Source: Acidobacteriota bacterium (lineage in GTDB: Bacteria > Acidobacteriota > UBA890 > WLXD01). From it: DNA of 64,000 nt. The position numbers and the translations under genes are program-made. This document shows, piece by piece, positions 1 through 64,000 of this stretch. The stretch spans positions 4,608,001-4,672,000 of the forward strand of contig CBDFKD010000002.1 of assembly GCA_965248695.1 (NCBI GenBank). Reading direction: 5' to 3'. Within the stretch, counting starts at the first letter, position 1. Every line of letters begins with the position of its first letter. Below the pieces are notes generated by a model. It did no database searches, was not told the origin of the DNA, and saw only the letters and a program-made list of their open reading frames with translations.

Positions 1-621
1 AGTTGCTCATGTTGTTGCCGGGCCCCCAGTCGGCCAGGACCACGTCGAGGTCGCCGTCGCCGTTTGCGTCGCCGAGCTCGAGGTCGCCGACGCTGGTAGG
101 CCCCTGCGGTAGGTGCGTTGCCGTCACCTCCCGGAAGGTCGCCTGCGGACCGCCCAGGTACAGGCGACTTTGGCTCTGGAATGTCGTGCCGACCAGGATG
201 TCCGCCAAACCGTCGCGGTTGATGTCGCGGACCTTGATCACACGCGCATGGTCTGCCCGCGGGCCGAATACCTGCTCCGTGGCCTCCTCGAACATCTGGT
301 CGGGTCCGCGGTTGAGGAATACCCGGTTCGGCTCGGGCTCTCCGGGCTCCGAATAATCGCAAACAGGATGTCCACCCGACCGTCGCCGTCGACATCGGCG
401 AGCTCGACACGATTCGTCCACTCGGCCGTTGGCGGCAAGAACCTGTCTGTCGCTTCAACCCACAGCGCTCGTGGCAAGCCGTCGTTGGGGCTCGATTCGG
501 AAGGTGGCTGGCGATCCGCGCCACCGCAGCCGACCATCGAGCCGGTGCACAGAAGGGCGAGGAGCCAGGCGGTGAAGCCTGGCCCTGCTATCGCCTGACG
601 AGCTACTCCGGCGTCCCGCAT
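1..621 (-). CDS. FG-GAP/VCBS-repeat (lipo)protein; 3' end outside the window; frameshift near 355
   Basis: Signal-like N-terminus, then ADVDGDGRVDILFA. A second frame continues DYSEPGEPEPNRVFLN...RDINRDGLADILVG...GDANGDGDLDVVLA (repeated DxDxDG motifs). Confidence 0.8.
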
Positions 622-2162
622 GCGAAGCTTGCGGCGTCGTCGGGGTCACCGCCGCCGTTGTAGACGGCGACCTGCGGATAGGCGCACAGCGGTCTGGACA
701 GTGTCATCTGGCCCTCGGCGTTGAACTTCTGGGCCAGCAGCTGTTCCGGTGCCTGTCCGTCCTCCACCCATGAGGTGATCGCCGACAGGTAGTCGACTTG
801 ATCCGGCCCCGGACCAGCACCGCAGTGCAGTACGCCTGGGGCGAGGAACAAACGTGAGTAGTCCCGCACGTGCGGATCGCCGGCCTGGACGGCCTCGTAG
901 TAGCCGATCGTCCCCAGGGCGGTGAGCGCCGGGTCCGACCAGCCGTGCCAGAAGAGCAGCTTACCGCCGGAGTCACGGAGTCCGCTCAGATCCGTCTCGA
1001 GGGCGCTCAGGAGCTGGTCGGCGGCGGCGATGTCATGGTCCCAGTTGGCGAAGTCGTAGTCGCTGTAGTCGAAATCCGGGTCGTCGAAGATCAAGTACTT
1101 GAACATCTCGGTGCCGAAGGCCCAGTGCAGGTTGGGAACCCCGGGGCCGAGGGCGTCCTGGCCACCGGTGATCCAGGTGTCCCAGCCGCCGCGGTCGTTC
1201 TCGCCGCCGAACGGGAATCCGGGAAAGACCTGTTGCCCGTCGACGACGGGTCCGTCGTAGATCGCCTGCACCGCGTCGAGCTGTGCCTCGGTGAGGCAGG
1301 ACGAATCCGCAGGTCCGGAGCACTGCAGCTCGGCGGGATCGAAATCGCAGGAGCGCGGATCGGTGAGCACGCCGTCTTCGACGCCGTCGGCAGCGTCGCA
1401 ACGGCCGAGGGTCTCTCGCTCCAGGAGCGCGCGATTCTCGTCCGTGATGACGGGCTCCGAGAGATTCTCGGCGTCTGGGAAGACGCGTTGCTCGATTTGC
1501 ACGAACTGCGTCCCGACTCGGGGCCAGCTGAATGCCGGAGCCCTGGCGACGATACCGTCGTAGTCATCCGGGTACCGCTGCGCCTCGATCATCGCCTGGC
1601 CGCCACCGCGCGAGCAGCCGATGAAGTAGGAGTACTCGATCGGTGCAGCGTAGTAGTCCTCGATGATCTCCTTGGCCGCCTCGGTGGTTCGGTGAACCGC
1701 CCGGTGGGCGAAGTTGATCTCGGCCTCGTCGTCGTCGAGAGCCCAACTGGCGTCGATACCGGTACCGGTGTGGCCGGTGTCGGTGCCGACGGTGGCGAAG
1801 CCGCGCTCCAGGGCGTTGCCACCCGGCGACGGTTCCAGCGCCGAGTTCTGCACCGAACCGACGAATCCGCCACCGCCGCCCATCACGAAGCGCTCGTTCC
1901 AGTGCGCGGCGGTCGGCAGCAGGAGCTCGAATCCGATCGTCCCGTCGATCGTTCCGGCAACCTTGCAGTGCTCCACCGGGTTGCTGGCGCTCGTAGCCTC
2001 CTCGACGCTGTCGACCGCGATACCGTCGCCGGCCCAGGCACTGAGATCCGAGCACGCCAGGGGAGGAGCTGTTCTTGTGGCGGTTCCACAAGCGGCAAGG
2101 ATGACGATCAGCGGTACTATGACCGCCCTCGCCAATGGGGTGCGTCCCGGTTGGCTGATCAT
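603..2162 (-). CDS. Tannase/feruloyl esterase family alpha/beta hydrolase, lipoprotein
   Basis: Lipobox LAAC; GGGGFVG; GCSRGG nucleophile motif; HGWSD and HCG (CS-D-HC motif); C-terminal RPLCAYP. Confidence 0.9.
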   Translation of the reverse strand: MISQPGRTPLARAVIVPLIVILAACGTATRTAPPLACSDLSAWAGDGIAVDSVEEATSASNPVEHCKVAGTIDGTIGFELLLPTAAHWNERFVMGGGGGFVGSVQNSALEPSPGGNALERGFATVGTDTGHTGTGIDASWALDDDEAEINFAHRAVHRTTEAAKEIIEDYYAAPIEYSYFIGCSRGGGQAMIEAQRYPDDYDGIVARAPAFSWPRVGTQFVQIEQRVFPDAENLSEPVITDENRALLERETLGRCDAADGVEDGVLTDPRSCDFDPAELQCSGPADSSCLTEAQLDAVQAIYDGPVVDGQQVFPGFPFGGENDRGGWDTWITGGQDALGPGVPNLHWAFGTEMFKYLIFDDPDFDYSDYDFANWDHDIAAADQLLSALETDLSGLRDSGGKLLFWHGWSDPALTALGTIGYYEAVQAGDPHVRDYSRLFLAPGVLHCGAGPGPDQVDYLSAITSWVEDGQAPEQLLAQKFNAEGQMTLSRPLCAYPQVAVYNGGGDPDDAASFACGTPE

Positions 2163-2719
2163 GAGGTCTCCGATGTGCTGCCGGAAGCGTCGCTAGCGGT
2201 CCGCTTCCATACCAGCACGCTCACCGAACCGCCGGTAGTGTCCGGATCGGGAGCGGTGCTCAGGGTGATCAGGTCAGGGCCGTTGAACTCGAACGCCCGC
2301 GGGCGCCGTGATCCCACCCAGCGTGGCAGCAGCGCCCCCTCGACATGGTGGGTCACGACGTTCTGTTCCAGATCCACCGTGTAGGTGCCGTAGTACGAGA
2401 AAAAGCCTCCGAGGACATCCTGGGCTGTGAGCGATTCTTGGTCGGCAAACTCTCGACCGGGCCGCATCAGCTGAGCCGACATGCGTCCATCGGCGGTGTA
2501 CACGATCTGACCCGCTGCGTCCGGCCCGTAGGGATGGGTCACTGTGCCATCGGCGGCGGTGCGCTCCCAGGAGACCAGAGTCCAGGCTCCGACGAGTGGA
2601 TCAGTGCTCCTGGCCGGCGGCGGTGCCTCTGCGGTCGTGCAGGCGGTCATGGAGGCGACGAGCGCGACTACGAGGGTCGCGTGTTGCAGTGCGGGCCGGA
2701 CATGGGGACCAAAGCGCAT
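2159..2719 (-). CDS. Lipocalin-like domain lipoprotein
   Basis: MTAC lipobox; LVGAWTLVSW, GQIVYTADGRMSAQ, SYYGTYTVD, LVWKR typical of the Lipocalin_5 family; 4-nt overlap with the tannase gene. Confidence 0.8.
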   Translation of the reverse strand: MRFGPHVRPALQHATLVVALVASMTACTTAEAPPPARSTDPLVGAWTLVSWERTAADGTVTHPYGPDAAGQIVYTADGRMSAQLMRPGREFADQESLTAQDVLGGFFSYYGTYTVDLEQNVVTHHVEGALLPRWVGSRRPRAFEFNGPDLITLSTAPDPDTTGGSVSVLVWKRTASDASGSTSETS

Positions 2720-2804
2720 CGGCTTCTCCAGGTCGAAGGGTGCCCGAGGATGTTCCACCGGTCGGTGCGCGGTCAACGGATGCACCCGGATCGGCTCCCA
2801 CCCG

Positions 2805-4106
2805 TCAGGCCGGCTCGAGCCCACACCATTCGGCGATGAACAGCGCGATCGTGCCGGTGATCTGTCGTGCCGACGCCAGGCTGACGCGTTCATCGAACGC
2901 GTGGATGTTCTCGGAACGCGGACCGTAGACCAGACACGGGCAATCGTCATAGAGCACGAACACACGCCCGTCGAGGTAGCCGGGTGTGACGACGCTCTCC
3001 AATGCCGCCCCGAAGGCCCTGAGATGCGCGCCCGCCAGGGTCCGTTCGGCATCGGAGCCTTCGTCCAGCACATAGCCCTCGGCGAGGAATCCGTTGAATT
3101 CGACCTCGGGCACGTTGCTGGCAAGAAACGGGTCGTCGCGTGCCGCGACCGCGACCGCTTCCTCGATCTCGCGCGCAGCCTCGTGCGGGTTCGTGCCGGG
3201 GAAGATCGCGATGCGGCAATCGAACTCGCACCACGCCGGTACCGACGAGGCCCAATCGCCGCCACGGATCTTGCCGACGTTGAAGTTGATCGGGTGTTCC
3301 AACTCCTCGAAGTGCCGACGACCGGTCTTGCGGGTGTTCCACTTCGCCTCGAGCTCGCGCAACGCCCGGATCAGTCGGAACGACGCCTCGATCGCGTTCG
3401 TGCCGCTGCCGGCATCGCGGACGTGCACCGGGCGCCCGCGTACGGTCACCCGGAACCAGATCACACCGACGTTGGCGCGTACCAGCTTGTCGTCCTCCGG
3501 CTCGGGAATGATCGCGGCTTCGGCTCGGTATCCTCGTACCAGCGCCGACAGGGCGCCGTTGCCGGTGCACTCCTCTTCGGTGACCGACTGGACGTGGACG
3601 GTGGCGGCTGGCTTGTAGCCGAGAGCCCGCAGCGCGTCGAGCGCGCCGATGTTCGCCGCCAGCCCCGCCTTCATGTCGGCCCCGCCGCGACCGTAGAGCC
3701 AGTCGCCGTCGATCCAGGGGTCGAACGGTGGCCGCGTCCACATCTCGGTCGGTCCGGTGGGCACAACGTCGACGTGACCGTTGAGAATCAGCGAGCGTCC
3801 GGTCTCGGCTCTCGGTTCATGTGTTCCCACCACGTTGATGGCGTTGTCGTAGTCGACCTTGACGGGGGAGAAACCCGGATGCTGCTCGATGTCGGCGACA
3901 TCGATCGCCCAGCGGTCCATGGTCAGCCCGCGCTCGCTAAGTTCCCGGAAGATGAAGTCCTGGCAGGTGTGCTCCAGGCCGCGCAACGACGGGTAGCGGA
4001 TCAGGTCCTGTGTCAGCGCGGTCTGGGCCTCGAAGCCGGCGTCGACGGCGACGAGGATATCGTCGGCGAGTTGGTCGTCGATACTCGAGGGAGTCGCGTC
4101 GCTCAA
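2805..4106 (-). CDS. ArgE/DapE-family M20 deacylase
   Basis: LNGHVDVVP, YGRGGADMK, EEE, IHAFDE metal ligands; TTG start with AGGAAGG RBS. Confidence 0.9.
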   Translation of the reverse strand: MSDATPSSIDDQLADDILVAVDAGFEAQTALTQDLIRYPSLRGLEHTCQDFIFRELSERGLTMDRWAIDVADIEQHPGFSPVKVDYDNAINVVGTHEPRAETGRSLILNGHVDVVPTGPTEMWTRPPFDPWIDGDWLYGRGGADMKAGLAANIGALDALRALGYKPAATVHVQSVTEEECTGNGALSALVRGYRAEAAIIPEPEDDKLVRANVGVIWFRVTVRGRPVHVRDAGSGTNAIEASFRLIRALRELEAKWNTRKTGRRHFEELEHPINFNVGKIRGGDWASSVPAWCEFDCRIAIFPGTNPHEAAREIEEAVAVAARDDPFLASNVPEVEFNGFLAEGYVLDEGSDAERTLAGAHLRAFGAALESVVTPGYLDGRVFVLYDDCPCLVYGPRSENIHAFDERVSLASARQITGTIALFIAEWCGLEPA

Positions 4107-4128
4107 TGTGCATCCTTCCTCGGGCCCC

Positions 4129-5136
4129 TCATGACAAGTCCCGCCTGACCGGCAGCGTGATACAGCGAATGGCCCCGCCCCAGAAGCCGATCGCATCGCA
4201 TGGGGTCGGAATCGGCTCGATACCGTGGCTGTCGAGCGCCTCCATGATGCGACCGAAGCGCGGGTTGATCATGTAGTGGCTGTCGTCGAGGCTGACGCCG
4301 ACGGTAGCGTGGCCGTCCATCTCCTCCCGCGTGATCTCCAGCACGTCCCAATCCTTCAGCGGTTGCGGTAGGCCCTCCGCGAGGGCTGGCAGATGGGCCA
4401 TCAATAAGCCCTCCCGCAGCAGACACATGACGCCGAGCGCATGCAGTATCGGGCCCTTGATTGGCATGGGGTGAACGGTGTACCCGAAGCGCCCCAGGTA
4501 GCGGCCGAGCCACGCCCCGCCGGCGCGGTCGGAGCACAGATCGCCGACGCCGACTACGACATCCTGGCCGTGGATCAGGATGTCGCCGCCCTCCAAGAAC
4601 GGCCCCGGCCCCTCGTCGGACGGCGTCCACGGGCCCGACTGCGGCATCGCGACATAGTGCGCCTCCGGGTCCGCCTCGATCATCGGCAAGATCAAGTCGC
4701 GGAGGGGAAAGATCTCCTTGCGCCGATAGGCGCGTCGGATCGAAACCTCGATGTAGTGCTTACCGAGGACGAACACCGGGTCGGCGACGTAGAGCTGCGA
4801 ATGGCCAGGCTGCAGTTGGTCGAGGTAGCTCGTCTCTTCCGGTGTGTAGGGCCGTACGCGATGGACGATCACTCCGAAGCGCTCGTAGGTCGCGGCGATG
4901 CCCTCCATCTGCTCGACGGTCGTCTGCCAGCGTCCGGGAAAGGTCGCCTTGATGTCGAGCGGCTGACCGCCGTTGGCGATCAGGGCCGCTCGCAGCTCCT
5001 CGTTGTAATGGCTGAGGTCCTTGGAGAACGGCGGCAGGGTCAATCCGTCGGCACGACCGACCACGACCTCGCGCAGCTTGCCGAACTCGCTGTGGGAGCC
5101 GAAGAGCTGTTCCTGCGAGTCAGCGCCTGGTGTCAT
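4129..5136 (-). CDS. Amidinotransferase / arginine-deiminase (pentein) superfamily protein
   Basis: SHSEFGKLREVVVG N-terminus, LEGGD, C-terminal GGAIRCITLP with catalytic Cys. Confidence 0.8.
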   Translation of the reverse strand: MTPGADSQEQLFGSHSEFGKLREVVVGRADGLTLPPFSKDLSHYNEELRAALIANGGQPLDIKATFPGRWQTTVEQMEGIAATYERFGVIVHRVRPYTPEETSYLDQLQPGHSQLYVADPVFVLGKHYIEVSIRRAYRRKEIFPLRDLILPMIEADPEAHYVAMPQSGPWTPSDEGPGPFLEGGDILIHGQDVVVGVGDLCSDRAGGAWLGRYLGRFGYTVHPMPIKGPILHALGVMCLLREGLLMAHLPALAEGLPQPLKDWDVLEITREEMDGHATVGVSLDDSHYMINPRFGRIMEALDSHGIEPIPTPCDAIGFWGGAIRCITLPVRRDLS

Positions 5137-5147
5137 GCGGTCTCCGT

Positions 5148-5170
5148 GATCATCTGTTACAGGCCACTAG
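5148..5170 (-). mobile_element. Solo terminal inverted repeat identical to the end of the MITE at 61338-61903
   Basis: GATCATCTGTTACAGGCCACTAG is an exact 23-bp match to 61881-61903. Confidence 0.85.
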
Positions 5171-5219
5171 CCAGGCAAATGAACGCCATCAGGACGGTGG
5201 GCGCAAGTGCCACACATCG

Positions 5220-5796
5220 TCGCGGTTCGGGGTAAGATCGGCGGCCACCCTACGGTTTAGCCATCGGGGATACTACAGCCAGGACGATCTTCATCGATGC
5301 GCACGAGACTCAGACAACCGATTGCGTTGCTGGCGCTGGTCGCGCTGCTTCCGTGGAGTTGACCAAGAACCGCGCCTATAGAACGGTGCCGATATCGCCG
5401 GCAGTGCTCGCACGTCTACGCCACCATCGCGCCGAGCAGGAGCGTGCCGCGTTGCGAGTCGGCGGCAAGCCTCCTGAGTGGGTATTCGCCACCTCTCGCG
5501 GCAACCCCATCGGTACGGGGCAGTACCGATGGGAGATTTGGAAGAAGCGCCTCTTACGACGCTCGGGCGTACCGGACTACGGACTGCACGGGTTTCGGCA
5601 TACGTGGGCGAGCCATGCGCTCAAATCCATGAACCGGGGGGAAGTGTCACGTCGGCCGGGCCATTCGGAGGCCAAGACAACCGAGCTGTACAGCCACTTC
5701 ATCGAGGATGCAACCACGTCGGTGCCGTTCAGTCCGCTGGCCGATTCTGGGGCCAATCTGCACCCCCCGCGCACCCAGTCGAAAATCGAGGATTAG
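5220..5796 (+). pseudogene. Tyrosine recombinase/integrase C-terminal remnant
   Basis: TKNRAYRTVPIS, LHGFRHTWAS (HxxR), GHS, LYSH (catalytic Tyr); N-terminal domains and an intact first Arg motif are absent. Confidence 0.8.
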
Positions 5797-5855
5797 TAAT
5801 CCTAGTAGAATCAGCATGATAGAAGAATTTCCATCACTACGGCGGATAGACACGC

Positions 5856-7079
5856 ATGAAGCTCGACGAAAGCGAGCTCATATACGACTGGAACCGGACA
5901 CAGGACCGGGCGCCGGCGGGTGCGGTCGAGTTCAACGACGAGACCCTGCGCGATGGATTGCAGTCGCCGTCGGTCATCGATCCGGCGATCGACACGAAGC
6001 TCCGGATCTTGCATTTGATCGCCAGCCTCGGGATCCGCGGTGCCAACCTCGGGCTGCCGGCCGCTTCGCAACGGCAGCGCGACGACGTCAAGCGCCTGGC
6101 GCAGGAGATCCGCGATCAGCGCCTGGAGGTGCAGCCGAACTGCGCCGCGCGCACCGCGATTGTCGACATCGAGCCGATCTGCGACATCGCCGACGAGGTC
6201 GGTATTCCCATCGAAGTAGCTTGCTTCATCGGCTCCAGCCCGATCCGGCAGTTCGCCGAGGATTGGGGGCTGGACCGCATGCTGGAGCGCACTGCTGAGG
6301 CGGTCGGCTACGCCACCGGCAGGGGACAGCCAGTGATGTACGTCACCGAGGACACCACCAGGTCGCACCCGGAAGCGATTCGGGCGCTTTACACGGCGGC
6401 GATCGAACACGGCGCCAGGCGGATCTGCGTCTGCGACACCGTGGGGCACGTGACGCCGCGTGGAGTGAAGGCGTTGCTGCAGTTCGTCCGGCAGGTCGTC
6501 GACGACACCGGTGAGGCAGTACAGGTTGACTGGCACGGTCACCGCGACCGAGCGCTGGACGTGGCCAACACCATGGCGGCGATCGAGGCCGGTGCGGATC
6601 GGGTTCACGGCACGGCACTGGGGATCGGTGAGCGCTCGGGCAACACGCCCATGGACCTGGTGCTGGTGAACTGTGCCCTCGAAGGCCTCATCGACAACGA
6701 TCTCTCCACGCTCGGCAAGTACTGTGAGCTCGTGTCCAAGGCGACCGGCCGGCCGATCCCGGACAACTACCCGGTGGTCGGGCCCGATGCGTTCCGCACC
6801 GCCACCGGGGTACACGCTTCGGCGGTGATCAAGGCGCAAGCGAAGGGCGATGCGTGGCTCGCCGACCGTGTCTATTCAGGCGTCCCGGCAAGCCTGGTGG
6901 GGCGGCGGCAGCAGATCGACATCGGCCCGATGAGCGGCGCTTCGAACGCCGTTTGCTGGCTCAAGCACTTCCACATCGATCCCACCGAGGAGCGCGTCGC
7001 CGCGCTGATCGAGGCGGCGAAGGAATCTGATCACGTGCTGTCGCAGGACGAGATCCTCGGCGTCCTGGCGAGCTGCTGA
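5856..7079 (+). CDS. 2-isopropylmalate synthase-like (LeuA/DRE-TIM) protein lacking the C-terminal regulatory domain
   Basis: DETLRDGLQ, HGHRD, GIGERSGN, TATGVHASA; only 407 aa. Confidence 0.85.
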   Translation: MKLDESELIYDWNRTQDRAPAGAVEFNDETLRDGLQSPSVIDPAIDTKLRILHLIASLGIRGANLGLPAASQRQRDDVKRLAQEIRDQRLEVQPNCAARTAIVDIEPICDIADEVGIPIEVACFIGSSPIRQFAEDWGLDRMLERTAEAVGYATGRGQPVMYVTEDTTRSHPEAIRALYTAAIEHGARRICVCDTVGHVTPRGVKALLQFVRQVVDDTGEAVQVDWHGHRDRALDVANTMAAIEAGADRVHGTALGIGERSGNTPMDLVLVNCALEGLIDNDLSTLGKYCELVSKATGRPIPDNYPVVGPDAFRTATGVHASAVIKAQAKGDAWLADRVYSGVPASLVGRRQQIDIGPMSGASNAVCWLKHFHIDPTEERVAALIEAAKESDHVLSQDEILGVLASC

Positions 7080-7084
7080 GGTAG

Positions 7085-8119
7085 TCAGAAGCTCAGATCG
7101 ATGGTCACCGGGATCAGGGTGAACGAGCTCACGAAGACGAGGAACGCCAGCACCAGCAGCAGCGACCGCGTCAAGCCGAGGGTCCCCTCGAAGCTCAACG
7201 GGCGCGGATGATGCGTTCCCAGCACGAACAACACCAGGAACGCGAACACCAACCAACCACTGAAGTAGCGGAAACCGGCGAACACCATCGCCACCACCAC
7301 GAGCAGCGATATTGCCCGGTGTAGGCGGGGCGTGATCGCATACAGCAGGTGTCCACCGTCCAGCTGACCTACAGGCAGCAGGTTCATGGCGGTCACCAGC
7401 AACGCGAACCAGCCAACGAACGCCAACGGGTGCGCCAGCAGAGTCTGCGCCGGGCCCAGCGGTGGCGCAAATAGGATGCTCAGCGGGGCCCAGATCAGCG
7501 GTTCCCCCATCGAGATCGTTCCGGCGCCGAGATCCTGCAGGTCCACCACCCGTGATTGCGCCAGCCCCACTGCCAGAATAGGCAGCGCCGCGGCGAAGCC
7601 GGCGAGCGGTCCGGCGATGGCTACGTCGAACAGCGCCCGGCGACTCTTGATCGGCGCCACGATCCTGATAACTGCGCCCATCGTTCCGGGGAGCAGCACC
7701 AGCCCGGGGACGGGCGGAATGGGAATGAAGTAGGGCAGGGTGGCGGCTATGCCGTAGTACCGACAGGCCAGGTAGTGCCCCATCTCGTGCGCCAGCAGGA
7801 ACGCGACAACGGCGAGGCCGTACGGCAGACCTGCGAGCCAGAGCAAGGGCTCAGAGAAGGGATTGAGGGTGATCAGATCGTCCAGATAGTAGGCCTGATA
7901 CTGGATGAATCCCCAGTAGCTGGTTGTCAGGATGGTGAGAACGAACAGCACCGTATGACGCCGGCTGCGCACCGGCCACAGGGGAGCAAGCTCGCCTTCC
8001 TGAGCGGTGCTCGCACCGTACGGGCTCGCTGCGATCGATGCGTGAGGAGCTTCGGGCGGTGGCCAGTCGGAGGAGGGCCAGGGGCCCGAGGACGGAGAGG
8101 AGGTGTCGTCGAGGCTCAT
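7085..8119 (-). CDS. Site-2 protease (M50) membrane metalloprotease
   Basis: AHEMGH (HExxH), AIAGPLAG, NLLPVGQLDGGH; multiple TM segments. Confidence 0.92.
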   Translation of the reverse strand: MSLDDTSSPSSGPWPSSDWPPPEAPHASIAASPYGASTAQEGELAPLWPVRSRRHTVLFVLTILTTSYWGFIQYQAYYLDDLITLNPFSEPLLWLAGLPYGLAVVAFLLAHEMGHYLACRYYGIAATLPYFIPIPPVPGLVLLPGTMGAVIRIVAPIKSRRALFDVAIAGPLAGFAAALPILAVGLAQSRVVDLQDLGAGTISMGEPLIWAPLSILFAPPLGPAQTLLAHPLAFVGWFALLVTAMNLLPVGQLDGGHLLYAITPRLHRAISLLVVVAMVFAGFRYFSGWLVFAFLVLFVLGTHHPRPLSFEGTLGLTRSLLLVLAFLVFVSSFTLIPVTIDLSF

Positions 8120-8150
8120 CTAGCGGATAACCCGGTGCAGGGGGCGCGAG

Positions 8151-8429
8151 TCAGAGGTCGGCGGGGAGGTTCGAGAGGTGCTTTCCGGGCTTGAAGCGTG
8201 TCGTCTTGCCGGAGGGGATGGCGACCTCTTCGCCGGTCCGCGGGTTGCGCCCGATACCGCTCTTGCGCGGCCGCACATCGAACACCCCGAATCCACGCAG
8301 CTCGATCCGTTCGCCGCGGGCGAGCGCGTCCTTCACTGTCTGCAGGATGCGGTCGACAGCGCGCTCGGCCTGGATCTTGGGGATGCCGGTAGCGGCGGCA
8401 ACGCGCTCGACGATATCTGCCTTGATCAT
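8151..8429 (-). CDS. HU/IHF family DNA-binding protein
   Basis: IELRGFGVF, GRNPRTGEEVAIP, RFKPGK. Confidence 0.95.
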   Translation of the reverse strand: MIKADIVERVAAATGIPKIQAERAVDRILQTVKDALARGERIELRGFGVFDVRPRKSGIGRNPRTGEEVAIPSGKTTRFKPGKHLSNLPADL

Positions 8430-8528
8430 GCAGCGTTCGGGGTCGAGTGGAGCGTTTCGAGTGAAGGAAGTCGAAGCTTAGCATAGTCTTTACGGCCTGC
8501 TGCGGACGCCGCTCCCGAGCCCCGGACC

Positions 8529-9890
8529 ATGCCCGAAGACCGCTTGCCCGAAGTCGTGATCGTCGGCCGTCCGAACGTCGGCAAGTCGACCCTGTTCAAT
8601 CGCATCATCGGGCGCCGGCAGGCGATTGTCGGCGCCGAGCGGGGCCTGACCCGCGACCGGCACATCGCCCCTGCCGAGTGGGCCGCGCGCCACTTCCTGC
8701 TGAGCGATACCGGGGGAGTGGAGTGGGAGTCCGCCGACGAGCTGCTCCGCAAGATCCAGGACCATGCGCTGTACGCGGTGGAGGACGCCGACGTGGTGCT
8801 GTTTCTGGTCGATGTTCGCGAGGGCATGGTGCCGATCGAGGCACGGATCGTCATGGAGCTTCGCCGCCGTGGCATTCCGATGTTGCTGGTGGTCAACAAG
8901 TGCGACACGGCGGAGATCGCCGCATCGCGCACATCGGAGTTCCACGAGCTCGGTGTCCAACCGGTGTTCGCCGTTGCCGCCGAACACGGCGACGGTGTCG
9001 CCGACCTGCTCGACGCCGTTGTCGCCGGGCTGCCGGAGTCCGAGGCGGAGCCCGACGCGTTGCCTGACGGAACGGTCAGGGTAGCGGTCGTCGGGCGACC
9101 CAACGTCGGCAAATCGTCGCTGGTGAACGCCATGCTGGGGCAGGAGCGCGTCGTTGTCAGCGAGGTCTCCGGCACGACGCGCGATGCGATCGACACGCTG
9201 ATGTTTCGCGATGAGCGCCCCTATCTGCTGATCGATACGGCCGGCATTCGCCGCGGCGGGCGGCGTGAGGGGTTTGCCGAGATGGTGAGCGTGACCATTG
9301 CTCGGCGCCGCATGCGACGTGCCGACGTGGCGCTGCTCGTGGTCGACGCAACCGTCGGGCTGACGCGCCAGGACGTCACCATCGCCGCCGAGGCCGGTGG
9401 CTCAGGATGTGCTGTCGTCGTGGTGGTCAACAAGTGGGACCTCATCACTGCCCAGAAGGGTCAGGCCCAGGCCTGGCAGGCAGAGCTGCAGGACCGAATG
9501 GGGAGAATCGGGTTCGCCGAGATCGCTTTCACGTCGGCCAAGACCGGCCGCGCTGTCGACAGCCTGTTCGGCAGGATCGACCGCGTGCAGGGAAACCGCA
9601 TGCGGCGTGTTCCGACCGCTGCCCTTAACGCCCTGTTCGATCGTCTGGAGCAGCGCGGAGTACAGGGCCCGCCGGGCTCCCCGCAGCTGAAGTACCTCAC
9701 CCAGGCCCGGGTCGGGCCACCGAGCTTCATCGTGTTCGTCAGCGGTGGGCGCCGCAAGCTCCCGGACAACTTCACACGCTACCTGGAGAACCGCTTGCGC
9801 GCCGCCTTCGATTTCGGCGGCACGCCGGTACGGGTGTGGGTGCGGCGGCGCCAGAAGCGCGGCCGGGAGGGCGCCGAAGGTGGGCTATAA
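8529..9890 (+). CDS. der: Ribosome biogenesis GTPase Der (EngA)
   Basis: Two G domains (GRPNVGKS x2, DTGG/DTAG, NKCD/NKWD) plus KH-like tail YLENRLR..FGGTP. Confidence 0.97.
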   Translation: MPEDRLPEVVIVGRPNVGKSTLFNRIIGRRQAIVGAERGLTRDRHIAPAEWAARHFLLSDTGGVEWESADELLRKIQDHALYAVEDADVVLFLVDVREGMVPIEARIVMELRRRGIPMLLVVNKCDTAEIAASRTSEFHELGVQPVFAVAAEHGDGVADLLDAVVAGLPESEAEPDALPDGTVRVAVVGRPNVGKSSLVNAMLGQERVVVSEVSGTTRDAIDTLMFRDERPYLLIDTAGIRRGGRREGFAEMVSVTIARRRMRRADVALLVVDATVGLTRQDVTIAAEAGGSGCAVVVVVNKWDLITAQKGQAQAWQAELQDRMGRIGFAEIAFTSAKTGRAVDSLFGRIDRVQGNRMRRVPTAALNALFDRLEQRGVQGPPGSPQLKYLTQARVGPPSFIVFVSGGRRKLPDNFTRYLENRLRAAFDFGGTPVRVWVRRRQKRGREGAEGGL

Positions 9891-9930
9891 TCGCATCGTC
9901 TCAGCGGCCTAGTTGCATCCCCAAGGCGCC

Positions 9931-10215
9931 ATGACGCTCACCAAGCGAGAGATCGCCCGCTCCATTCACGCGGCCGAGCCTGCGATCTCGATCAGTGAGG
10001 CGGTCACGCTGGTAGACAAGCTGTTCGTAGTCTTGGAGCGCCGCCTCGACCGCGGCGAGAAGGTCATGATCACCAACTTCGGCGTCTTCGAGGTGGTCGA
10101 CCGCGCCCGGCGCCGTGGCGTGAATCCGGCCACCGGCGACAGCATGCTCATCCCGGCTCACCGAGCGGTTTCCTTTCATCCGGCCCCGGCGCTGATCGAG
10201 TTGATCAATGGCTGA
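9931..10215 (+). CDS. Integration host factor alpha-like / HU family protein
   Basis: MTLTKREIA, ITNFGVFEV, GVNPATG; precedes MerR + tRNA-Pro as in the usual ihfA context. Confidence 0.9.
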   Translation: MTLTKREIARSIHAAEPAISISEAVTLVDKLFVVLERRLDRGEKVMITNFGVFEVVDRARRRGVNPATGDSMLIPAHRAVSFHPAPALIELING

Positions 10216-10567
10216 GTCCACCGCGGTCGCCACCGGCTACAGGAAGGGCTTCTATCGCATGGGTGAGGTGTGCAGCCTCACCGACCTCGAGAGCCACGTC
10301 CTGCGCTACTGGGAGCACGAGTTTCCGCAGCTGCGCCCGCGCAAGAGCCGCGGTGGTCAGCGCATGTATCGCCCCGACGACATCGAGCTCATCCTCCGCA
10401 TCCGCGACCTTTTACACCAGGAGGGATACACGATTGCCGGGGCCCGGCGGCGGCTGCGATCCGAGTCCGCACCCGCGGGCGAACCGGATTCGGCGGCGCT
10501 GCTGGAGGACGCCCGCCGCGAGATCGACGCGATCTTGACCCTGCTGGAGGCCAATGACAAGCTCTGA
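10208..10567 (+). CDS. MerR-family transcriptional regulator
   Basis: YRMGEVC..HVLRYWEHEFPQLRP.KSRGGQRMY..GYTIAGAR. Confidence 0.93.
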   Translation: MAESTAVATGYRKGFYRMGEVCSLTDLESHVLRYWEHEFPQLRPRKSRGGQRMYRPDDIELILRIRDLLHQEGYTIAGARRRLRSESAPAGEPDSAALLEDARREIDAILTLLEANDKL

Positions 10568-10599
10568 TCGGGGCGGTCAATTCGACGCCGACCCCGCAT

Positions 10600-10674
10600 C
10601 GGGACGTGGCGCAGCTTGGATAGCGCACCTGACTGGGGGTCAGGGGGTCGGGAGTTCAAATCTCCCCGTCCCGA
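10600..10674 (+). tRNA. tRNA-Pro(GGG)
   Basis: Cloverleaf CGGGACG...CGTCCCGA; anticodon loop CTGGGGG; T-loop TTCAAAT; CCA not encoded. Confidence 0.95.
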
Positions 10675-10690
10675 CTGAAGCTTTCTCGTT

Positions 10691-11491
10691 TTGACGACAT
10701 CGATTCTGGTCACCAACGACGACGGGATCCACTCGCCTGGGCTGCACGCTCTGGCAGACGCCCTGCGGCCTTTGGGCGAAGTGACGATCGTCGCCCCGGA
10801 TCGTGAGAAGAGCGCCGCCTCGCATGCGCTGACGCTGCACCGGCCGGTCACCGTTCGACAGCTGGAGCCGGGCGTCTACACCGCCGATGGGACGCCGGCC
10901 GACTGCGTGTACCTTGGCGCGCTGAGCGTGCTGGAGCGCAAGCCCGATCTGGTGGCGTCGGGCATCAATCGCGGCAGCAACATAGGCGACGACGTGACGT
11001 ACTCGGGCACGGTGGCGGCGGCACTGGAGGGGACGATCCTGGGGATCTCCTCGATTGCCATCTCGCAGGCGGCGGGCATGAACGATGAGCGCGGGCAACA
11101 CGGCGAGCTGGCGTTCTCCTGGGACACCTCGGCGCGGGCGGCGCGCCAGGTGGCGGAACAGGTGCTCAGCGAAGGATTGCCCGACGACATCCTGCTCAAC
11201 GTCAACGTGCCGGTCGATCCGGTGAAGGGCGTCCGCTGCACGCGCCAGGGCAAGCACCTCTACGATCAAGTATCACACCAGGTGGTCGATCCACGTGGGC
11301 GCATTTCCTACTGGGTCGGCAGCGGCGAGCCGCGAGAGATCGAGCAATCGGAGGACACCGATTACATGTCGGTGCGGCGCGGCTACGTGTCGATCACGCC
11401 TCTGCACCTGGACCTGACGCACCGGCAGTTTCTCGAGCGGATCCAGGGCGAATGGGAGTCGAGCCTCGACGCCCAGTTTCGCGTAGAGTGA
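10691..11491 (+). CDS. surE: 5'/3'-nucleotidase SurE
   Basis: ILVTNDDG, GTPADCV, SGINRGSNIG, YSGTVAAALEG, SITPLHLDLT. Confidence 0.96.
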   Translation: MTTSILVTNDDGIHSPGLHALADALRPLGEVTIVAPDREKSAASHALTLHRPVTVRQLEPGVYTADGTPADCVYLGALSVLERKPDLVASGINRGSNIGDDVTYSGTVAAALEGTILGISSIAISQAAGMNDERGQHGELAFSWDTSARAARQVAEQVLSEGLPDDILLNVNVPVDPVKGVRCTRQGKHLYDQVSHQVVDPRGRISYWVGSGEPREIEQSEDTDYMSVRRGYVSITPLHLDLTHRQFLERIQGEWESSLDAQFRVE

Positions 11492-11521
11492 GCCGCTTCG
11501 CGCCGACTGAGCCGTCCGCGC

Positions 11522-12523
11522 TCAGTCGTCCCCGAGTCGGGAGACCGCCACGGTGGCGAGGGTGCCACCCACAATGAGCGCCAGGCCGACGGCCGCCTGC
11601 CCCCCTGTGGGGCGGAAGGACTCGACGGGCCATTCGGTGCGGTCGATGTGCGGCAAGCTCTCCGGTGTCACCAGGAAACCCTTGAGGGTGGTTCCCAGTC
11701 CGGGCTCTACCGCCTGCTGGAAAGGCCAGAGACCCACCACCACGCCCGCGAGCAGGCCCAGCAGGACCCCCAGGGTCGCTGGTCGATAGCTCTCAAGCAG
11801 ATAGCGAAGCAGGTTGCTGATCGCCGCCACGCCGATCACGATCCCGAGCCCGACCGGTACGAACACCCGTAGCACCGGGTCTGCGAGTGCGGCGATGTCG
11901 GCGATCCGGAGCGCGTCGACGGCGCGTTCGATGGCGGTGAGGATGTGGACATACTGACCCAGCACCAGTAGCAGATACCCACCGCTGATCCCCGGCAGGA
12001 TCATCGAGGCGGCGCCCGCAGCGCCGGCGACCATTAGGGCCAGAAAGCCACCTCCGGTCCCACTCGCCGCCGCCACGCCGCGTTGCGCGATGCCGAGCGC
12101 CACCATGCTGCTGATCCCGGCCGCTACACCGAGCCAGAGCGCTGGCGACGCCGGTCGCGCGAGACGCCAGAGTGCCGGGATGCCGCCGAGCGTCAGTCCG
12201 ACGAACAGGGAGTACATCATCCATCGTTGATGCACGACCAGGTCTCTCACCGGGCCAGCGAGCACGGCGATACCCAGCGCGGCAGCCCCGCCGATGACCA
12301 ACACCATCAGAACGGACCGCCGCCGCCAGCGCAGCCGCGAGATATCGGCCACGGCGTCGATGAACTCACCGTAGACGCCTGTAGCCAGCAGCATCGTCCC
12401 ACCGCTGATTCCGGGTACCAGATTAGCGACCCCCATGAGCACGCCCCCGATGACGGCGCGAGCCGTTCGGATGCCCGCAGAGGGGCTGAGGGAAGCAGCG
12501 CGGGGAGGCGCATTGTCGGTCAT
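11522..12523 (-). CDS. DUF368 membrane protein (putative undecaprenyl-phosphate translocase)
   Basis: Duplicated motif GVANLVPGISGGT / SMILPGISGG; multi-TM. Confidence 0.88.
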   Translation of the reverse strand: MTDNAPPRAASLSPSAGIRTARAVIGGVLMGVANLVPGISGGTMLLATGVYGEFIDAVADISRLRWRRRSVLMVLVIGGAAALGIAVLAGPVRDLVVHQRWMMYSLFVGLTLGGIPALWRLARPASPALWLGVAAGISSMVALGIAQRGVAAASGTGGGFLALMVAGAAGAASMILPGISGGYLLLVLGQYVHILTAIERAVDALRIADIAALADPVLRVFVPVGLGIVIGVAAISNLLRYLLESYRPATLGVLLGLLAGVVVGLWPFQQAVEPGLGTTLKGFLVTPESLPHIDRTEWPVESFRPTGGQAAVGLALIVGGTLATVAVSRLGDD

Positions 12524-12564
12524 TCGTCCATGCTACACTCGCGTTTCGTCTGGGGTTTTCGTGT

Positions 12565-12642
12565 CGGGGCGTAGCGCAGCTTGGATAGCGCGCACGGTTC
12601 GGGTCCGTGAGGTCGGGAGTTCAAATCTCCCCGCCCCGACCA
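12565..12642 (+). tRNA. tRNA-Pro(CGG)
   Basis: CGGGGCG...CGCCCCGACCA; anticodon stem CACGG/CCGTG with loop TTCGGGT. Confidence 0.96.
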
Positions 12643-12695
12643 TCTTTTCCTACTGACGCGGCAGTCGTCGCGCTGTGCTCATCGGTTGCTTATCG

Positions 12696-13229
12696 ATGGA
12701 CCTCTCCGCCACCGAGCTGCGGCTGCGGGAACTGATCCGCGATGTTCCCGATTTCCCGACGCCCGGGATCGTCTTCAAGGACATCACCACGCTGCTGACG
12801 GACGGCGAGGCGTTCCGCGACGCCGTGCGGGCGATGTGCATGCCCTTTCGCGCTGAACGGCCGGAGATTCTCATGGCCATCGAGTCGCGCGGCTTCCCGT
12901 TCGGTGCCGCCATGGCCTTGGAGCTCGGTTGTGGGATCGCGCTGGTGCGCAAGCCCGGACGGCTGCCCGCGGCAACCGAGCGCGTCCACTACGACCTCGA
13001 GTACGGCTCCGACAGCCTCGAGATCCATCGTGATGCGTTGCAGCCTGGTCAGCGCGTCCTGGTCGTGGATGATCTTCTTGCCACCGGCGGCACGGCGCGG
13101 GCAACCGTCGAGCTCGCCCGTCGACTCGAGGCCGAGGTGCTGGGAGTGACCGTGCTCATCGAGCTCACATTCCTCGACGGTCGTCAGCGGCTCGACGGTA
13201 TCGACCTGCACTCCGTTCTGAAGTATTGA
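12696..13229 (+). CDS. apt: Adenine phosphoribosyltransferase
   Basis: DFPTPGIVFKDITT, ESRGF, RKPGRLP, VVDDLLATGGT PRPP motif. Confidence 0.96.
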   Translation: MDLSATELRLRELIRDVPDFPTPGIVFKDITTLLTDGEAFRDAVRAMCMPFRAERPEILMAIESRGFPFGAAMALELGCGIALVRKPGRLPAATERVHYDLEYGSDSLEIHRDALQPGQRVLVVDDLLATGGTARATVELARRLEAEVLGVTVLIELTFLDGRQRLDGIDLHSVLKY

Positions 13230-14602
13230 CCGCTACCGACGACGACGGGGAGCTCTCGCCAGCTCGCCGTGCTCACCGGTCGGACGGGCGCCGGATACTC
13301 GACGCGGCGATCGGTGCGGTCGACGGCGAGAGAATCGTCGAGGAGCAGCTCACGCTACTCGATGACCCGGACGGAGGCTCCCCGTGGGTGCGCGCCGGGA
13401 GCCACTCGATGCGGCTCCCTTCCGGGCAGCTGTTCGTTGTCGCGGCCGGCAAGGCAGCGGTGCCAATGGCGGCGGCGGCGGAGCGTGTCTTCGGGTCCCG
13501 CATCGCCGACGGAGTGGCGATCACCAACGAGGTCGACGCGATGCCGCTGGAGCGGCTGCGGGTACGCCAGGCGCGGCATCCCATTCCCGACGTTCGCGGG
13601 GTACGCGCAACCGACGAGTTGCTGCGCCTGGTCGGCTCAGCAGGCGTCGACGATCTCGTCGTCTGTCTGATCTCCGGCGGAGCGTCGGCGCTCATGGTAC
13701 GTCCGGCAGAGGGGGTCGAGTTGGAGCAGTTACAGCGAACTACGGAGAAGCTGCTTGCCTCCGGGGCACCGATCGACGACGTCAACGCCGTCCGCAAGCA
13801 CCTTTCCGCCGTCAAGGGGGGACGACTTGCGGAGGCCGCCCATCCGGCCGCGTTGTTGACCCTGATGCTCTCTGACGTCGTCGGCAACCCGTTGACCGCG
13901 ATCGGGTCCGGACCCACCGTGCCAGACCCGACCAGCTTCGCGGATAGTCTCGCGGTGGTCGAGCGTCACGACCTGATCGACGAGCTGCCACCTCCCGTCC
14001 TGGATCGTCTTCGCCGCGGGGCGCGCGGGGAGATACCCGAAACGCCTGACGCCGATTCGTCGGTCTTTGCGCGGGTAACCAACCTGGTGATCGGTGACAA
14101 CACCCGTGCTCTGCAGGCGGCGGCGATCGAAGCTTCGCGGCTCGGGTACCGACCATTCATTCTGACGTCCCGGCTACAGGGCGAGGCCCGATCGGTCGGA
14201 CGACAGCTGGCCGCACTCGGTGCGTCGTGCATCGGCGGCGGGTCCGCTTGTCTGCTAACCGGCGGCGAGACGACCGTACAGGTGGTGGGTCGAGGCCGCG
14301 GCGGACGTAACCAGGAAGCGGCGCTGGCGGCGGCGCTGCAACTGGACGGCATTGCCGACGTGACCTTCGCGTCCGTGGGAACGGATGGCTGTGACGGCCC
14401 GACCGATGCAGCCGGCGCGTTCGCCGACGGAGCCACCGTGGGTCGCGGGCGAGCACGCGGGTTGGAGGCCGGCGAGTTCCTGTTGGACAACGACTCGTAT
14501 ACGTTCTTTGGAGCCCTGGGTGATCTGGTCCGTACTGGCCCGACGAGGACCAACGTGATGGATCTCCAGCTCGTCCTGGTGGGAGCGCAATCGCATGGCT
14601 GA
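13226..14602 (+). CDS. Glycerate kinase type 2 (DUF4147 + MOFRL)
   Basis: AGKAA, HPIPD, LISGGASAL, RKHLSAVKGG, GGETTV, GGRNQE, TGPTRTNVMD. Confidence 0.93.
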   Translation: MTATDDDGELSPARRAHRSDGRRILDAAIGAVDGERIVEEQLTLLDDPDGGSPWVRAGSHSMRLPSGQLFVVAAGKAAVPMAAAAERVFGSRIADGVAITNEVDAMPLERLRVRQARHPIPDVRGVRATDELLRLVGSAGVDDLVVCLISGGASALMVRPAEGVELEQLQRTTEKLLASGAPIDDVNAVRKHLSAVKGGRLAEAAHPAALLTLMLSDVVGNPLTAIGSGPTVPDPTSFADSLAVVERHDLIDELPPPVLDRLRRGARGEIPETPDADSSVFARVTNLVIGDNTRALQAAAIEASRLGYRPFILTSRLQGEARSVGRQLAALGASCIGGGSACLLTGGETTVQVVGRGRGGRNQEAALAAALQLDGIADVTFASVGTDGCDGPTDAAGAFADGATVGRGRARGLEAGEFLLDNDSYTFFGALGDLVRTGPTRTNVMDLQLVLVGAQSHG

Positions 14603-15383
14603 GGACCGTCGCACGGCCACCACGCTGGATCAGCTGGAGGCTGCGCGAGTCGCCGTCGAGACCGAGTATCTGGAGTGCATGCACGGGCTCGAAATCCACG
14701 CCGACGCGCTGCGTGCTGTCGTCGGTGATCTGGCGCTGCTGCCCACGGACCCCGAGGAACTGACGGCTGACGAAACGGACAGCGCTGCGCCCGCGGCAGC
14801 GACGATCGCCCTGTCTGCCGTCGAGCCGCCGCACGAAGTTGCGCTCGCCGCATTGACGCTGCCGACTGCTGGTCTCCGGGGCTGGCTCGTGGGCTGGTTG
14901 CTGGGCGACGTGCAGTCGGTCATCGACCAGCGCGAGGCTGCCGTCGAGGCCGCGATGGGCGAGCTGCGGGCCGACCTCGGTAGGTTGCGCGACGATGTCT
15001 CCGAGGTGCTGGAGCGCCTTCAGAAAGCCTCGACGGTCCGAATCGATAGCGCGATTGCGGGATTGCGCGCCACGCTGCAGCAACAGAAAGCCGCGCAGAC
15101 CGAAGCGTGTGACGAGGACTCTCGACGCTGGCGTGGCGTCGGCGAGGTTCTCGACCGCGTGGTGGAGGGCTTGACGCAGGCGACCCGTCTCAGCGAACGG
15201 CTTCGCGCTGTGGTCGACGCCAAGGACGCCGAGGGTCTACAACGCGCTGTGCAGGGGCCGGCGCTGCAGATCGAGGTGATCATCGACGAGCTCATGCGCC
15301 GCCAGGAAGCGCTGCTGGCGGAGCTCGTTGGCCGGCGGCAGGAGCTCGACGAGCTCGTCGCATCGGTGTCCAGGGGCGACTGA
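14595..15383 (+). CDS. Hypothetical helical/coiled-coil protein
   Basis: 262-aa ORF overlapping the upstream stop; Ala/Leu/Glu/Arg-rich heptads; no motif recognised. Confidence 0.6.
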   Translation: MAEDRRTATTLDQLEAARVAVETEYLECMHGLEIHADALRAVVGDLALLPTDPEELTADETDSAAPAAATIALSAVEPPHEVALAALTLPTAGLRGWLVGWLLGDVQSVIDQREAAVEAAMGELRADLGRLRDDVSEVLERLQKASTVRIDSAIAGLRATLQQQKAAQTEACDEDSRRWRGVGEVLDRVVEGLTQATRLSERLRAVVDAKDAEGLQRAVQGPALQIEVIIDELMRRQEALLAELVGRRQELDELVASVSRGD

Positions 15384-15428
15384 CCGCGGCCGGTACCGAC
15401 GCATCCGCACGTCAGCCAATCGGACGGC

Positions 15429-16100
15429 TCACCCCGCCGAGCCGCTTGGACCCTTGCGATCCGCGCCACGCGGGCGGTCGAGCAATCGGTCGATCTGATC
15501 GAGCGGGTCGGGGATGTCGGCGGCGAGCCGCGCGGCGAGGTGCGGTAGCCGATCGTGGCCCCAGAACAGCTCCTCGCCCAGGCGGCAGGTCGGCACTCCG
15601 AACACTCCTCGCTGGATCGCGTCCGTGGTCGATTGTCGTAGTCGATCCTTGGTCTGCTTTGCAGAGATTCCGACTTCCAGTAGGCTAGCGTCGAGGCCGA
15701 CCTCGGCCATCACCGCCGCCAGCGTGGTGAGATCGGCCAGGTCGCGGCCGTCTCCCCAGCAGGCGCGAGCTAACGCCGTGGCGAGTTCCAGACACCGCGG
15801 GTCTTCCAGGTGCAGGCACACGGTGCGTAACGCTTCCAGTGAGCGAAAGGGATGTGTCGGCGGACCGGCCAGGGGAACGCCGAGCAGTGACGCGCTGCGA
15901 CGCACATCGGCGAACGTGTAGCGGCGCTTGGCCTCGACCTCGACCGGACCGACGAGCCCAGTGTGGTTCAAGAGCACCGCGTAGACTACGGGTCGCGGCT
16001 GCCATTCAACTCCGTGGCAGCGGCCGAACTCGCGCGCCTGCGTCAGTAGCAGGTACGTGTAGGGTGAGACGAAGTCGAAGTAGAGCTCAACGGTTCTCAT
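15429..16100 (-). CDS. 2-hydroxychromene-2-carboxylate isomerase / DsbA-family (GST kappa-like) protein
   Basis: YFDFVSPYTY, GVFGVPT, ELFWGHDRL. Confidence 0.9.
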   Translation of the reverse strand: MRTVELYFDFVSPYTYLLLTQAREFGRCHGVEWQPRPVVYAVLLNHTGLVGPVEVEAKRRYTFADVRRSASLLGVPLAGPPTHPFRSLEALRTVCLHLEDPRCLELATALARACWGDGRDLADLTTLAAVMAEVGLDASLLEVGISAKQTKDRLRQSTTDAIQRGVFGVPTCRLGEELFWGHDRLPHLAARLAADIPDPLDQIDRLLDRPRGADRKGPSGSAG

Positions 16101-16126
16101 GCAATTGGCCTCATGCAATTGGCCTC
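16096..16126. repeat. 14-bp tandem duplication CTCATGCAATTGGC spanning RBS + start codon
   Basis: ctcatgcaattggc ctcatgcaattggc ctc read directly from the sequence. Confidence 0.85.
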
Positions 16127-16159
16127 GTCCGGCTGGCCGTATCACGTCCCCGCCGGCTG

Positions 16160-18469
16160 TCAGAGGTCATCGGGCGGCTCGTCCTGCTCGAGCGCCTGGC
16201 GCAGCCGCTCGCGTGCGGCCTCATCGCCGAACAACGTGGAATCTGTGTGCAGCAACTCGGCCACGACATCGTCGAGGCTGCGCTCGCTACGACGGCGCTG
16301 GTGCTCGCTGAGGTCACCGATAAACGGCCACAGGCGCACCCGGATGTCCGGTGGTAGCACTTGCTCGAGGTATTCCAGAGAGATGCTCTTGAGCTTGTCG
16401 TCGTCGAGAACGATGCCGTGAAACGCCGTTCGGATCGGGGCGGGCTCGAGAACCAGTGACAGGAGTCGGAACGTGTGCTCGAGCGAGAGCTCGCCGCGAC
16501 CATAAACGCGGTCGCTGATGAAGTCATCTGCGGTCGGGCGATCGTCGAGCAAGCGCTGCAGCTCCCAGATGGGTTGGTCTCGGCCGACCTCCGTCCGTAC
16601 GGCCCCCCAGACGCGGTCCTCGACATCGCGCTCGGCGATAGCTCGGGCTTTCTTGCGCCGCTGCGCCAGCGCCACGCCGCTGCGGTAGCGGATTTCGAAG
16701 CGGTCGCCGGCCAATCCATCCAGGAGCGCGTCGTCGGCGCGCGCCAGCTTGATCCCCGACAGAACGCGTGGGATACGGCGGCGAATGACGAAGTCGGCGG
16801 ACGGTTCCATCATCGTGGCCGCCAACGAATCGACCGCCTGGTCGGCCAGGCGTATCAGGATGCTGCCGGCTCGCCGGTAGAAGGCGTCGCGGGCCAGTAG
16901 CCGGGTCAGCGCGTCGACGTGCTCGACAGTCCAGTCATCGGCACCGTCGAGCGTTGCCGAGATGGTCTCGGGATCGCCTTCAGTTATGCAGTGGAGGGTG
17001 GTCGCGGCGCTCTGCTCCGATGCCTGCCCTGGCGTGCGTTTGGTCGCCTCTGGCAGTGTCAGACCGGACTGCGTGAGCGCCGCATTGAAGTCGAACTGTG
17101 TCACCGTCATGGTCATCTCACCGCCGGCGAATTGGGTCTGCACCAGGGCGTCCTCGATGCCCTCCTGCCCTTCCTGTAGCCGGTCGAGCAGGGTGCGGAA
17201 ATACTCCGCCCCCATGGCTCTGGCCAACAGCAGGAAGAGGCCTGCCGTGATCGCGACGACCGCGGCAAGGCCGCGCGACGGCAGCCCTGCGAAGACGACC
17301 CAGGCGAAGACGACCGCCGCGGCGGTACCCTCGGCGGCGCTATCCACAAACGAATCCACGAACGTCTTTGTCCGTCGTCGCTGGCTGGCGGGGACGGGAA
17401 CGTAGAGATACTCGAGCACCGAGCGATGCACCGATCTTCGCAGCGTGTTGTCGGTGCCCCGCACCACGGTGGCGGTGACCAGCCCGGGTAGCCAGAACAG
17501 AGCGGCGGAGCCGGTGAGGAGTGCGATCGGAAGCACGGCCAGGCTTACGCCGATACCGGCGGAGCTCAGCAGACGCGAGGCTACCAGCATCTGGATTGCA
17601 AGCGCCGCAACACCGCTGATGCCGTAGAAGGTGCCCAAGAAGGCCGCAAAATCCGTGTCGTCGGGATACGCAGCGGCAGCCGCCTCCTTGAACTGGTAGT
17701 CGATGAGGCCGGATGCGAAGGTGGCGACGGCGACGATCAGCGCCATCGTACGCAGATGTGGAGTGCGGACAACGAGCGCCAGACTTTCGGCGACTGCCGG
17801 GCTGTCGACGTCGCGCGGCGCCGAGTCGACGGTGGGCTCCGGCAGCAAGCGCAGCAACAGGAGCAGGGCCCCGAGCGCGGCGATCAGGCTCAGAACGAGC
17901 CCGGAGTTTCCCATGCCCGGGGAAGACGAAAGGCTCTCGAGGGTCCGGCCGACGGGACCCAGCGAAAGGCCGGCGACCATGGCGCCGAGCGTTCCACCCG
18001 CCCCGATCATCCCGAATAGTAGCTTCGCGTCGCGCAGCGCGAACTGCTCCGAGGTCACGACCCAGAACCCGGACGTGAGGAGGAGCGTTCCCAGCGCTGT
18101 GAAAACGTAGAAAGCGACCGTGGTGGCGCCGTCGACCGCGTCGGATGCCGACAGCGAGGTCAGGGCCCAGAGCACGAAGAGCCCGCCGATAAGGATCGAG
18201 ATCAGCATCTGGTAGACGGTCTCGGGCTCCTGGCGGGTCATCAGGCGACTGAACGCGCCGACAAGCGGCAGGCTCAGGAGCGCCGTGACGATGATCACGT
18301 AGGGGAGCGACTCGATCGAGAACTCGTCGATGAAGAACGCCTCGCGCAGCGAACGGGCGGCGATGCTGAACGCCATGACCAGGAACGCGCCCAGCGCGGA
18401 TACGGTGAACTTGCGGTGCTGGTGTGGTCGGATGTCCAACCAGCGCGCCAGCGCCAACAAGGGGCTCAT
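16160..18469 (-). CDS. Npt1/Npt2 (TLC ATP/ADP translocase-like) MFS transporter with C-terminal HEAT-like domain
   Basis: ~12 TM N-terminal half with FW..F..RDAK..FG, IDYQFK, LYVPVP...RTKTFVD; helical C-terminal domain. Confidence 0.8.
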   Translation of the reverse strand: MSPLLALARWLDIRPHQHRKFTVSALGAFLVMAFSIAARSLREAFFIDEFSIESLPYVIIVTALLSLPLVGAFSRLMTRQEPETVYQMLISILIGGLFVLWALTSLSASDAVDGATTVAFYVFTALGTLLLTSGFWVVTSEQFALRDAKLLFGMIGAGGTLGAMVAGLSLGPVGRTLESLSSSPGMGNSGLVLSLIAALGALLLLLRLLPEPTVDSAPRDVDSPAVAESLALVVRTPHLRTMALIVAVATFASGLIDYQFKEAAAAAYPDDTDFAAFLGTFYGISGVAALAIQMLVASRLLSSAGIGVSLAVLPIALLTGSAALFWLPGLVTATVVRGTDNTLRRSVHRSVLEYLYVPVPASQRRRTKTFVDSFVDSAAEGTAAAVVFAWVVFAGLPSRGLAAVVAITAGLFLLLARAMGAEYFRTLLDRLQEGQEGIEDALVQTQFAGGEMTMTVTQFDFNAALTQSGLTLPEATKRTPGQASEQSAATTLHCITEGDPETISATLDGADDWTVEHVDALTRLLARDAFYRRAGSILIRLADQAVDSLAATMMEPSADFVIRRRIPRVLSGIKLARADDALLDGLAGDRFEIRYRSGVALAQRRKKARAIAERDVEDRVWGAVRTEVGRDQPIWELQRLLDDRPTADDFISDRVYGRGELSLEHTFRLLSLVLEPAPIRTAFHGIVLDDDKLKSISLEYLEQVLPPDIRVRLWPFIGDLSEHQRRRSERSLDDVVAELLHTDSTLFGDEAARERLRQALEQDEPPDDL

Positions 18470-18669
18470 GGTGTCTGCGCTGGTGTTGCGATTCCGACGA
18501 TGGCACCGAGGCGAGCTTGCCAGCGATTCGGTGACGCGTCTTCGGGCACGTTTCCTCGCGCGGAGTGGCTCAGAGCCGATCCGTGGCGCGCGATTGTAGC
18601 ATCGGTCGTGGAGCCCGAGCGGGCGGTGCTAGACTCTTCTCAACGAGCCTGAGACGCGGGTAGGGAATC

Positions 18670-19281
18670 ATGGAAGAAGTTGATCAGCAGGTTGGCGCGA
18701 ACGGGACATCCGTCAGACTGACCGACAAGGCGATTGCGAAGGTCAGCGAGTTCGCCGCCGGACACGACGAGGCAGCGGGCAAGCATCTGCGGATCTATAT
18801 CCAAGGTGGTTCCAAGGCCTCCTACGAATATGGCTTCACGTTCGACGAGCGCCACAACGGTGACGAGGTGCTGCCGCAGGGTGATGTAGACCTGCTCGTC
18901 GACCGGTTCTCGCTCATGTACATGCTCGGTAGCCAGGTGGATTTCGTCGATGATGTGCGCGGCAGCGGCTTCGTGGTCGACAATCCCAACCTGCCGCCGC
19001 TGATGCAGAACCCGGTGGCTGCGAAGGTGCAGGAGATTCTGGAGGAGCGCATCAACCCGGGCGTCGCCAGCCATGGTGGATGGGTATCGCTGATCGACTA
19101 CGACGCGGGTCGCGTCTTCCTCAAGCTCGGCGGCGGGTGCCAGGGCTGCGGCATGGTCGACGTAACCCTCAAACAGGGTATCGAGCGGGTTCTGAAGGAC
19201 GAGATTCCCGACATCGTCGAAGTACTCGACACTACCGACCACGCGTCGGGGACGAACCCCTACTTCTCGGCCGCCAAGTAG
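18670..19281 (+). CDS. nfuA: Fe-S biogenesis protein NfuA (degenerate A-type domain + NifU C domain)
   Basis: VDRFSLMYMLGSQVDF..GF..DNPN, then INPGVASHGG and GGGCQGC. Confidence 0.88.
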   Translation: MEEVDQQVGANGTSVRLTDKAIAKVSEFAAGHDEAAGKHLRIYIQGGSKASYEYGFTFDERHNGDEVLPQGDVDLLVDRFSLMYMLGSQVDFVDDVRGSGFVVDNPNLPPLMQNPVAAKVQEILEERINPGVASHGGWVSLIDYDAGRVFLKLGGGCQGCGMVDVTLKQGIERVLKDEIPDIVEVLDTTDHASGTNPYFSAAK

Positions 19282-19366
19282 GCCCCGGCGGGGGCCGCTG
19301 GTCGACGGCAAGGCCGCGCCGGTCGCCGATCTCGATGTCCACTGTCGACCGAGAGGCCCGAGGACC

Positions 19367-20596
19367 CTAGTCGATCGTGAAGCGCAGCGCCGTGTGGGCA
19401 CGGCGCAGCACAGATTCGACGGCGTCTGGTGTTTCTGCGCGCGCGAAGATGAACCCCAAGTACTGGTTGCCTTCCGGCAGCGGTACGACCGCTTGGCCGC
19501 GGAGGATCGAGATCGTGACCTCCTCGATACCGATGATCGAACGCGCTGTCTCCAGACCCTCGACACCGCGCAGTGTCCCGGCGTAGGGGATCGGGATCAT
19601 CATCACGCCAGCCGCGGCCGACTCACGACTCAGGTCGTCGACGCCGTATCCCAGCGCGGCTCGGAGTATCAGCTCCTCGAGGCTGATCCCGGTACCGAAT
19701 CGCAGTACGCGGCCGCAGCGGCCGCCAATGCTCCGCGGCGCGACCTCGAGCACGGTCGCCTGACCGTCGTGCAGACGAACCTCGGCGTGGATCGGCCCGT
19801 GGCTTAGCCCGAGGGCGACGATGGCAGCCTCGGTAGCAGCAACTACGGTGCGCCGGTGCTCGTCCGGCAGGCGTGAGGGCGTCGTGTAGAGGGTCTCCTC
19901 GAAGAACGGACCTTCGAGTGGATCCGGTTTGTCGAAAACTGCCAGCACCTGCATGACGCCGCCCATCAGCAGCCCTTCGACGGCGACCTCCGTGCCAGGC
20001 AGGTAGCTTTCGATCAGCAGCTGGTGACCCGCGATCGGAGCGCGCTGGCGGATCTCCGGTGTGTCGAGCAGTGCGGTAATGCGCGCCGCTGCACCCAGCA
20101 GCTGTTCTGCGGAATCGACTCGGATGACCCCGCGCGAAGCCGACAGGAACGTTGGCTTGATGACGCACGGGTAGGGCACTTCGGTTGCCAGACGATCAAT
20201 CTGCGTGCCGGTCGCACCCCAGTACTTCGGACCCGGGAGCCCCGCCGCGTCGAGTCGTTGCCGAAAGAGAAGCTTGTCGCCTGCCGTGGCGACGGCCTGC
20301 GGCGGATTACCCGCGAGTCCCAGGTCGGCGGCCGCCGCGGCTGCCAGCAGCATCGTCTCCTCGTCCGGTCCGAGGATCGCGTCCAGCGGCTGTTCGTCGT
20401 GATGCGCGGCGATTGCTCGACTGGTTCCGTCCAGATCGGCGAAGTCGAGGGTCAACGTTGCCGTTCCGGGCAAAGACTCCAGTGCCTGCCGACGGTTGGT
20501 ACCGATCACCACTTCGGCGCCCACCCGGTCGGCCGCTGTCAACAGCGCTTCGGCCCGGTAGGTGGTGGCCGGGATCAGGATGAGAACCCTGGGCAT
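19367..20596 (-). CDS. ATP-grasp domain protein (L-amino-acid ligase-like)
   Basis: DKLLFR, YPCVIKP..SASRGV, LIESYLPG.EVAVEG, HAEVR, LEVAPRSIGG. Confidence 0.88.
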   Translation of the reverse strand: MPRVLILIPATTYRAEALLTAADRVGAEVVIGTNRRQALESLPGTATLTLDFADLDGTSRAIAAHHDEQPLDAILGPDEETMLLAAAAAADLGLAGNPPQAVATAGDKLLFRQRLDAAGLPGPKYWGATGTQIDRLATEVPYPCVIKPTFLSASRGVIRVDSAEQLLGAAARITALLDTPEIRQRAPIAGHQLLIESYLPGTEVAVEGLLMGGVMQVLAVFDKPDPLEGPFFEETLYTTPSRLPDEHRRTVVAATEAAIVALGLSHGPIHAEVRLHDGQATVLEVAPRSIGGRCGRVLRFGTGISLEELILRAALGYGVDDLSRESAAAGVMMIPIPYAGTLRGVEGLETARSIIGIEEVTISILRGQAVVPLPEGNQYLGFIFARAETPDAVESVLRRAHTALRFTID

Positions 20597-20700
20597 GGCG
20601 CGAAGGATAGCCCACCGGTGCGCAGCCGGTTCTGACGCCTGGGGGAATACAGTATCCTGCGCAGCTGCAAGCACTTGAGGCATCTGCTACGCAGGGACGG

Positions 20701-21360
20701 ATGGGCAACGCTCGCGAACGAAAGGCGAAGAGATACGCTGCCGACCTGGTGCACGAGTTATTCGAGGCGCGGGTCGAGCAGGAGCCTGAAGCGAGGGCGC
20801 TGGAAGGGAACGGGGAGCAGCTCAGCTACGCGCAGCTGGAGCGGCGCGCCAATCGACTCGCTCCATCACCTGCTGGAGTGCGGCGTCGGTGCCGAAACGC
20901 GAGTGGGACTGCTTCTGGAGCGGTCCCCGAACATGGTCGTAGGCGGTGCTGGCCGTGCTCAAGGCCGGTGGCGCCTACTTGCCGCTGGATCCCTCGTATC
21001 CCGAGGCCCGGGTGCGCTTCATGCTCGAGGACGCTTCGGCGGGTCTGTTGGTGTCCGAGGGGCAACTCACCGATCGGATACCGGGCGAGCTTTGCTGCCC
21101 TGTCGTGTTGCTCGACGCGGCGGCGACGCAGATCGAAGGTTGCCCGGCCGAACCGCCCGACGTCGAGATCCATCCGGAACAGCTCGCCTACGTTATGTAC
21201 ACCTCGGGATCGACCGGAACCCCGAAGGGTGTCGGGGTACCTCACCGGTCGCTGAGCAACCATACGCGCAGCGCCCGGCGCGCCTACCAGATCGAGCCAG
21301 GCGATCGGGCTCTGCAGTTCGCCTCGCTGACTTTCGATATCAGCGTTGAGGAGAATCTTC
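20701..21360 (+). pseudogene. NRPS module-1 adenylation domain, N-terminal part, broken by three +1 insertions (possibly assembly errors)
   Basis: LSYAQL (A1), LKAGGAYLPLD (A2), YVMYTSGSTGTPKG (A3) lie in three frames. Extra bases near 20862, 20942 and 21354 relative to the intact paralogous copy starting at 28356. Confidence 0.85.
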
Positions 21361-22067
21361 CCGACGCTGATGGCCGGCGCGGCGCTGGTGCTGCGCGACG
21401 AGGAGCTGTCGATCGGGTTGTTCTTGCGGCAGCTGTGCCAACGCCGGATCACGGTGCTGAATCTGCCGACCGGCTATTGGCACGAGCTGGTGGCCGAGCT
21501 CGGGCGCTCGGGCGAGCCGCTACCGGCCGGCCTGCGGCTGGCGATCGTCGGGGGCGAGGCAATGCGCGCCGACCGTGTTCGCGCCTGGACGAAGATCGCC
21601 GCGCGCCGCGCCCCGAGCGCACGGTTGGTGAACAGCTACGGACCCACGGAGGCGACGGTCGTGGCAACGCGGTGGACGGCGCCCGAGGAAATAGCCGACG
21701 GCAACGGTGCGGCGACGGTGCCGATCGGCCGACGGATCTACAACGTCAGGGTGTACGTGCTGGACGATGCCATGCGGGTGTGCCCGGTTGGCGCCGTTGG
21801 CGAGCTGTACATCGGCGGGCTGGGGGTGGCGCGCGGCTATCTGAACCGTCCCGGCCTGACCGCCGCCAGCTTCGTGCCCGATCCCTTCGGCCCCTCGAGC
21901 GGCGATCGGGGCGGGCGCCTGTACAAGACCGGCGATCGGGTCCGCTACCGCCCGGACGGCGAGCTCGAGTTTCTCGGCCGCATCGACGACCAGGTCAAGA
22001 TCCGCGGCTTCCGTATCGAGCTCGGCGAGATCGAAGCCGCCCTCCGCGATCACCCAGGAGTTACCGA
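20740..22067 (+). repeat. Copy 1 of a ~1.3-kb direct duplication (A domain, module 1)
   Basis: Near-identical nucleotide sequence to 28356-29680 by visual alignment. Confidence 0.92.
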
Positions 22068-25029
22068 GACCATCGTCGTCGCCCGCGACGCGCCTTCCGG
22101 AGCTCGCGAGCTGGCCGCGTACATCACGGCCGATCCCGGGGAGACTGCCGACGCATCCGAGAGGGACGGGTGGTGCCACGCCCACGTCGAAGCCAGCCAG
22201 GTGATCTACGAGGAGGCATACAGTCGGATTTCAGCCGGTATCGATCCCGAGCTCAACACCGTCGCATGGAACAGCAGTTACACGAACCGACCTATCCCGG
22301 CCGACGAAATGAGCGAATGGGCGTTGGGAACCGTCGAGCGCATCGAGGCGATGTGCCCGGATCGAGTCCTCGAAATCGGCTGCGGCACAGGAATGCTGCT
22401 GCTCCGCCTAGCACCTCGGTGCTCGCGCTATATGGGCACTGATTTCTCGCGGGCGGTTCTGGGGTGGCTCTCCGATCACGTCGGCCACCTGCCTCAGGTG
22501 GAGCTGTCGTGCTGTGATGCCGCCGATCTATCCGTCGGGGGCCGGGGAAGGTTCGATACGGTGATTATCAACTCGGTCACGCAGCATTTCCCGAGCGCCG
22601 ACTACCTGCTTCGCGTCCTGGAGGGCGCGATTGACAGTACTGAGATCGGCGGCTCCATTTTTGTTGGTGACGTTCGGAGTCTGCCGCTGCTCGAAGCCTT
22701 CGCTACGTCGGTGAAGTTCTTCCAGGCCGACGACGAGCTGTCCCTGCGCGCTCTGCGCGATCAGATCGACCGGCGCGTGCTCGGCGAGCAGGAGCTGGTC
22801 ATCGATCCGCGTTTTTTCTCGGCCCTCAAGCTCCGTCAACCGCGCATCCGCGAAGTGCACGTGTGGCTGAAGCCCGGCCGTGCCGACAACGAGATGACCC
22901 GATTTCGGTACGACGTCGTGATGCGCCTCGACGAGAAACCGCCGGCACAGTCTGCCAGTGTCGTCGATTGGAGCGACGAGATCCGGAGCTTGGCGAGTCT
23001 CGGGGAGCGGCTGACCACCGAGGCACCGGATGTTCTGCACGTTCGCGGCATCCCGAACCGCAGGGTTGGCACCGACATGGCGATCCTCGACGCGCTCTCC
23101 GCAAACGAGAGCTCCCGAACAGTCGGAGATTTGCGCCGGCAGCTAGGACGACTCGTGCGGGACGGCGTCGATCCCGAAGAGCTCCGCAGCCTCGGGCGCC
23201 GATATGGATACCATGCCCGAACCACGTGGATTCGCGCCGACCCGCGCGGAGCCTACGAGGTCGTTCTCGTGCCGGGGCAGAATGGGCAGGCCAGGATCCC
23301 GCCGTGCGCGCTCTCTGAACGTGCAAGTGTGCCGCTGCGTTCGCTGACCAACGACCCTCTGCGAGCCAGAACGGCGGGCGCTCTGGTCCCGCGGCTCAAG
23401 CGCCATCTGCGTAGCGTCTTGCCCGAGTACATGGTTCCTCCGTCGATCGTGGTGCTCGGCGATCTGCCGCGCTCGGCAAGCGGGAAGGTGGCCGTCGAGG
23501 CACTGCCGGCGCCCGACGGGACGCGCCCCGATCTCGGCGCGGAGTTCGTCGCCTCGAGCTCGACGATCGAGAAGACGCTGGTTGAGATCTGGGGCGAGGT
23601 GCTGGGGCTCGAAGCGATCGGTATCCACGACAACTTCTTCGATTTAGGAGGGCACTCGCTTGCCGCGACGCGGGTCGCATCTCGTTTGCGCGATCGCCTT
23701 GGGCGCGACGTCCCCCTGAGCGACCTTTTCGACCGGCCAACCGTGGCGGATCTGGCGCGTCACGTCGAGATGCTCCAAGGATCGCCGGACACCGCACGAC
23801 GGACGCCGCCGCTCGAGCGCGCCGATCGTGCCGTTCCCCTGCCGCTTTCGTTCGCGCAACAACGCCTTTGGTTCCTCGATCAGGTCGACCCGGGCAGCCC
23901 GGCGTACAACGTGCCCGACGCGGTGCACATGAGCGGACATCTCGAGGTTGCCGCGCTGAAAAGGGCGTTGGCCGCGATGGTGGCTCGCCATGAAATCCTG
24001 CGGACCACGTTTCCGGCGGCCGACGGGGAGCCATATCAGCACATCGCTTCCGGTGGCGCGACGGAGCTGCGGGTCGTCGACCTCTCGAAGCTTCCCGAAC
24101 ACGAGCGTGCGTCGGCCGCTCGACGAGCTCTGGAAACCACGGCAACCGCACGATTCGACCTGAGCGGTGGACCGCTGTGGCGCGCCACACTGGTTCGATA
24201 CAGTGCGACGCGGCACACCCTGTTGCTGACGCTGCACCACATCCTCACCGACGGGTGGTCGCAAGCGGTCTTTTTTTCTCAGCTCGCCGACCTCTACGAA
24301 GCGTTCGTGGAAAATCGCCAGCCTCCGCGGGTCGAGCTTCCGGTGCAGTACGCCGACTTCGCCGCCTGGCAACGCAGAATGCTGACCGGCAAGGCGCTCG
24401 CTCCACTGGTCGATTATTGGACCGACCAGCTCGCCGGCCTTCCCGCTCTCGAACTGCCGACCAACCGGCTGCCCGACGAGGCGCATGGATCGGCTGCCCT
24501 TCGACATCGCTTCCGGCTGCCGGTTGCGTCGGCGCGCCGCCTGGCGGATCTCGGTCGGCGCCACGACTGCACCCTGTCGATGACACTGACCGCAGCCTTC
24601 ATGGCGCTCTTGCAGCGGTTTACAGGACAGAACGACTTCGCCATCGGAACGCCGGTGTCCAACCGCAATCGACGGGAGCTAGACGATCTCGTCGGTAACT
24701 TCGTGAACCTCTTGGTGTTGCGAGCCGACCTGGAGGGTGATCCGACGTTCGACGATCTGCTGGCACGCGTACGGCGAACGACACTGGCGGCCTTGGAGCA
24801 TCAGGAGCTGCCCTTCGAAAGGCTCGTTGAACAGCTCCATCCGCGACGCGACGGCTGGCGCAATCCGCTGTTCCGGGTCTCGTTCGCGCTCCAGGACCGC
24901 CCGCCGCCGGCTCGCGAGCTGAGTCAGCTGTCGATGCGCCTCGAACCGTTCGAGGCGTGTTCGTGCACGACGGAAGACTCATCGATGCGACCACGGTGGC
25001 CAGCATGGCCAGTCACTTCGTCAACCTGA
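21346..25029 (+). CDS. NRPS part: A(C-terminal)-N-methyltransferase-PCP-C
   Basis: NSYGPTE, YKTGD, QVKIRGFRIELGEIE; MT motifs VLEIGCGTG and NSVTQHFPS; PCP FFDLGGHSL; C domain HHILTDGWS. Confidence 0.92.
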   Translation: MRRIFPTLMAGAALVLRDEELSIGLFLRQLCQRRITVLNLPTGYWHELVAELGRSGEPLPAGLRLAIVGGEAMRADRVRAWTKIAARRAPSARLVNSYGPTEATVVATRWTAPEEIADGNGAATVPIGRRIYNVRVYVLDDAMRVCPVGAVGELYIGGLGVARGYLNRPGLTAASFVPDPFGPSSGDRGGRLYKTGDRVRYRPDGELEFLGRIDDQVKIRGFRIELGEIEAALRDHPGVTETIVVARDAPSGARELAAYITADPGETADASERDGWCHAHVEASQVIYEEAYSRISAGIDPELNTVAWNSSYTNRPIPADEMSEWALGTVERIEAMCPDRVLEIGCGTGMLLLRLAPRCSRYMGTDFSRAVLGWLSDHVGHLPQVELSCCDAADLSVGGRGRFDTVIINSVTQHFPSADYLLRVLEGAIDSTEIGGSIFVGDVRSLPLLEAFATSVKFFQADDELSLRALRDQIDRRVLGEQELVIDPRFFSALKLRQPRIREVHVWLKPGRADNEMTRFRYDVVMRLDEKPPAQSASVVDWSDEIRSLASLGERLTTEAPDVLHVRGIPNRRVGTDMAILDALSANESSRTVGDLRRQLGRLVRDGVDPEELRSLGRRYGYHARTTWIRADPRGAYEVVLVPGQNGQARIPPCALSERASVPLRSLTNDPLRARTAGALVPRLKRHLRSVLPEYMVPPSIVVLGDLPRSASGKVAVEALPAPDGTRPDLGAEFVASSSTIEKTLVEIWGEVLGLEAIGIHDNFFDLGGHSLAATRVASRLRDRLGRDVPLSDLFDRPTVADLARHVEMLQGSPDTARRTPPLERADRAVPLPLSFAQQRLWFLDQVDPGSPAYNVPDAVHMSGHLEVAALKRALAAMVARHEILRTTFPAADGEPYQHIASGGATELRVVDLSKLPEHERASAARRALETTATARFDLSGGPLWRATLVRYSATRHTLLLTLHHILTDGWSQAVFFSQLADLYEAFVENRQPPRVELPVQYADFAAWQRRMLTGKALAPLVDYWTDQLAGLPALELPTNRLPDEAHGSAALRHRFRLPVASARRLADLGRRHDCTLSMTLTAAFMALLQRFTGQNDFAIGTPVSNRNRRELDDLVGNFVNLLVLRADLEGDPTFDDLLARVRRTTLAALEHQELPFERLVEQLHPRRDGWRNPLFRVSFALQDRPPPARELSQLSMRLEPFEACSCTTEDSSMRPRWPAWPVTSST

Positions 25030-28000
25030 TGACCGCCGTGCACGACGAATCCGACCGCCCTCTACGAACCCTCGACCTACTGTCTGAAACCGAGCGGCAC
25101 CGGGTCCTGGTCGAGTGGAACGATAGCAAGGTCGCCCATCCGACCGCCGGCTGTGTGCATCGAGCTTTCGAGGATCGCGCCCGCGAGTGCGGCGGTGCGA
25201 TTGCGGTCGTCGACAACGGCACGCACATCACTTTCGCCGAGCTCAACCGGCGTGCCAACCGACTGTCCCATCATTTGACCGGTCTCGGGATCGGTTCCGG
25301 AGCTCAAAGGGTCCGCCCGGATCTCCTCGTGGGGCTGCTGCTCGAGCCTTCTGTAGAGCTGGTGATCGCGCTACTGGCCGTCGTCAAGAGCGGTGCAGCC
25401 TATGTGCCACTCGATGCCAGGTTGCCCCCAGATCGTCTCCGTGCAATCGCCAACGAGGCCGGGCTGGCCGCCGTGCTGACCGCCGGCCCGCTACCCGAGC
25501 TCTTCGACGATTTGGTGTCGGCCTGCGCCGTCGATCTTGTCGGTGATGCTGCGCTGATCGCGGCGAACCCGTGCGACGACCCCACGACCGCAGTGGCTGT
25601 CGATTCGCCCGCGTACGTGCTGTTCACCTCGGGCTCGACCGGTAGACCCAAGGGTGTGGTCGTGCATCACCGAGCGCTCACCAACCACATGCAATGGATG
25701 GAACGCGCTTTTCCGTTGACCGCTGCCGACCGGGTCCTGCAAAGGACACCCTTCAGCTTCGACGCATCCGTATGGGAGTTCTGGGCACCCCTGATGGCCG
25801 GGGCCACACTGGCAATGGTGCCGCGCGGCGCGCACCGGGAACCGGGAAGCCTCGCTCGAGTGCTCGATGAGCATCGCGTCACGGTAATGCAGGTCGTGCC
25901 AACGTTGCTCGAGCTTTTGATCGACGAACCAGCCGCGTGCCAGTACTTGAAGACGATGTTTTGTGGTGGTGAGCCGCTCCCGGTCGAGCTCGCGCGGCGC
26001 TACTTGGCTAGCGGCTGGGGAGCACGGTTGATCAACCTTTACGGTCCGACAGAAACGACCATCGACGCGAGCTTTCATACCGTCGAGGCGCTGCCGGCCG
26101 GGGGCACCGTGCCCATCGGGCGGCCCATCGACAACGTGACGCTCTACGTTCTGGACGCCGACCAGAGATTGGCACCCCCCGGGGCGCGGGGCGAGCTGTA
26201 CATCGGCGGCGCCGGTGTCGGGCAGGGCTATCTCCGGCAACCGGGTTTGACTGCCGAGCGCTACCTGCCCGACCCGTACAGCCACAAGGCCGGGAGCCGC
26301 ATGTATCGGACCGGCGATCTCGTGCGCCGCCTCGCCGACGGCAACATCGAATTCCTCGGGCGGATCGACGCGCAGGTCAAGGTGCGCGGCTTCCGCATCG
26401 AGCTCGGCGAGATCGAAGCCGTGCTGCAGACACACCCGGGCGTGCACGGCGCCGTGGCTTCGGCGCGCGAAGACCGTCCGGGAGACAAGCGTCTGGTGGC
26501 ATACGTGGTGGTCGCTGAGGAGCAGCCGACGGCTGCCGAGCTGCGCGCACATATGAAGACGAAGCTTCCGCTGTACATGGTGCCCGCGACGTTCGTGACC
26601 GTCGAGGCGTTTCCGCTCCTGCCGAGCGGCAAGGTAGACCGCCGGTCGCTGCCCGCCCCCGGCATCACGCAGCGCAGCACCGCGGTCGCCTACGTGGCCC
26701 CGCGCACAGCCGAAGAGGAGCCATTGTGCGAAATCTGGCGCGAATGCCTCGGTCTAGAGAGGGTGGGGGTGCACGATGATTTCTTCGAGCTCGGAGGGCA
26801 TTCGTTACTAGCGACGCAGGTGATCTCCCGGATCCGGAAAGGGTTCGGCGCCGAGGTTCCGCTGCGCAGCATCTTCGAAAACCCGACCGTCGCCGAGCTC
26901 GCCGAGGAGATCCAGCGTACCGGGCACGCCGAGGTCCGAGCCGACGCTGATATCGAGCCAAGAGCTCGAACCGGTGACTTGCCGCTATCGTTCGCGCAGC
27001 AGCGCCTGTGGTTCCTCGACCAACTCGAGCCCGGGACGACGCTGTACAACGCTCCCGAGGCGTTTCGCTTGCGCGGCCCGCTGGACCCGGGCGCTTTGGA
27101 GGCCGCGCTGTGTGAGATCGTGCGCCGCCATGAGGCGTTGCGAGCGACGTTTCCGAGCCGCGGCGGGGTGCCGTATGCCTCCATTGCCGCGGAGCCGGAC
27201 TTCGTGTTGCATCGCACCGACGTATCCGGGGACGGCGATCCCGACGGCGATGTTCTACGTTGCATCCAACGGAAGATAGCCACTCCCTTCGAGCTCGATC
27301 GAGGTCCTCTGCTTCGAGCGGCGTTGCTGCGCTGCGGCGCCGACGATCACGTTCTGCTGCTTAACCTCCATCACATCGTTACCGATGGATGGTCGCAGCG
27401 AGTTCTCTACAGCGAGCTCAGGGCGCTCTACGAGGACTTCGTCGCCGGCCAACCCTCCCGTTTGTCAGATCCTACCGTCCAATACGCGGACTTCGCCGCG
27501 TGGCAGCGGGAGTGGCTACGCGGCGACACGCTGCAGCGACAACTCGACTATTGGCGTTGCCAACTGCGTGATCTGCCGATGCTGGAGCTTCCTACCGACC
27601 GGCCCCGACCCAAGGTCCAAAGCCACAGGGGAGGCGGTCACTCATTCGAGCTCTCCGCGCAGCTAACGCGGCGGCTTCGTGCCGTGGCCGTACAGCACCG
27701 ATCGACGCCCTTCATGATCGCCCTGGCGGCGTTCTACCTGCTCCTGCACCGATACTCCGGGCAGGACGACTTCGCGATCGGTATTCCGATCGCCAATCGC
27801 AATCGGCGGGAGATCGAGGACCTCATCGGGTTCTTCGTCAACATGCTCGTGATCCGCGTTGACCTCGGCGGCGACACAACCTTCGCCGAGCTCCTGGCGC
27901 GCGTCCGAGAAACAACTCTCGATGCCTATACCCATCAGGATCTGCCCTTTGAGAAACTGGTGGATGAGCTCGAGACGGTTCGCGACACGTCACGCAGCCC

Positions 28001-31000
28001 GCTCTTCCAGGTTTCCTACACCCTGGATGACGAGCTCGCCTACGGTTCGCGTAGCGATCGACTCGAGCTCATGGATATCGATTCCGAGCCGTTCGACTTG
28101 GAGCTCCGGCGTTGTTTGTTTGATCTCGAGCTCGTCGTCTGGGCCGAAGACGAGAGCCTGCGTGGGCAATTTATGTACGCCGCCGAGCTTTTCGAAGCCA
28201 CGACGATCGCGGCGATGGCCGATAGCTTCGAGACGTTGCTCGAAGCGGTGATCGAGGCCCCTGAACGGCCCCTGCGCGAGATTGATCTTCTCAGTCCAAC
28301 CGAACGGCGCACGCTCCTTGTGGAATGGAATGACACCAGGCGGGATGAGCCTCGCGCCGACCTGGTGCACGAGTTGTTCGAGGCGCGGGTCGAAGAGGAC
28401 CCTGAAGCGAGGGCGCTGGAAGGGAACGGGGAGCAGCTCAGCTACGCGCAGCTGGAGCGGCGCGCCAATCGACTCGCCCATCACCTGCTGGAGTGCGGCG
28501 TCGGTACCGAAACGCGGGTGGGGCTGCTTCTGGAGCGCTCGCCGAACATGGTCGTCGCGGTGCTGGCCGTGCTCAAGGCCGGTGGCGCCTACGTGCCGCT
28601 GGATCCGACCTATCCGGAAGCCCGAGTGCGCTTCATGCTCCAGGACGCCGCGGCGGCTCTGTTGGTGTCCGAGGCGCATCTGACCGATCGGGTCCCGGGC
28701 GAGCTTTCCTGCCCCGTCATCTTGCTCGACGCTGCGGCGACGCAGATCGAAGCTTGCCCGGCCGAGCCGCCCGATGTCGAGACTCATCCGGAACAGCTCG
28801 CTTACGTCATCTACACTTCCGGATCGACCGGCACGCCGAAAGGCGTCGGGGTGCCGCATCGGTCGCTGAGCAACCATACGCGCAGCGCCCGGCGCGCCTA
28901 CCAGATCGAGCCAGGCGATCGGGTTCTGCAGTTCGCCTCGTTGAGCTTCGATATCAGCGTCGAGGAGATCTTCCCGACGCTGATGGCCGGCGCGACGCTG
29001 GTGCTGCGCGACGAGGAGCTGGCGGCCGGCTTGTTCTTGCGGCAGCTACGCGAACGCCGGATCACGGTGCTGATCCTGTCGACCGGCTATTGGCACGAGC
29101 TGGTGGACGAACTCGAGCGCTCGGGCGAGCCGTTACCGGCTGCTCTACGGTTGGCGACCGTCGGTGGCGAGGCGATGCGCCCCGACCGTGTCCGCGCCTG
29201 GACGAAGATCGCTGCACGCGGCGCCCCGAGCGCGCGGTTGGTGAACGGGTACGGACCTACGGAGGCGACGGTCGTGGCAACACGGTGGACGGCGCCCGAG
29301 GAAATAGCCGACGGCAACGGTGCGGCAACGGTGCCGATCGGCCGACCGATCGACAACGTCAGCGTGTACGTGCTGGACGACGCCATGCGGGTGTGCCCCG
29401 TGGGCGCCGTCGGCGAGCTGTATATCGGCGGGTTGGGAGTGGCGCGTGGCTATCTGAACCGTCCCGGCCTGACCGCCGCCAGCTTCGTGCCCGACCCCTT
29501 CGGTCCGTCGAGCGGTGATCGGGGCGGACGCCTGTACAAGACCGGCGATCGGGTCCGCTACCGCCCGGACGGCGAGCTCGAGTTTCTCGGCCGCATCGAC
29601 AACCAGGTCAAGATCCGCGGCTTCCGCATCGAGCTCGGCGAGATCGAAGCCGGCCTCCGCGATCAGCCAGGAGTTACCGAAGCGACCGTTGTCGCCCGCC
29701 TGGACCATCCCGGCGGTCGTCTCGCAGCGTATGTCGTCGCGACGCCCGGCGAGACCCCGTCGAGACAAGAACTGCGTCGATTCGCGAGAACGCGACTCCC
29801 CGATTACATGGTGCCGTCGACGTTCACGGTTCTCACGGAGTTGCCGCTCACACCCGCCGGCAAGGTGGACCGCGCTGCCTTGCCGCAACCAGACCAGGGC
29901 GCGCCGGAAGAGACTCCTGCGGTGCCCCGAACAGCCACCGAGGAGCTGTTGGCCGGCATCTGGTGCCGGTGCCTCCGGGTGGACCAGGTCGGGATCCACG
30001 ACAACTTCTTCGAGCTCGGCGGCCACTCGCTGCTGGCAACGCAGGTGATCTCCCGAATCCGCTCGCTATTCGGCGTCGAGCTACCGATCTTGACGTTGTT
30101 CGATCGACCGACGGTGGCGCAACTGGCGAAAAGACTGGACGACGGCGACGACGCGCTGCGAGCGGCAGAGTCCGATCTCATCGCTCGGCGCTCGGACGCG
30201 AGCGAGACTCCGCTGTCTTTCTTCCAGGAGCGCCTGTGGGCCCTCGATCGGCTGACGCCAGGCAGCTCTATCTACCATGTCCGCGAAGCGATGCGGCTGT
30301 CCGGCCCCCTCGATATCGGGGCCCTGTGGCGAGCGTTTGGGGCGATCGTGCGTCGCCACGACGCGTTGCGCACGATTTTCCCGTGCCACGACGGGACGGT
30401 GTATCAGGCGGTCGCCGAGCCCGGGGAAATAGAGCCCCGCGTCGTTGATCTGTCTGGGTTGCCGACCGGGGAGCGCGAGGCTGCCGCATCGCGCCATTTG
30501 CGGGAAGCGGCGGAGGTTCCTTTCGATCTGGCACGCGGTCCTTTGTTGCGCGCCACGCTCCTGCGCTGTGGCCCCGAAGAGCACATCCTGCTCCTCGTGT
30601 TTCACCACCTCGTCACCGATGCGTGGTCGGCAACGATCCTGCTAAGGGAGCTCGAGACCTTCTATACCGGTCTTACCAACGGCGGGTCGCCGGCCGTCGG
30701 CGAGTTGCCACTGCAGTACCCTGATTTCGCCGACTGGCAACGCCGCCGCTTCCGGGGTCAGGTCCTGGAGGAGCAACTCTCCTACTGGGGCCGGCAGCTG
30801 ACGGGTCTCCCCGAGCTGAGACTTCCCTACGAAGAACCGAGCTCCACGGTGCGCAGCTATCACGGTGCAGAGCTACCGTTCCGGGTGTCTCGGGAGGCCA
30901 CACGCAAGGTCGAAGAGCTTGGCCGTGAGTACGGATGCACCGCGTTCATGTCGGTAGCGGCAGCACTTGCCGTCGTGCTGCACGGCTACTCGCGGCAGGT

Positions 31001-31580
31001 CGACTTCGGCATCGGCTTTCCAATTGCCAACCGCAACATCCGTGAGCTCGAGCAAATGATCGGCAACTTCGTGAACTTCCTGGTGTTGCGCGTCGACCTC
31101 AGGGGCAACCCCCGTTTCGCCGATCTGCTCGCCAGGGTGCGCCAGACTACCCTCGAAGCCTATGCGCACCAAGATCTGCCCTTCCAGACGCTTCTCGAAC
31201 ACGACGTCGGCGTTGGCTCTGCCTCCGGAAACCCGCTGTTCCAGGCCTACATCAACATGCAAACCGCTGCGACACCCGGTCTCGCTCTTCCCGGATTGAG
31301 CGTCGATACGATGGCCGTCCCCGGACCAGCCGAGCGCTTCGAGCTCGGTCCCCCTCGTTGGGCCGACGCGCGAGCGCGGCCTATCCGCCTGTACCTGGCA
31401 CTTGACCAGATCCTCGAAGGTGTGCTCGTTTACAATCGCAATCTTTTTTCCATGCCGACAATTTCGCGCATGCTCAATCGTTTCGAGACGACGCTTGTCG
31501 GCGCCGCGGTTCACCCGGAGCTTCGAGTGCTTGACCTGTGGGATCTGGCGGTCCGGAAGACCGATCGGGAGGAGGACTGA
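24957..31580 (+). CDS. NRPS part: A(Gln code)-PCP-C-A-PCP-C(terminal); no TE or reductase
   Basis: Two complete A domains, two GGHSL PCPs, C motifs HHIVTDGWS and HHLVTDAWS; A2 code read by eye as DAWQFGLIDK. Confidence 0.95.
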   Translation: MFVHDGRLIDATTVASMASHFVNLMTAVHDESDRPLRTLDLLSETERHRVLVEWNDSKVAHPTAGCVHRAFEDRARECGGAIAVVDNGTHITFAELNRRANRLSHHLTGLGIGSGAQRVRPDLLVGLLLEPSVELVIALLAVVKSGAAYVPLDARLPPDRLRAIANEAGLAAVLTAGPLPELFDDLVSACAVDLVGDAALIAANPCDDPTTAVAVDSPAYVLFTSGSTGRPKGVVVHHRALTNHMQWMERAFPLTAADRVLQRTPFSFDASVWEFWAPLMAGATLAMVPRGAHREPGSLARVLDEHRVTVMQVVPTLLELLIDEPAACQYLKTMFCGGEPLPVELARRYLASGWGARLINLYGPTETTIDASFHTVEALPAGGTVPIGRPIDNVTLYVLDADQRLAPPGARGELYIGGAGVGQGYLRQPGLTAERYLPDPYSHKAGSRMYRTGDLVRRLADGNIEFLGRIDAQVKVRGFRIELGEIEAVLQTHPGVHGAVASAREDRPGDKRLVAYVVVAEEQPTAAELRAHMKTKLPLYMVPATFVTVEAFPLLPSGKVDRRSLPAPGITQRSTAVAYVAPRTAEEEPLCEIWRECLGLERVGVHDDFFELGGHSLLATQVISRIRKGFGAEVPLRSIFENPTVAELAEEIQRTGHAEVRADADIEPRARTGDLPLSFAQQRLWFLDQLEPGTTLYNAPEAFRLRGPLDPGALEAALCEIVRRHEALRATFPSRGGVPYASIAAEPDFVLHRTDVSGDGDPDGDVLRCIQRKIATPFELDRGPLLRAALLRCGADDHVLLLNLHHIVTDGWSQRVLYSELRALYEDFVAGQPSRLSDPTVQYADFAAWQREWLRGDTLQRQLDYWRCQLRDLPMLELPTDRPRPKVQSHRGGGHSFELSAQLTRRLRAVAVQHRSTPFMIALAAFYLLLHRYSGQDDFAIGIPIANRNRREIEDLIGFFVNMLVIRVDLGGDTTFAELLARVRETTLDAYTHQDLPFEKLVDELETVRDTSRSPLFQVSYTLDDELAYGSRSDRLELMDIDSEPFDLELRRCLFDLELVVWAEDESLRGQFMYAAELFEATTIAAMADSFETLLEAVIEAPERPLREIDLLSPTERRTLLVEWNDTRRDEPRADLVHELFEARVEEDPEARALEGNGEQLSYAQLERRANRLAHHLLECGVGTETRVGLLLERSPNMVVAVLAVLKAGGAYVPLDPTYPEARVRFMLQDAAAALLVSEAHLTDRVPGELSCPVILLDAAATQIEACPAEPPDVETHPEQLAYVIYTSGSTGTPKGVGVPHRSLSNHTRSARRAYQIEPGDRVLQFASLSFDISVEEIFPTLMAGATLVLRDEELAAGLFLRQLRERRITVLILSTGYWHELVDELERSGEPLPAALRLATVGGEAMRPDRVRAWTKIAARGAPSARLVNGYGPTEATVVATRWTAPEEIADGNGAATVPIGRPIDNVSVYVLDDAMRVCPVGAVGELYIGGLGVARGYLNRPGLTAASFVPDPFGPSSGDRGGRLYKTGDRVRYRPDGELEFLGRIDNQVKIRGFRIELGEIEAGLRDQPGVTEATVVARLDHPGGRLAAYVVATPGETPSRQELRRFARTRLPDYMVPSTFTVLTELPLTPAGKVDRAALPQPDQGAPEETPAVPRTATEELLAGIWCRCLRVDQVGIHDNFFELGGHSLLATQVISRIRSLFGVELPILTLFDRPTVAQLAKRLDDGDDALRAAESDLIARRSDASETPLSFFQERLWALDRLTPGSSIYHVREAMRLSGPLDIGALWRAFGAIVRRHDALRTIFPCHDGTVYQAVAEPGEIEPRVVDLSGLPTGEREAAASRHLREAAEVPFDLARGPLLRATLLRCGPEEHILLLVFHHLVTDAWSATILLRELETFYTGLTNGGSPAVGELPLQYPDFADWQRRRFRGQVLEEQLSYWGRQLTGLPELRLPYEEPSSTVRSYHGAELPFRVSREATRKVEELGREYGCTAFMSVAAALAVVLHGYSRQVDFGIGFPIANRNIRELEQMIGNFVNFLVLRVDLRGNPRFADLLARVRQTTLEAYAHQDLPFQTLLEHDVGVGSASGNPLFQAYINMQTAATPGLALPGLSVDTMAVPGPAERFELGPPRWADARARPIRLYLALDQILEGVLVYNRNLFSMPTISRMLNRFETTLVGAAVHPELRVLDLWDLAVRKTDREED
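28356..29680 (+). repeat. Copy 2 of a ~1.3-kb direct duplication (A domain, module 3)
   Basis: Near-identical nucleotide sequence to 20740-22067. Confidence 0.92.
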
Positions 31581-31581
31581 G

Positions 31582-33655
31582 ATGATGGCGAAACCCGTGC
31601 TCGTCGCCTTGGCGGCCCTCGTGCTTACCGCCGGTTGTCAGACGTCAGACGAACCACGGTACGCCGTGCGCCTGTCGGTCTCCGGGGACGCCACGCCGAT
31701 CAAGGACCTCGCCTACGAGAGTTTTATCGATCAATCGTTCGACGACGCCTGCCGAATCACCACGACCCCGGCGTCGCCAAATCTGGCCATTGCCGGTCCC
31801 GTGGGATCGACTGTCTCCGTTGGCGTGGAGGTCAGCTCGTGCCGCCAAGACACCACGGAGCCCGCCGTCACCTGCTCGTGGAAAGTCGTGCCGCGAAGAA
31901 GTGTCTGCGCGCCACAAGGAGCCGTGGCGCACCCGGCTCAGGGGCAGGCAAAATGGTCCGGCTGGAGCCACCAGGCGGCGCTGCAAGTACCGGATCGCAC
32001 AGGGATCTACGACGTCACGCTGGCCTGCGAGGTCGACGGTGGGGAGCAGCTTTTCGAGCCCATCGAAAGCACACTCTATGCAACGTACCGCGAGCCGTTG
32101 TTCATGGTCTCGCCGCCGCAGCGCAGTTGGTACGCGCGCGCCACGGAGTGGGGCTGCGGGTTCACTGCGAAGGCGGATGAAAAGCGGGTGCTGAAGCACG
32201 TGCTCGACTCGCTCTACGCCAACGCCAGGGGGAATTGGCGCTACGGGGTGTTCGAGTTGGCCGATCCCGCTGCTGCCGCCTACCCGCCGTACGACGAGGG
32301 CGGCAATTGGTTCAATTGTCCATGGCAGGCGCTTGTGGACGAAAGCGATCCGTGCAACTTCGCTGACTGCTTCGAGTACAGCCAGGTGTTCGAGCACATC
32401 TCCGCGACACTCGGGATCGGGGTCTTCGAGCCGATCGCCGATGTCGGCAACGCCGGTGAAGGTTTCAAGACGGTGGCCGACTCCTATTCTCTCGACCCTC
32501 GCTTTCCTGGGAACGTCGATTTGCGACGAGGAGGCCGGCTGTGATGGCTATGTGTTCAGCAGCCACAGCCTGCGATTGAGAGACGATGTCTACTATGACG
32601 CCACTTTCAACAAGACCTACGACGCCGCAGATGCGTTCATCCAGGAGGACGTGGACGCCCGGCCGAAAGGGGGAGTCAAGCTCATGAGTTCCGGAGCGAC
32701 GCTCACGATGGGAGAAGTGGGGTACGGCACCTGGGGCCAGTGGAAGACGAGCGCGGCTGCGCCCGCATCGGCGCTCACCCCGCTGCGCATGGTGTCGACG
32801 GGGACAGGAGCGTCCATTCGGGCGACGACCACCCGAACGATGCTCGGCGTCGTGGTTAGCGCGAATGTAGACCTCGAACAGCCAGGCACCTATATCGTCA
32901 GGGCGCTGCTCGGCCGACCTGAATCTGGCGACGAATCGACTGATCCGACGGACTGGATCCCGGCCGCCAGACAGGGATCGACGGCATTCTCCGACCGGCA
33001 CGTCACCATTGCCGCACCCGGAAGCCGGCGATTGTCGTTCAGCTTCGGGTATCCGGCGATCGAAGCAGCGGCGGGCGCCGGCCGTCACACCTATCGAATC
33101 GAGGTTTTCGATCACCGCTCCGGCGACGACGGAACCTCCATGGAGACGCGGCTGATTGCTGATTTTCGGGATTCAGTCGACGTGACCCAGGCGCAGCTCG
33201 ACGGTGCCAAGGGCGCCGACATCATCGACCTCGGGATCGAAAGCGCGGCCGGCACCGGCGACGAGGGACAACCGCCGCGAAGCTTCGTCGCCCGATACAC
33301 GCTGTCGATCCCGCCCCCGGACCCCGGTCCTGATAGCGACGGCGACCTGCCCGGCCCCCCAGTGCGGAGCTACACGCTCCAGGCGCGACTGGCCCGCTAC
33401 TCGAGCTTCGAATCGCTCTCCTATGCCGGCGCCGAGTACGAGCTCGAAGAAGGCGAGCACACCGTCAGCCTGGAGATTCCTCTTCCGGCCGTAGCCGACC
33501 CGCCGGCTGTAGAGCACTTCGAGCTCACGACGGAGCTGATCGCCAACCGGGACGGCTACTGGTATGAGGATTCGGTCGCCTTTCGACGCTTCAGCCTCGA
33601 TCTTTCGGAAGGCGAGGTCCGATCGGTGGAGCAAAGAGACGTGCTCAACCGTTAG
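31582..33655 (+). CDS. Transglutaminase-like (Cys-His-Asp) lipoprotein with C-terminal Ig-like region; +1 frameshift near 32518
   Basis: Lipobox LTAGC; ADCFEYSQVFEHISATLGI, then after the frameshift VFSSHSL..YYDATF; starts 1 nt after the NRPS stop. Confidence 0.65.
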
Positions 33656-36600
33656 CGAGGACGAGGCGCCGGCGTCCGCAGGGCAGCTTCAGCCCTGGCC
33701 GCGATCGCGGCCAACCCCAACTCGCGCGCCCGGCTGGCTGTGGTGCGCAAACGCTCTTCGCCGGTCGCCGTGCCGTCGGCAAGCTCGGCGACGCCGAGGC
33801 TCACATCGGCCTCCAGCTCGAGCCTCACGAGGCCGTGCCGCCGCGCCTCGGCGACTGCGGTTCGTAGCCGCGGCAACGACGCCTCGGCCTCGCCGAGCCT
33901 CTCGCTAACGAGCGCGCGCGCTAGGGCTCCGGCGATCCGCACCGTCGGATCCTGGCTTTCCTCCGCGTCGAATCCCTCGGCTTGGATGATTCGTGTAGCC
34001 TCCTCCAGATCGTCGGCGCTCGCGGCCACGGTGGCCAGCAGCGATTGAGCGCGTGATTCCTCTGGCCGTCGATCTCCGCGGGCGAACTCGGCGGCTGCAA
34101 GCCGCGCCAGGCTGTCCGACTCGGAGAACCTCCCCTCTTCGAGCAGGAGCTTCGCCTTCGCGAGCTGGCTCTCGGCCATCGTGCTGCGTTCGCCGAGATC
34201 CTCTCGGATCTGAATCGACTCGTCAAAAAGCCGACGGGCAGCCTCCAGGTCGCCCGCTGCGAGGCGTGCCTCACCGAGCGCCACCAGTACGTAGCCACGC
34301 AAGTGTTCGTATCCGAACTCTTCGCAGATCTGATGGGCTCTGGCGAGGTCCGCCTCAGCGGCTGCGAGATCGGCCTCCTCCAGCACGATACGGCCCAATA
34401 TGTACAGGTTCCAACCGACGCCGCGCTGATCGCCTGCCGCTTCGTCGATGGCCATGGATTCGCTGGCCCGCTGACGCGCGGCCGGAAAGTCGGCGGTACG
34501 TAGCAACCCGTTGGCGATGTTGACCAGAGCAAATGACTGGTAGGCGGGACCCAGGTTCCGACGCGCGATATCGAGGCTTTCCTCCAGCATGGCGTGCGCC
34601 CCGTCAAAGTCGCCCCTTTCCTGCAGCAACACCGAATGGTTGGCGAGCGTTACTGCGGTTCCGCCGGTGTTTCCTATCTTCCGGTTGATCGCCAACGCTT
34701 GCCCGTACTTGTTCTCCGCTTCGGCCAAGTCGCCGGCGAACTTGTTCATGATGGCCTCGGAGCTGAGCAAGCGGGCGAGGCTGTGTTCGTCGCCGATCTG
34801 CAAGAAGATCCCGCGGGCCTCTTCGAGCGCTGCCGCGGCCGCCTCCGGGTTGCCCATCATGTTGTGCGTCGACCCTTCCTCACGACGAGCTCGGGCGACG
34901 AGAATGCTCGCGCCCGCCTCGCGACCTCGATCTGCGGCGCTTGCCGCAGCACGAAGCGCGCGCCGGAGATCGCCGGAGTCTTTCGCTATCGCCGCTTCCG
35001 CGAGGTCGATACGCGGGTCTTCGGAAGAGGGTGCAGGGAGCGCGCGCAGCTGATCGATCGTGTCGAAGGCCTGTAGCAGTTGGTTTGCCCGTGTCTGCGC
35101 CAGCGCGAGTCTCAGGCCATGCTCGACGTCGTCGGAGTGGTAACCCCAGAGGATTCGGTAGTCCTCGATCGCCTCCTGGAAGCGCCCTGACATCTCGTGA
35201 AAGCGTCCTCGGATCAGCAGCAGCTCCCGCCTCGGCAGACCGTCGGTCAAATCGGCGGCCGCCTCCGCAGCTTGCAGGGCGTTTTGGTCGTAACCCAAAT
35301 CCGACCACGCCTGGCTGAGCGCAGCGTGTGCGAGTGCGTACTGCGAATCGACGCGGACGGCCTCTTCGAGAAGCTGGCGGGCGCCGTTCGCGTCGTATCT
35401 CCTGAGGCGCGCCACGCCCTCGGCGTACAGACGGTTAGCGTCGGTGTTACCAGACGCGACCGCCTGCACCTCCGCCTCCGCCGCCGTCGAAAGCCCTGGA
35501 ACGCCGAGCTCGGCGCGCAGCCCGGCGCCAGCCTCGGAGAGCAGCGTGAACAGCTCGGTTTGCGATCCGGTACGCTGCAACCCCGCCACGGTTTCGCCGC
35601 TTCGCGAGTCTTGCAAGTTGAGGTTCAGCGACAGATCACCGGACCGATCACCTTCTTCGATCAGCATGTATGAGCCAACGATGACGAGGTCGGTGCCGAT
35701 GTTTCCGTGGATCTTGATCAACGTCTCGGGGCCCAACGAGCCGACTTCGGGAAGAGAAAGTTCGAGCTTCATACGAGCGACGCTCTCGCCATCGATCACC
35801 CGGAACTGACCTCCCGCGGCAAGCTCTGTCGCCAGGAACTCGGCGAGGGCCGTCGAGACCCAGTTGGCGCTCTCCTGCCCGAGGTTCTGGAAGCCCAGAA
35901 CCGCGATCGAAGGTCGGCTCGCCAACGGCGACGTCGCGACATCGCTGCGACCCTGGAGATCGAAGGGCCAATAGAGCACGCCGACGAGCAGGAGAGCCGA
36001 GATAGCGAGAGCGAGAGCGAGTATGACCCATCGGGGTACCGATGACAACGCACGGCGCGGATGCTCGAGCTCCGCGCCTTCGTCCAGGAGCGCCCGCAGC
36101 TCGGCGCCCAACTCGGCGGCCGATTGGCGCTCCTCGGGGTCCTTTTCCAGGCACCGGCCGATGATGCCACCGAGTCGCTGCGGCAGCCTCGGGTCGACGG
36201 CGGTGACCGAAGGCGGGGTGTCGCGCAGTACGGCGGCGATGAGTCCGGGGGCGGAAGACGCATCCTGGAAAGGTCTCGCCTTGGTGGTCATCATGTACAA
36301 GATGATGCCGAGCGAGAAGATGTCCGACCGGTGGTCGACGTCTTCGCCGCGAAACTGTTCAGGGGACATGTAGGACAACGTACCCAAGACCATCCCCGGT
36401 CGGGTCTGATCCAACGCATCAAGCTGGGTCAGGTCGTTCTCGCCCGCTGGTGGCGCGTGGAGCTTGGCAAGACCGAAGTCCAAGATCTTCACGCGCCCGT
36501 CCTCGCTCACCATGATGTTGGCCGGTTTGAGATCTCTGTGGGTGATGCCGCCCTCGTGTGCCGCAGCGACCGCGTCGACGATCTGCACCGCGAGCTCCAG

Positions 36601-36924
36601 AAGTTCCCCGAACCCGAGCTCCGACTCCGGGATCAGGTCCTCGAGGGTTTGGCCGCGGACCAGCTCCATCGTCACGAAACGAAGATCCTCGCTTCGTTCC
36701 ACCGAATAGATGGTGACGATGTTCGGGTGGTTCAGCGCCGCCAGGGCCTTCGCTTCGCGTTCGAAGCGTTCGATGCGATCGGGGTCTTCGGAGAGATCGG
36801 GGGGCAACACCTTCAACGCCACGCTCCGATCCAGGTCGAGATCCTCGGCCAGATAGACCTCGCCCATACCGCCTTCGCCGAGCTTGTCGACAATCCGGTA
36901 GCGTGAAACCGTCTGTCCGACCAC
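33652..36924 (-). CDS. Hanks-type Ser/Thr protein kinase with TM helix, TolB-N-like segment and TPR array
   Basis: LGEGGMGEVY, VALK, HRDLKPAN, DFG, YMSPE, SDIFSLG; hydrophobic helix; SIAVLGFQN; Ala-rich TPR repeats. Confidence 0.93.
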   Translation of the reverse strand: MVGQTVSRYRIVDKLGEGGMGEVYLAEDLDLDRSVALKVLPPDLSEDPDRIERFEREAKALAALNHPNIVTIYSVERSEDLRFVTMELVRGQTLEDLIPESELGFGELLELAVQIVDAVAAAHEGGITHRDLKPANIMVSEDGRVKILDFGLAKLHAPPAGENDLTQLDALDQTRPGMVLGTLSYMSPEQFRGEDVDHRSDIFSLGIILYMMTTKARPFQDASSAPGLIAAVLRDTPPSVTAVDPRLPQRLGGIIGRCLEKDPEERQSAAELGAELRALLDEGAELEHPRRALSSVPRWVILALALAISALLLVGVLYWPFDLQGRSDVATSPLASRPSIAVLGFQNLGQESANWVSTALAEFLATELAAGGQFRVIDGESVARMKLELSLPEVGSLGPETLIKIHGNIGTDLVIVGSYMLIEEGDRSGDLSLNLNLQDSRSGETVAGLQRTGSQTELFTLLSEAGAGLRAELGVPGLSTAAEAEVQAVASGNTDANRLYAEGVARLRRYDANGARQLLEEAVRVDSQYALAHAALSQAWSDLGYDQNALQAAEAAADLTDGLPRRELLLIRGRFHEMSGRFQEAIEDYRILWGYHSDDVEHGLRLALAQTRANQLLQAFDTIDQLRALPAPSSEDPRIDLAEAAIAKDSGDLRRALRAAASAADRGREAGASILVARARREEGSTHNMMGNPEAAAAALEEARGIFLQIGDEHSLARLLSSEAIMNKFAGDLAEAENKYGQALAINRKIGNTGGTAVTLANHSVLLQERGDFDGAHAMLEESLDIARRNLGPAYQSFALVNIANGLLRTADFPAARQRASESMAIDEAAGDQRGVGWNLYILGRIVLEEADLAAAEADLARAHQICEEFGYEHLRGYVLVALGEARLAAGDLEAARRLFDESIQIREDLGERSTMAESQLAKAKLLLEEGRFSESDSLARLAAAEFARGDRRPEESRAQSLLATVAASADDLEEATRIIQAEGFDAEESQDPTVRIAGALARALVSERLGEAEASLPRLRTAVAEARRHGLVRLELEADVSLGVAELADGTATGEERLRTTASRARELGLAAIAARAEAALRTPAPRPR

Positions 36925-36930
36925 GGCCTG

Positions 36931-37149
36931 CTAGGCGCCGTCGATCCGTTTTCTGACGCTCAGAGGACGCATGTCCGTCCACACGCACTCGATGTGATCG
37001 AGGCATTCTTGCTTGGTCCCCGACAACCCTTCGGCTGTCCATCCTGCCGGGATCTCGCGATCCGCCGGCCAGAGTGAGTACTGTGCTTCCTCGTTCATGA
37101 CTACCCGGTAGACCTTGGCGGCGTCGTGCTCGTCCGGTTCTTGGCTCAC
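36931..37149 (-). CDS. mbtH: MbtH-like NRPS accessory protein
   Basis: NEEAQYSLWP..IPAGW...CLDHIE.VWTDMRPLS signature. Confidence 0.96.
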   Translation of the reverse strand: MSQEPDEHDAAKVYRVVMNEEAQYSLWPADREIPAGWTAEGLSGTKQECLDHIECVWTDMRPLSVRKRIDGA

Positions 37150-37346
37150 GTTCGCCTCGCCCTCGGGTGACTTGCTCCGGTTAGTCAAAACACTTCGTAA
37201 CTCATCGAATCGGCGCTCGCAAGAGGTCGACAGGCTGGCCCGGCGGAAGCGGCAGCAGATAGCAGGAACTTTACGGTTAGTCAGGGAGATAACCTAGTCC
37301 GGGGTTGTGAGCGAATACCTGAATCAGGCCGGTAGGAGATCTGCCG

Positions 37347-38057
37347 ATGCGATTGCTCGAACCGCTTCTCCCCGAGGGCGTTCTTTGCGGAGAGATAGAC
37401 CCGGCGGACGTGGATACGGACTTGCTCTCCGATGAGGAACGGGCTGATGTAGCCCGAGCGATACCTCGGCGCGTGCGGGAGTTCGCTGCCGGTCGGCAAT
37501 TGGCCCACGAACTACTGGAGCGTCTCGGCGCGAGGCGGGCGCCGCTGTGCAACGGGCCGGATCGCGCCCCGATCTGGCCAGCGGGCTTCGTTGGGTCGAT
37601 CAGCCACACCGGCAGGCTAGCTGTGGCCATCGTCGCGCGGATGGACAAGTTCGCGGCGCTTGGCTGCGACATCGAGCCAGACGGGGCGCTGGAGGAGGGA
37701 CTCTGGGACCTTATTCTACGGCCGGAAGAACGATGCTACGTGTCCACGCAGTTCGACCCTGGCCGGGTAGTTCGCCGGATCTTCAGCGCCAAGGAAGCAG
37801 CCTACAAGGCTTGGTACCCGTCCTGCGGCGTAGTCCTCGAGCACCACGACGTGCACATACAGCTTGGACAGAGGGAAGGCGACAGTCTCCAGGCCCCGTT
37901 CATCGCGAAGCTGCAGCGAGACGCCGGCACCATGCGGGCAGGATCTGAACTGCGCGGATACTGGAGGAACTGCGGCGGCCTCGTAGCGACGGCGGTGAGC
38001 GTCGGCGCGATTTCGAGCAGACGAGACACCCGGGTCCCATCGGACAAGAACGACTAG
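37347..38057 (+). CDS. 4'-phosphopantetheinyl transferase (EntD/Sfp type)
   Basis: REFAAGR, PIWPAGFVGSISH, LGCDIE, FSAKEAAYKAWYP. Confidence 0.94.
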   Translation: MRLLEPLLPEGVLCGEIDPADVDTDLLSDEERADVARAIPRRVREFAAGRQLAHELLERLGARRAPLCNGPDRAPIWPAGFVGSISHTGRLAVAIVARMDKFAALGCDIEPDGALEEGLWDLILRPEERCYVSTQFDPGRVVRRIFSAKEAAYKAWYPSCGVVLEHHDVHIQLGQREGDSLQAPFIAKLQRDAGTMRAGSELRGYWRNCGGLVATAVSVGAISSRRDTRVPSDKND

Positions 38058-38119
38058 GATGGATGAGCCACAACCGAAAGCCCATCAACGGACTCACTAC
38101 AAAAGACTTAACCATCATC

Positions 38120-38192
38120 GCCCTCGTAGCTCAGGTGGATAGAGCACCGGCCTCCTAAGCCGGGTGCCCAGGTTCGAGTCCTGGCGGGGGCA
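38120..38192 (+). tRNA. tRNA-Arg(CCT)
   Basis: GCCCTCG...CGGGGGCA; anticodon stem CCGGC/GCCGG with loop CTCCTAA; GGTTCGAGTCC T-arm. Confidence 0.95.
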
Positions 38193-38231
38193 CTTCGATG
38201 TTCTGCTGTGCGACGCGCTGCCTGGAATCAT

Positions 38232-39740
38232 CTACTCGGGCGGCAGTACCTGGAAACGGCGCACCCAAGCGGGATCGCCAGCCATGGCGCTCCACTTGGA
38301 CGCGAACACCAGGCTTCCGGCGATCATCACCAGTACCCAGATCCATGTCGATCGCAGATACCAGGCGTCGGCCGGAGCGCCCAGATCCTTCCACAGGTGA
38401 ACGACAAGGTAGAGGCTCAGCAACGTCGCCCCGGCCAGGCCGATCGTCACGCGCGCACGGTTGTTCGGGACGACTCGAATTGCGCTGGCAAGAGCCGGAT
38501 TGCGTCGCGAGATGCATACGGCAGAGAGGCAAACGAGCAGGAAGTTCACCAGCATCGCGGTGACCAGGATGTCGACGCCGAGAAAGAAATCGCCCGCAAG
38601 ATGGCTGCCGACAACCCCGCCGGTCGCCATGGTGCCGCTCAGGAGGATGGCCACGTCGGGCGTCTGCCGGCGCGGGTGGACGCGCTTGACGAACGCCGGG
38701 AAGATCCCATCCTCGGCCCAGGCGAACATCAGGCGCGATACCGACAACAGCATTGCCGGGAGGTCGTTGATCAGGGCGATGGCGGCGCCCGCCACGATCG
38801 CCACCGTCCAGCCGGGTGAGAGCACGTAGCCGAGCAATCCCGGTGCGGTGAGGTCTTCGACGAGGGCGCGCTCGGCGACGTATTGCCAGGGGATGGCGTG
38901 ATAGATCGCTGCGGTGAACGCCAGGTAGAAGCCGCCCACCGTGAGCATGCAGATTCCGATCGCTAGCGGCAGGTCCCGCGACGGGTTGCGCGACTCACCG
39001 CCGGCCTGCGCGATCGAGTCGAAGCCGATGAAGCTCGAGAACAGGATCACCGACGCGCCCAGGAAGGTGACCAGGTCGAAGGCGGCGGGAGCCTCGAGCG
39101 GGATGGTGACGCCGTCGCGAGCCAGGACCGCGGCGGCGAACTCTGCCGGTCCGGAGGAGAACCCGGCAATGATCACCACCGACCCGCCCAGGAACATGAA
39201 GACCATGAGCGGCACGAGGATGCGTTCGTACAGGCGCACTCCGAGCATGTTGACGCCCATGAACAGCCACAGGACCGCCAACGCTACGCCGATGCGTCCC
39301 GGACCGTTGCCGATGGTTGCGGCCAGGTCGGTGTACCCGAGCGTTGCCGCGATGTCGCGCAGGAACGGGACCAGGACGTACGACACCACGCCAATCGCGA
39401 CGCTTAACCCGAACCACTGCGAGAAGCTGGCGACGAAGCCCAGGTAGGGGTTCAGCGACCGACTCACGTACACGTAGCTGCCGCCGGCACGAGGCATTGC
39501 CGAGGCCAGGATGGCGTACGCCATTGCCGCCAGGGCCGCCGGCACGACCGCAACGAGGTAGGCGGGAAACACGTAGGGCCCGATGCCGGGCACGCTCCGC
39601 TGCACCATCAGCGGCACGATGTTGATGGCGGCCCCCATCATCGCGCAGATGCCAGTAGCGGCGACGCCGGCCAGTCCCAGGTGTCGCGCGAGCCGCGGCG
39701 CGGGAGCGGACGATAACGGGTCGTTGCTACTCGATCGCAT
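38232..39740 (-). CDS. APC-family amino acid permease
   Basis: LASAMPRAGGSYVY, FIGFD, ESRNPSRDLP, RLMFAWAEDG; ~12 TM. Confidence 0.92.
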   Translation of the reverse strand: MRSSSNDPLSSAPAPRLARHLGLAGVAATGICAMMGAAINIVPLMVQRSVPGIGPYVFPAYLVAVVPAALAAMAYAILASAMPRAGGSYVYVSRSLNPYLGFVASFSQWFGLSVAIGVVSYVLVPFLRDIAATLGYTDLAATIGNGPGRIGVALAVLWLFMGVNMLGVRLYERILVPLMVFMFLGGSVVIIAGFSSGPAEFAAAVLARDGVTIPLEAPAAFDLVTFLGASVILFSSFIGFDSIAQAGGESRNPSRDLPLAIGICMLTVGGFYLAFTAAIYHAIPWQYVAERALVEDLTAPGLLGYVLSPGWTVAIVAGAAIALINDLPAMLLSVSRLMFAWAEDGIFPAFVKRVHPRRQTPDVAILLSGTMATGGVVGSHLAGDFFLGVDILVTAMLVNFLLVCLSAVCISRRNPALASAIRVVPNNRARVTIGLAGATLLSLYLVVHLWKDLGAPADAWYLRSTWIWVLVMIAGSLVFASKWSAMAGDPAWVRRFQVLPPE

Positions 39741-39858
39741 GGCGAGCCGCATTGTAGTTGCTGGCGCGGCGGCGCGGCGAAATGCGCCGTCGACCGAAAA
39801 GCTGCGACGGCCCCCGAGCTGGAGCCTGGAGGCCGTCGTCTGAACCGTCTACCGAACG

Positions 39859-40173
39859 CTAGTCTTTGGAGCTGTCCAGTAGCGACTTCAACGCCACGAG
39901 AAGCGCCGCCGGTGCCACGAAGGCCGCCATGTTGCTGGTGATGGTGGCGATCCTTCCGCCAACCTCCGGAATGACGGCCACCGAAGTGGCGGTCATCATC
40001 AGGGCGATGGCTGCGATCAGGAAGCCCTGCGATTCGGAGCCACTGATGTTGAGGAATCCGACCACCAGGCCGAGCACCGCGAGGATCAGCGCCCCGCTGG
40101 GTACGCTGACGAACGCCATGACGATCGCTAGCACGACGCCGCCAAGGAATGCATATTTGCCGATATCCGACAT
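39859..40173 (-). CDS. Small 4-TM membrane protein of unknown function
   Basis: AAGGAG RBS; hydrophobic 104 aa with LGLVVGFLNI and FVAPAALLVALK. Confidence 0.75.
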   Translation of the reverse strand: MSDIGKYAFLGGVVLAIVMAFVSVPSGALILAVLGLVVGFLNISGSESQGFLIAAIALMMTATSVAVIPEVGGRIATITSNMAAFVAPAALLVALKSLLDSSKD

Positions 40174-40394
40174 AGGGGACTCCTTGCTGAGCAGGAATGT
40201 GGGCACTCGCGACGTTATCGACAGCGGTGCTCTCCGGCAACCGGAGACGGGGGTCGGACGGCGCCGTGCCGCCCAGGGATCGCGTCGCCGAGGACGAACC
40301 TCGACCGGCACGGTCGACGACGGCGCCCCGACGCCCAGAGTGTCATAGAGTTAGCGCGGTTCGCACCACGGCAGTGCCAACGGTGGGGGAAGAG

Positions 40395-41954
40395 GTGATC
40401 GACGACGCGCTGCAACGACTTGGAATCAGCAGCGAGAATCCGGGTGGTTTCGGCCGCGAATGGGTCGGTTCCGGCGCTCTACTCGATGTCACCACGCCAA
40501 TCGACGGCAGCAAGCTAGCGAGCGTGCGTCAGGTCACCGAACAGGAATACGACGCGGTCGCCGCTCGAGCCCACGAGGCCTTCATGAGCTGGCGAGCCGT
40601 ACCGGCCCCGCGTCGCGGTGAGATCGTGCGCCAGATCGGCGACCGACTGCGCCAGGCGAAGCCGGATCTGGGGCGGCTGGTGACCCTCGAAATGGGCAAG
40701 ATCCAGGGTGAGGGCGAGGGCGAGGTACAGGAGATGATCGACATCTGCGACTTCGCCACCGGGCTTTCCCGTCAGCTCTACGGCCTCAGCATGCACTCCG
40801 AGCGGCCGGACCACCGGATGTACGAGCAGTGGCATCCGCTCGGGGTGGTGGGTGTTATTACCGCGTTCAATTTTCCGGTGGCGGTCTGGAGCTGGAATGC
40901 CACGATCTCGGCGGTTTGTGGCAACGCCACGGTGTGGAAGCCGGCCAGCAAGACGCCGCTGACCGCCATCGCGTGCACCAGGATCGCGGCGGACGTCTGC
41001 CGGCGCAACGAAGTCGATGCGGCGATCTTCTCTCTCGTTGTCGGACCGGGGAGCACAGTGGGTGAGCGAATGTTGGCGGATCGCACCATCCCGCTGGTTT
41101 CCGCCACTGGCAGTTGCACGATGGGTTACCGGGTGGCGGAGACGGTGGGCAAGCGTCTCGGGCGAACGATCCTGGAGCTTGGCGGCAACAATGCCATCAT
41201 CGTCACGCCCAGCGCCAACATGGAGCTGGCTCTGCCGGCGATCCTGTTCGGTGCCGTGGGAACGGCGGGCCAGCGGTGTACCTCGACCAGGCGCATCATC
41301 GTGCACGCCAGCAGACGTGAGGAGCTCGTACGGCGGCTTCGCAGCGCATACGGCGGCGTCACCATCGGCGATCCGCGTAACAGCTCCACCTTGATGGGAC
41401 CGCTGGTGACCGTCGAGGCGGTCGAGACGATGATGCAAGCGCTGCAACGGGTGCGCGACGAGGGTGGCGAGATCCTGTCGGGCGGCGAGTGTCTGACAGG
41501 CGACGAGTATCCGGGTGGGCACTACGTCACGCCGTGTCTGGCGTCGGTCGAGAACTCATCACCGATTGTCCAGGAGGAGACCTTCGCACCGATTCTGTAC
41601 ATCATCTCGTACGGATCGGCGCAGGCGACGGCGGCCGAAGCGGTTTCGGAGATCGGTGACGCCGTCCGCTTGCACAACGATGTGCCGCAGGGTCTCTCGT
41701 CGGCGATCTTCAGCGACCACGTTCGCGAGGTCGAGGAGTTCCTGTCACAGCGTGGAAGCGATTGTGGGATTGCCAACGTCAACATCGGCACCAGCGGCGC
41801 CGAGATCGGCGGCGCCTTCGGGGGTGAAAAGGAGACCGGAGGTGGGCGCGAGTCGGGATCCGATGCCTGGAAGGCGTACATGCGGCGCCAGACGAACACC
41901 ATCAACTGGAGCGTTGAGCTGCCGCTGGCCCAGGGGCTCGAGTTTGGCGACTGA
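40395..41954 (+). CDS. Aldehyde dehydrogenase family 7 (piperideine-6-carboxylate/aminoadipate-semialdehyde DH-like)
   Basis: TAFNFPVAVW, LELGGNNA, GTAGQRCT, EETFAP, GAEIGGAFGGEKETGGGRESGSD. Confidence 0.93.
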   Translation: MIDDALQRLGISSENPGGFGREWVGSGALLDVTTPIDGSKLASVRQVTEQEYDAVAARAHEAFMSWRAVPAPRRGEIVRQIGDRLRQAKPDLGRLVTLEMGKIQGEGEGEVQEMIDICDFATGLSRQLYGLSMHSERPDHRMYEQWHPLGVVGVITAFNFPVAVWSWNATISAVCGNATVWKPASKTPLTAIACTRIAADVCRRNEVDAAIFSLVVGPGSTVGERMLADRTIPLVSATGSCTMGYRVAETVGKRLGRTILELGGNNAIIVTPSANMELALPAILFGAVGTAGQRCTSTRRIIVHASRREELVRRLRSAYGGVTIGDPRNSSTLMGPLVTVEAVETMMQALQRVRDEGGEILSGGECLTGDEYPGGHYVTPCLASVENSSPIVQEETFAPILYIISYGSAQATAAEAVSEIGDAVRLHNDVPQGLSSAIFSDHVREVEEFLSQRGSDCGIANVNIGTSGAEIGGAFGGEKETGGGRESGSDAWKAYMRRQTNTINWSVELPLAQGLEFGD

Positions 41955-41996
41955 GACCGCGGCGACTGAGGCAGGCGCGGGAACGGGCCGGGGAAG

Positions 41997-43376
41997 ATGT
42001 TCATGAAGCCGATAGCCATCGGCACCTCGCGCCCTGTGGCACGGGCGCTGCAGACTGTGGCGCTGGCGCTGATGTTCGCGGTCGTTCCGGGTGTAGCCGG
42101 GGCCCAGGACACTCACTACTGGAACGTTCAATACGGCAACCGTGCCCGTCTCCTTGGCGGATCGTCGGTGGGCAGCGCCAGCGACTTGAGCGCCGTTTAT
42201 TACAACCCGGGCAGGCTGGCGCTGGTGGATCGCCCCGAGCTGCTGCTGTCGGGAACCGTGTTCGAGCTGACGACGGTCCGTTCCAAGCAGACGGATGGCT
42301 CGCGCGAACTGTCGTCGTCTCGCTTCGCGCTCAGCCCGTCGCTATTCGCCGGCGAGCTGCGCTTCGGATTCCTCGGCCGGAGCCGACTGGCCTATTCCTT
42401 CCTGACGCGTCAGCAGGCGAGCTTCGACATACAAGGCGTGCTGACGGGCAGCGCTTCGACCAGCTTCGGTTTTCCCCCGGGCGGAACGATATCGGACTCG
42501 GTCCGTCAGGAGCATCGACTGAGCGAGTATTGGGGCGGGCTGACATGGGCCAGCACCATTGGCAAGCGGGTGGGTATCGGCGTCAGCACGTTCGTCGCCA
42601 GCCGCAATCATCGTGGCTTTGCCCAACGAAGCTTCGCAGCGACGTATGACGACGACCAGCCGGGGCTTGTCCTACAGACCAGCGACTACAAGTATGGACA
42701 CTGGCGCCTCGTGTGGAAGCTCGGAGTGGGTACGCGGCTCGAAGGCTGGGATCTCGGCGCAACGGTTACCCTGCCGGGGGTGCCGATCGGGGGCAGCGGG
42801 CGGCTCGCGGTGGACGATGTCCGGATCGGCAATACCGGGGTGCCGGCGAGCGTCGTCAGCATCGGCCAGGAGGATCTCGGAGCGCGGTTCAAATCGCCAC
42901 TTTCCTTGGCTGCCGGGGGCTCGCGGTCGTTCGGTGATTCTCGTTTACACCTGACGCTGGAGTGGTTCGCGCCGCAGGATCTGTACACCGTCTTGGCGGC
43001 ACAACCGGCCACCTCCTCGAGCGGCGACGTCATCCTGGATCCATCGATCCGGCAGCAGGCCGCCGCCGTCGTTAACGGAGCGATCGGATTCGAGCGACGC
43101 TTCGGCTCTGAGGTGACCGGCTACGCCAGCCTCAGCAGCGATCGCAGCTCAGCGGTCGAGGGAAGCGCCTCGAATCTCGAGTTCACCCGATGGAACATCG
43201 TGCACGCTGCCGCGGGGGCGACGTTCGCCAGCGGCAACACCGATTTTACCGTCGGTCTGATCGGCGCCTTCGGTACGTCGCGGGCGACGCCCCAGTCGAC
43301 CGCGGCGGATTTCGACAGCCGCTACCGCCGGATTACGCTCATCCTGGGCTTCTCGTTCCCGTTCGGTTCGCTGTAG
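41997..43376 (+). CDS. FadL/OmpP1-like outer-membrane beta-barrel protein
   Basis: Signal peptide; ARLLGG...DLSAVYYNPGRL motif; alternating beta strands ending GFSFPF. Confidence 0.75.
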   Translation: MFMKPIAIGTSRPVARALQTVALALMFAVVPGVAGAQDTHYWNVQYGNRARLLGGSSVGSASDLSAVYYNPGRLALVDRPELLLSGTVFELTTVRSKQTDGSRELSSSRFALSPSLFAGELRFGFLGRSRLAYSFLTRQQASFDIQGVLTGSASTSFGFPPGGTISDSVRQEHRLSEYWGGLTWASTIGKRVGIGVSTFVASRNHRGFAQRSFAATYDDDQPGLVLQTSDYKYGHWRLVWKLGVGTRLEGWDLGATVTLPGVPIGGSGRLAVDDVRIGNTGVPASVVSIGQEDLGARFKSPLSLAAGGSRSFGDSRLHLTLEWFAPQDLYTVLAAQPATSSSGDVILDPSIRQQAAAVVNGAIGFERRFGSEVTGYASLSSDRSSAVEGSASNLEFTRWNIVHAAAGATFASGNTDFTVGLIGAFGTSRATPQSTAADFDSRYRRITLILGFSFPFGSL

Positions 43377-43390
43377 CCGGCAGAGCGGTT

Positions 43391-45340
<1,950 letters not shown>

Positions 45341-45450
45341 GAGCGCTCTCCGCCGTCGGTTCCGACTGCAGGGTTGCCGATCACAGCCAGCAACGGGCAT
45401 CCGTGCCATCGGCGCCCCAAACAGCCTCGCCGAATTCTCATCACAGCCTG

Positions 45451-46578
45451 CTAGAGAATCTCCGGGATGTATTTCTCTCTCGCCAGTCGCCAGAGCGAGG
45501 CGAGGAACGCGGTCAACGGAATCGCCAGGATCATGCCCAGGATGCCCCCGAGAGCCGTGCCCCAGAAGAAGATCGCCACGATGATGGCCATGAAATGGAG
45601 CCCGGTGCGGTCTCCCATGATCTTGGGCGTCAGCACCCACCCCTCGATCTGCTGCACGATGGCGAAGACCACCAGCACGAGGGCCAACGTGGCCGTCCCG
45701 CCGTTCAACTGGAAGAGTGCCAACGGCAGGGCGATGGCGAGTCCGAGAATGCTCCCGAAGTACGGGATGACGTTCAGCAGGCCTAGCAGCAGACCGATGA
45801 CGAAGCCGTAGCGCAACCCGGCGATGCTGAACCCAGTGGCGTACATCAGCCCCTGCAGGAGAGCGATGATCAGCTGGCCGCGAAAGAACGCCACGCTGAT
45901 GTCGATGAACTCCTGTCCCAGGTACATGGCGTCGCGCCGGGTCTCCGGCTTCAGGAACGGCAGCAGGCGGTCGGCGTCGACATGCACCCCACGGGCGGTG
46001 AGAAAATAGGCGAAGTAGACGGGCACCACGGCCCATCCCAGCAGCACACCGATCCCTCGAGCGATCCCGGCGCCGGCGGTGAGCGCCTGAAAGCCGACGC
46101 TCTGGAGGCCCTGCAGGATCGTCGCCCACTGCGACTCCGCCGCCACCCGGAGACGCTCGGCGGCGCCGCTGCGCTCGAGCATCTCGGATGCCTCGGGAAC
46201 GCGCTCCATGACCCACAGCTGAACCGATTCCCACCACTCGGGCAGGTTGGCGGTGAGGCCTACTAGCTGACCCACCAGGATGGCACCGAAGAACAGCACG
46301 AAAGCGGTCAGCGGGACGAGCACCGACAGGAAGACGACGAGGACGGCGGCTGCCACCGGCAGGCGCAGGCGCTCGCGCAGCCATTCGTAGTATGGCCGGC
46401 AGACCAGCGCCGCCACCGCGCCGACGGCCAGCGGCAGGAACACGCCCGAAAAGGCGCGCAGGAACAGCGCCGCCAGCCATCCGAGGAGCCCGAGTGCCAG
46501 CAGGATAACCAGCGCCGAGACGGTTGTGATCGCCGCCGCGATGGTCCGCGCTTGCCGTTCGCTGAAGTCAACACCCAT
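45451..46578 (-). CDS. AI-2E family transporter
   Basis: [38 protein letters not shown]. Confidence 0.93.
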
Positions 46579-46727
46579 GGTGTGCAGATGCTATACGAGG
46601 TTCATCGCGACAGCGGCGTTTCACCGTCCAAGGTGGACGGCGAAAGGCTCGACGGGGCAGGTCATTGTCGAGCGCGAAGAATAGAATGTCGGAGACCGTC
46701 CGAGATCTTCGAACCGAGGCTGACCGA

Positions 46728-48080
46728 ATGAGACGTCTAACGTTGAGCGCCATCGTGGCGGTGGTGACATGCCTGGCGCTCGTCCCAGCGGCCGTTCCCG
46801 TCGTTGAGGCCCAGGGCACCCCTCAGTGGACGCCCGACAAGCCCGGCAGCGGCAACATCGAGGTGCTGTCGCACCTGCCTCTCGGACCGCGATTGAACGT
46901 CTCTGATATCGAGCTCGAGCAGGAGTTGTCGCGCCCCTACGCCTATGTCGGGCGGATGGTCTACGGCTTCGAGGGCGAAAAGGGGATGGACATCATCGAT
47001 GTGTCGGATCCGCGGAAGCCGAGCGTGTTGTACCGCTGGCGCATCGAGGACCAGGACCTCCACTTGCCGCTCGGCGGTATGGACGTGAAGTACTTCAAGT
47101 GGGCCGATCGCTACTACGTCGTGCAGTCGCTACAGTTTGGCCAGGGTGGCCCGGACGCTGATCTCGGCGCCGTTGTCCTCGACGTGACCGACCTGCCCGA
47201 CGCCTCGACGGTGAAGGAAGTGGCGCGCATCCGTGCTCCGGATCACCCCGGTGGGTTCCACAACATCTTCATGTACAAGCATTCCAATGGACGGCCCTTG
47301 TTGTTCAGCACCGTCTCCGGGCCCTATTCGCACGTCTACGACATGGCCCACGTGGTCGAGGGCCACATGGACGAGGCGCTGGTAGCGAAGGTCCCGGTGG
47401 GTGGGCCGGGCGAATCGCAGCGTCGCGGCTATCACGACATGTATGCCGGCTTCCATGAGGATACGCAAAGCGATCGCTTCTACGGCGGCGGCACGGGCGG
47501 CTACTACATCTATGACATTACGGACCTCGAGAACCCGCAGCTGGTGGTGTCGCTTACCGGCGTCAACGGTGTGCGCTTCGGGCACACGTTCACGCCGACC
47601 TCCGATGGGCGGTACGTGATCGCAGAGACGGAGTATCAGTACGCGCCACTGCGTATCTTCGATCTGAAGCCGGCGCTCGACGGCGAGGTGCAGAACATCC
47701 GCACGCCGATCAGCGCCTGGACGGCCGACTGGCGCCACCTGGTGCACAACCACGAGGTGCGCTACCCGTACGTGTTTGTCTCTGGCTACTTGGACGGGCT
47801 GCAGATATTCAGCCTCATGGATCCGGCCAACCCAGTGACCGTTGCCTATTACGACACCTATCTGGGGCCCCCGAACCCGGATCGGTCGGCGATGTTCAAT
47901 GGGTTGTTCGGGGTCGATGTGCGCAACGCCGACGGCCTCATCGTCGGATCGGACATGAGCACCGGCTTCTGGGCGTTCCGCATGGAGGGCTTCGGTGGCT
48001 GGAACGGCGCCGATTGGGGCATGCCCGACATCTCGAGCGCACAGAAATGGGACGAGACGGTCGGAGGGCAGCAGCAATGA
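46728..48080 (+). CDS. Secreted LVIVD-repeat beta-propeller protein
   Basis: Signal peptide; repeats IIDVSDP, VLDVTDLP, IYDITDLENP, IFSLMDPANP; His at blade starts (GFHN, GYHD, FGHT, LVHN). Confidence 0.8.
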   Translation: MRRLTLSAIVAVVTCLALVPAAVPVVEAQGTPQWTPDKPGSGNIEVLSHLPLGPRLNVSDIELEQELSRPYAYVGRMVYGFEGEKGMDIIDVSDPRKPSVLYRWRIEDQDLHLPLGGMDVKYFKWADRYYVVQSLQFGQGGPDADLGAVVLDVTDLPDASTVKEVARIRAPDHPGGFHNIFMYKHSNGRPLLFSTVSGPYSHVYDMAHVVEGHMDEALVAKVPVGGPGESQRRGYHDMYAGFHEDTQSDRFYGGGTGGYYIYDITDLENPQLVVSLTGVNGVRFGHTFTPTSDGRYVIAETEYQYAPLRIFDLKPALDGEVQNIRTPISAWTADWRHLVHNHEVRYPYVFVSGYLDGLQIFSLMDPANPVTVAYYDTYLGPPNPDRSAMFNGLFGVDVRNADGLIVGSDMSTGFWAFRMEGFGGWNGADWGMPDISSAQKWDETVGGQQQ

Positions 48081-48706
48081 CAGCTCGCCGCCCGCGGGGT
48101 GCGATGTCGCGCCGTCTCCTCGTCCCGGCGCTGCCGGCGGTCGCGCTGGTGGCGACGCTCGCCGCGATGATGCCGCTGCCGGGCGCTACAGACGGAATAG
48201 CGTCGGCGAGTCCGCTCGCGGTGCCTGGAACCTGCAGTGCGGGCTGGATGGCCTCGGCGACCGAGCCACCGGCCTACTACGCCATCGAGCTCGTGCCGAC
48301 GCGGCGCGTCCCCGGCGCTCGCGATGCGACCGGCGTCGGCAACGTCAGCTTTGCCCGATCTCCCTTCGGGATCGCCGTCGCGCCGACCGGCGAGTATGTC
48401 TATGACGTTGCACTGCAATTGCAACGCCTCAGCTCGACACCGCGTGGCGTGTACACCGCCTGGATCACCACCGCGGCCCTGGACCAGATCAAGCGACTGG
48501 GACCACTGGATGTCTCGGGCGCCATTCGCGGCCAGACCACCTGGAACAAGTTTCTGGTGGTGGTGACGCTGGAGCCGGATGACGAGCCGCGGCCACGCTG
48601 GAGCGGTCCGATCGTGACGCGAGGGATGTCGAGGTCCGGACGAATGCACACCATGGCGGGCCACGGGCCGTTTCAGCTCGAGCCATGCACCACGTACGGC
48701 TACTGA
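48077..48706 (+). CDS. Secreted hypothetical protein with C-terminal MHTMAGH motif
   Basis: ATGA overlap with the upstream gene; RR-containing signal; GMSRSGRMHTMAGHGPF. Confidence 0.7.
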   Translation: MTARRPRGAMSRRLLVPALPAVALVATLAAMMPLPGATDGIASASPLAVPGTCSAGWMASATEPPAYYAIELVPTRRVPGARDATGVGNVSFARSPFGIAVAPTGEYVYDVALQLQRLSSTPRGVYTAWITTAALDQIKRLGPLDVSGAIRGQTTWNKFLVVVTLEPDDEPRPRWSGPIVTRGMSRSGRMHTMAGHGPFQLEPCTTYGY

Positions 48707-50442
48707 GCCCCCACCGCCGCGCCGTCTGGGCGCCCGTCGCCCTGCTGATGGCCGCCGGCGCGGCGCCGGCAGCTTCCCAGCAAGCGAGACCGGAACCCCA
48801 GCCAGAGCTCCCGGCCGCCTCCCATCAGCAGCACATGAGTCATGACATGCCGATGGGAGATGCCGCCGGCTGGCGGATGCCGCCGATGGACCCCGACATG
48901 CCGATGCTGCCCGGCCTGGAAGGGGTGCTGCCGACCACGGCGCCGTTCATGCCGACGTCCGGCAGCGACGCGGCTGATTTTCCGGCTGCCCGTCCGCGGG
49001 AGGTAATGGAGCTGGCCGACGGCGACGAGATCGAGCTCACCGCGTCGATCGTGCGACGTGAGATCCGTGGGCGCGAGTACCTGATGTTCGGCTACAACGG
49101 CCAGTACCCAGGGCCGTTGCTGAAGGCACCCACCGGCGCCACCGTCACCGTGTTGTTTCGTAACGAGATTCCGATGCCGACGACGGTTCACTGGCACGGG
49201 CTGCGGCTCGACAATCGCTTCGACGGCGTCGCCGGGGTGACTCAGCCGCCAGTGCGGACGAGCGAGACGTTTCGCTACGAGGTGCGCTTCGCTGACACCG
49301 GCGTTTTCTGGTATCACCCGCATCTGCGCGAGGACATCCAGCAAGACCTCGGCCTGTACGGCAACCTGCTGGCCGTTCCCGCCGATCCCGATTACTACGG
49401 TCCCGCACACCGCGAGGAGTTTCTGATCCTCGACGACATCCTCATGGACGACCGCGGAATCGTTCCGTGGGGCGAGGACGTACCGACGCACAGCCTGATG
49501 GGGCGCTTCGGCAACGTCATGCTCACCAACGGAACCACCGACTACAGCCTGCAGGTGGCGCGCGGCGAGGTGGTGCGGTTCTTCGTCACCAACGTTGCAA
49601 ACTCGCGCACCTTCAACGTCACGTTCGGCGGCGCCCCGATTAAGGTCGTGGCGTCCGACGTCGGCAAGTTCGAGCACGAGGAATGGGTGACGAGCGTTCC
49701 GATAGCGCCGGCGGAGCGCTACGTGGTCGAGGTCCGTTTCGACGATCCCGGTGACGTGCCCATCGAGAACACCGTGCAAGCGATCAACCATTTCCGTGGT
49801 GAGTTCTATCCGCACGTCGACCATCTCGGGATGGTGAACGTCGGCGATGCGGCAGCCGAGCCCGATCTGAGCGCCGCCTTTGCCATCTTGCGAGAGAACC
49901 GCGACGTGCAGGCCGACATCGAGTCGTTCCGTCCACACTTCGCGCGTCCGCCGGACCACGAGCTGGAGTTGAGCCTCGAGGTCGGCGAGCTGCCGCTGCC
50001 GATCATTCTCTCCATGGAGTTCGAAAAGGGGCTTTATTCGCCCCCCATGGAGTGGAACGACACGATGCCGATGATGAACTGGCTGGCGACCGGGAACGAG
50101 ATCCGGTGGATCTTGCGCGACCGGGCCACCGGCCTGGAGAACATGGACATCCAGTGGGACTTCCGCGTCGGCGACGCCATCAAGATCCGGGTGTTCAACG
50201 ATCCCGAGACCCTGCATCCGATGAACCATCCGATCCACATCCACGGTCAGCGCTACCTGGTGCTCGAGATCGACGGCATTCCCAACCCGAACATGGTCTG
50301 GAAGGACACCTCGATCGTCCCCGTTGCCTCGACCGTGGATTTGCTCGTCGACATCACCAATCCTGGCGATTGGATGCTGCACTGTCACATCGCCGAGCAC
50401 CTCCATGCCGGCATGATGTTCGCCTTCCGCGTCGACGACTGA
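48685..50442 (+). CDS. Multicopper oxidase (CueO/CopA-like) with Met/His-rich N-terminus
   Basis: HWHG, WYHPH, HPIHIHG, HCHIAEHLHAGMM copper motifs. Confidence 0.95.
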   Translation: MHHVRLLSPHRRAVWAPVALLMAAGAAPAASQQARPEPQPELPAASHQQHMSHDMPMGDAAGWRMPPMDPDMPMLPGLEGVLPTTAPFMPTSGSDAADFPAARPREVMELADGDEIELTASIVRREIRGREYLMFGYNGQYPGPLLKAPTGATVTVLFRNEIPMPTTVHWHGLRLDNRFDGVAGVTQPPVRTSETFRYEVRFADTGVFWYHPHLREDIQQDLGLYGNLLAVPADPDYYGPAHREEFLILDDILMDDRGIVPWGEDVPTHSLMGRFGNVMLTNGTTDYSLQVARGEVVRFFVTNVANSRTFNVTFGGAPIKVVASDVGKFEHEEWVTSVPIAPAERYVVEVRFDDPGDVPIENTVQAINHFRGEFYPHVDHLGMVNVGDAAAEPDLSAAFAILRENRDVQADIESFRPHFARPPDHELELSLEVGELPLPIILSMEFEKGLYSPPMEWNDTMPMMNWLATGNEIRWILRDRATGLENMDIQWDFRVGDAIKIRVFNDPETLHPMNHPIHIHGQRYLVLEIDGIPNPNMVWKDTSIVPVASTVDLLVDITNPGDWMLHCHIAEHLHAGMMFAFRVDD

Positions 50443-50572
50443 TCTCTGCTGTAACGTGATTCGACGCCGGCAACCTCGACCGGGACCGACTGCGTGGATC
50501 GGCGCGAGCGCAGACGCGATACCCTGAGGACCTGTCCGTCTAACGTCCTTTCTTCGCAACCGGAGTATCGAT

Positions 50573-51604
50573 ATGGACAAGGGTGATTTCGGCAACGTGC
50601 GGGTGGGCGACTTCAAGCCGCCCAATATCAAGCTGCCAAGTGGCGTAACGACCTTGATTCCGGCCGTCATCATCGGAATCTGGCTGCTGTGGAGCGTCGT
50701 CTACACCGTCAGTCCCGAGGAAGTCGGGGTCGTGTTGACGTTTGGCGAGTTCACATCGATCACCGAACCGGGATTGCATTTCAAGATGCCGGCGCCGATT
50801 CAGACGGTGTTGGCCGTACCGGTACAGCGGCAGCTGAAAGAGGAGTTCGGATTCCGCACGGTCAACGCCGCAGTCAGATCGCAATTCGACACGGTCGGCG
50901 AGGAGTCGGCAATGCTCACCGGCGATCTGAACGTCGCCGTGGTGGAGTGGACGACGCAATACCGCGTAGCCGATCCGTTTCTCTACATGTTCCGGGTTCG
51001 CAACGTTACCGAGACCTTCCGTGACATGAACGAGGCCGTCATGCGGACGGTGGTAGGCGATCGCAGCGTCACCGAGGTGTTGACGATCGGGCGTCAAGAG
51101 ATTGCCTCGGAGGTAGAGCGTCGGTTGCAGGAAATGTGCGACCAGTACGAGACCGGCATTCGCATCGAGCAGATCGTCCTGCAGGACGTCAACCCGCCGG
51201 ATCCGGTGCGTCCGTCGTTCAACGAGGTCAACCAGGCGCAGCAGGAGCGCGAGCGGATGATCAACGACGCTCGGGCGCAATTCAATCGCGAGGTCCCCGC
51301 GGCGCGCGGCGAGGCGCTGCGCGCGGTGGAACAGGCACAGGGCTATGCGGTGGATCGAGTCAACCGTTCCGAGGGTGATGCCGCCCGCTTCCGGTCGGTG
51401 TACGAAGCGTACCGACGTGCCCCGGAGGTCACGCGGCGTCGCCTCTATCTGGAGACAATGCTCGAGCTATTGCCCTCCATCCGGCACAAGATCGTCGTTG
51501 ATCAGGACATCGAAGGCCTTCTGCCTATGCTCAACTTGCAGGGGGGCGAAACCATGTCGCCAGCGATCCCGGCAGCGGCCGCGATCCGGGAGCAAGGCCA
51601 ATGA
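50573..51604 (+). CDS. hflK: FtsH protease modulator HflK
   Basis: SPFH domain: MLTGDLNV, LQDVNPPDPV..FNEV, APEVTRRRLYLETM. Confidence 0.95.
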   Translation: MDKGDFGNVRVGDFKPPNIKLPSGVTTLIPAVIIGIWLLWSVVYTVSPEEVGVVLTFGEFTSITEPGLHFKMPAPIQTVLAVPVQRQLKEEFGFRTVNAAVRSQFDTVGEESAMLTGDLNVAVVEWTTQYRVADPFLYMFRVRNVTETFRDMNEAVMRTVVGDRSVTEVLTIGRQEIASEVERRLQEMCDQYETGIRIEQIVLQDVNPPDPVRPSFNEVNQAQQERERMINDARAQFNREVPAARGEALRAVEQAQGYAVDRVNRSEGDAARFRSVYEAYRRAPEVTRRRLYLETMLELLPSIRHKIVVDQDIEGLLPMLNLQGGETMSPAIPAAAAIREQGQ

Positions 51605-52539
51605 AGCGCGCCGGTATGATCGTCCTCGGAGTCGTTCTGGTCGCCGTCGTGCTGGCGCTCAGCGGCGCCGTTTACGTCGTTGACGAGACCCAGCAGGTGA
51701 TCATCACGCAGTTCGGCTCACCGGTCGGTGGGCCGGTGAACACGCCGGGCTTGCATTACAAGCTCCCCTTCATCCAGCGGGCGAACTTCTTCAACAAGCG
51801 CTTTCTGGAGTGGGACGGCGACAGCAATCAGCTGCCGACGCGCGACAAGCGATTCATCCACGTGGATACGTATGCCCGCTGGCACATCACCGACCCGTTG
51901 CTGTTCTTCCAGCGGTTGCGGGACGAGCGTGGCGCACAGTCGCGACTCGACGACATTCTCGACGGCGAGACGCGCAACACGATCGCCAATCACGACCTGA
52001 TCGAGGTGGTGCGCAGCAGCAACCGCGACATCGCGGTCGGCGATGAGCTCGGCGAGATCGCCGAGGGCGAGACGGTGCAGGACATCGAGGCCGGGCGGGA
52101 TGCGCTGGCATCCGAAGTGCTGGCGGCGGCGCAGACGCGTACCACAGATCTGGGGATCGAGATCCTCGATTTCCGCTTCAAGCGCATCAACTACGTCGAG
52201 GAGGTTCGACGCGAAGTCTACAACCGTATGATCTCGGAACGGCTGCGGATCGCCGAGCAGTTCCGCTCCGAGGGAGCCGGTGAGGCGGCGCGCATCAGCG
52301 GTGAGAAGGAACGTGAGCTGCGCACCATCAGCTCGGAGGCGTATCGGCAGGCTCAGGAGATCATGGGTACGGCCGACGCCAGCGCTGCCGATGTTTATGC
52401 CGCTGCCTATAACCGCGACGCCGATTTCTATCGCTTCGTCAAGACGCTGGAGGTCTATCGGGAGACACTCAGCCGGGATACGACCCTGCTGCTGGGTACC
52501 GACGGGGAGTTTCTGCGCTACCTCAAGAGCTCGAGGTAA
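51601..52539 (+). CDS. hflC: FtsH protease modulator HflC
   Basis: TQFG.P..PGLHYKLPFIQ, RMISER, FRSEG, FYRFVKTLE. Confidence 0.95.
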   Translation: MKRAGMIVLGVVLVAVVLALSGAVYVVDETQQVIITQFGSPVGGPVNTPGLHYKLPFIQRANFFNKRFLEWDGDSNQLPTRDKRFIHVDTYARWHITDPLLFFQRLRDERGAQSRLDDILDGETRNTIANHDLIEVVRSSNRDIAVGDELGEIAEGETVQDIEAGRDALASEVLAAAQTRTTDLGIEILDFRFKRINYVEEVRREVYNRMISERLRIAEQFRSEGAGEAARISGEKERELRTISSEAYRQAQEIMGTADASAADVYAAAYNRDADFYRFVKTLEVYRETLSRDTTLLLGTDGEFLRYLKSSR

Positions 52540-52544
52540 GACGC

Positions 52545-52583
52545 GCGAAGGCGGCCGCGTTTTCCGGCGCCGGCCGCCTTCGC
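52545..52583. terminator. GC-rich hairpin after hflC (possible terminator/stabiliser)
   Basis: GCGAAGGCGGCCG ... CGGCCGCCTTCGC 13-bp stem; no U-tract. Confidence 0.4.
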
Positions 52584-52627
52584 TCGTGTAGGATGAAGGA
52601 GGCCTGTGGAGACTCTGGAGGTACGCC

Positions 52628-53368
52628 GTGCAACGTTCCGCACTGATTGCCGCCGCGCTCATTCTGCTCGTCGCGGTGGCGGCGGTATGGTATTTCCGTG
52701 CCGCCGAGGAGCCGGTCGAGGAGCCGATTGTCGCCGTTGAGCCGCTGGCGCCGCCGCTGCCGGCGGAGGAACCTGAGCCAGCCTTGCCGGTGCTCGATAA
52801 CAGCGACGGCATGCTACGCCAGGCAGCGACGATGCTCGGTCTGGGCCCGGTCCTCGCCAAGGCGCTCGAGGACCCGGATGTCATGCGTCGCTTCGTGGCT
52901 GTGGTCGATGCCATAGCCAGCGGCGAGAGCCCGGGCGCGCAGCTGCCGTTTCTCGCTCCCGAGCAACCGTTCGACGCTGTCTACGAAAACGACGCGTGGC
53001 ACGCGGATCCAGCTAACTACCGGCGCTACGATTTCGTCGGCGAGGCCATTGCCGGCCTCGACGCGCGCGCTAGTGTCAGCGCGTTTCGACGTGTGGAGTC
53101 GCTGGCTGATGCCGCGTATGCGGATCTGATCGGCGAATCGCGCCCATTCGAGCCACGGCTACGTGAGGCGATGCGCGTGTTGCTAGAGACGCCGGTGCTC
53201 AGCCAACCTCCCGAGCTCGTCGATGCGGTCGGCCGGCTGACCTATCGCGACGAGACCTTGGAGGCCTTGAGCCTGCCAAAGAAACATCTGTTGCGGATGG
53301 GGCCGGAAAACGTTCGCTGCGTGCAGACAAAGCTAGGCGAGCTGCTTGATCAGTTGGCCGGAAGCTGA
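52628..53368 (+). CDS. DUF3014 domain protein
   Basis: N-terminal TM, Pro-rich linker, LP.LDNSD, RRFVAVVD, YRRYD, LEALS..KHLLRMGPEN. Confidence 0.85.
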   Translation: MQRSALIAAALILLVAVAAVWYFRAAEEPVEEPIVAVEPLAPPLPAEEPEPALPVLDNSDGMLRQAATMLGLGPVLAKALEDPDVMRRFVAVVDAIASGESPGAQLPFLAPEQPFDAVYENDAWHADPANYRRYDFVGEAIAGLDARASVSAFRRVESLADAAYADLIGESRPFEPRLREAMRVLLETPVLSQPPELVDAVGRLTYRDETLEALSLPKKHLLRMGPENVRCVQTKLGELLDQLAGS

Positions 53369-53478
53369 TCATCGACGGCGTTTCGCGGCCCGCTCTCCCT
53401 GCTCCCATTGCCCGGCGCGATCTTCACTGAGCATGCGATCCTGGTCTTGCTGATGCGAATCGTTGCCCGGAGGCGAGC

Positions 53479-54420
53479 ATGCGGATCGTAGTGGCGCTCG
53501 GAGGCAACGCGCTCCTGCGTCGCGGCGAGACGGTCAGCAGCGAGCAGCAGCGGCTCAACGTTCGGGCGGCGGCGGAGTCGCTGGCGCCGGTGGCCGAAGA
53601 GCATCAGCTGGTCATCTCCCACGGCAATGGGCCGCAGGTTGGGCTGCTGGCGCTCCAGGCGCACGCCTATGAGGCGGTCGAACCGTTCCCGCTCGACGTG
53701 CTCGGAGCCCAGACCGAAGGGATGATCGGCTACCTCATCGAGCAAGAGCTCGGCAACTTGTTGCCGCACGAGCAGCCGTTCGCCACCATCCTCACGATGG
53801 TACAGGTCGATCCCGAGGATCCGGCGTTCGCCCACCCGGCGAAACCGATCGGCCCGGTGTACGAGGAAGCGGAAGCCAGGCGCCTGGCCTCGGATCGTGA
53901 CTGGACCGTCGCACCCGATGGTGCCGGCTGGCGGCGCGTCGTGCCATCGCCGAAGCCGCAGCACATCTTCCAGATTCGACCGATTCGCTGGCTCGTGGAT
54001 CAAGGGGTCATCGTCATCTGTACCGGCGGCGGCGGTATCCCCACCATGTATGACGAGCGGGGCAACCTGCGCGGCGCCGAGGTGGTCATCGACAAGGACC
54101 TGGCCAGCGCCTTGCTGGCGGTCGAGCTCAACGCCGACATGCTGGTGCTGGCCACCGACGTCGATGCGGTCTATCGCGATTGGGGGATGCCGACAGCCGA
54201 GGCCATCCGCCGAGCGACGCCTGAGGAGCTAGGGCAGGAGGAGTTCAGCGGGGGCTCGATGGGGCCCAAGGTAGAGGCGGCATGTCGCTTTGCCGAGCTC
54301 GCGGGCGCGACCGCGGCAATCGGTTCGCTGGAAGAGCTCGAGGAGATCGTCGCCGGCGAAGCCGGCACCGTGATCGAGGTGCCCAACGACCCCGAGGACG
54401 TCCGCTTGCCAGGTCTCTGA
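53479..54420 (+). CDS. arcC: Carbamate kinase
   Basis: [47 protein letters not shown]. Confidence 0.95.
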
Positions 54421-54547
54421 GCGATCCGTGCCGCCGGCCCTTCACGGCGTGCAGTTGCCGCCGCGTCAGGGATGGTTCGAAGTGCGTCGTGGTATGTTCC
54501 AGCCGCTCTGACACCCACTCCGCAGAACCCTCTTCCGACGATGATTC

Positions 54548-56515
54548 ATGGCTGAGCGCACCGGGCTCGACCGGCAGGCCTACCGCGAGCTCGAGGCCGG
54601 GGAAAGCTACCGGCCGTACGTCTCGGCTGGCGAGAGTCCCAGGGAAGCGACGCTGCGCGCCATCCTGGCCGGGGCGGCGTTCGGGATCCTCTTCGGTGCC
54701 GCCAACGCCTACCTCGGTCTGCGCTCCGGACTGACGATCTCCACGTCGATCCCCGTGGCTGTGTTGACAGTCGCCTTCTTCAACGCCGTGCGCGCCGCGG
54801 GAGGCCGGTCGAGCATTCTCGAGGCCAATCTCGCCCAGACGATAGGCTCCGCATCCAGCTCGGTCGCCAGCGGCGCTATCTTCACGCTGCCGGCGCTGTT
54901 CCTCTGGGGCATGGGGCCGGGACTGCTGCAGATGACTCTGCTGGCGATGTGCGGCGGCGTGCTCGGGGTGCTGTTCATGGTGCCGCTGCGCAAGCTGTTG
55001 ATCCAGGGCGAGCACGGACGGCTGCCGTACCCCGAGGGCACGGCATGCGCCGAGGTGCTGGTAGCCAGTGACGTGGGTGGTGCGCGTGCCAGGCCGGTGT
55101 TCCATGGGCTGGCGATCGGGGCGCTGATGAAGGCGCTCACGGGTCTGGCGAGAGTGATTCCGGGTGATGTGCACATGCGTCTCCCGATCTTGCCCAAGGC
55201 GCAGGTGGGTACCGAGGTGTCGGCGGCGCTCTTCGGCGTCGGTTACATCCTCGGTCCGTGGATCGGCTCGGTCATGGTTGGCGGGGCGCTGCTGTCGTGG
55301 GTCGTGCTCATCCCTGCCATTGCGACTTGGGGGGCTGAACTGGCGTCGCCGCTGTATCCGGAGACCGTACAGACGATCGCGGCGATGGGGCCGTCGGAGA
55401 TCTGGACGCGGTACGTGCGCTACATCGGCGCCGGGGCCGTCGCCACCGCCGGCTTGCTGACGTTGCTCAAGAGCGTGCCGACGATGCGCGAGAGCTTCCG
55501 CGTGGGGACACGTGAGCTGCGCAATCGCCTCGCCCACACGGCACCTGTCGACGCACCGCGCACCGGCCTCGACGTATCGCTGCGCACCGTCGCAGTGGGC
55601 GTCGGCCTCGTGTTGCTCGTACTGGCCACGGTACCGCAAGCCTTCGGGCCGTTACCGAGTGCCTACGCTCGGCCTGTGGCTGCTTTACTGGTCGGGATCC
55701 TCGCCTTCTTCTTCGTCACCGTATCGTCTCGAATCGTCGGGCTGGTCGGGGTTACCTCGAATCCCACCAGCGGCATGACCATCGCCTCTTTGCTCGGCGT
55801 CTCGCTGCTGTTTTACGCTGCCGGGTGGACGGATGATCTGGGCAAGGCCGCGGCGCTCACCGTCGGTTGTGTGGTTGCCATCGCGGCATCGATCGCCGGC
55901 GATACGTCACAGGATCTGAAGACCGGCTACCTGCTGGGGGCAACGCCGCGCCGCCAGCAGCTGGGCGAGGTGATGGGTGTGCTCACGTCCGCTACTTTCG
56001 TGTGCCTCACCTTGATCGTCCTGAACGGCAGCTACGGTTTCGGTACCACCGAGCTACCGGCGCCCCAGGCGACGCTAATGAAGCTCGTCATCGAAGGTGT
56101 GCTCGACGCCAACCTTCCCTGGGCATTCGTCGGCATCGGCGCCGCGCTCGGTCTGGCGGCCGAGATTGCCGGCTTGCCGGCCCTGGCGTTCTCGGTAGGC
56201 ATCTACCTGCCGGTCGGCACGATGGTACCGGTGTTCCTCGGTGGGATGGCACGCTGGTGGCTCGAGCGGTCGGCGGCAAACGAACAGCTTGGGGAGGTTC
56301 GCCGCGAGCGCGGCGTGCTCCTGGGATCCGGACTGGTCGGCGGCACCGGTCTGTTCGGGGTGCTGCTGGCAGGCATTGCTTTCTGGAATGGGTCGGCACC
56401 GAGAGGCGTTGGAACGGAATGGGCTGGAGCCTGGGCGCCGCTGGTCGGATTGCTGGTATTCGTGGCCATGATCGCGTGGTTCCTGAGCTCCTGCAGCCGC
56501 CGGGAGGATCAGTGA
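54548..56515 (+). CDS. OPT-family oligopeptide transporter
   Basis: NAYLGLRSGLTISTSIP, LPYPEG.ACAEVL, SNPTSG, QDLKTG, LPAPQA.LM. Confidence 0.94.
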   Translation: MAERTGLDRQAYRELEAGESYRPYVSAGESPREATLRAILAGAAFGILFGAANAYLGLRSGLTISTSIPVAVLTVAFFNAVRAAGGRSSILEANLAQTIGSASSSVASGAIFTLPALFLWGMGPGLLQMTLLAMCGGVLGVLFMVPLRKLLIQGEHGRLPYPEGTACAEVLVASDVGGARARPVFHGLAIGALMKALTGLARVIPGDVHMRLPILPKAQVGTEVSAALFGVGYILGPWIGSVMVGGALLSWVVLIPAIATWGAELASPLYPETVQTIAAMGPSEIWTRYVRYIGAGAVATAGLLTLLKSVPTMRESFRVGTRELRNRLAHTAPVDAPRTGLDVSLRTVAVGVGLVLLVLATVPQAFGPLPSAYARPVAALLVGILAFFFVTVSSRIVGLVGVTSNPTSGMTIASLLGVSLLFYAAGWTDDLGKAAALTVGCVVAIAASIAGDTSQDLKTGYLLGATPRRQQLGEVMGVLTSATFVCLTLIVLNGSYGFGTTELPAPQATLMKLVIEGVLDANLPWAFVGIGAALGLAAEIAGLPALAFSVGIYLPVGTMVPVFLGGMARWWLERSAANEQLGEVRRERGVLLGSGLVGGTGLFGVLLAGIAFWNGSAPRGVGTEWAGAWAPLVGLLVFVAMIAWFLSSCSRREDQ

Positions 56516-56940
56516 CCATCGCGATCTCCGTCGCCCTGTTGCTGGCCTCCCTGCTGCCGCAGGCGCCGGCGCCGCCGCCGATCGATTCTCAGGTCACGTT
56601 CCTCTACTACGCCGACCTCGATGCAGCGGCGGGTTTCTACGGCGACGTTCTCCAGCTCGAGCAGACGTTCGACCAAGGATGGGTGAAGATCTTCGCGATC
56701 ACGCCAACCGCCTCGGTCGGCATCGTCGATGAGACGCGCGGAGCTCATCAGGCACGCGATGACAACGCAGTGATGCTCAGCCTGGTTACCGCCGATGTCG
56801 ACGCTTGGCACGCGCATCTGAGCGCCGCCGGCGCAGAGATCCTCGGGGCCCCTGCGGACTCTGCCAGCGTTCCGGTGCGTGCCTTCCTGGCACGCGATCC
56901 CGGCGGCTACACGGTGGAGTTCTTCCAATGGATCGATTGA
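56512..56940 (+). CDS. VOC/glyoxalase family protein with signal peptide
   Basis: FLYYADLDAAAGFYGDVL, DVDAWH, RDPGGYTVEF. Confidence 0.85.
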   Translation: MTIAISVALLLASLLPQAPAPPPIDSQVTFLYYADLDAAAGFYGDVLQLEQTFDQGWVKIFAITPTASVGIVDETRGAHQARDDNAVMLSLVTADVDAWHAHLSAAGAEILGAPADSASVPVRAFLARDPGGYTVEFFQWID

Positions 56941-56977
56941 ACGTGCGCGGCGGAGATCGTCGGACGCAGAGGCACCT

Positions 56978-57316
56978 GTGACCCAACTTCTCATTGTCTG
57001 GCTGATCAGCGCCGTGGCGCTCCTGTTAGCCGCGTATGTCGTGCCCGGCTTCAAAGTCCAGGACTTCGGCACCGCCTTGCTGGCGGCCCTGGTTCTTGGA
57101 CTTGCCAACGCCGCGCTGTGGCCCCTGCTGATGCTGCTGGCGCTTCCGCTCAACCTGCTGACGCTCGGATTGTTCACCTTTGTTCTCAGCGCCGTGTTGC
57201 TGATGCTCACGTCGGCTCTCGTGAAGGGATTTCAGATCGATGGATGGATACCGGCAGTTTTCGGCGCCGTGGTGGTCGCGGCTGTCACGACCCTGTTGCG
57301 CATGGTGACACCATGA
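56978..57316 (+). CDS. 4-TMS phage-holin-superfamily IV (YvlD-like) membrane protein
   Basis: VVPGF, AALVLGLANA...LPLNLLTLGLF motif. Confidence 0.85.
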   Translation: MTQLLIVWLISAVALLLAAYVVPGFKVQDFGTALLAALVLGLANAALWPLLMLLALPLNLLTLGLFTFVLSAVLLMLTSALVKGFQIDGWIPAVFGAVVVAAVTTLLRMVTP

Positions 57317-58929
57317 ATCGACGAGCGTTCCGGTTCCGGGGCTCGACAACGCTGGGCGCTCTCGCTGTCCTGACGCTGCTGGCGACCTCGGTGGCGTCGG
57401 CGCAGAATCCTGAGGCCCCCGATCGCCGGGTCGGGGAGGGTCCCTTCGGTCGCCTGATCCTGCGCACCGCGACCCTGATCGACGGTACCGGCGCGCCGCC
57501 GCGGGGTCCGGTGGACATCGTCGTGGAGGGAAGCCGCATCGTCGAGATTCGCAATGTCGGCGTGCCGGGCGTGGCCATCGACGCCTCCCGTCGCCCGCAG
57601 GCGCGCGACGGAGACAGGGTGATCGAGCTCGACGGTGCCTATGTGCTACCAGGCTTCGTCGATCTGCACGGCCACCTGTCCGGTCCGGAGACTCCCGCCG
57701 AGTACATCCTCAAGCTATGGATGGCTCACGGCATCACGACGAGCGCTGATCCTGGCAGCGGTAACGGCATCCGGTGGATGCTCGATCACCAGGCGCGGAG
57801 TCGGAACAACGAGATCGTGGCACCTCGCCTCTACCCGTCCGTGTCGTTCGGACAGGGGCACGATGGCCCGATCTCGACGGCGCAGCAGGCGCGCGCCTGG
57901 GTCGCCGAGATGGCGGGCATGGGGGCTCACGGCATCAAGTTCTTTGGCGCCCGGCCCGACATCATGGAGGCGGCGCTGGACGAGGCCCGTCAGCGAGGCC
58001 TCTACTCGACCATGCACCACGCACAGCTCGACGTGGCGTGGATGAACGTCCTCGATTCGGCCCGGCTAGGCCTCACGTCGATGCAGCACTGGTACGGCCT
58101 TCCGGAGGCGCTGTTCGAAGATCGCAGCATTCAGGACTTCCGTCTCGACTACAACTACAACGACGAGCAACACCGGTTCGGCGAGGCCGGGAGGCTGTGG
58201 CAACAGGCCGCTGCACCGTATTCGCCGCACTGGAACGCTGTCATGGATGAGCTGCTGGACCTCGATTTCACCCTCGTGCCGACCTTCGTAGCCTACGAAA
58301 CGACACGCGATTTCATGCGCATGGCGCGCGCCGAGTGGCACGAGGAACACACGTTACCGTCGCTGTGGCGGTTCTATCTGCCCAACCGGGTGGCGCACGC
58401 CTCGTATTGGTTCTACTGGGGGACCGAGGAGGAGGTGGCGTGGAAACGCAATTACCAGCTGTGGATGAGCTTCATCAACGAGTACAAGAACCGTGGGGGG
58501 CGGGTAGCCATAGGCACCGACTCCGGCTACTCCTACAACCTCTACGGCTTCTCGTTCGTGCGTGAGATGGAGCTGCTGCGCGAGGCCGGCTTCCATCCGC
58601 TCGAGGTCATCCGCGCCGCCACCCTCGATGGCGCCGAGGCGCTGGGTGTGGCAGCCGAGGTCGGGTCGGTCGAGGTCGGCAAATTGGCCGATTTCGTGGT
58701 TGTCGACGAGAATCCACTCCAGAACCTGAAGGTCCTGTATGGCATCGGAGCGCTGAAGTTGCTCGCCGACAACAGCATCACACGGGTCGGCGCGGTCCGG
58801 TACACGATCAAGGACGGCATCGTCTTCGACGCACCGGCGCTGCTCGCCGACGTGCGACGTATTGTGCGCCAGGCGAAGGACCTCGAAGGTTTCGAGATCA
58901 CTCAGCCGGGCAGGGGACCCTTCCAGTAG
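57313..58929 (+). CDS. Secreted amidohydrolase family protein
   Basis: LPGFVDLHGH, GIKF, AIGTDSG, GSVEVGKLADFVVV. Confidence 0.9.
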   Translation: MNRRAFRFRGSTTLGALAVLTLLATSVASAQNPEAPDRRVGEGPFGRLILRTATLIDGTGAPPRGPVDIVVEGSRIVEIRNVGVPGVAIDASRRPQARDGDRVIELDGAYVLPGFVDLHGHLSGPETPAEYILKLWMAHGITTSADPGSGNGIRWMLDHQARSRNNEIVAPRLYPSVSFGQGHDGPISTAQQARAWVAEMAGMGAHGIKFFGARPDIMEAALDEARQRGLYSTMHHAQLDVAWMNVLDSARLGLTSMQHWYGLPEALFEDRSIQDFRLDYNYNDEQHRFGEAGRLWQQAAAPYSPHWNAVMDELLDLDFTLVPTFVAYETTRDFMRMARAEWHEEHTLPSLWRFYLPNRVAHASYWFYWGTEEEVAWKRNYQLWMSFINEYKNRGGRVAIGTDSGYSYNLYGFSFVREMELLREAGFHPLEVIRAATLDGAEALGVAAEVGSVEVGKLADFVVVDENPLQNLKVLYGIGALKLLADNSITRVGAVRYTIKDGIVFDAPALLADVRRIVRQAKDLEGFEITQPGRGPFQ

Positions 58930-58967
58930 CCACACACCGGCACGGGAGATCCGCTAGAACATTCCCC

Positions 58968-59846
58968 TCACGAGAGCACCACCGCCTCCTCGCCACGCTC
59001 CACGATTACCTGACGCAAGTGCTCGATGAGCGCCTCACGGCGATCAAGTAGCGAGGCGATCTGCAGAGGCTCGAGAATCTCGCGTACGGCGTCTCGAATC
59101 TGTCCTTCTGAGACGGTGCGCAGCGCGGTCCAGAAAGCGCGCGGCACCTGCACGATCTTGCCGAAGTCATTCCCTCCGCGTGGTCTCTGGAACGTCCTGG
59201 TGTGGTCGATCATCCAGAGATTCCAGTCCGCGTCGATCAGGCTGTTGCCGGTGTTTCGATCCGAGTTGTGCACCAGGGCATCGAAGGCTCGCATGATCAG
59301 GCGCTGTCGGCGCCAGCGGCCGGCTTCAGGGGGTCGCAGGCGTCGCTCGGCGCGCTCACCGTCGGTCATCGAGTTCTCGATCCAGAGCTGAACGGTGCCC
59401 GGCCTGCCGTCAATCCGGCGCTCGACCACCGGCGGGATCATGTCGATGCCGTACAGCCGTGCGAGCTCGAATGCGGCCACTTCGAACCGGGCGCTGTCGT
59501 AGAACGTCGCGAACGCGTCGCCGTTCGCCATGCGTAGGTTGGTGCGGCGCGTTTCGATGCTCCGGAACACGGCTCGCGCCCGTATGCCCTGGCTATCGAG
59601 CAACAGCCGGACGGCGCCGCTCTTGCCTGTGCGGACAGGCTCGCTCGAGAGCACCGCCGCATGGCGGAGAAAGTCGAGCACCTGCTCGTCGTCGCGGAAG
59701 GGCAGCGGCTGACCATCCGGACCGATGAAGACGCGCCGAGCGGCGCCGAATGTCGAGGTAGGGGCAGCGGCGCTGGCGAACACCGCCGCGAGTCCCAGGA
59801 TTACTGCGAGGGGGGTCGTTGCAACCCGATCACGCAAAGTGCGCAT
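58968..59846 (-). CDS. Secreted atypical kinase-fold protein (PI3/4K-, HipA-, CotH-like motifs)
   Basis: Signal peptide; EVAAFEL, PPVVER, GTVQLW, FDALVHNSDRNTGN, WMIDHTRTF. Confidence 0.6.
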   Translation of the reverse strand: MRTLRDRVATTPLAVILGLAAVFASAAAPTSTFGAARRVFIGPDGQPLPFRDDEQVLDFLRHAAVLSSEPVRTGKSGAVRLLLDSQGIRARAVFRSIETRRTNLRMANGDAFATFYDSARFEVAAFELARLYGIDMIPPVVERRIDGRPGTVQLWIENSMTDGERAERRLRPPEAGRWRRQRLIMRAFDALVHNSDRNTGNSLIDADWNLWMIDHTRTFQRPRGGNDFGKIVQVPRAFWTALRTVSEGQIRDAVREILEPLQIASLLDRREALIEHLRQVIVERGEEAVVLS

Positions 59847-59954
59847 GGCAACCTCAGCGGGGAGCTGTGGTTGGGATCCTAGGGGAGCAACGCACCTATT
59901 ATGGCGGGTGCAGGGGGGGCGACGGCAAGTCCGCAATGTGATCGCCCAGATCGA

Positions 59955-61334
59955 CTATGAGGGCTCGGTCCCGGCCGGCAGACGGATCTCCACCAGTAGG
60001 CCTCCATCGTCCGGGTTGGTGGCGCCGATGGTTCCTCCGTGAGCCCGTACGGCTCGTTCGCTGATCGACAGGCCGAGTCCGCTGCCCCCCCGCTCGCGAT
60101 CTCGTGCCGGGTCGACGCGATGGAACGGCCGAAACAATCGGCCGAGCTCGCTCTCCGGTACGCCAGGACCGTGATCTCGAACGCGGATCAGGGCTTCCGA
60201 CGAGCCGTTGTCCTGCGTGATAACCAGCGACGTCTCCACTGCGGATCCCTGCGGCGCATAACGAATCGCGTTGCGCACGACGTTCTCTATGGCGCGCCGG
60301 AGCAGTTCCTCGAACCCGGTCGTGACGCACGGTCCGGTAGCGTCGAGTCGGACCGACTTACCGCACTCGCGGGCCTCGTAGTCGGCGTCGGCGACCACCG
60401 CCCGCACCAGCGCCAGTAGATCCACCGGTCGTCGATCGACGAGCGCGTCCGGGTCCTGAAGGCGTGTCAGCGCCAGCAACTGGCCAATCAGGTCGTTGAG
60501 CCGCTCCGTTTCCTGCTCGATGCGGTCGAGCGCATCGTTTGCCGCATCGTCGCTGTGTCGCCGCGCCAGCCCGAGGGCGACGTAGAGCCGGGCAAGTGGT
60601 GAGCGCAGCTCATGCGAGATGTCGCTGAGCAGCTGCCGCTGGTTCTCCAACAGCGAGCCGATTCGCTCGGCCATGTTGTCGAAGTCGCGACCTAGAGCGG
60701 CCACCTCGTCACGACGGCCCCCGAGCTCAGCGCTGACGCGCGTGTCGAGCTCGCCGTCGGCAAAGCGTTGCGTCGCCGCACTGAGGGTACCTACCGGCGA
60801 CAGCATGTAGCGCGCCATTGCGTAGCAAACCAGTCCGGAGGTCAGCAGGACTCCAAGCCATCTGACGACGATGGGAAGAACGTTGGGTGGCGGCAGGTCG
60901 AGCCGGCTGGGAAGGCGTTGGACTACCGCATAGGTATCGTTGAGACGGTTTATGAACGAGCGTCCGGCGTAAGGCCCTGAGCCACGAAAGCCCCCATGGA
61001 TCATGCCGGTATCCAGGGTCTCGGCGGCTGCCGCCCGAGCCGCGTCGGGCGCAGTACGCCCGGTAATCTCGTTCAACTCGACGTCGAACACGAACGGGTA
61101 AGGAGCCCCCTCCTCCTCCAGATCTGACATGAACTGAGCGATCGCCTCAGGTGATCGGCGCCCCAAGTTGACCGCCACGCGACCGGCGAGGACCAAGCGC
61201 TGCCCGGTGAGCGCCCGGAATCGGTCGACGACTTCTTCGTTCTGGATCAGTTGGGTAGGCAACGAGAACGCTGACCACACCAGCGCCATCGCCAGCCAGA
61301 ACCACAGGAAGATCTTGATGAACAGCCGGTGCAT
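59955..61334 (-). CDS. HAMP sensor histidine kinase (CpxA-like)
   Basis: 2 TM, HAMP, DISHELRSPL H-box, ENVVRNA, DHGPG, GSGLGLSI. Confidence 0.95.
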   Translation of the reverse strand: MHRLFIKIFLWFWLAMALVWSAFSLPTQLIQNEEVVDRFRALTGQRLVLAGRVAVNLGRRSPEAIAQFMSDLEEEGAPYPFVFDVELNEITGRTAPDAARAAAAETLDTGMIHGGFRGSGPYAGRSFINRLNDTYAVVQRLPSRLDLPPPNVLPIVVRWLGVLLTSGLVCYAMARYMLSPVGTLSAATQRFADGELDTRVSAELGGRRDEVAALGRDFDNMAERIGSLLENQRQLLSDISHELRSPLARLYVALGLARRHSDDAANDALDRIEQETERLNDLIGQLLALTRLQDPDALVDRRPVDLLALVRAVVADADYEARECGKSVRLDATGPCVTTGFEELLRRAIENVVRNAIRYAPQGSAVETSLVITQDNGSSEALIRVRDHGPGVPESELGRLFRPFHRVDPARDRERGGSGLGLSISERAVRAHGGTIGATNPDDGGLLVEIRLPAGTEPS

Positions 61335-61337
61335 GGG

Positions 61338-61903
61338 CTAGTGGCCTGTAACAGATGATCGTTGCATATCGCAGATGGGATTTGCGGGTGAGATCAAGGC
61401 GCGGTGAGGAAGGCGATGTGAGCAGGCCGTGGTGAGAGTGTGATGGGTCTGGTTGTGCCGCCAAGGGCGCAGATCCAAGGCGCCGCGCCGCCGGTGATGC
61501 CAGTGCGCATCATCCAGGAGCGGCAACGCTGGAGATGCGCCCTTGGCGGCACAACCCTTCGGGCAAGTGGGAGTTACGGGCGATGACGGCGTCTCTCCTC
61601 CTCCACGATGACGCCAGCATCGCCTCGTCGTCGATCCTTGCCCTCGCCCGTAAGAGTCCCACTTGCCAGACCCATCACACTCTCACCACGGCCTGCTGGG
61701 GCATCGTCGACGAGGCGCAACGCCGATATCGCCCGCAACTGCCCATCTGTCCGCAGGCCCATCAAGAGAACAGTGGCGCAATCGGCCCGTCTGCCCCGTT
61801 GCGCCTCCTCCAAGATGGGCAAACATCGTCTCGTCGTCGCGCCTGGCATCCGGTCCCATTTCGCCACCACGATATGCAACGATCATCTGTTACAGGCCAC
61901 TAG
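61338..61903. mobile_element. Outer MITE-like non-autonomous element, perfect 34-bp TIRs, CTAG/TA target
   Basis: CTAGTGGCCTGTAACAGATGATCGTTGCATATCG (61338-61371) and its exact reverse complement (61870-61903); removing the element restores ...AAC TAG CCC ATG CAC... between regulator and kinase. Confidence 0.9.
61421..61697. mobile_element. Inner nested MITE-like element, perfect 32-bp TIRs
   Basis: AGCAGGCCGTGGTGAGAGTGTGATGGGTCTGG (61421-61452) and its exact reverse complement (61666-61697); it splits a hairpin motif of the outer element. Confidence 0.8.
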
Positions 61904-62619
61904 TTTCCTGACAGCGCGCGCTGGTCGGTACGTGTCGCGGGCAGCGTGTAGACATAGCCGATTCCGCGAATCGTCTTGATACGCTCGGCGCCACCTTGAC
62001 CGATACCGAGCTTACGGCGCAGGTTGCTGACGTGCATGTCGACGCTACGATCCAGAGCCGAGTACTCGCGGTCGAGCACATCCAGTGTCAGGCGCTCGCG
62101 CGACACCACCTTGCCGGCCGCTCGCATCAGCCGTTCCAGCACCTCGAACTCGACGGCGGTGAGATGAACCTCATCGCCGTCGCGTACGGCGGTGCGCGCG
62201 CCGACGTCGAGCCGCACGTCGCCGACCTCGAGCAGCAATCCATCGGAGGTGTCGCGCTCGTCGGCGCGGCGCAGAATCGCCCGAATTCTAGCCACCAGCT
62301 CGCGCGGGTTGAACGGCTTCGGTAGATAGTCGTCGGCGCCCATTTCGAGTCCGACGATGCGGTCGATGTCGTCGCCTCGGGCAGTGAGCATCAACACCGG
62401 TATCTGCGAGATGGACCGCAATCGGCGAAGAAGCTCGAAGCCGTTGATGCCCGGGAGCATGACGTCCAGCAAAACCATGGCGTAGTCGCCGGCAAGCGCC
62501 GCCTCCAGCCCGGCATCGCCGTCGCCAACGGCTTCGACCTCGAACCCCTCGGCGCGCACGTACTCGCTCACCAGCTCGTAGAGCTCGGCATCGTCGTCGA
62601 TTACCAGGATGCGCTGCAT
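61900..62619 (-). CDS. OmpR/CpxR-family response regulator
   Basis: ILVIDDD, LLDVMLPG, MLTARG, GADDYLPKPF, RSVDMHVSNLRRKL, IKTIRGIGY. Confidence 0.96.
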   Translation of the reverse strand: MQRILVIDDDAELYELVSEYVRAEGFEVEAVGDGDAGLEAALAGDYAMVLLDVMLPGINGFELLRRLRSISQIPVLMLTARGDDIDRIVGLEMGADDYLPKPFNPRELVARIRAILRRADERDTSDGLLLEVGDVRLDVGARTAVRDGDEVHLTAVEFEVLERLMRAAGKVVSRERLTLDVLDREYSALDRSVDMHVSNLRRKLGIGQGGAERIKTIRGIGYVYTLPATRTDQRALSGN

Positions 62620-62720
62620 GAACACAGCTCCGCCCAATCGCGTACGGTAGCAAGTCGTGAGCTTAGCATCGGATCTGCCGGCGGCGGCGCGAGACGTCGG
62701 TAAAGAAACGTAAGGAACCC

Positions 62721-64000
62721 ATGACGATACATAGCTCCGTGGGCTGTCTGGCGGTCACGTCTTTGTGTCTGTCCGGCCTGGTGCCGGGTGTCGGCGCCAA
62801 GGTGATCGATGCGACATCGAGCTTGTCGACCGCGGAACAGACGGATGGCGCCGAGATATTCTCCACCTCGTGCGCCGGTTGCCACAGCGCCGCCCAGAGC
62901 GGCCGCACGCCAGGGGCCTTCTCGCTCGCCCAGTTGTCACCGCGAGCGATCGTCGCGGCTCTCGAGGACGGCGTCATGCGCGCCGAGGGCGCCGAGCTGA
63001 CTGCCGAGCAGCGAGTGTTGGTGGCTGAGTTCCTCAGTCGCAGGCCGTACGCGACGGAATCGTTACCGGAGGCGGCGTTTTGCACCGATCGTGGGTTCGC
63101 ACCGCTCGATGTCGACGCCGTATCGTGGATGGGGTTTGGCGGCGACCCTGAAGGAACGGGGTTTCAGGCTGCCGAGCGCGCCGGCCTCGACGCGGCGGAC
63201 GTACCGCGCCTCGAGCTGCGATGGGCATTCGCGTTTCCCGATGTTGGCCAGGTGCGCACCAAGCCCACGGTCGCCGGCGAGATCGTCCTCGTCGGGGATC
63301 AACTCGGGGGCCTCTACGCCATCGAAGCAGCGACGGGGTGTGTCCGGTGGAGATTCGATGCCGACGCCGCCATCCGCGGCGCTGTTCTCTTGGACGAAGA
63401 CGCGGATGGCCGCTCGCTGGCCTACTTCGTCGATTTTCGCACCAGCGCCTATGCCCTCGATGTGGCCGCCGGGACGTTGGTCTGGAAGACCCGTGTCGGC
63501 TGGCATCCGGAGTCGAACAATACCGGCTCGCCGGCGCTGCACGACGGACGCCTGCTCATTCCGATCTCGACGATGGAGGTGGTTACCGCCGGCAATCCGG
63601 AATACGAGTGCTGCACGGCGTCCGGAGCCGTAGCTGCGCTCGATACGGCAACCGGCGATGTGCTCTGGTACCACCGCGTCATCCCCGACTATGCGGAAGA
63701 GGCGGGACGGAACGCCGCCGGCACCCAGCTCTACGCGCCGTCCGGTGCGCCGGTGTGGGCGAGTCCTACGCTCGACCTGGCCCGAGGGCTGGTGTACTTC
63801 GGCACCGGCGAGAACTACACGCATCCGAGTACCGACACCAGCGATGCCATTCTGGCCATCGACATGCAGACCGGCGAGGCGGCCTGGTCGTTTCAGGCTA
63901 CCGAAGCGGACGCTTTTACCATGGCCTGCATGACGGCGGAGAACCGCGACAACTGTCCGACGCCGATTGGTCCCGACCTCGACTTCGGCATGGCGCCCAT
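62721..64000 (+). CDS. Cytochrome c + PQQ-binding beta-propeller dehydrogenase (polyvinyl-alcohol-dehydrogenase-like), truncated by the window end
   Basis: Open frame to the window end (so absent from the ORF track): signal peptide, CAGCH heme motif, LELRWAFAF, YECC, PSGAPVWASP, YFGTGENY, GPDLDFG. Confidence 0.88.
   Translation, partial: MTIHSSVGCLAVTSLCLSGLVPGVGAKVIDATSSLSTAEQTDGAEIFSTSCAGCHSAAQSGRTPGAFSLAQLSPRAIVAALEDGVMRAEGAELTAEQRVLVAEFLSRRPYATESLPEAAFCTDRGFAPLDVDAVSWMGFGGDPEGTGFQAAERAGLDAADVPRLELRWAFAFPDVGQVRTKPTVAGEIVLVGDQLGGLYAIEAATGCVRWRFDADAAIRGAVLLDEDADGRSLAYFVDFRTSAYALDVAAGTLVWKTRVGWHPESNNTGSPALHDGRLLIPISTMEVVTAGNPEYECCTASGAVAALDTATGDVLWYHRVIPDYAEEAGRNAAGTQLYAPSGAPVWASPTLDLARGLVYFGTGENYTHPSTDTSDAILAIDMQTGEAAWSFQATEADAFTMACMTAENRDNCPTPIGPDLDFGMAP

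Follow-up and report, generated by a model that had tools for sequence, protein, structure and literature searches.

Nested MITEs and their covarying, strand-biased hairpin core at a two-component locus of an Acidobacteriota bacterium

MITEs are usually viewed as passive shells, in which the only functional parts are the ends bound by the transposase. Hairpin-forming repeats are also known as landing places, some IS elements targeting the loops of REP sequences. Among the described systems, one of the closest to the locus considered here is RUP of Streptococcus pneumoniae, a 107 bp MITE attributed to IS630-Spn1 (Oggioni and Claverys 1999, as summarised in a passage of PMC2229807). IS630 itself prefers TA inside 5'-CTAG-3' (Tenzen and Ohtsubo 1991, cited in a passage of PMC2170065), and the TA is duplicated on insertion (same passage of PMC2170065). 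REP and REPIN sequences, in turn, are defined in a passage of PMC3733652 by a GTAG or CGTC head on a palindrome of 20-40 nt.

The window analysed here, a stretch of 64,000 nucleotides (G000:C2:4608001-4672000), belongs to a soil acidobacterial genome of 5.89 Mb (host genome G000; 65% G+C, two contigs, completeness 96.4%). In this window, 566 bp occupy the entire gap between a response-regulator gene and a histidine-kinase gene (Table 1). The original prediction, made from the letters of the window, had described here four diverged copies of a core motif of about 52 nt, each capping its own long stem, and had proposed them as a candidate new structured RNA or ssDNA motif. All four cores were recovered: core I, split in two, and core II in the minus orientation, cores III and IV in the plus orientation. 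Their similarity to each other was also found by a repeat search, as the direct repeats D1-D4 with 71-81% identity. The region is, with near certainty, a pair of nested MITEs, in which a two-core element has inserted into another two-core element; the clustering of four cores therefore results from nested transposition and not from a local RNA gene or a stand-alone new class of motif.

Table 1. Features of the composite element and the flanking genes (positions in the window)
Feature	Position	Strand	Remarks
Composite element, family A MITE with family B MITE inside	61338-61903		566 bp; 34-bp perfect TIRs
Composite borders, TA duplication	61339-61340 and 61901-61902		CTAG on both sides
Family A left TIR	61338-61371	+	34 nt, 100% against 61870-61903 (inverted-repeat search)
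Family A module 1, left stem arm	61372-61394	+	alignment of 24 A copies; folds
Core I, 3' half (minus-strand reading)	61395-61418	-	parted from the 5' half by the B insertion; direct repeat
Family B MITE in core I loop	61421-61697	.	277 bp; 32-bp perfect TIRs
Family B TIR pair	61421-61452 / 61666-61697		32 nt, 100% complementary
Family B module 1	61451-61556	-	long hairpin, core II (61476-61529) at tip
Family B module 2	61559-61670	+	hairpin, core III (61588-61640) at tip
Core I, 5' half (minus-strand reading)	61702-61724	-	sequence, direct repeats, A-copy alignment
Family A module 1, right stem arm	61725-61749	+	A-copy alignment, folds
Family A module 2	61773-61867	+	imperfect hairpin, core IV (61797-61846) at tip
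Family A right TIR	61870-61903	-	terminal CTAG gives the TAG stop of the response-regulator gene
Flanking gene, OmpR-type response regulator	61900-62637	-	Pfam Response_reg and Trans_reg_C; stop codon within target CTAG
Flanking gene, histidine kinase	59955-61334	-	Pfam HAMP, HisKA, HATPase_c; start codon 4 nt beyond the element

The site is empty at the orthologous regulator-kinase junction of three congeneric genomes: G003 reads GGCG-CTAG-CTCCC, with a single CTAG, and G004 and G002 have TTAG at this place. Therefore, the element inserted at the CTAG holding the TAG stop of the regulator gene, with duplication of the TA, and the insertion parts the start codon of the kinase from its former ribosome-binding site. 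A Pfam search gave no match for the five ORFs overlapping the element. The locus is present in four DNA-like sequencing runs and, as a small share, in two metatranscriptome runs; the contigs break at the repeat.

A BLAST search of the region against its own genome returned about 310 matches, which fall into two element families. Family A has a TIR of 34 nt and measures 278-291 bp when intact, with 34 paired, TIR-bounded copies in the genome; family B has a TIR of 32 nt and a length of about 275 bp, with 29 full-length copies and 14 shorter derivatives, the internal deletions of which differ from copy to copy. The host genome has 132 termini of family A; among the other four members of the genus, G001 has a single one and the remaining three have 50-130. 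Both families share one plan (TIR, stem, core in minus orientation, stem, linker, stem, core in plus orientation, stem, TIR), so that the nested composite displays the core order minus, plus, minus, plus, and whole elements fold as a three-way junction of the TIR stem and two hairpin arms. One-module B elements, considered as independent small MITEs, turned out to have junctions varying from copy to copy and were assigned to deletion products of two-module B. The core was also considered as a coding sequence and this was rejected: an ATG-led frame present in some A copies is lost in the 290-bp subfamily, the variable positions do not fall on every third base, and the loop varies in length, by 6-8 nt among cores. 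The original prediction had allowed for membership of a known MITE family. As to kind, the elements are indeed MITEs; a literature search (Acidobacteria MITEs, IS630 MITEs and CTAG, palindromic intergenic repeats) found no published description of families A and B, and in a MITE census (PMC11602168), the supplements of which could list them, the passages matching the search mention neither the families nor the conserved core.

In uninterrupted A copies, the very place taken by the 277-bp B element in the window copy reads GATG, a loop of 6-7 nt and CATC; B therefore sits within the loop of the first core of A. Four A elements of the host genome carry B in this loop. One of them, at C2:733546, apparently holds it in the opposite orientation, and another holds a different B subfamily. 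Since orientation and subfamily differ among the four carriers, at least three separate insertions of B into the same loop have occurred by our count, along with copying of the composite as a unit; a full-length relative of the composite lies at C2:4883272-4883822 with 92% identity to the window copy. Overall, B termini adjoin core halves at eight places, five in A elements and three in B elements.

The termini of both families point to a preference for CTAG, 206 of 275 A and B termini being flanked by CTA|G, i.e., lying inside CTAG; no wider target consensus was seen around these 275 termini. CTAG is four times rarer in the genome than expected from base composition (4485 found vs 18976 expected), and 24 of 85 intact core loops contain it, which is enough to account for the loops being targeted repeatedly. 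Relative to other CTAG sites, core loops seem enriched about tenfold in B insertions. This is not pressed as a result, because the majority of CTAGs are intragenic, so that insertions there would be lost, and some of the nested copies are duplicates of a single event.

Thirteen of 16 bases agree between the A terminus and the termini CTAGTCTCCTGTAACAG of an IS630-family IS in G007, a genome of the same family and another genus. This IS measures 1207 bp, has an open frame of 370 aa with DDE_3, contains no core and is adjoined by B-type MITEs at a shared CTAG. In the host genome, DDE_3, DDE_Tnp_1, DDE_Tnp_4 and Y1_Tnp (PF01797) gave 0 matches each; of four further genomes of the genus that were searched, three have DDE_3. 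The searches yielded neither an autonomous element whose termini are exactly those of A or B nor an autonomous partner for family B. The sole IS-spaced pair of B TIRs in the own genome (4449 bp), tried as an autonomous candidate, encloses SelA and an unnamed ORF of 893 aa and no transposase. Lone A-type termini adjoin ordinary genes in G012 and lie at contig ends in G027, and short elements that are unrelated and coreless, in Tahibacter and in an Acidimicrobiia MAG, likewise end in exactly the 20-nt A terminus. The public records in which this terminus is abundant are Acidobacteriota MAGs. The elements thus have IS630-like ends and are orphans in this genome, and their core does not come from the known relatives of the parent IS. 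For the A termini, an assignment to IS630 fits better than one to IS5/IS1182.

The stems described by the original prediction were recovered. The inverted repeat enclosing core II extends over 61451-61477 / 61530-61556 (27 nt, 93% complementary, the first 21 perfect, as predicted), and the one enclosing core III was found at 61559-61572 / 61657-61670; the two outermost pairs of inverted repeats (34 and 32 nt) are additional to those predicted. The view that each core caps a long stem of its own is strongly borne out for cores II and III, the modules of which fold as DNA at -48.3 kcal/mol (z = -9.0) and -31.1 kcal/mol (z = -5.4), and weakly for core IV in this copy, where the module reaches -15.2 kcal/mol (z = -0.3), no better than shuffled sequences. 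The predicted retention of a fold despite sequence change also holds: the enclosing stems of families A and B show no similarity to each other, yet they are complementary within each family.

The core was aligned over 119 unique arm pairs, taken from the host genome and the loci of other genomes and anchored on the GATG/CATC mini-hairpin; its consensus begins CGGCGTTGC. Watson-Crick pairing appears at fixed distances from the mini-hairpin. Counted outward, Watson-Crick pairs prevail at positions 1 and 3; C.T stands at position 4 in 82/119 (69%) and T.C at position 5 in 115/119; position 6 is paired in 90% (CG 78, GC 29); C.T returns at position 7 in 111/119 and T.C at position 8 in 115/119; a helix follows at positions 9-13, each of which shows several pair types, and position 16 is always G-C. 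The C.T/T.C mismatches are kept in 95-99% of the 119 unique cores at k5, k7 and k8 and in 69% at k4; on the complementary, purine-rich strand, these mismatch doublets become tandem G.A/A.G. From the tip outward, the core thus consists of the mini-hairpin, two mismatch doublets parted by single covarying pairs, and a covarying helix of 5 bp. The clue that led to this register was a swap of arms in the main B subfamily, in the second core of which the CCT-type and CGT-type arms are exchanged relative to the window copy, giving C-G for G-C at matching positions. An initial guess at the structure, with an outer GGCG/CGCC helix, showed no covariation and was replaced by the register anchored on the mini-hairpin.

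Covariation, proposed as a check by the original prediction, was indeed found. Given the sequences only, RNAalifold folded the purine-rich strand into 13 pairs at -13.7 kcal/mol, eight of them with compensatory changes, vs only a 4-bp hairpin at -2.8 kcal/mol for the other strand. Counting of pairs in an alignment of 38 sequences showed 92.9% of the cells paired and 47 cells with double changes vs 16.4 in shuffles. The covariation score reached 0.280 vs 0.101 in shuffles, none of 500 being as high, a significance overstated by the kinship of the sequences; controls with a slid register, which are free of that weakness, stayed at or below 0.074. A covariance model recovered the core copies of the genome with E of 1e-17 to 1e-20. 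A search of 60800-62400 against Rfam at permissive E-values produced only four sub-threshold matches to plant and animal microRNAs (23-28 bits vs gathering thresholds of 100-268) and none to the core. A hammerhead-like three-way junction, entertained by eye, was given up, since the boxes conserved in hammerheads are missing from the strands of the junction and the Rfam ribozyme models gave no match. Integron attC sites carry an inverse core and a core site, RYYYAAC / GTTRRRY, at the base of the hairpin; compared by eye, the ends of the present core do not fit this consensus. Overall, the core probably represents a constrained fold.

The two strands of this fold are not equivalent. The purine-rich strand folds better in 148 of 178 modules, by 6.4 kcal/mol on average, an advantage that partly reflects the nearest-neighbour bonuses for purine mismatches. 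Mismatches of the outer stems yield G.U on the purine-rich strand vs G.U on the other strand in a ratio of 360 vs 112; after removal of stems more than 90%, 80% and 70% alike, the ratio becomes 121:54, 79:40 and 55:28, with sign-test P = 0.00015, 0.0034 and 0.087, respectively. This wobble bias does not stem from a local mutation bias of one strand, because each element holds both orientations of the core. The bias also fits an idea of the original prediction, namely that paired opposite orientations ensure a sense copy whichever strand is transcribed. Within the core, the wobble counts are reversed (397 vs 292), mostly owing to invariant positions, which may be unpaired. The relevant fold would then be that of the purine-rich strand, with its tandem G.A/A.G mismatch doublets.

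Copies outside the locus, sought by the prediction as well, are abundant: an iterated nhmmer profile (E <= 1e-3) counted 103 cores in the host genome. In a sample of 151 genomes from across the phylum, the covariance model has matches in 48 (a tally including the unpublished genome G071, which adds one), in more than 20 families and often with E < 1e-12. The core-bearing elements comprise at least 10 distinct TIR classes by eye, the automatic count of 21 being inflated by register shifts; between these classes, the mean identity is 0.55 for the first 20 TIR bases vs 0.78 for the core. A pattern scan of all species genomes additionally found full cores in three MAGs of other phyla, two of them Gemmatimonadota and one Brocadiia; mis-binning is possible, although one of the contigs measures 188 kb. 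Pattern matches at 10 Actinomycetota loci were taken as chance, nhmmer finding no core in seven and a partial match in three; by eye, the Actinomycetota loci L155 and L220 look like ordinary GC-rich sequence and not like a MITE context. Cores in 27 loci of other genomes lie among ordinary housekeeping genes, with no transposase among the 68 neighbouring ORFs. In one G012 element both cores point in the same direction, so the tip can flip. Five loci elsewhere (L131, L162, L177, L199, L233) contain only the inner stem pair, 90-98 bp long, with no recognisable outer TIR.

Selection on the resident copies was judged from private mutations. Among 46 A copies of the own genome and its congeners (106 core columns), 26 of 76 singletons fall in cores vs 29.2 expected, and among 26 B copies 39 of 83 do so vs 32.3 expected. 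A halving of the mutation rate in cores is thereby excluded (P = 0.026 for A, P = 5e-6 for B), at a limited power that leaves weaker selection compatible with the counts. Private transitions at paired positions yield G.U on the purine-rich strand in 21 cases and on the other strand in 23. Hence, resident copies decay regardless of the fold, and the differences between lineages respect it; the constraint therefore seems to act on the ability to spread and not on a service to the host at each site. The original prediction had read the kept structure as a sign of selection for a fold or a protein-binding site; the absence of purifying selection in resident cores argues against a host function of the copies at this locus.

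A role of the core in spreading has to be weighed against explanations placing its function, if any, elsewhere. It is unlikely that the core works as an RNA element at the level of the host, with the purine-rich hairpin of the transcript (GGAGGAGG-like runs) stabilising or insulating the RNA, directing its processing, or being bound by the ribosome or an RNA-binding protein. MITEs located on stop codons would then be transcribed as 3' ends or intercistronic RNA, and the two opposite cores would serve either direction. Such a service would agree with the strand-specific wobble bias of the stems, the covariation of the core, the presence of one core per sense in each element and the insertions at gene ends. 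Empty A-type element contigs also occur in two metatranscriptome libraries, though presence in a library does not itself show transcription. The private mutations tell against it, since they build up in resident cores as fast as elsewhere and their transitions have no strand preference; besides, no terminator-like T run follows the stems, and the parting of the kinase start from its former ribosome-binding site looks costly and not useful. The neutral decay of resident copies would be expected if the core had no function at all and were a relic of the common ancestor of the MITE families, made to look conserved by youth, gene conversion and horizontal spread, with the complementary changes arising from hairpin-templated repair. 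The many copies per genome would offer conversion partners, and the elements have crossed phyla. This explanation is nevertheless improbable: within the same elements, the TIRs and stems have diverged far more than the core (the 0.55 vs 0.78 given above), templated repair would erase the mismatch doublets, kept at three positions nearly always and at the fourth in 69%, and a mutation bias at the level of the locus cannot yield a wobble bias tied to core orientation.

In REP- or REPIN-like systems, the hairpin module itself would be the mobile or recognised unit, handled as ssDNA by an HUH enzyme (Y1, RAYT-like), and the MITEs would merely carry it. The imperfect hairpin with kept mismatches and covarying stems, the inverted arrangement of the doublet and the strand-specific constraint on spreading lineages are all reminiscent of such systems. 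It is very improbable that the present core belongs to them, given that the host genome has no Y1_Tnp gene, that the core groups listed in it are all A or B elements or their fragments, that its one-module forms are heterogeneous deletion products of two-module B, and that the module stems show neither TA nor any other target duplication. Finally, the position between regulator and kinase genes could suggest a regulatory RNA, or an array of protein-binding sites, that is specific to this locus and controls the two-component system. This is practically dismissed by the orthologous loci of three congeners, which lack the whole 566 bp, and equally by the 92% identical composite elsewhere in the genome and the roughly 100 cores dispersed over it.

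The preferred reading is that of nested MITEs with a core involved in spreading. A and B both insert at TA within CTAG, as IS630/Tc1-mariner transposases do; B landed in the hairpin loop of the first core of A, and the composite was then inserted or copied into the CTAG that ends the response-regulator gene. Folded as a single strand, either ssDNA or RNA, the module may act in cis and be needed by a lineage for its spreading; a transposase partner or a host factor may bind to it. Such a cis-acting need would explain why the core is kept behind many TIR types while resident copies decay neutrally. That the role of the core lies in spreading is judged to have a little less than an even chance. 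The statement as a whole, joining nested MITEs, a constrained fold and a spreading role, is somewhat favoured. More tentative, and by itself doubtful, is the proposal of a portable, strand-specific fold, a tandem G.A hairpin, required in cis by MITEs with unrelated ends in at least three phyla.

What remains odd is the core, a hairpin that is portable, covarying and strand-biased and keeps its mismatch doublets. To our knowledge, cut-and-paste IS630/Tc1 transposition makes no use of single strands, and a strand-specific fold is odd for such elements for this reason. An internal fold of 55 nt, better conserved than the ends of the MITE, covarying, strand-biased and unprotected in resident copies, forms a pattern that points to a cis-acting requirement for spreading, undescribed for elements of the IS630 type. 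If a portable fold of this kind is indeed required in cis, the mobilisation or establishment of IS630-type MITEs would pass through an ssDNA or RNA stage or need a still-unknown protein reading the fold, neither of which belongs to the current cut-and-paste picture of Tc1/IS630. The core offers a small, concrete object for mobility and binding assays, one hairpin with three testable features. It is also of value for annotation, since many soil Acidobacteriota have about 100 hairpins of this kind in each genome, which would otherwise be called again and again as candidate small RNAs.

Compared with the known systems, families A and B resemble RUP in being short, non-coding and of high copy number, with IS630-family-like TIRs, insertion at TA and a tendency to land in mobile elements (passages of PMC2229807 on RUP). 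They differ from it in their 275-290 bp with two covarying hairpin modules, whereas the same passages report no internal functional motif for RUP, as well as in the lack of a matching transposase in the genome and the occurrence of the same core behind many TIR types. With IS630 they share the TA in 5'-CTAG-3', its duplication and termini starting directly after the TA (a passage of PMC2170065), but IS630 elements are autonomous and 1.1-1.2 kb long, and the related IS of G007 lacks the core module. The imperfect hairpins, inverted doublets, covarying stems and intergenic location recall REP, REPIN and BIME sequences (as described in passages of PMC3733652 and PMC2817692); unlike these, the core has no GTAG or CGTC head (as the head is defined in a passage of PMC3733652), G000 has no RAYT gene, and the modules of the host genome always lie inside TIR-bounded, TA-duplicating elements. 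Correia/NEMIS elements of Neisseria are likewise TA-flanked MITEs with long hairpins and an internal functional motif (the IHF sequence of NEMIS), and exist with and without the internal segment (passages of PMC2229807 on these elements). The internal motif of Correia is a protein-binding site in duplex DNA, whereas the motif described here is covarying and strand-biased, i.e., that of a folded single strand.

At the insertion site, the purine-rich stretch that formerly preceded the start codon of the histidine kinase gene (61334) is now split off by the MITE (window positions 61330-61345 and 61895-61915); at the empty sites of congeners, the coding strand reads GGGAGCTAGCGCCATG. In the window copy, the end of the MITE lies directly before the kinase start, where no obvious ribosome-binding site is seen; hence, translation of the kinase may be impaired after the insertion or uncoupled from that of the response regulator. 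The two-component system is adjoined by a PQQ-dependent dehydrogenase gene.

Gene adjoining the two-component system (window positions)
Feature	Position	Remark
PQQ-dependent dehydrogenase, quinohaemoprotein type	62721-63998	cytochrome c domain at N-terminus

Short derivatives of MITE family B (81-189 bp) occur at 14 places in the contig harboring the window, each with a different internal junction; hence, the hairpin modules were lost through independent deletions rather than gained by insertion. Rearrangement of another kind is suggested by a B-type MITE from genome G012 (L125:1337-1615), whose two cores (the conserved hairpin tips) point in the same direction, against the minus/plus rule, as if one tip had been inverted between its stem arms.

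Genome G007 contains 43 matches to DDE_3, the IS630-family transposase domain. In all seven loci read from this genome (L092, L101, L105, L108, L111, L114 and L117), one end of the 1.2-kb IS and the terminus of a B-type MITE meet at one and the same CTAG, so that the MITE and the IS form a tandem insertion at a shared target. In genome G027, a variant family A terminus, TAGTGTCCTGTAACAGAAG, is located at three contig ends (contigs C41, C44 and C53; L084, L085), a pattern typical of assembly breaks caused by a multicopy full-length IS; an autonomous relative may therefore be present in G027.

The cores are also found in MITEs that have AACAGGCTGTTGA-type termini and one or two modules (L130:1448-1728, L228 and L222), hosted by Acidobacteriota, Gemmatimonadota and Brocadiia MAGs; their flanks are not clean CTAG in either of the two loci read (L130, L228). 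Core-less elements flanked by exact matches to the 20-nt terminus of family A occur as well, with lengths of ~166 bp in Tahibacter soli (L025:400-568) and ~110 bp in an Acidimicrobiia MAG (L064:400-510). These short elements, from hosts belonging to other phyla, are quite different from the core-bearing MITEs; thus, one type of IS630-like end has been combined with more than one cargo.
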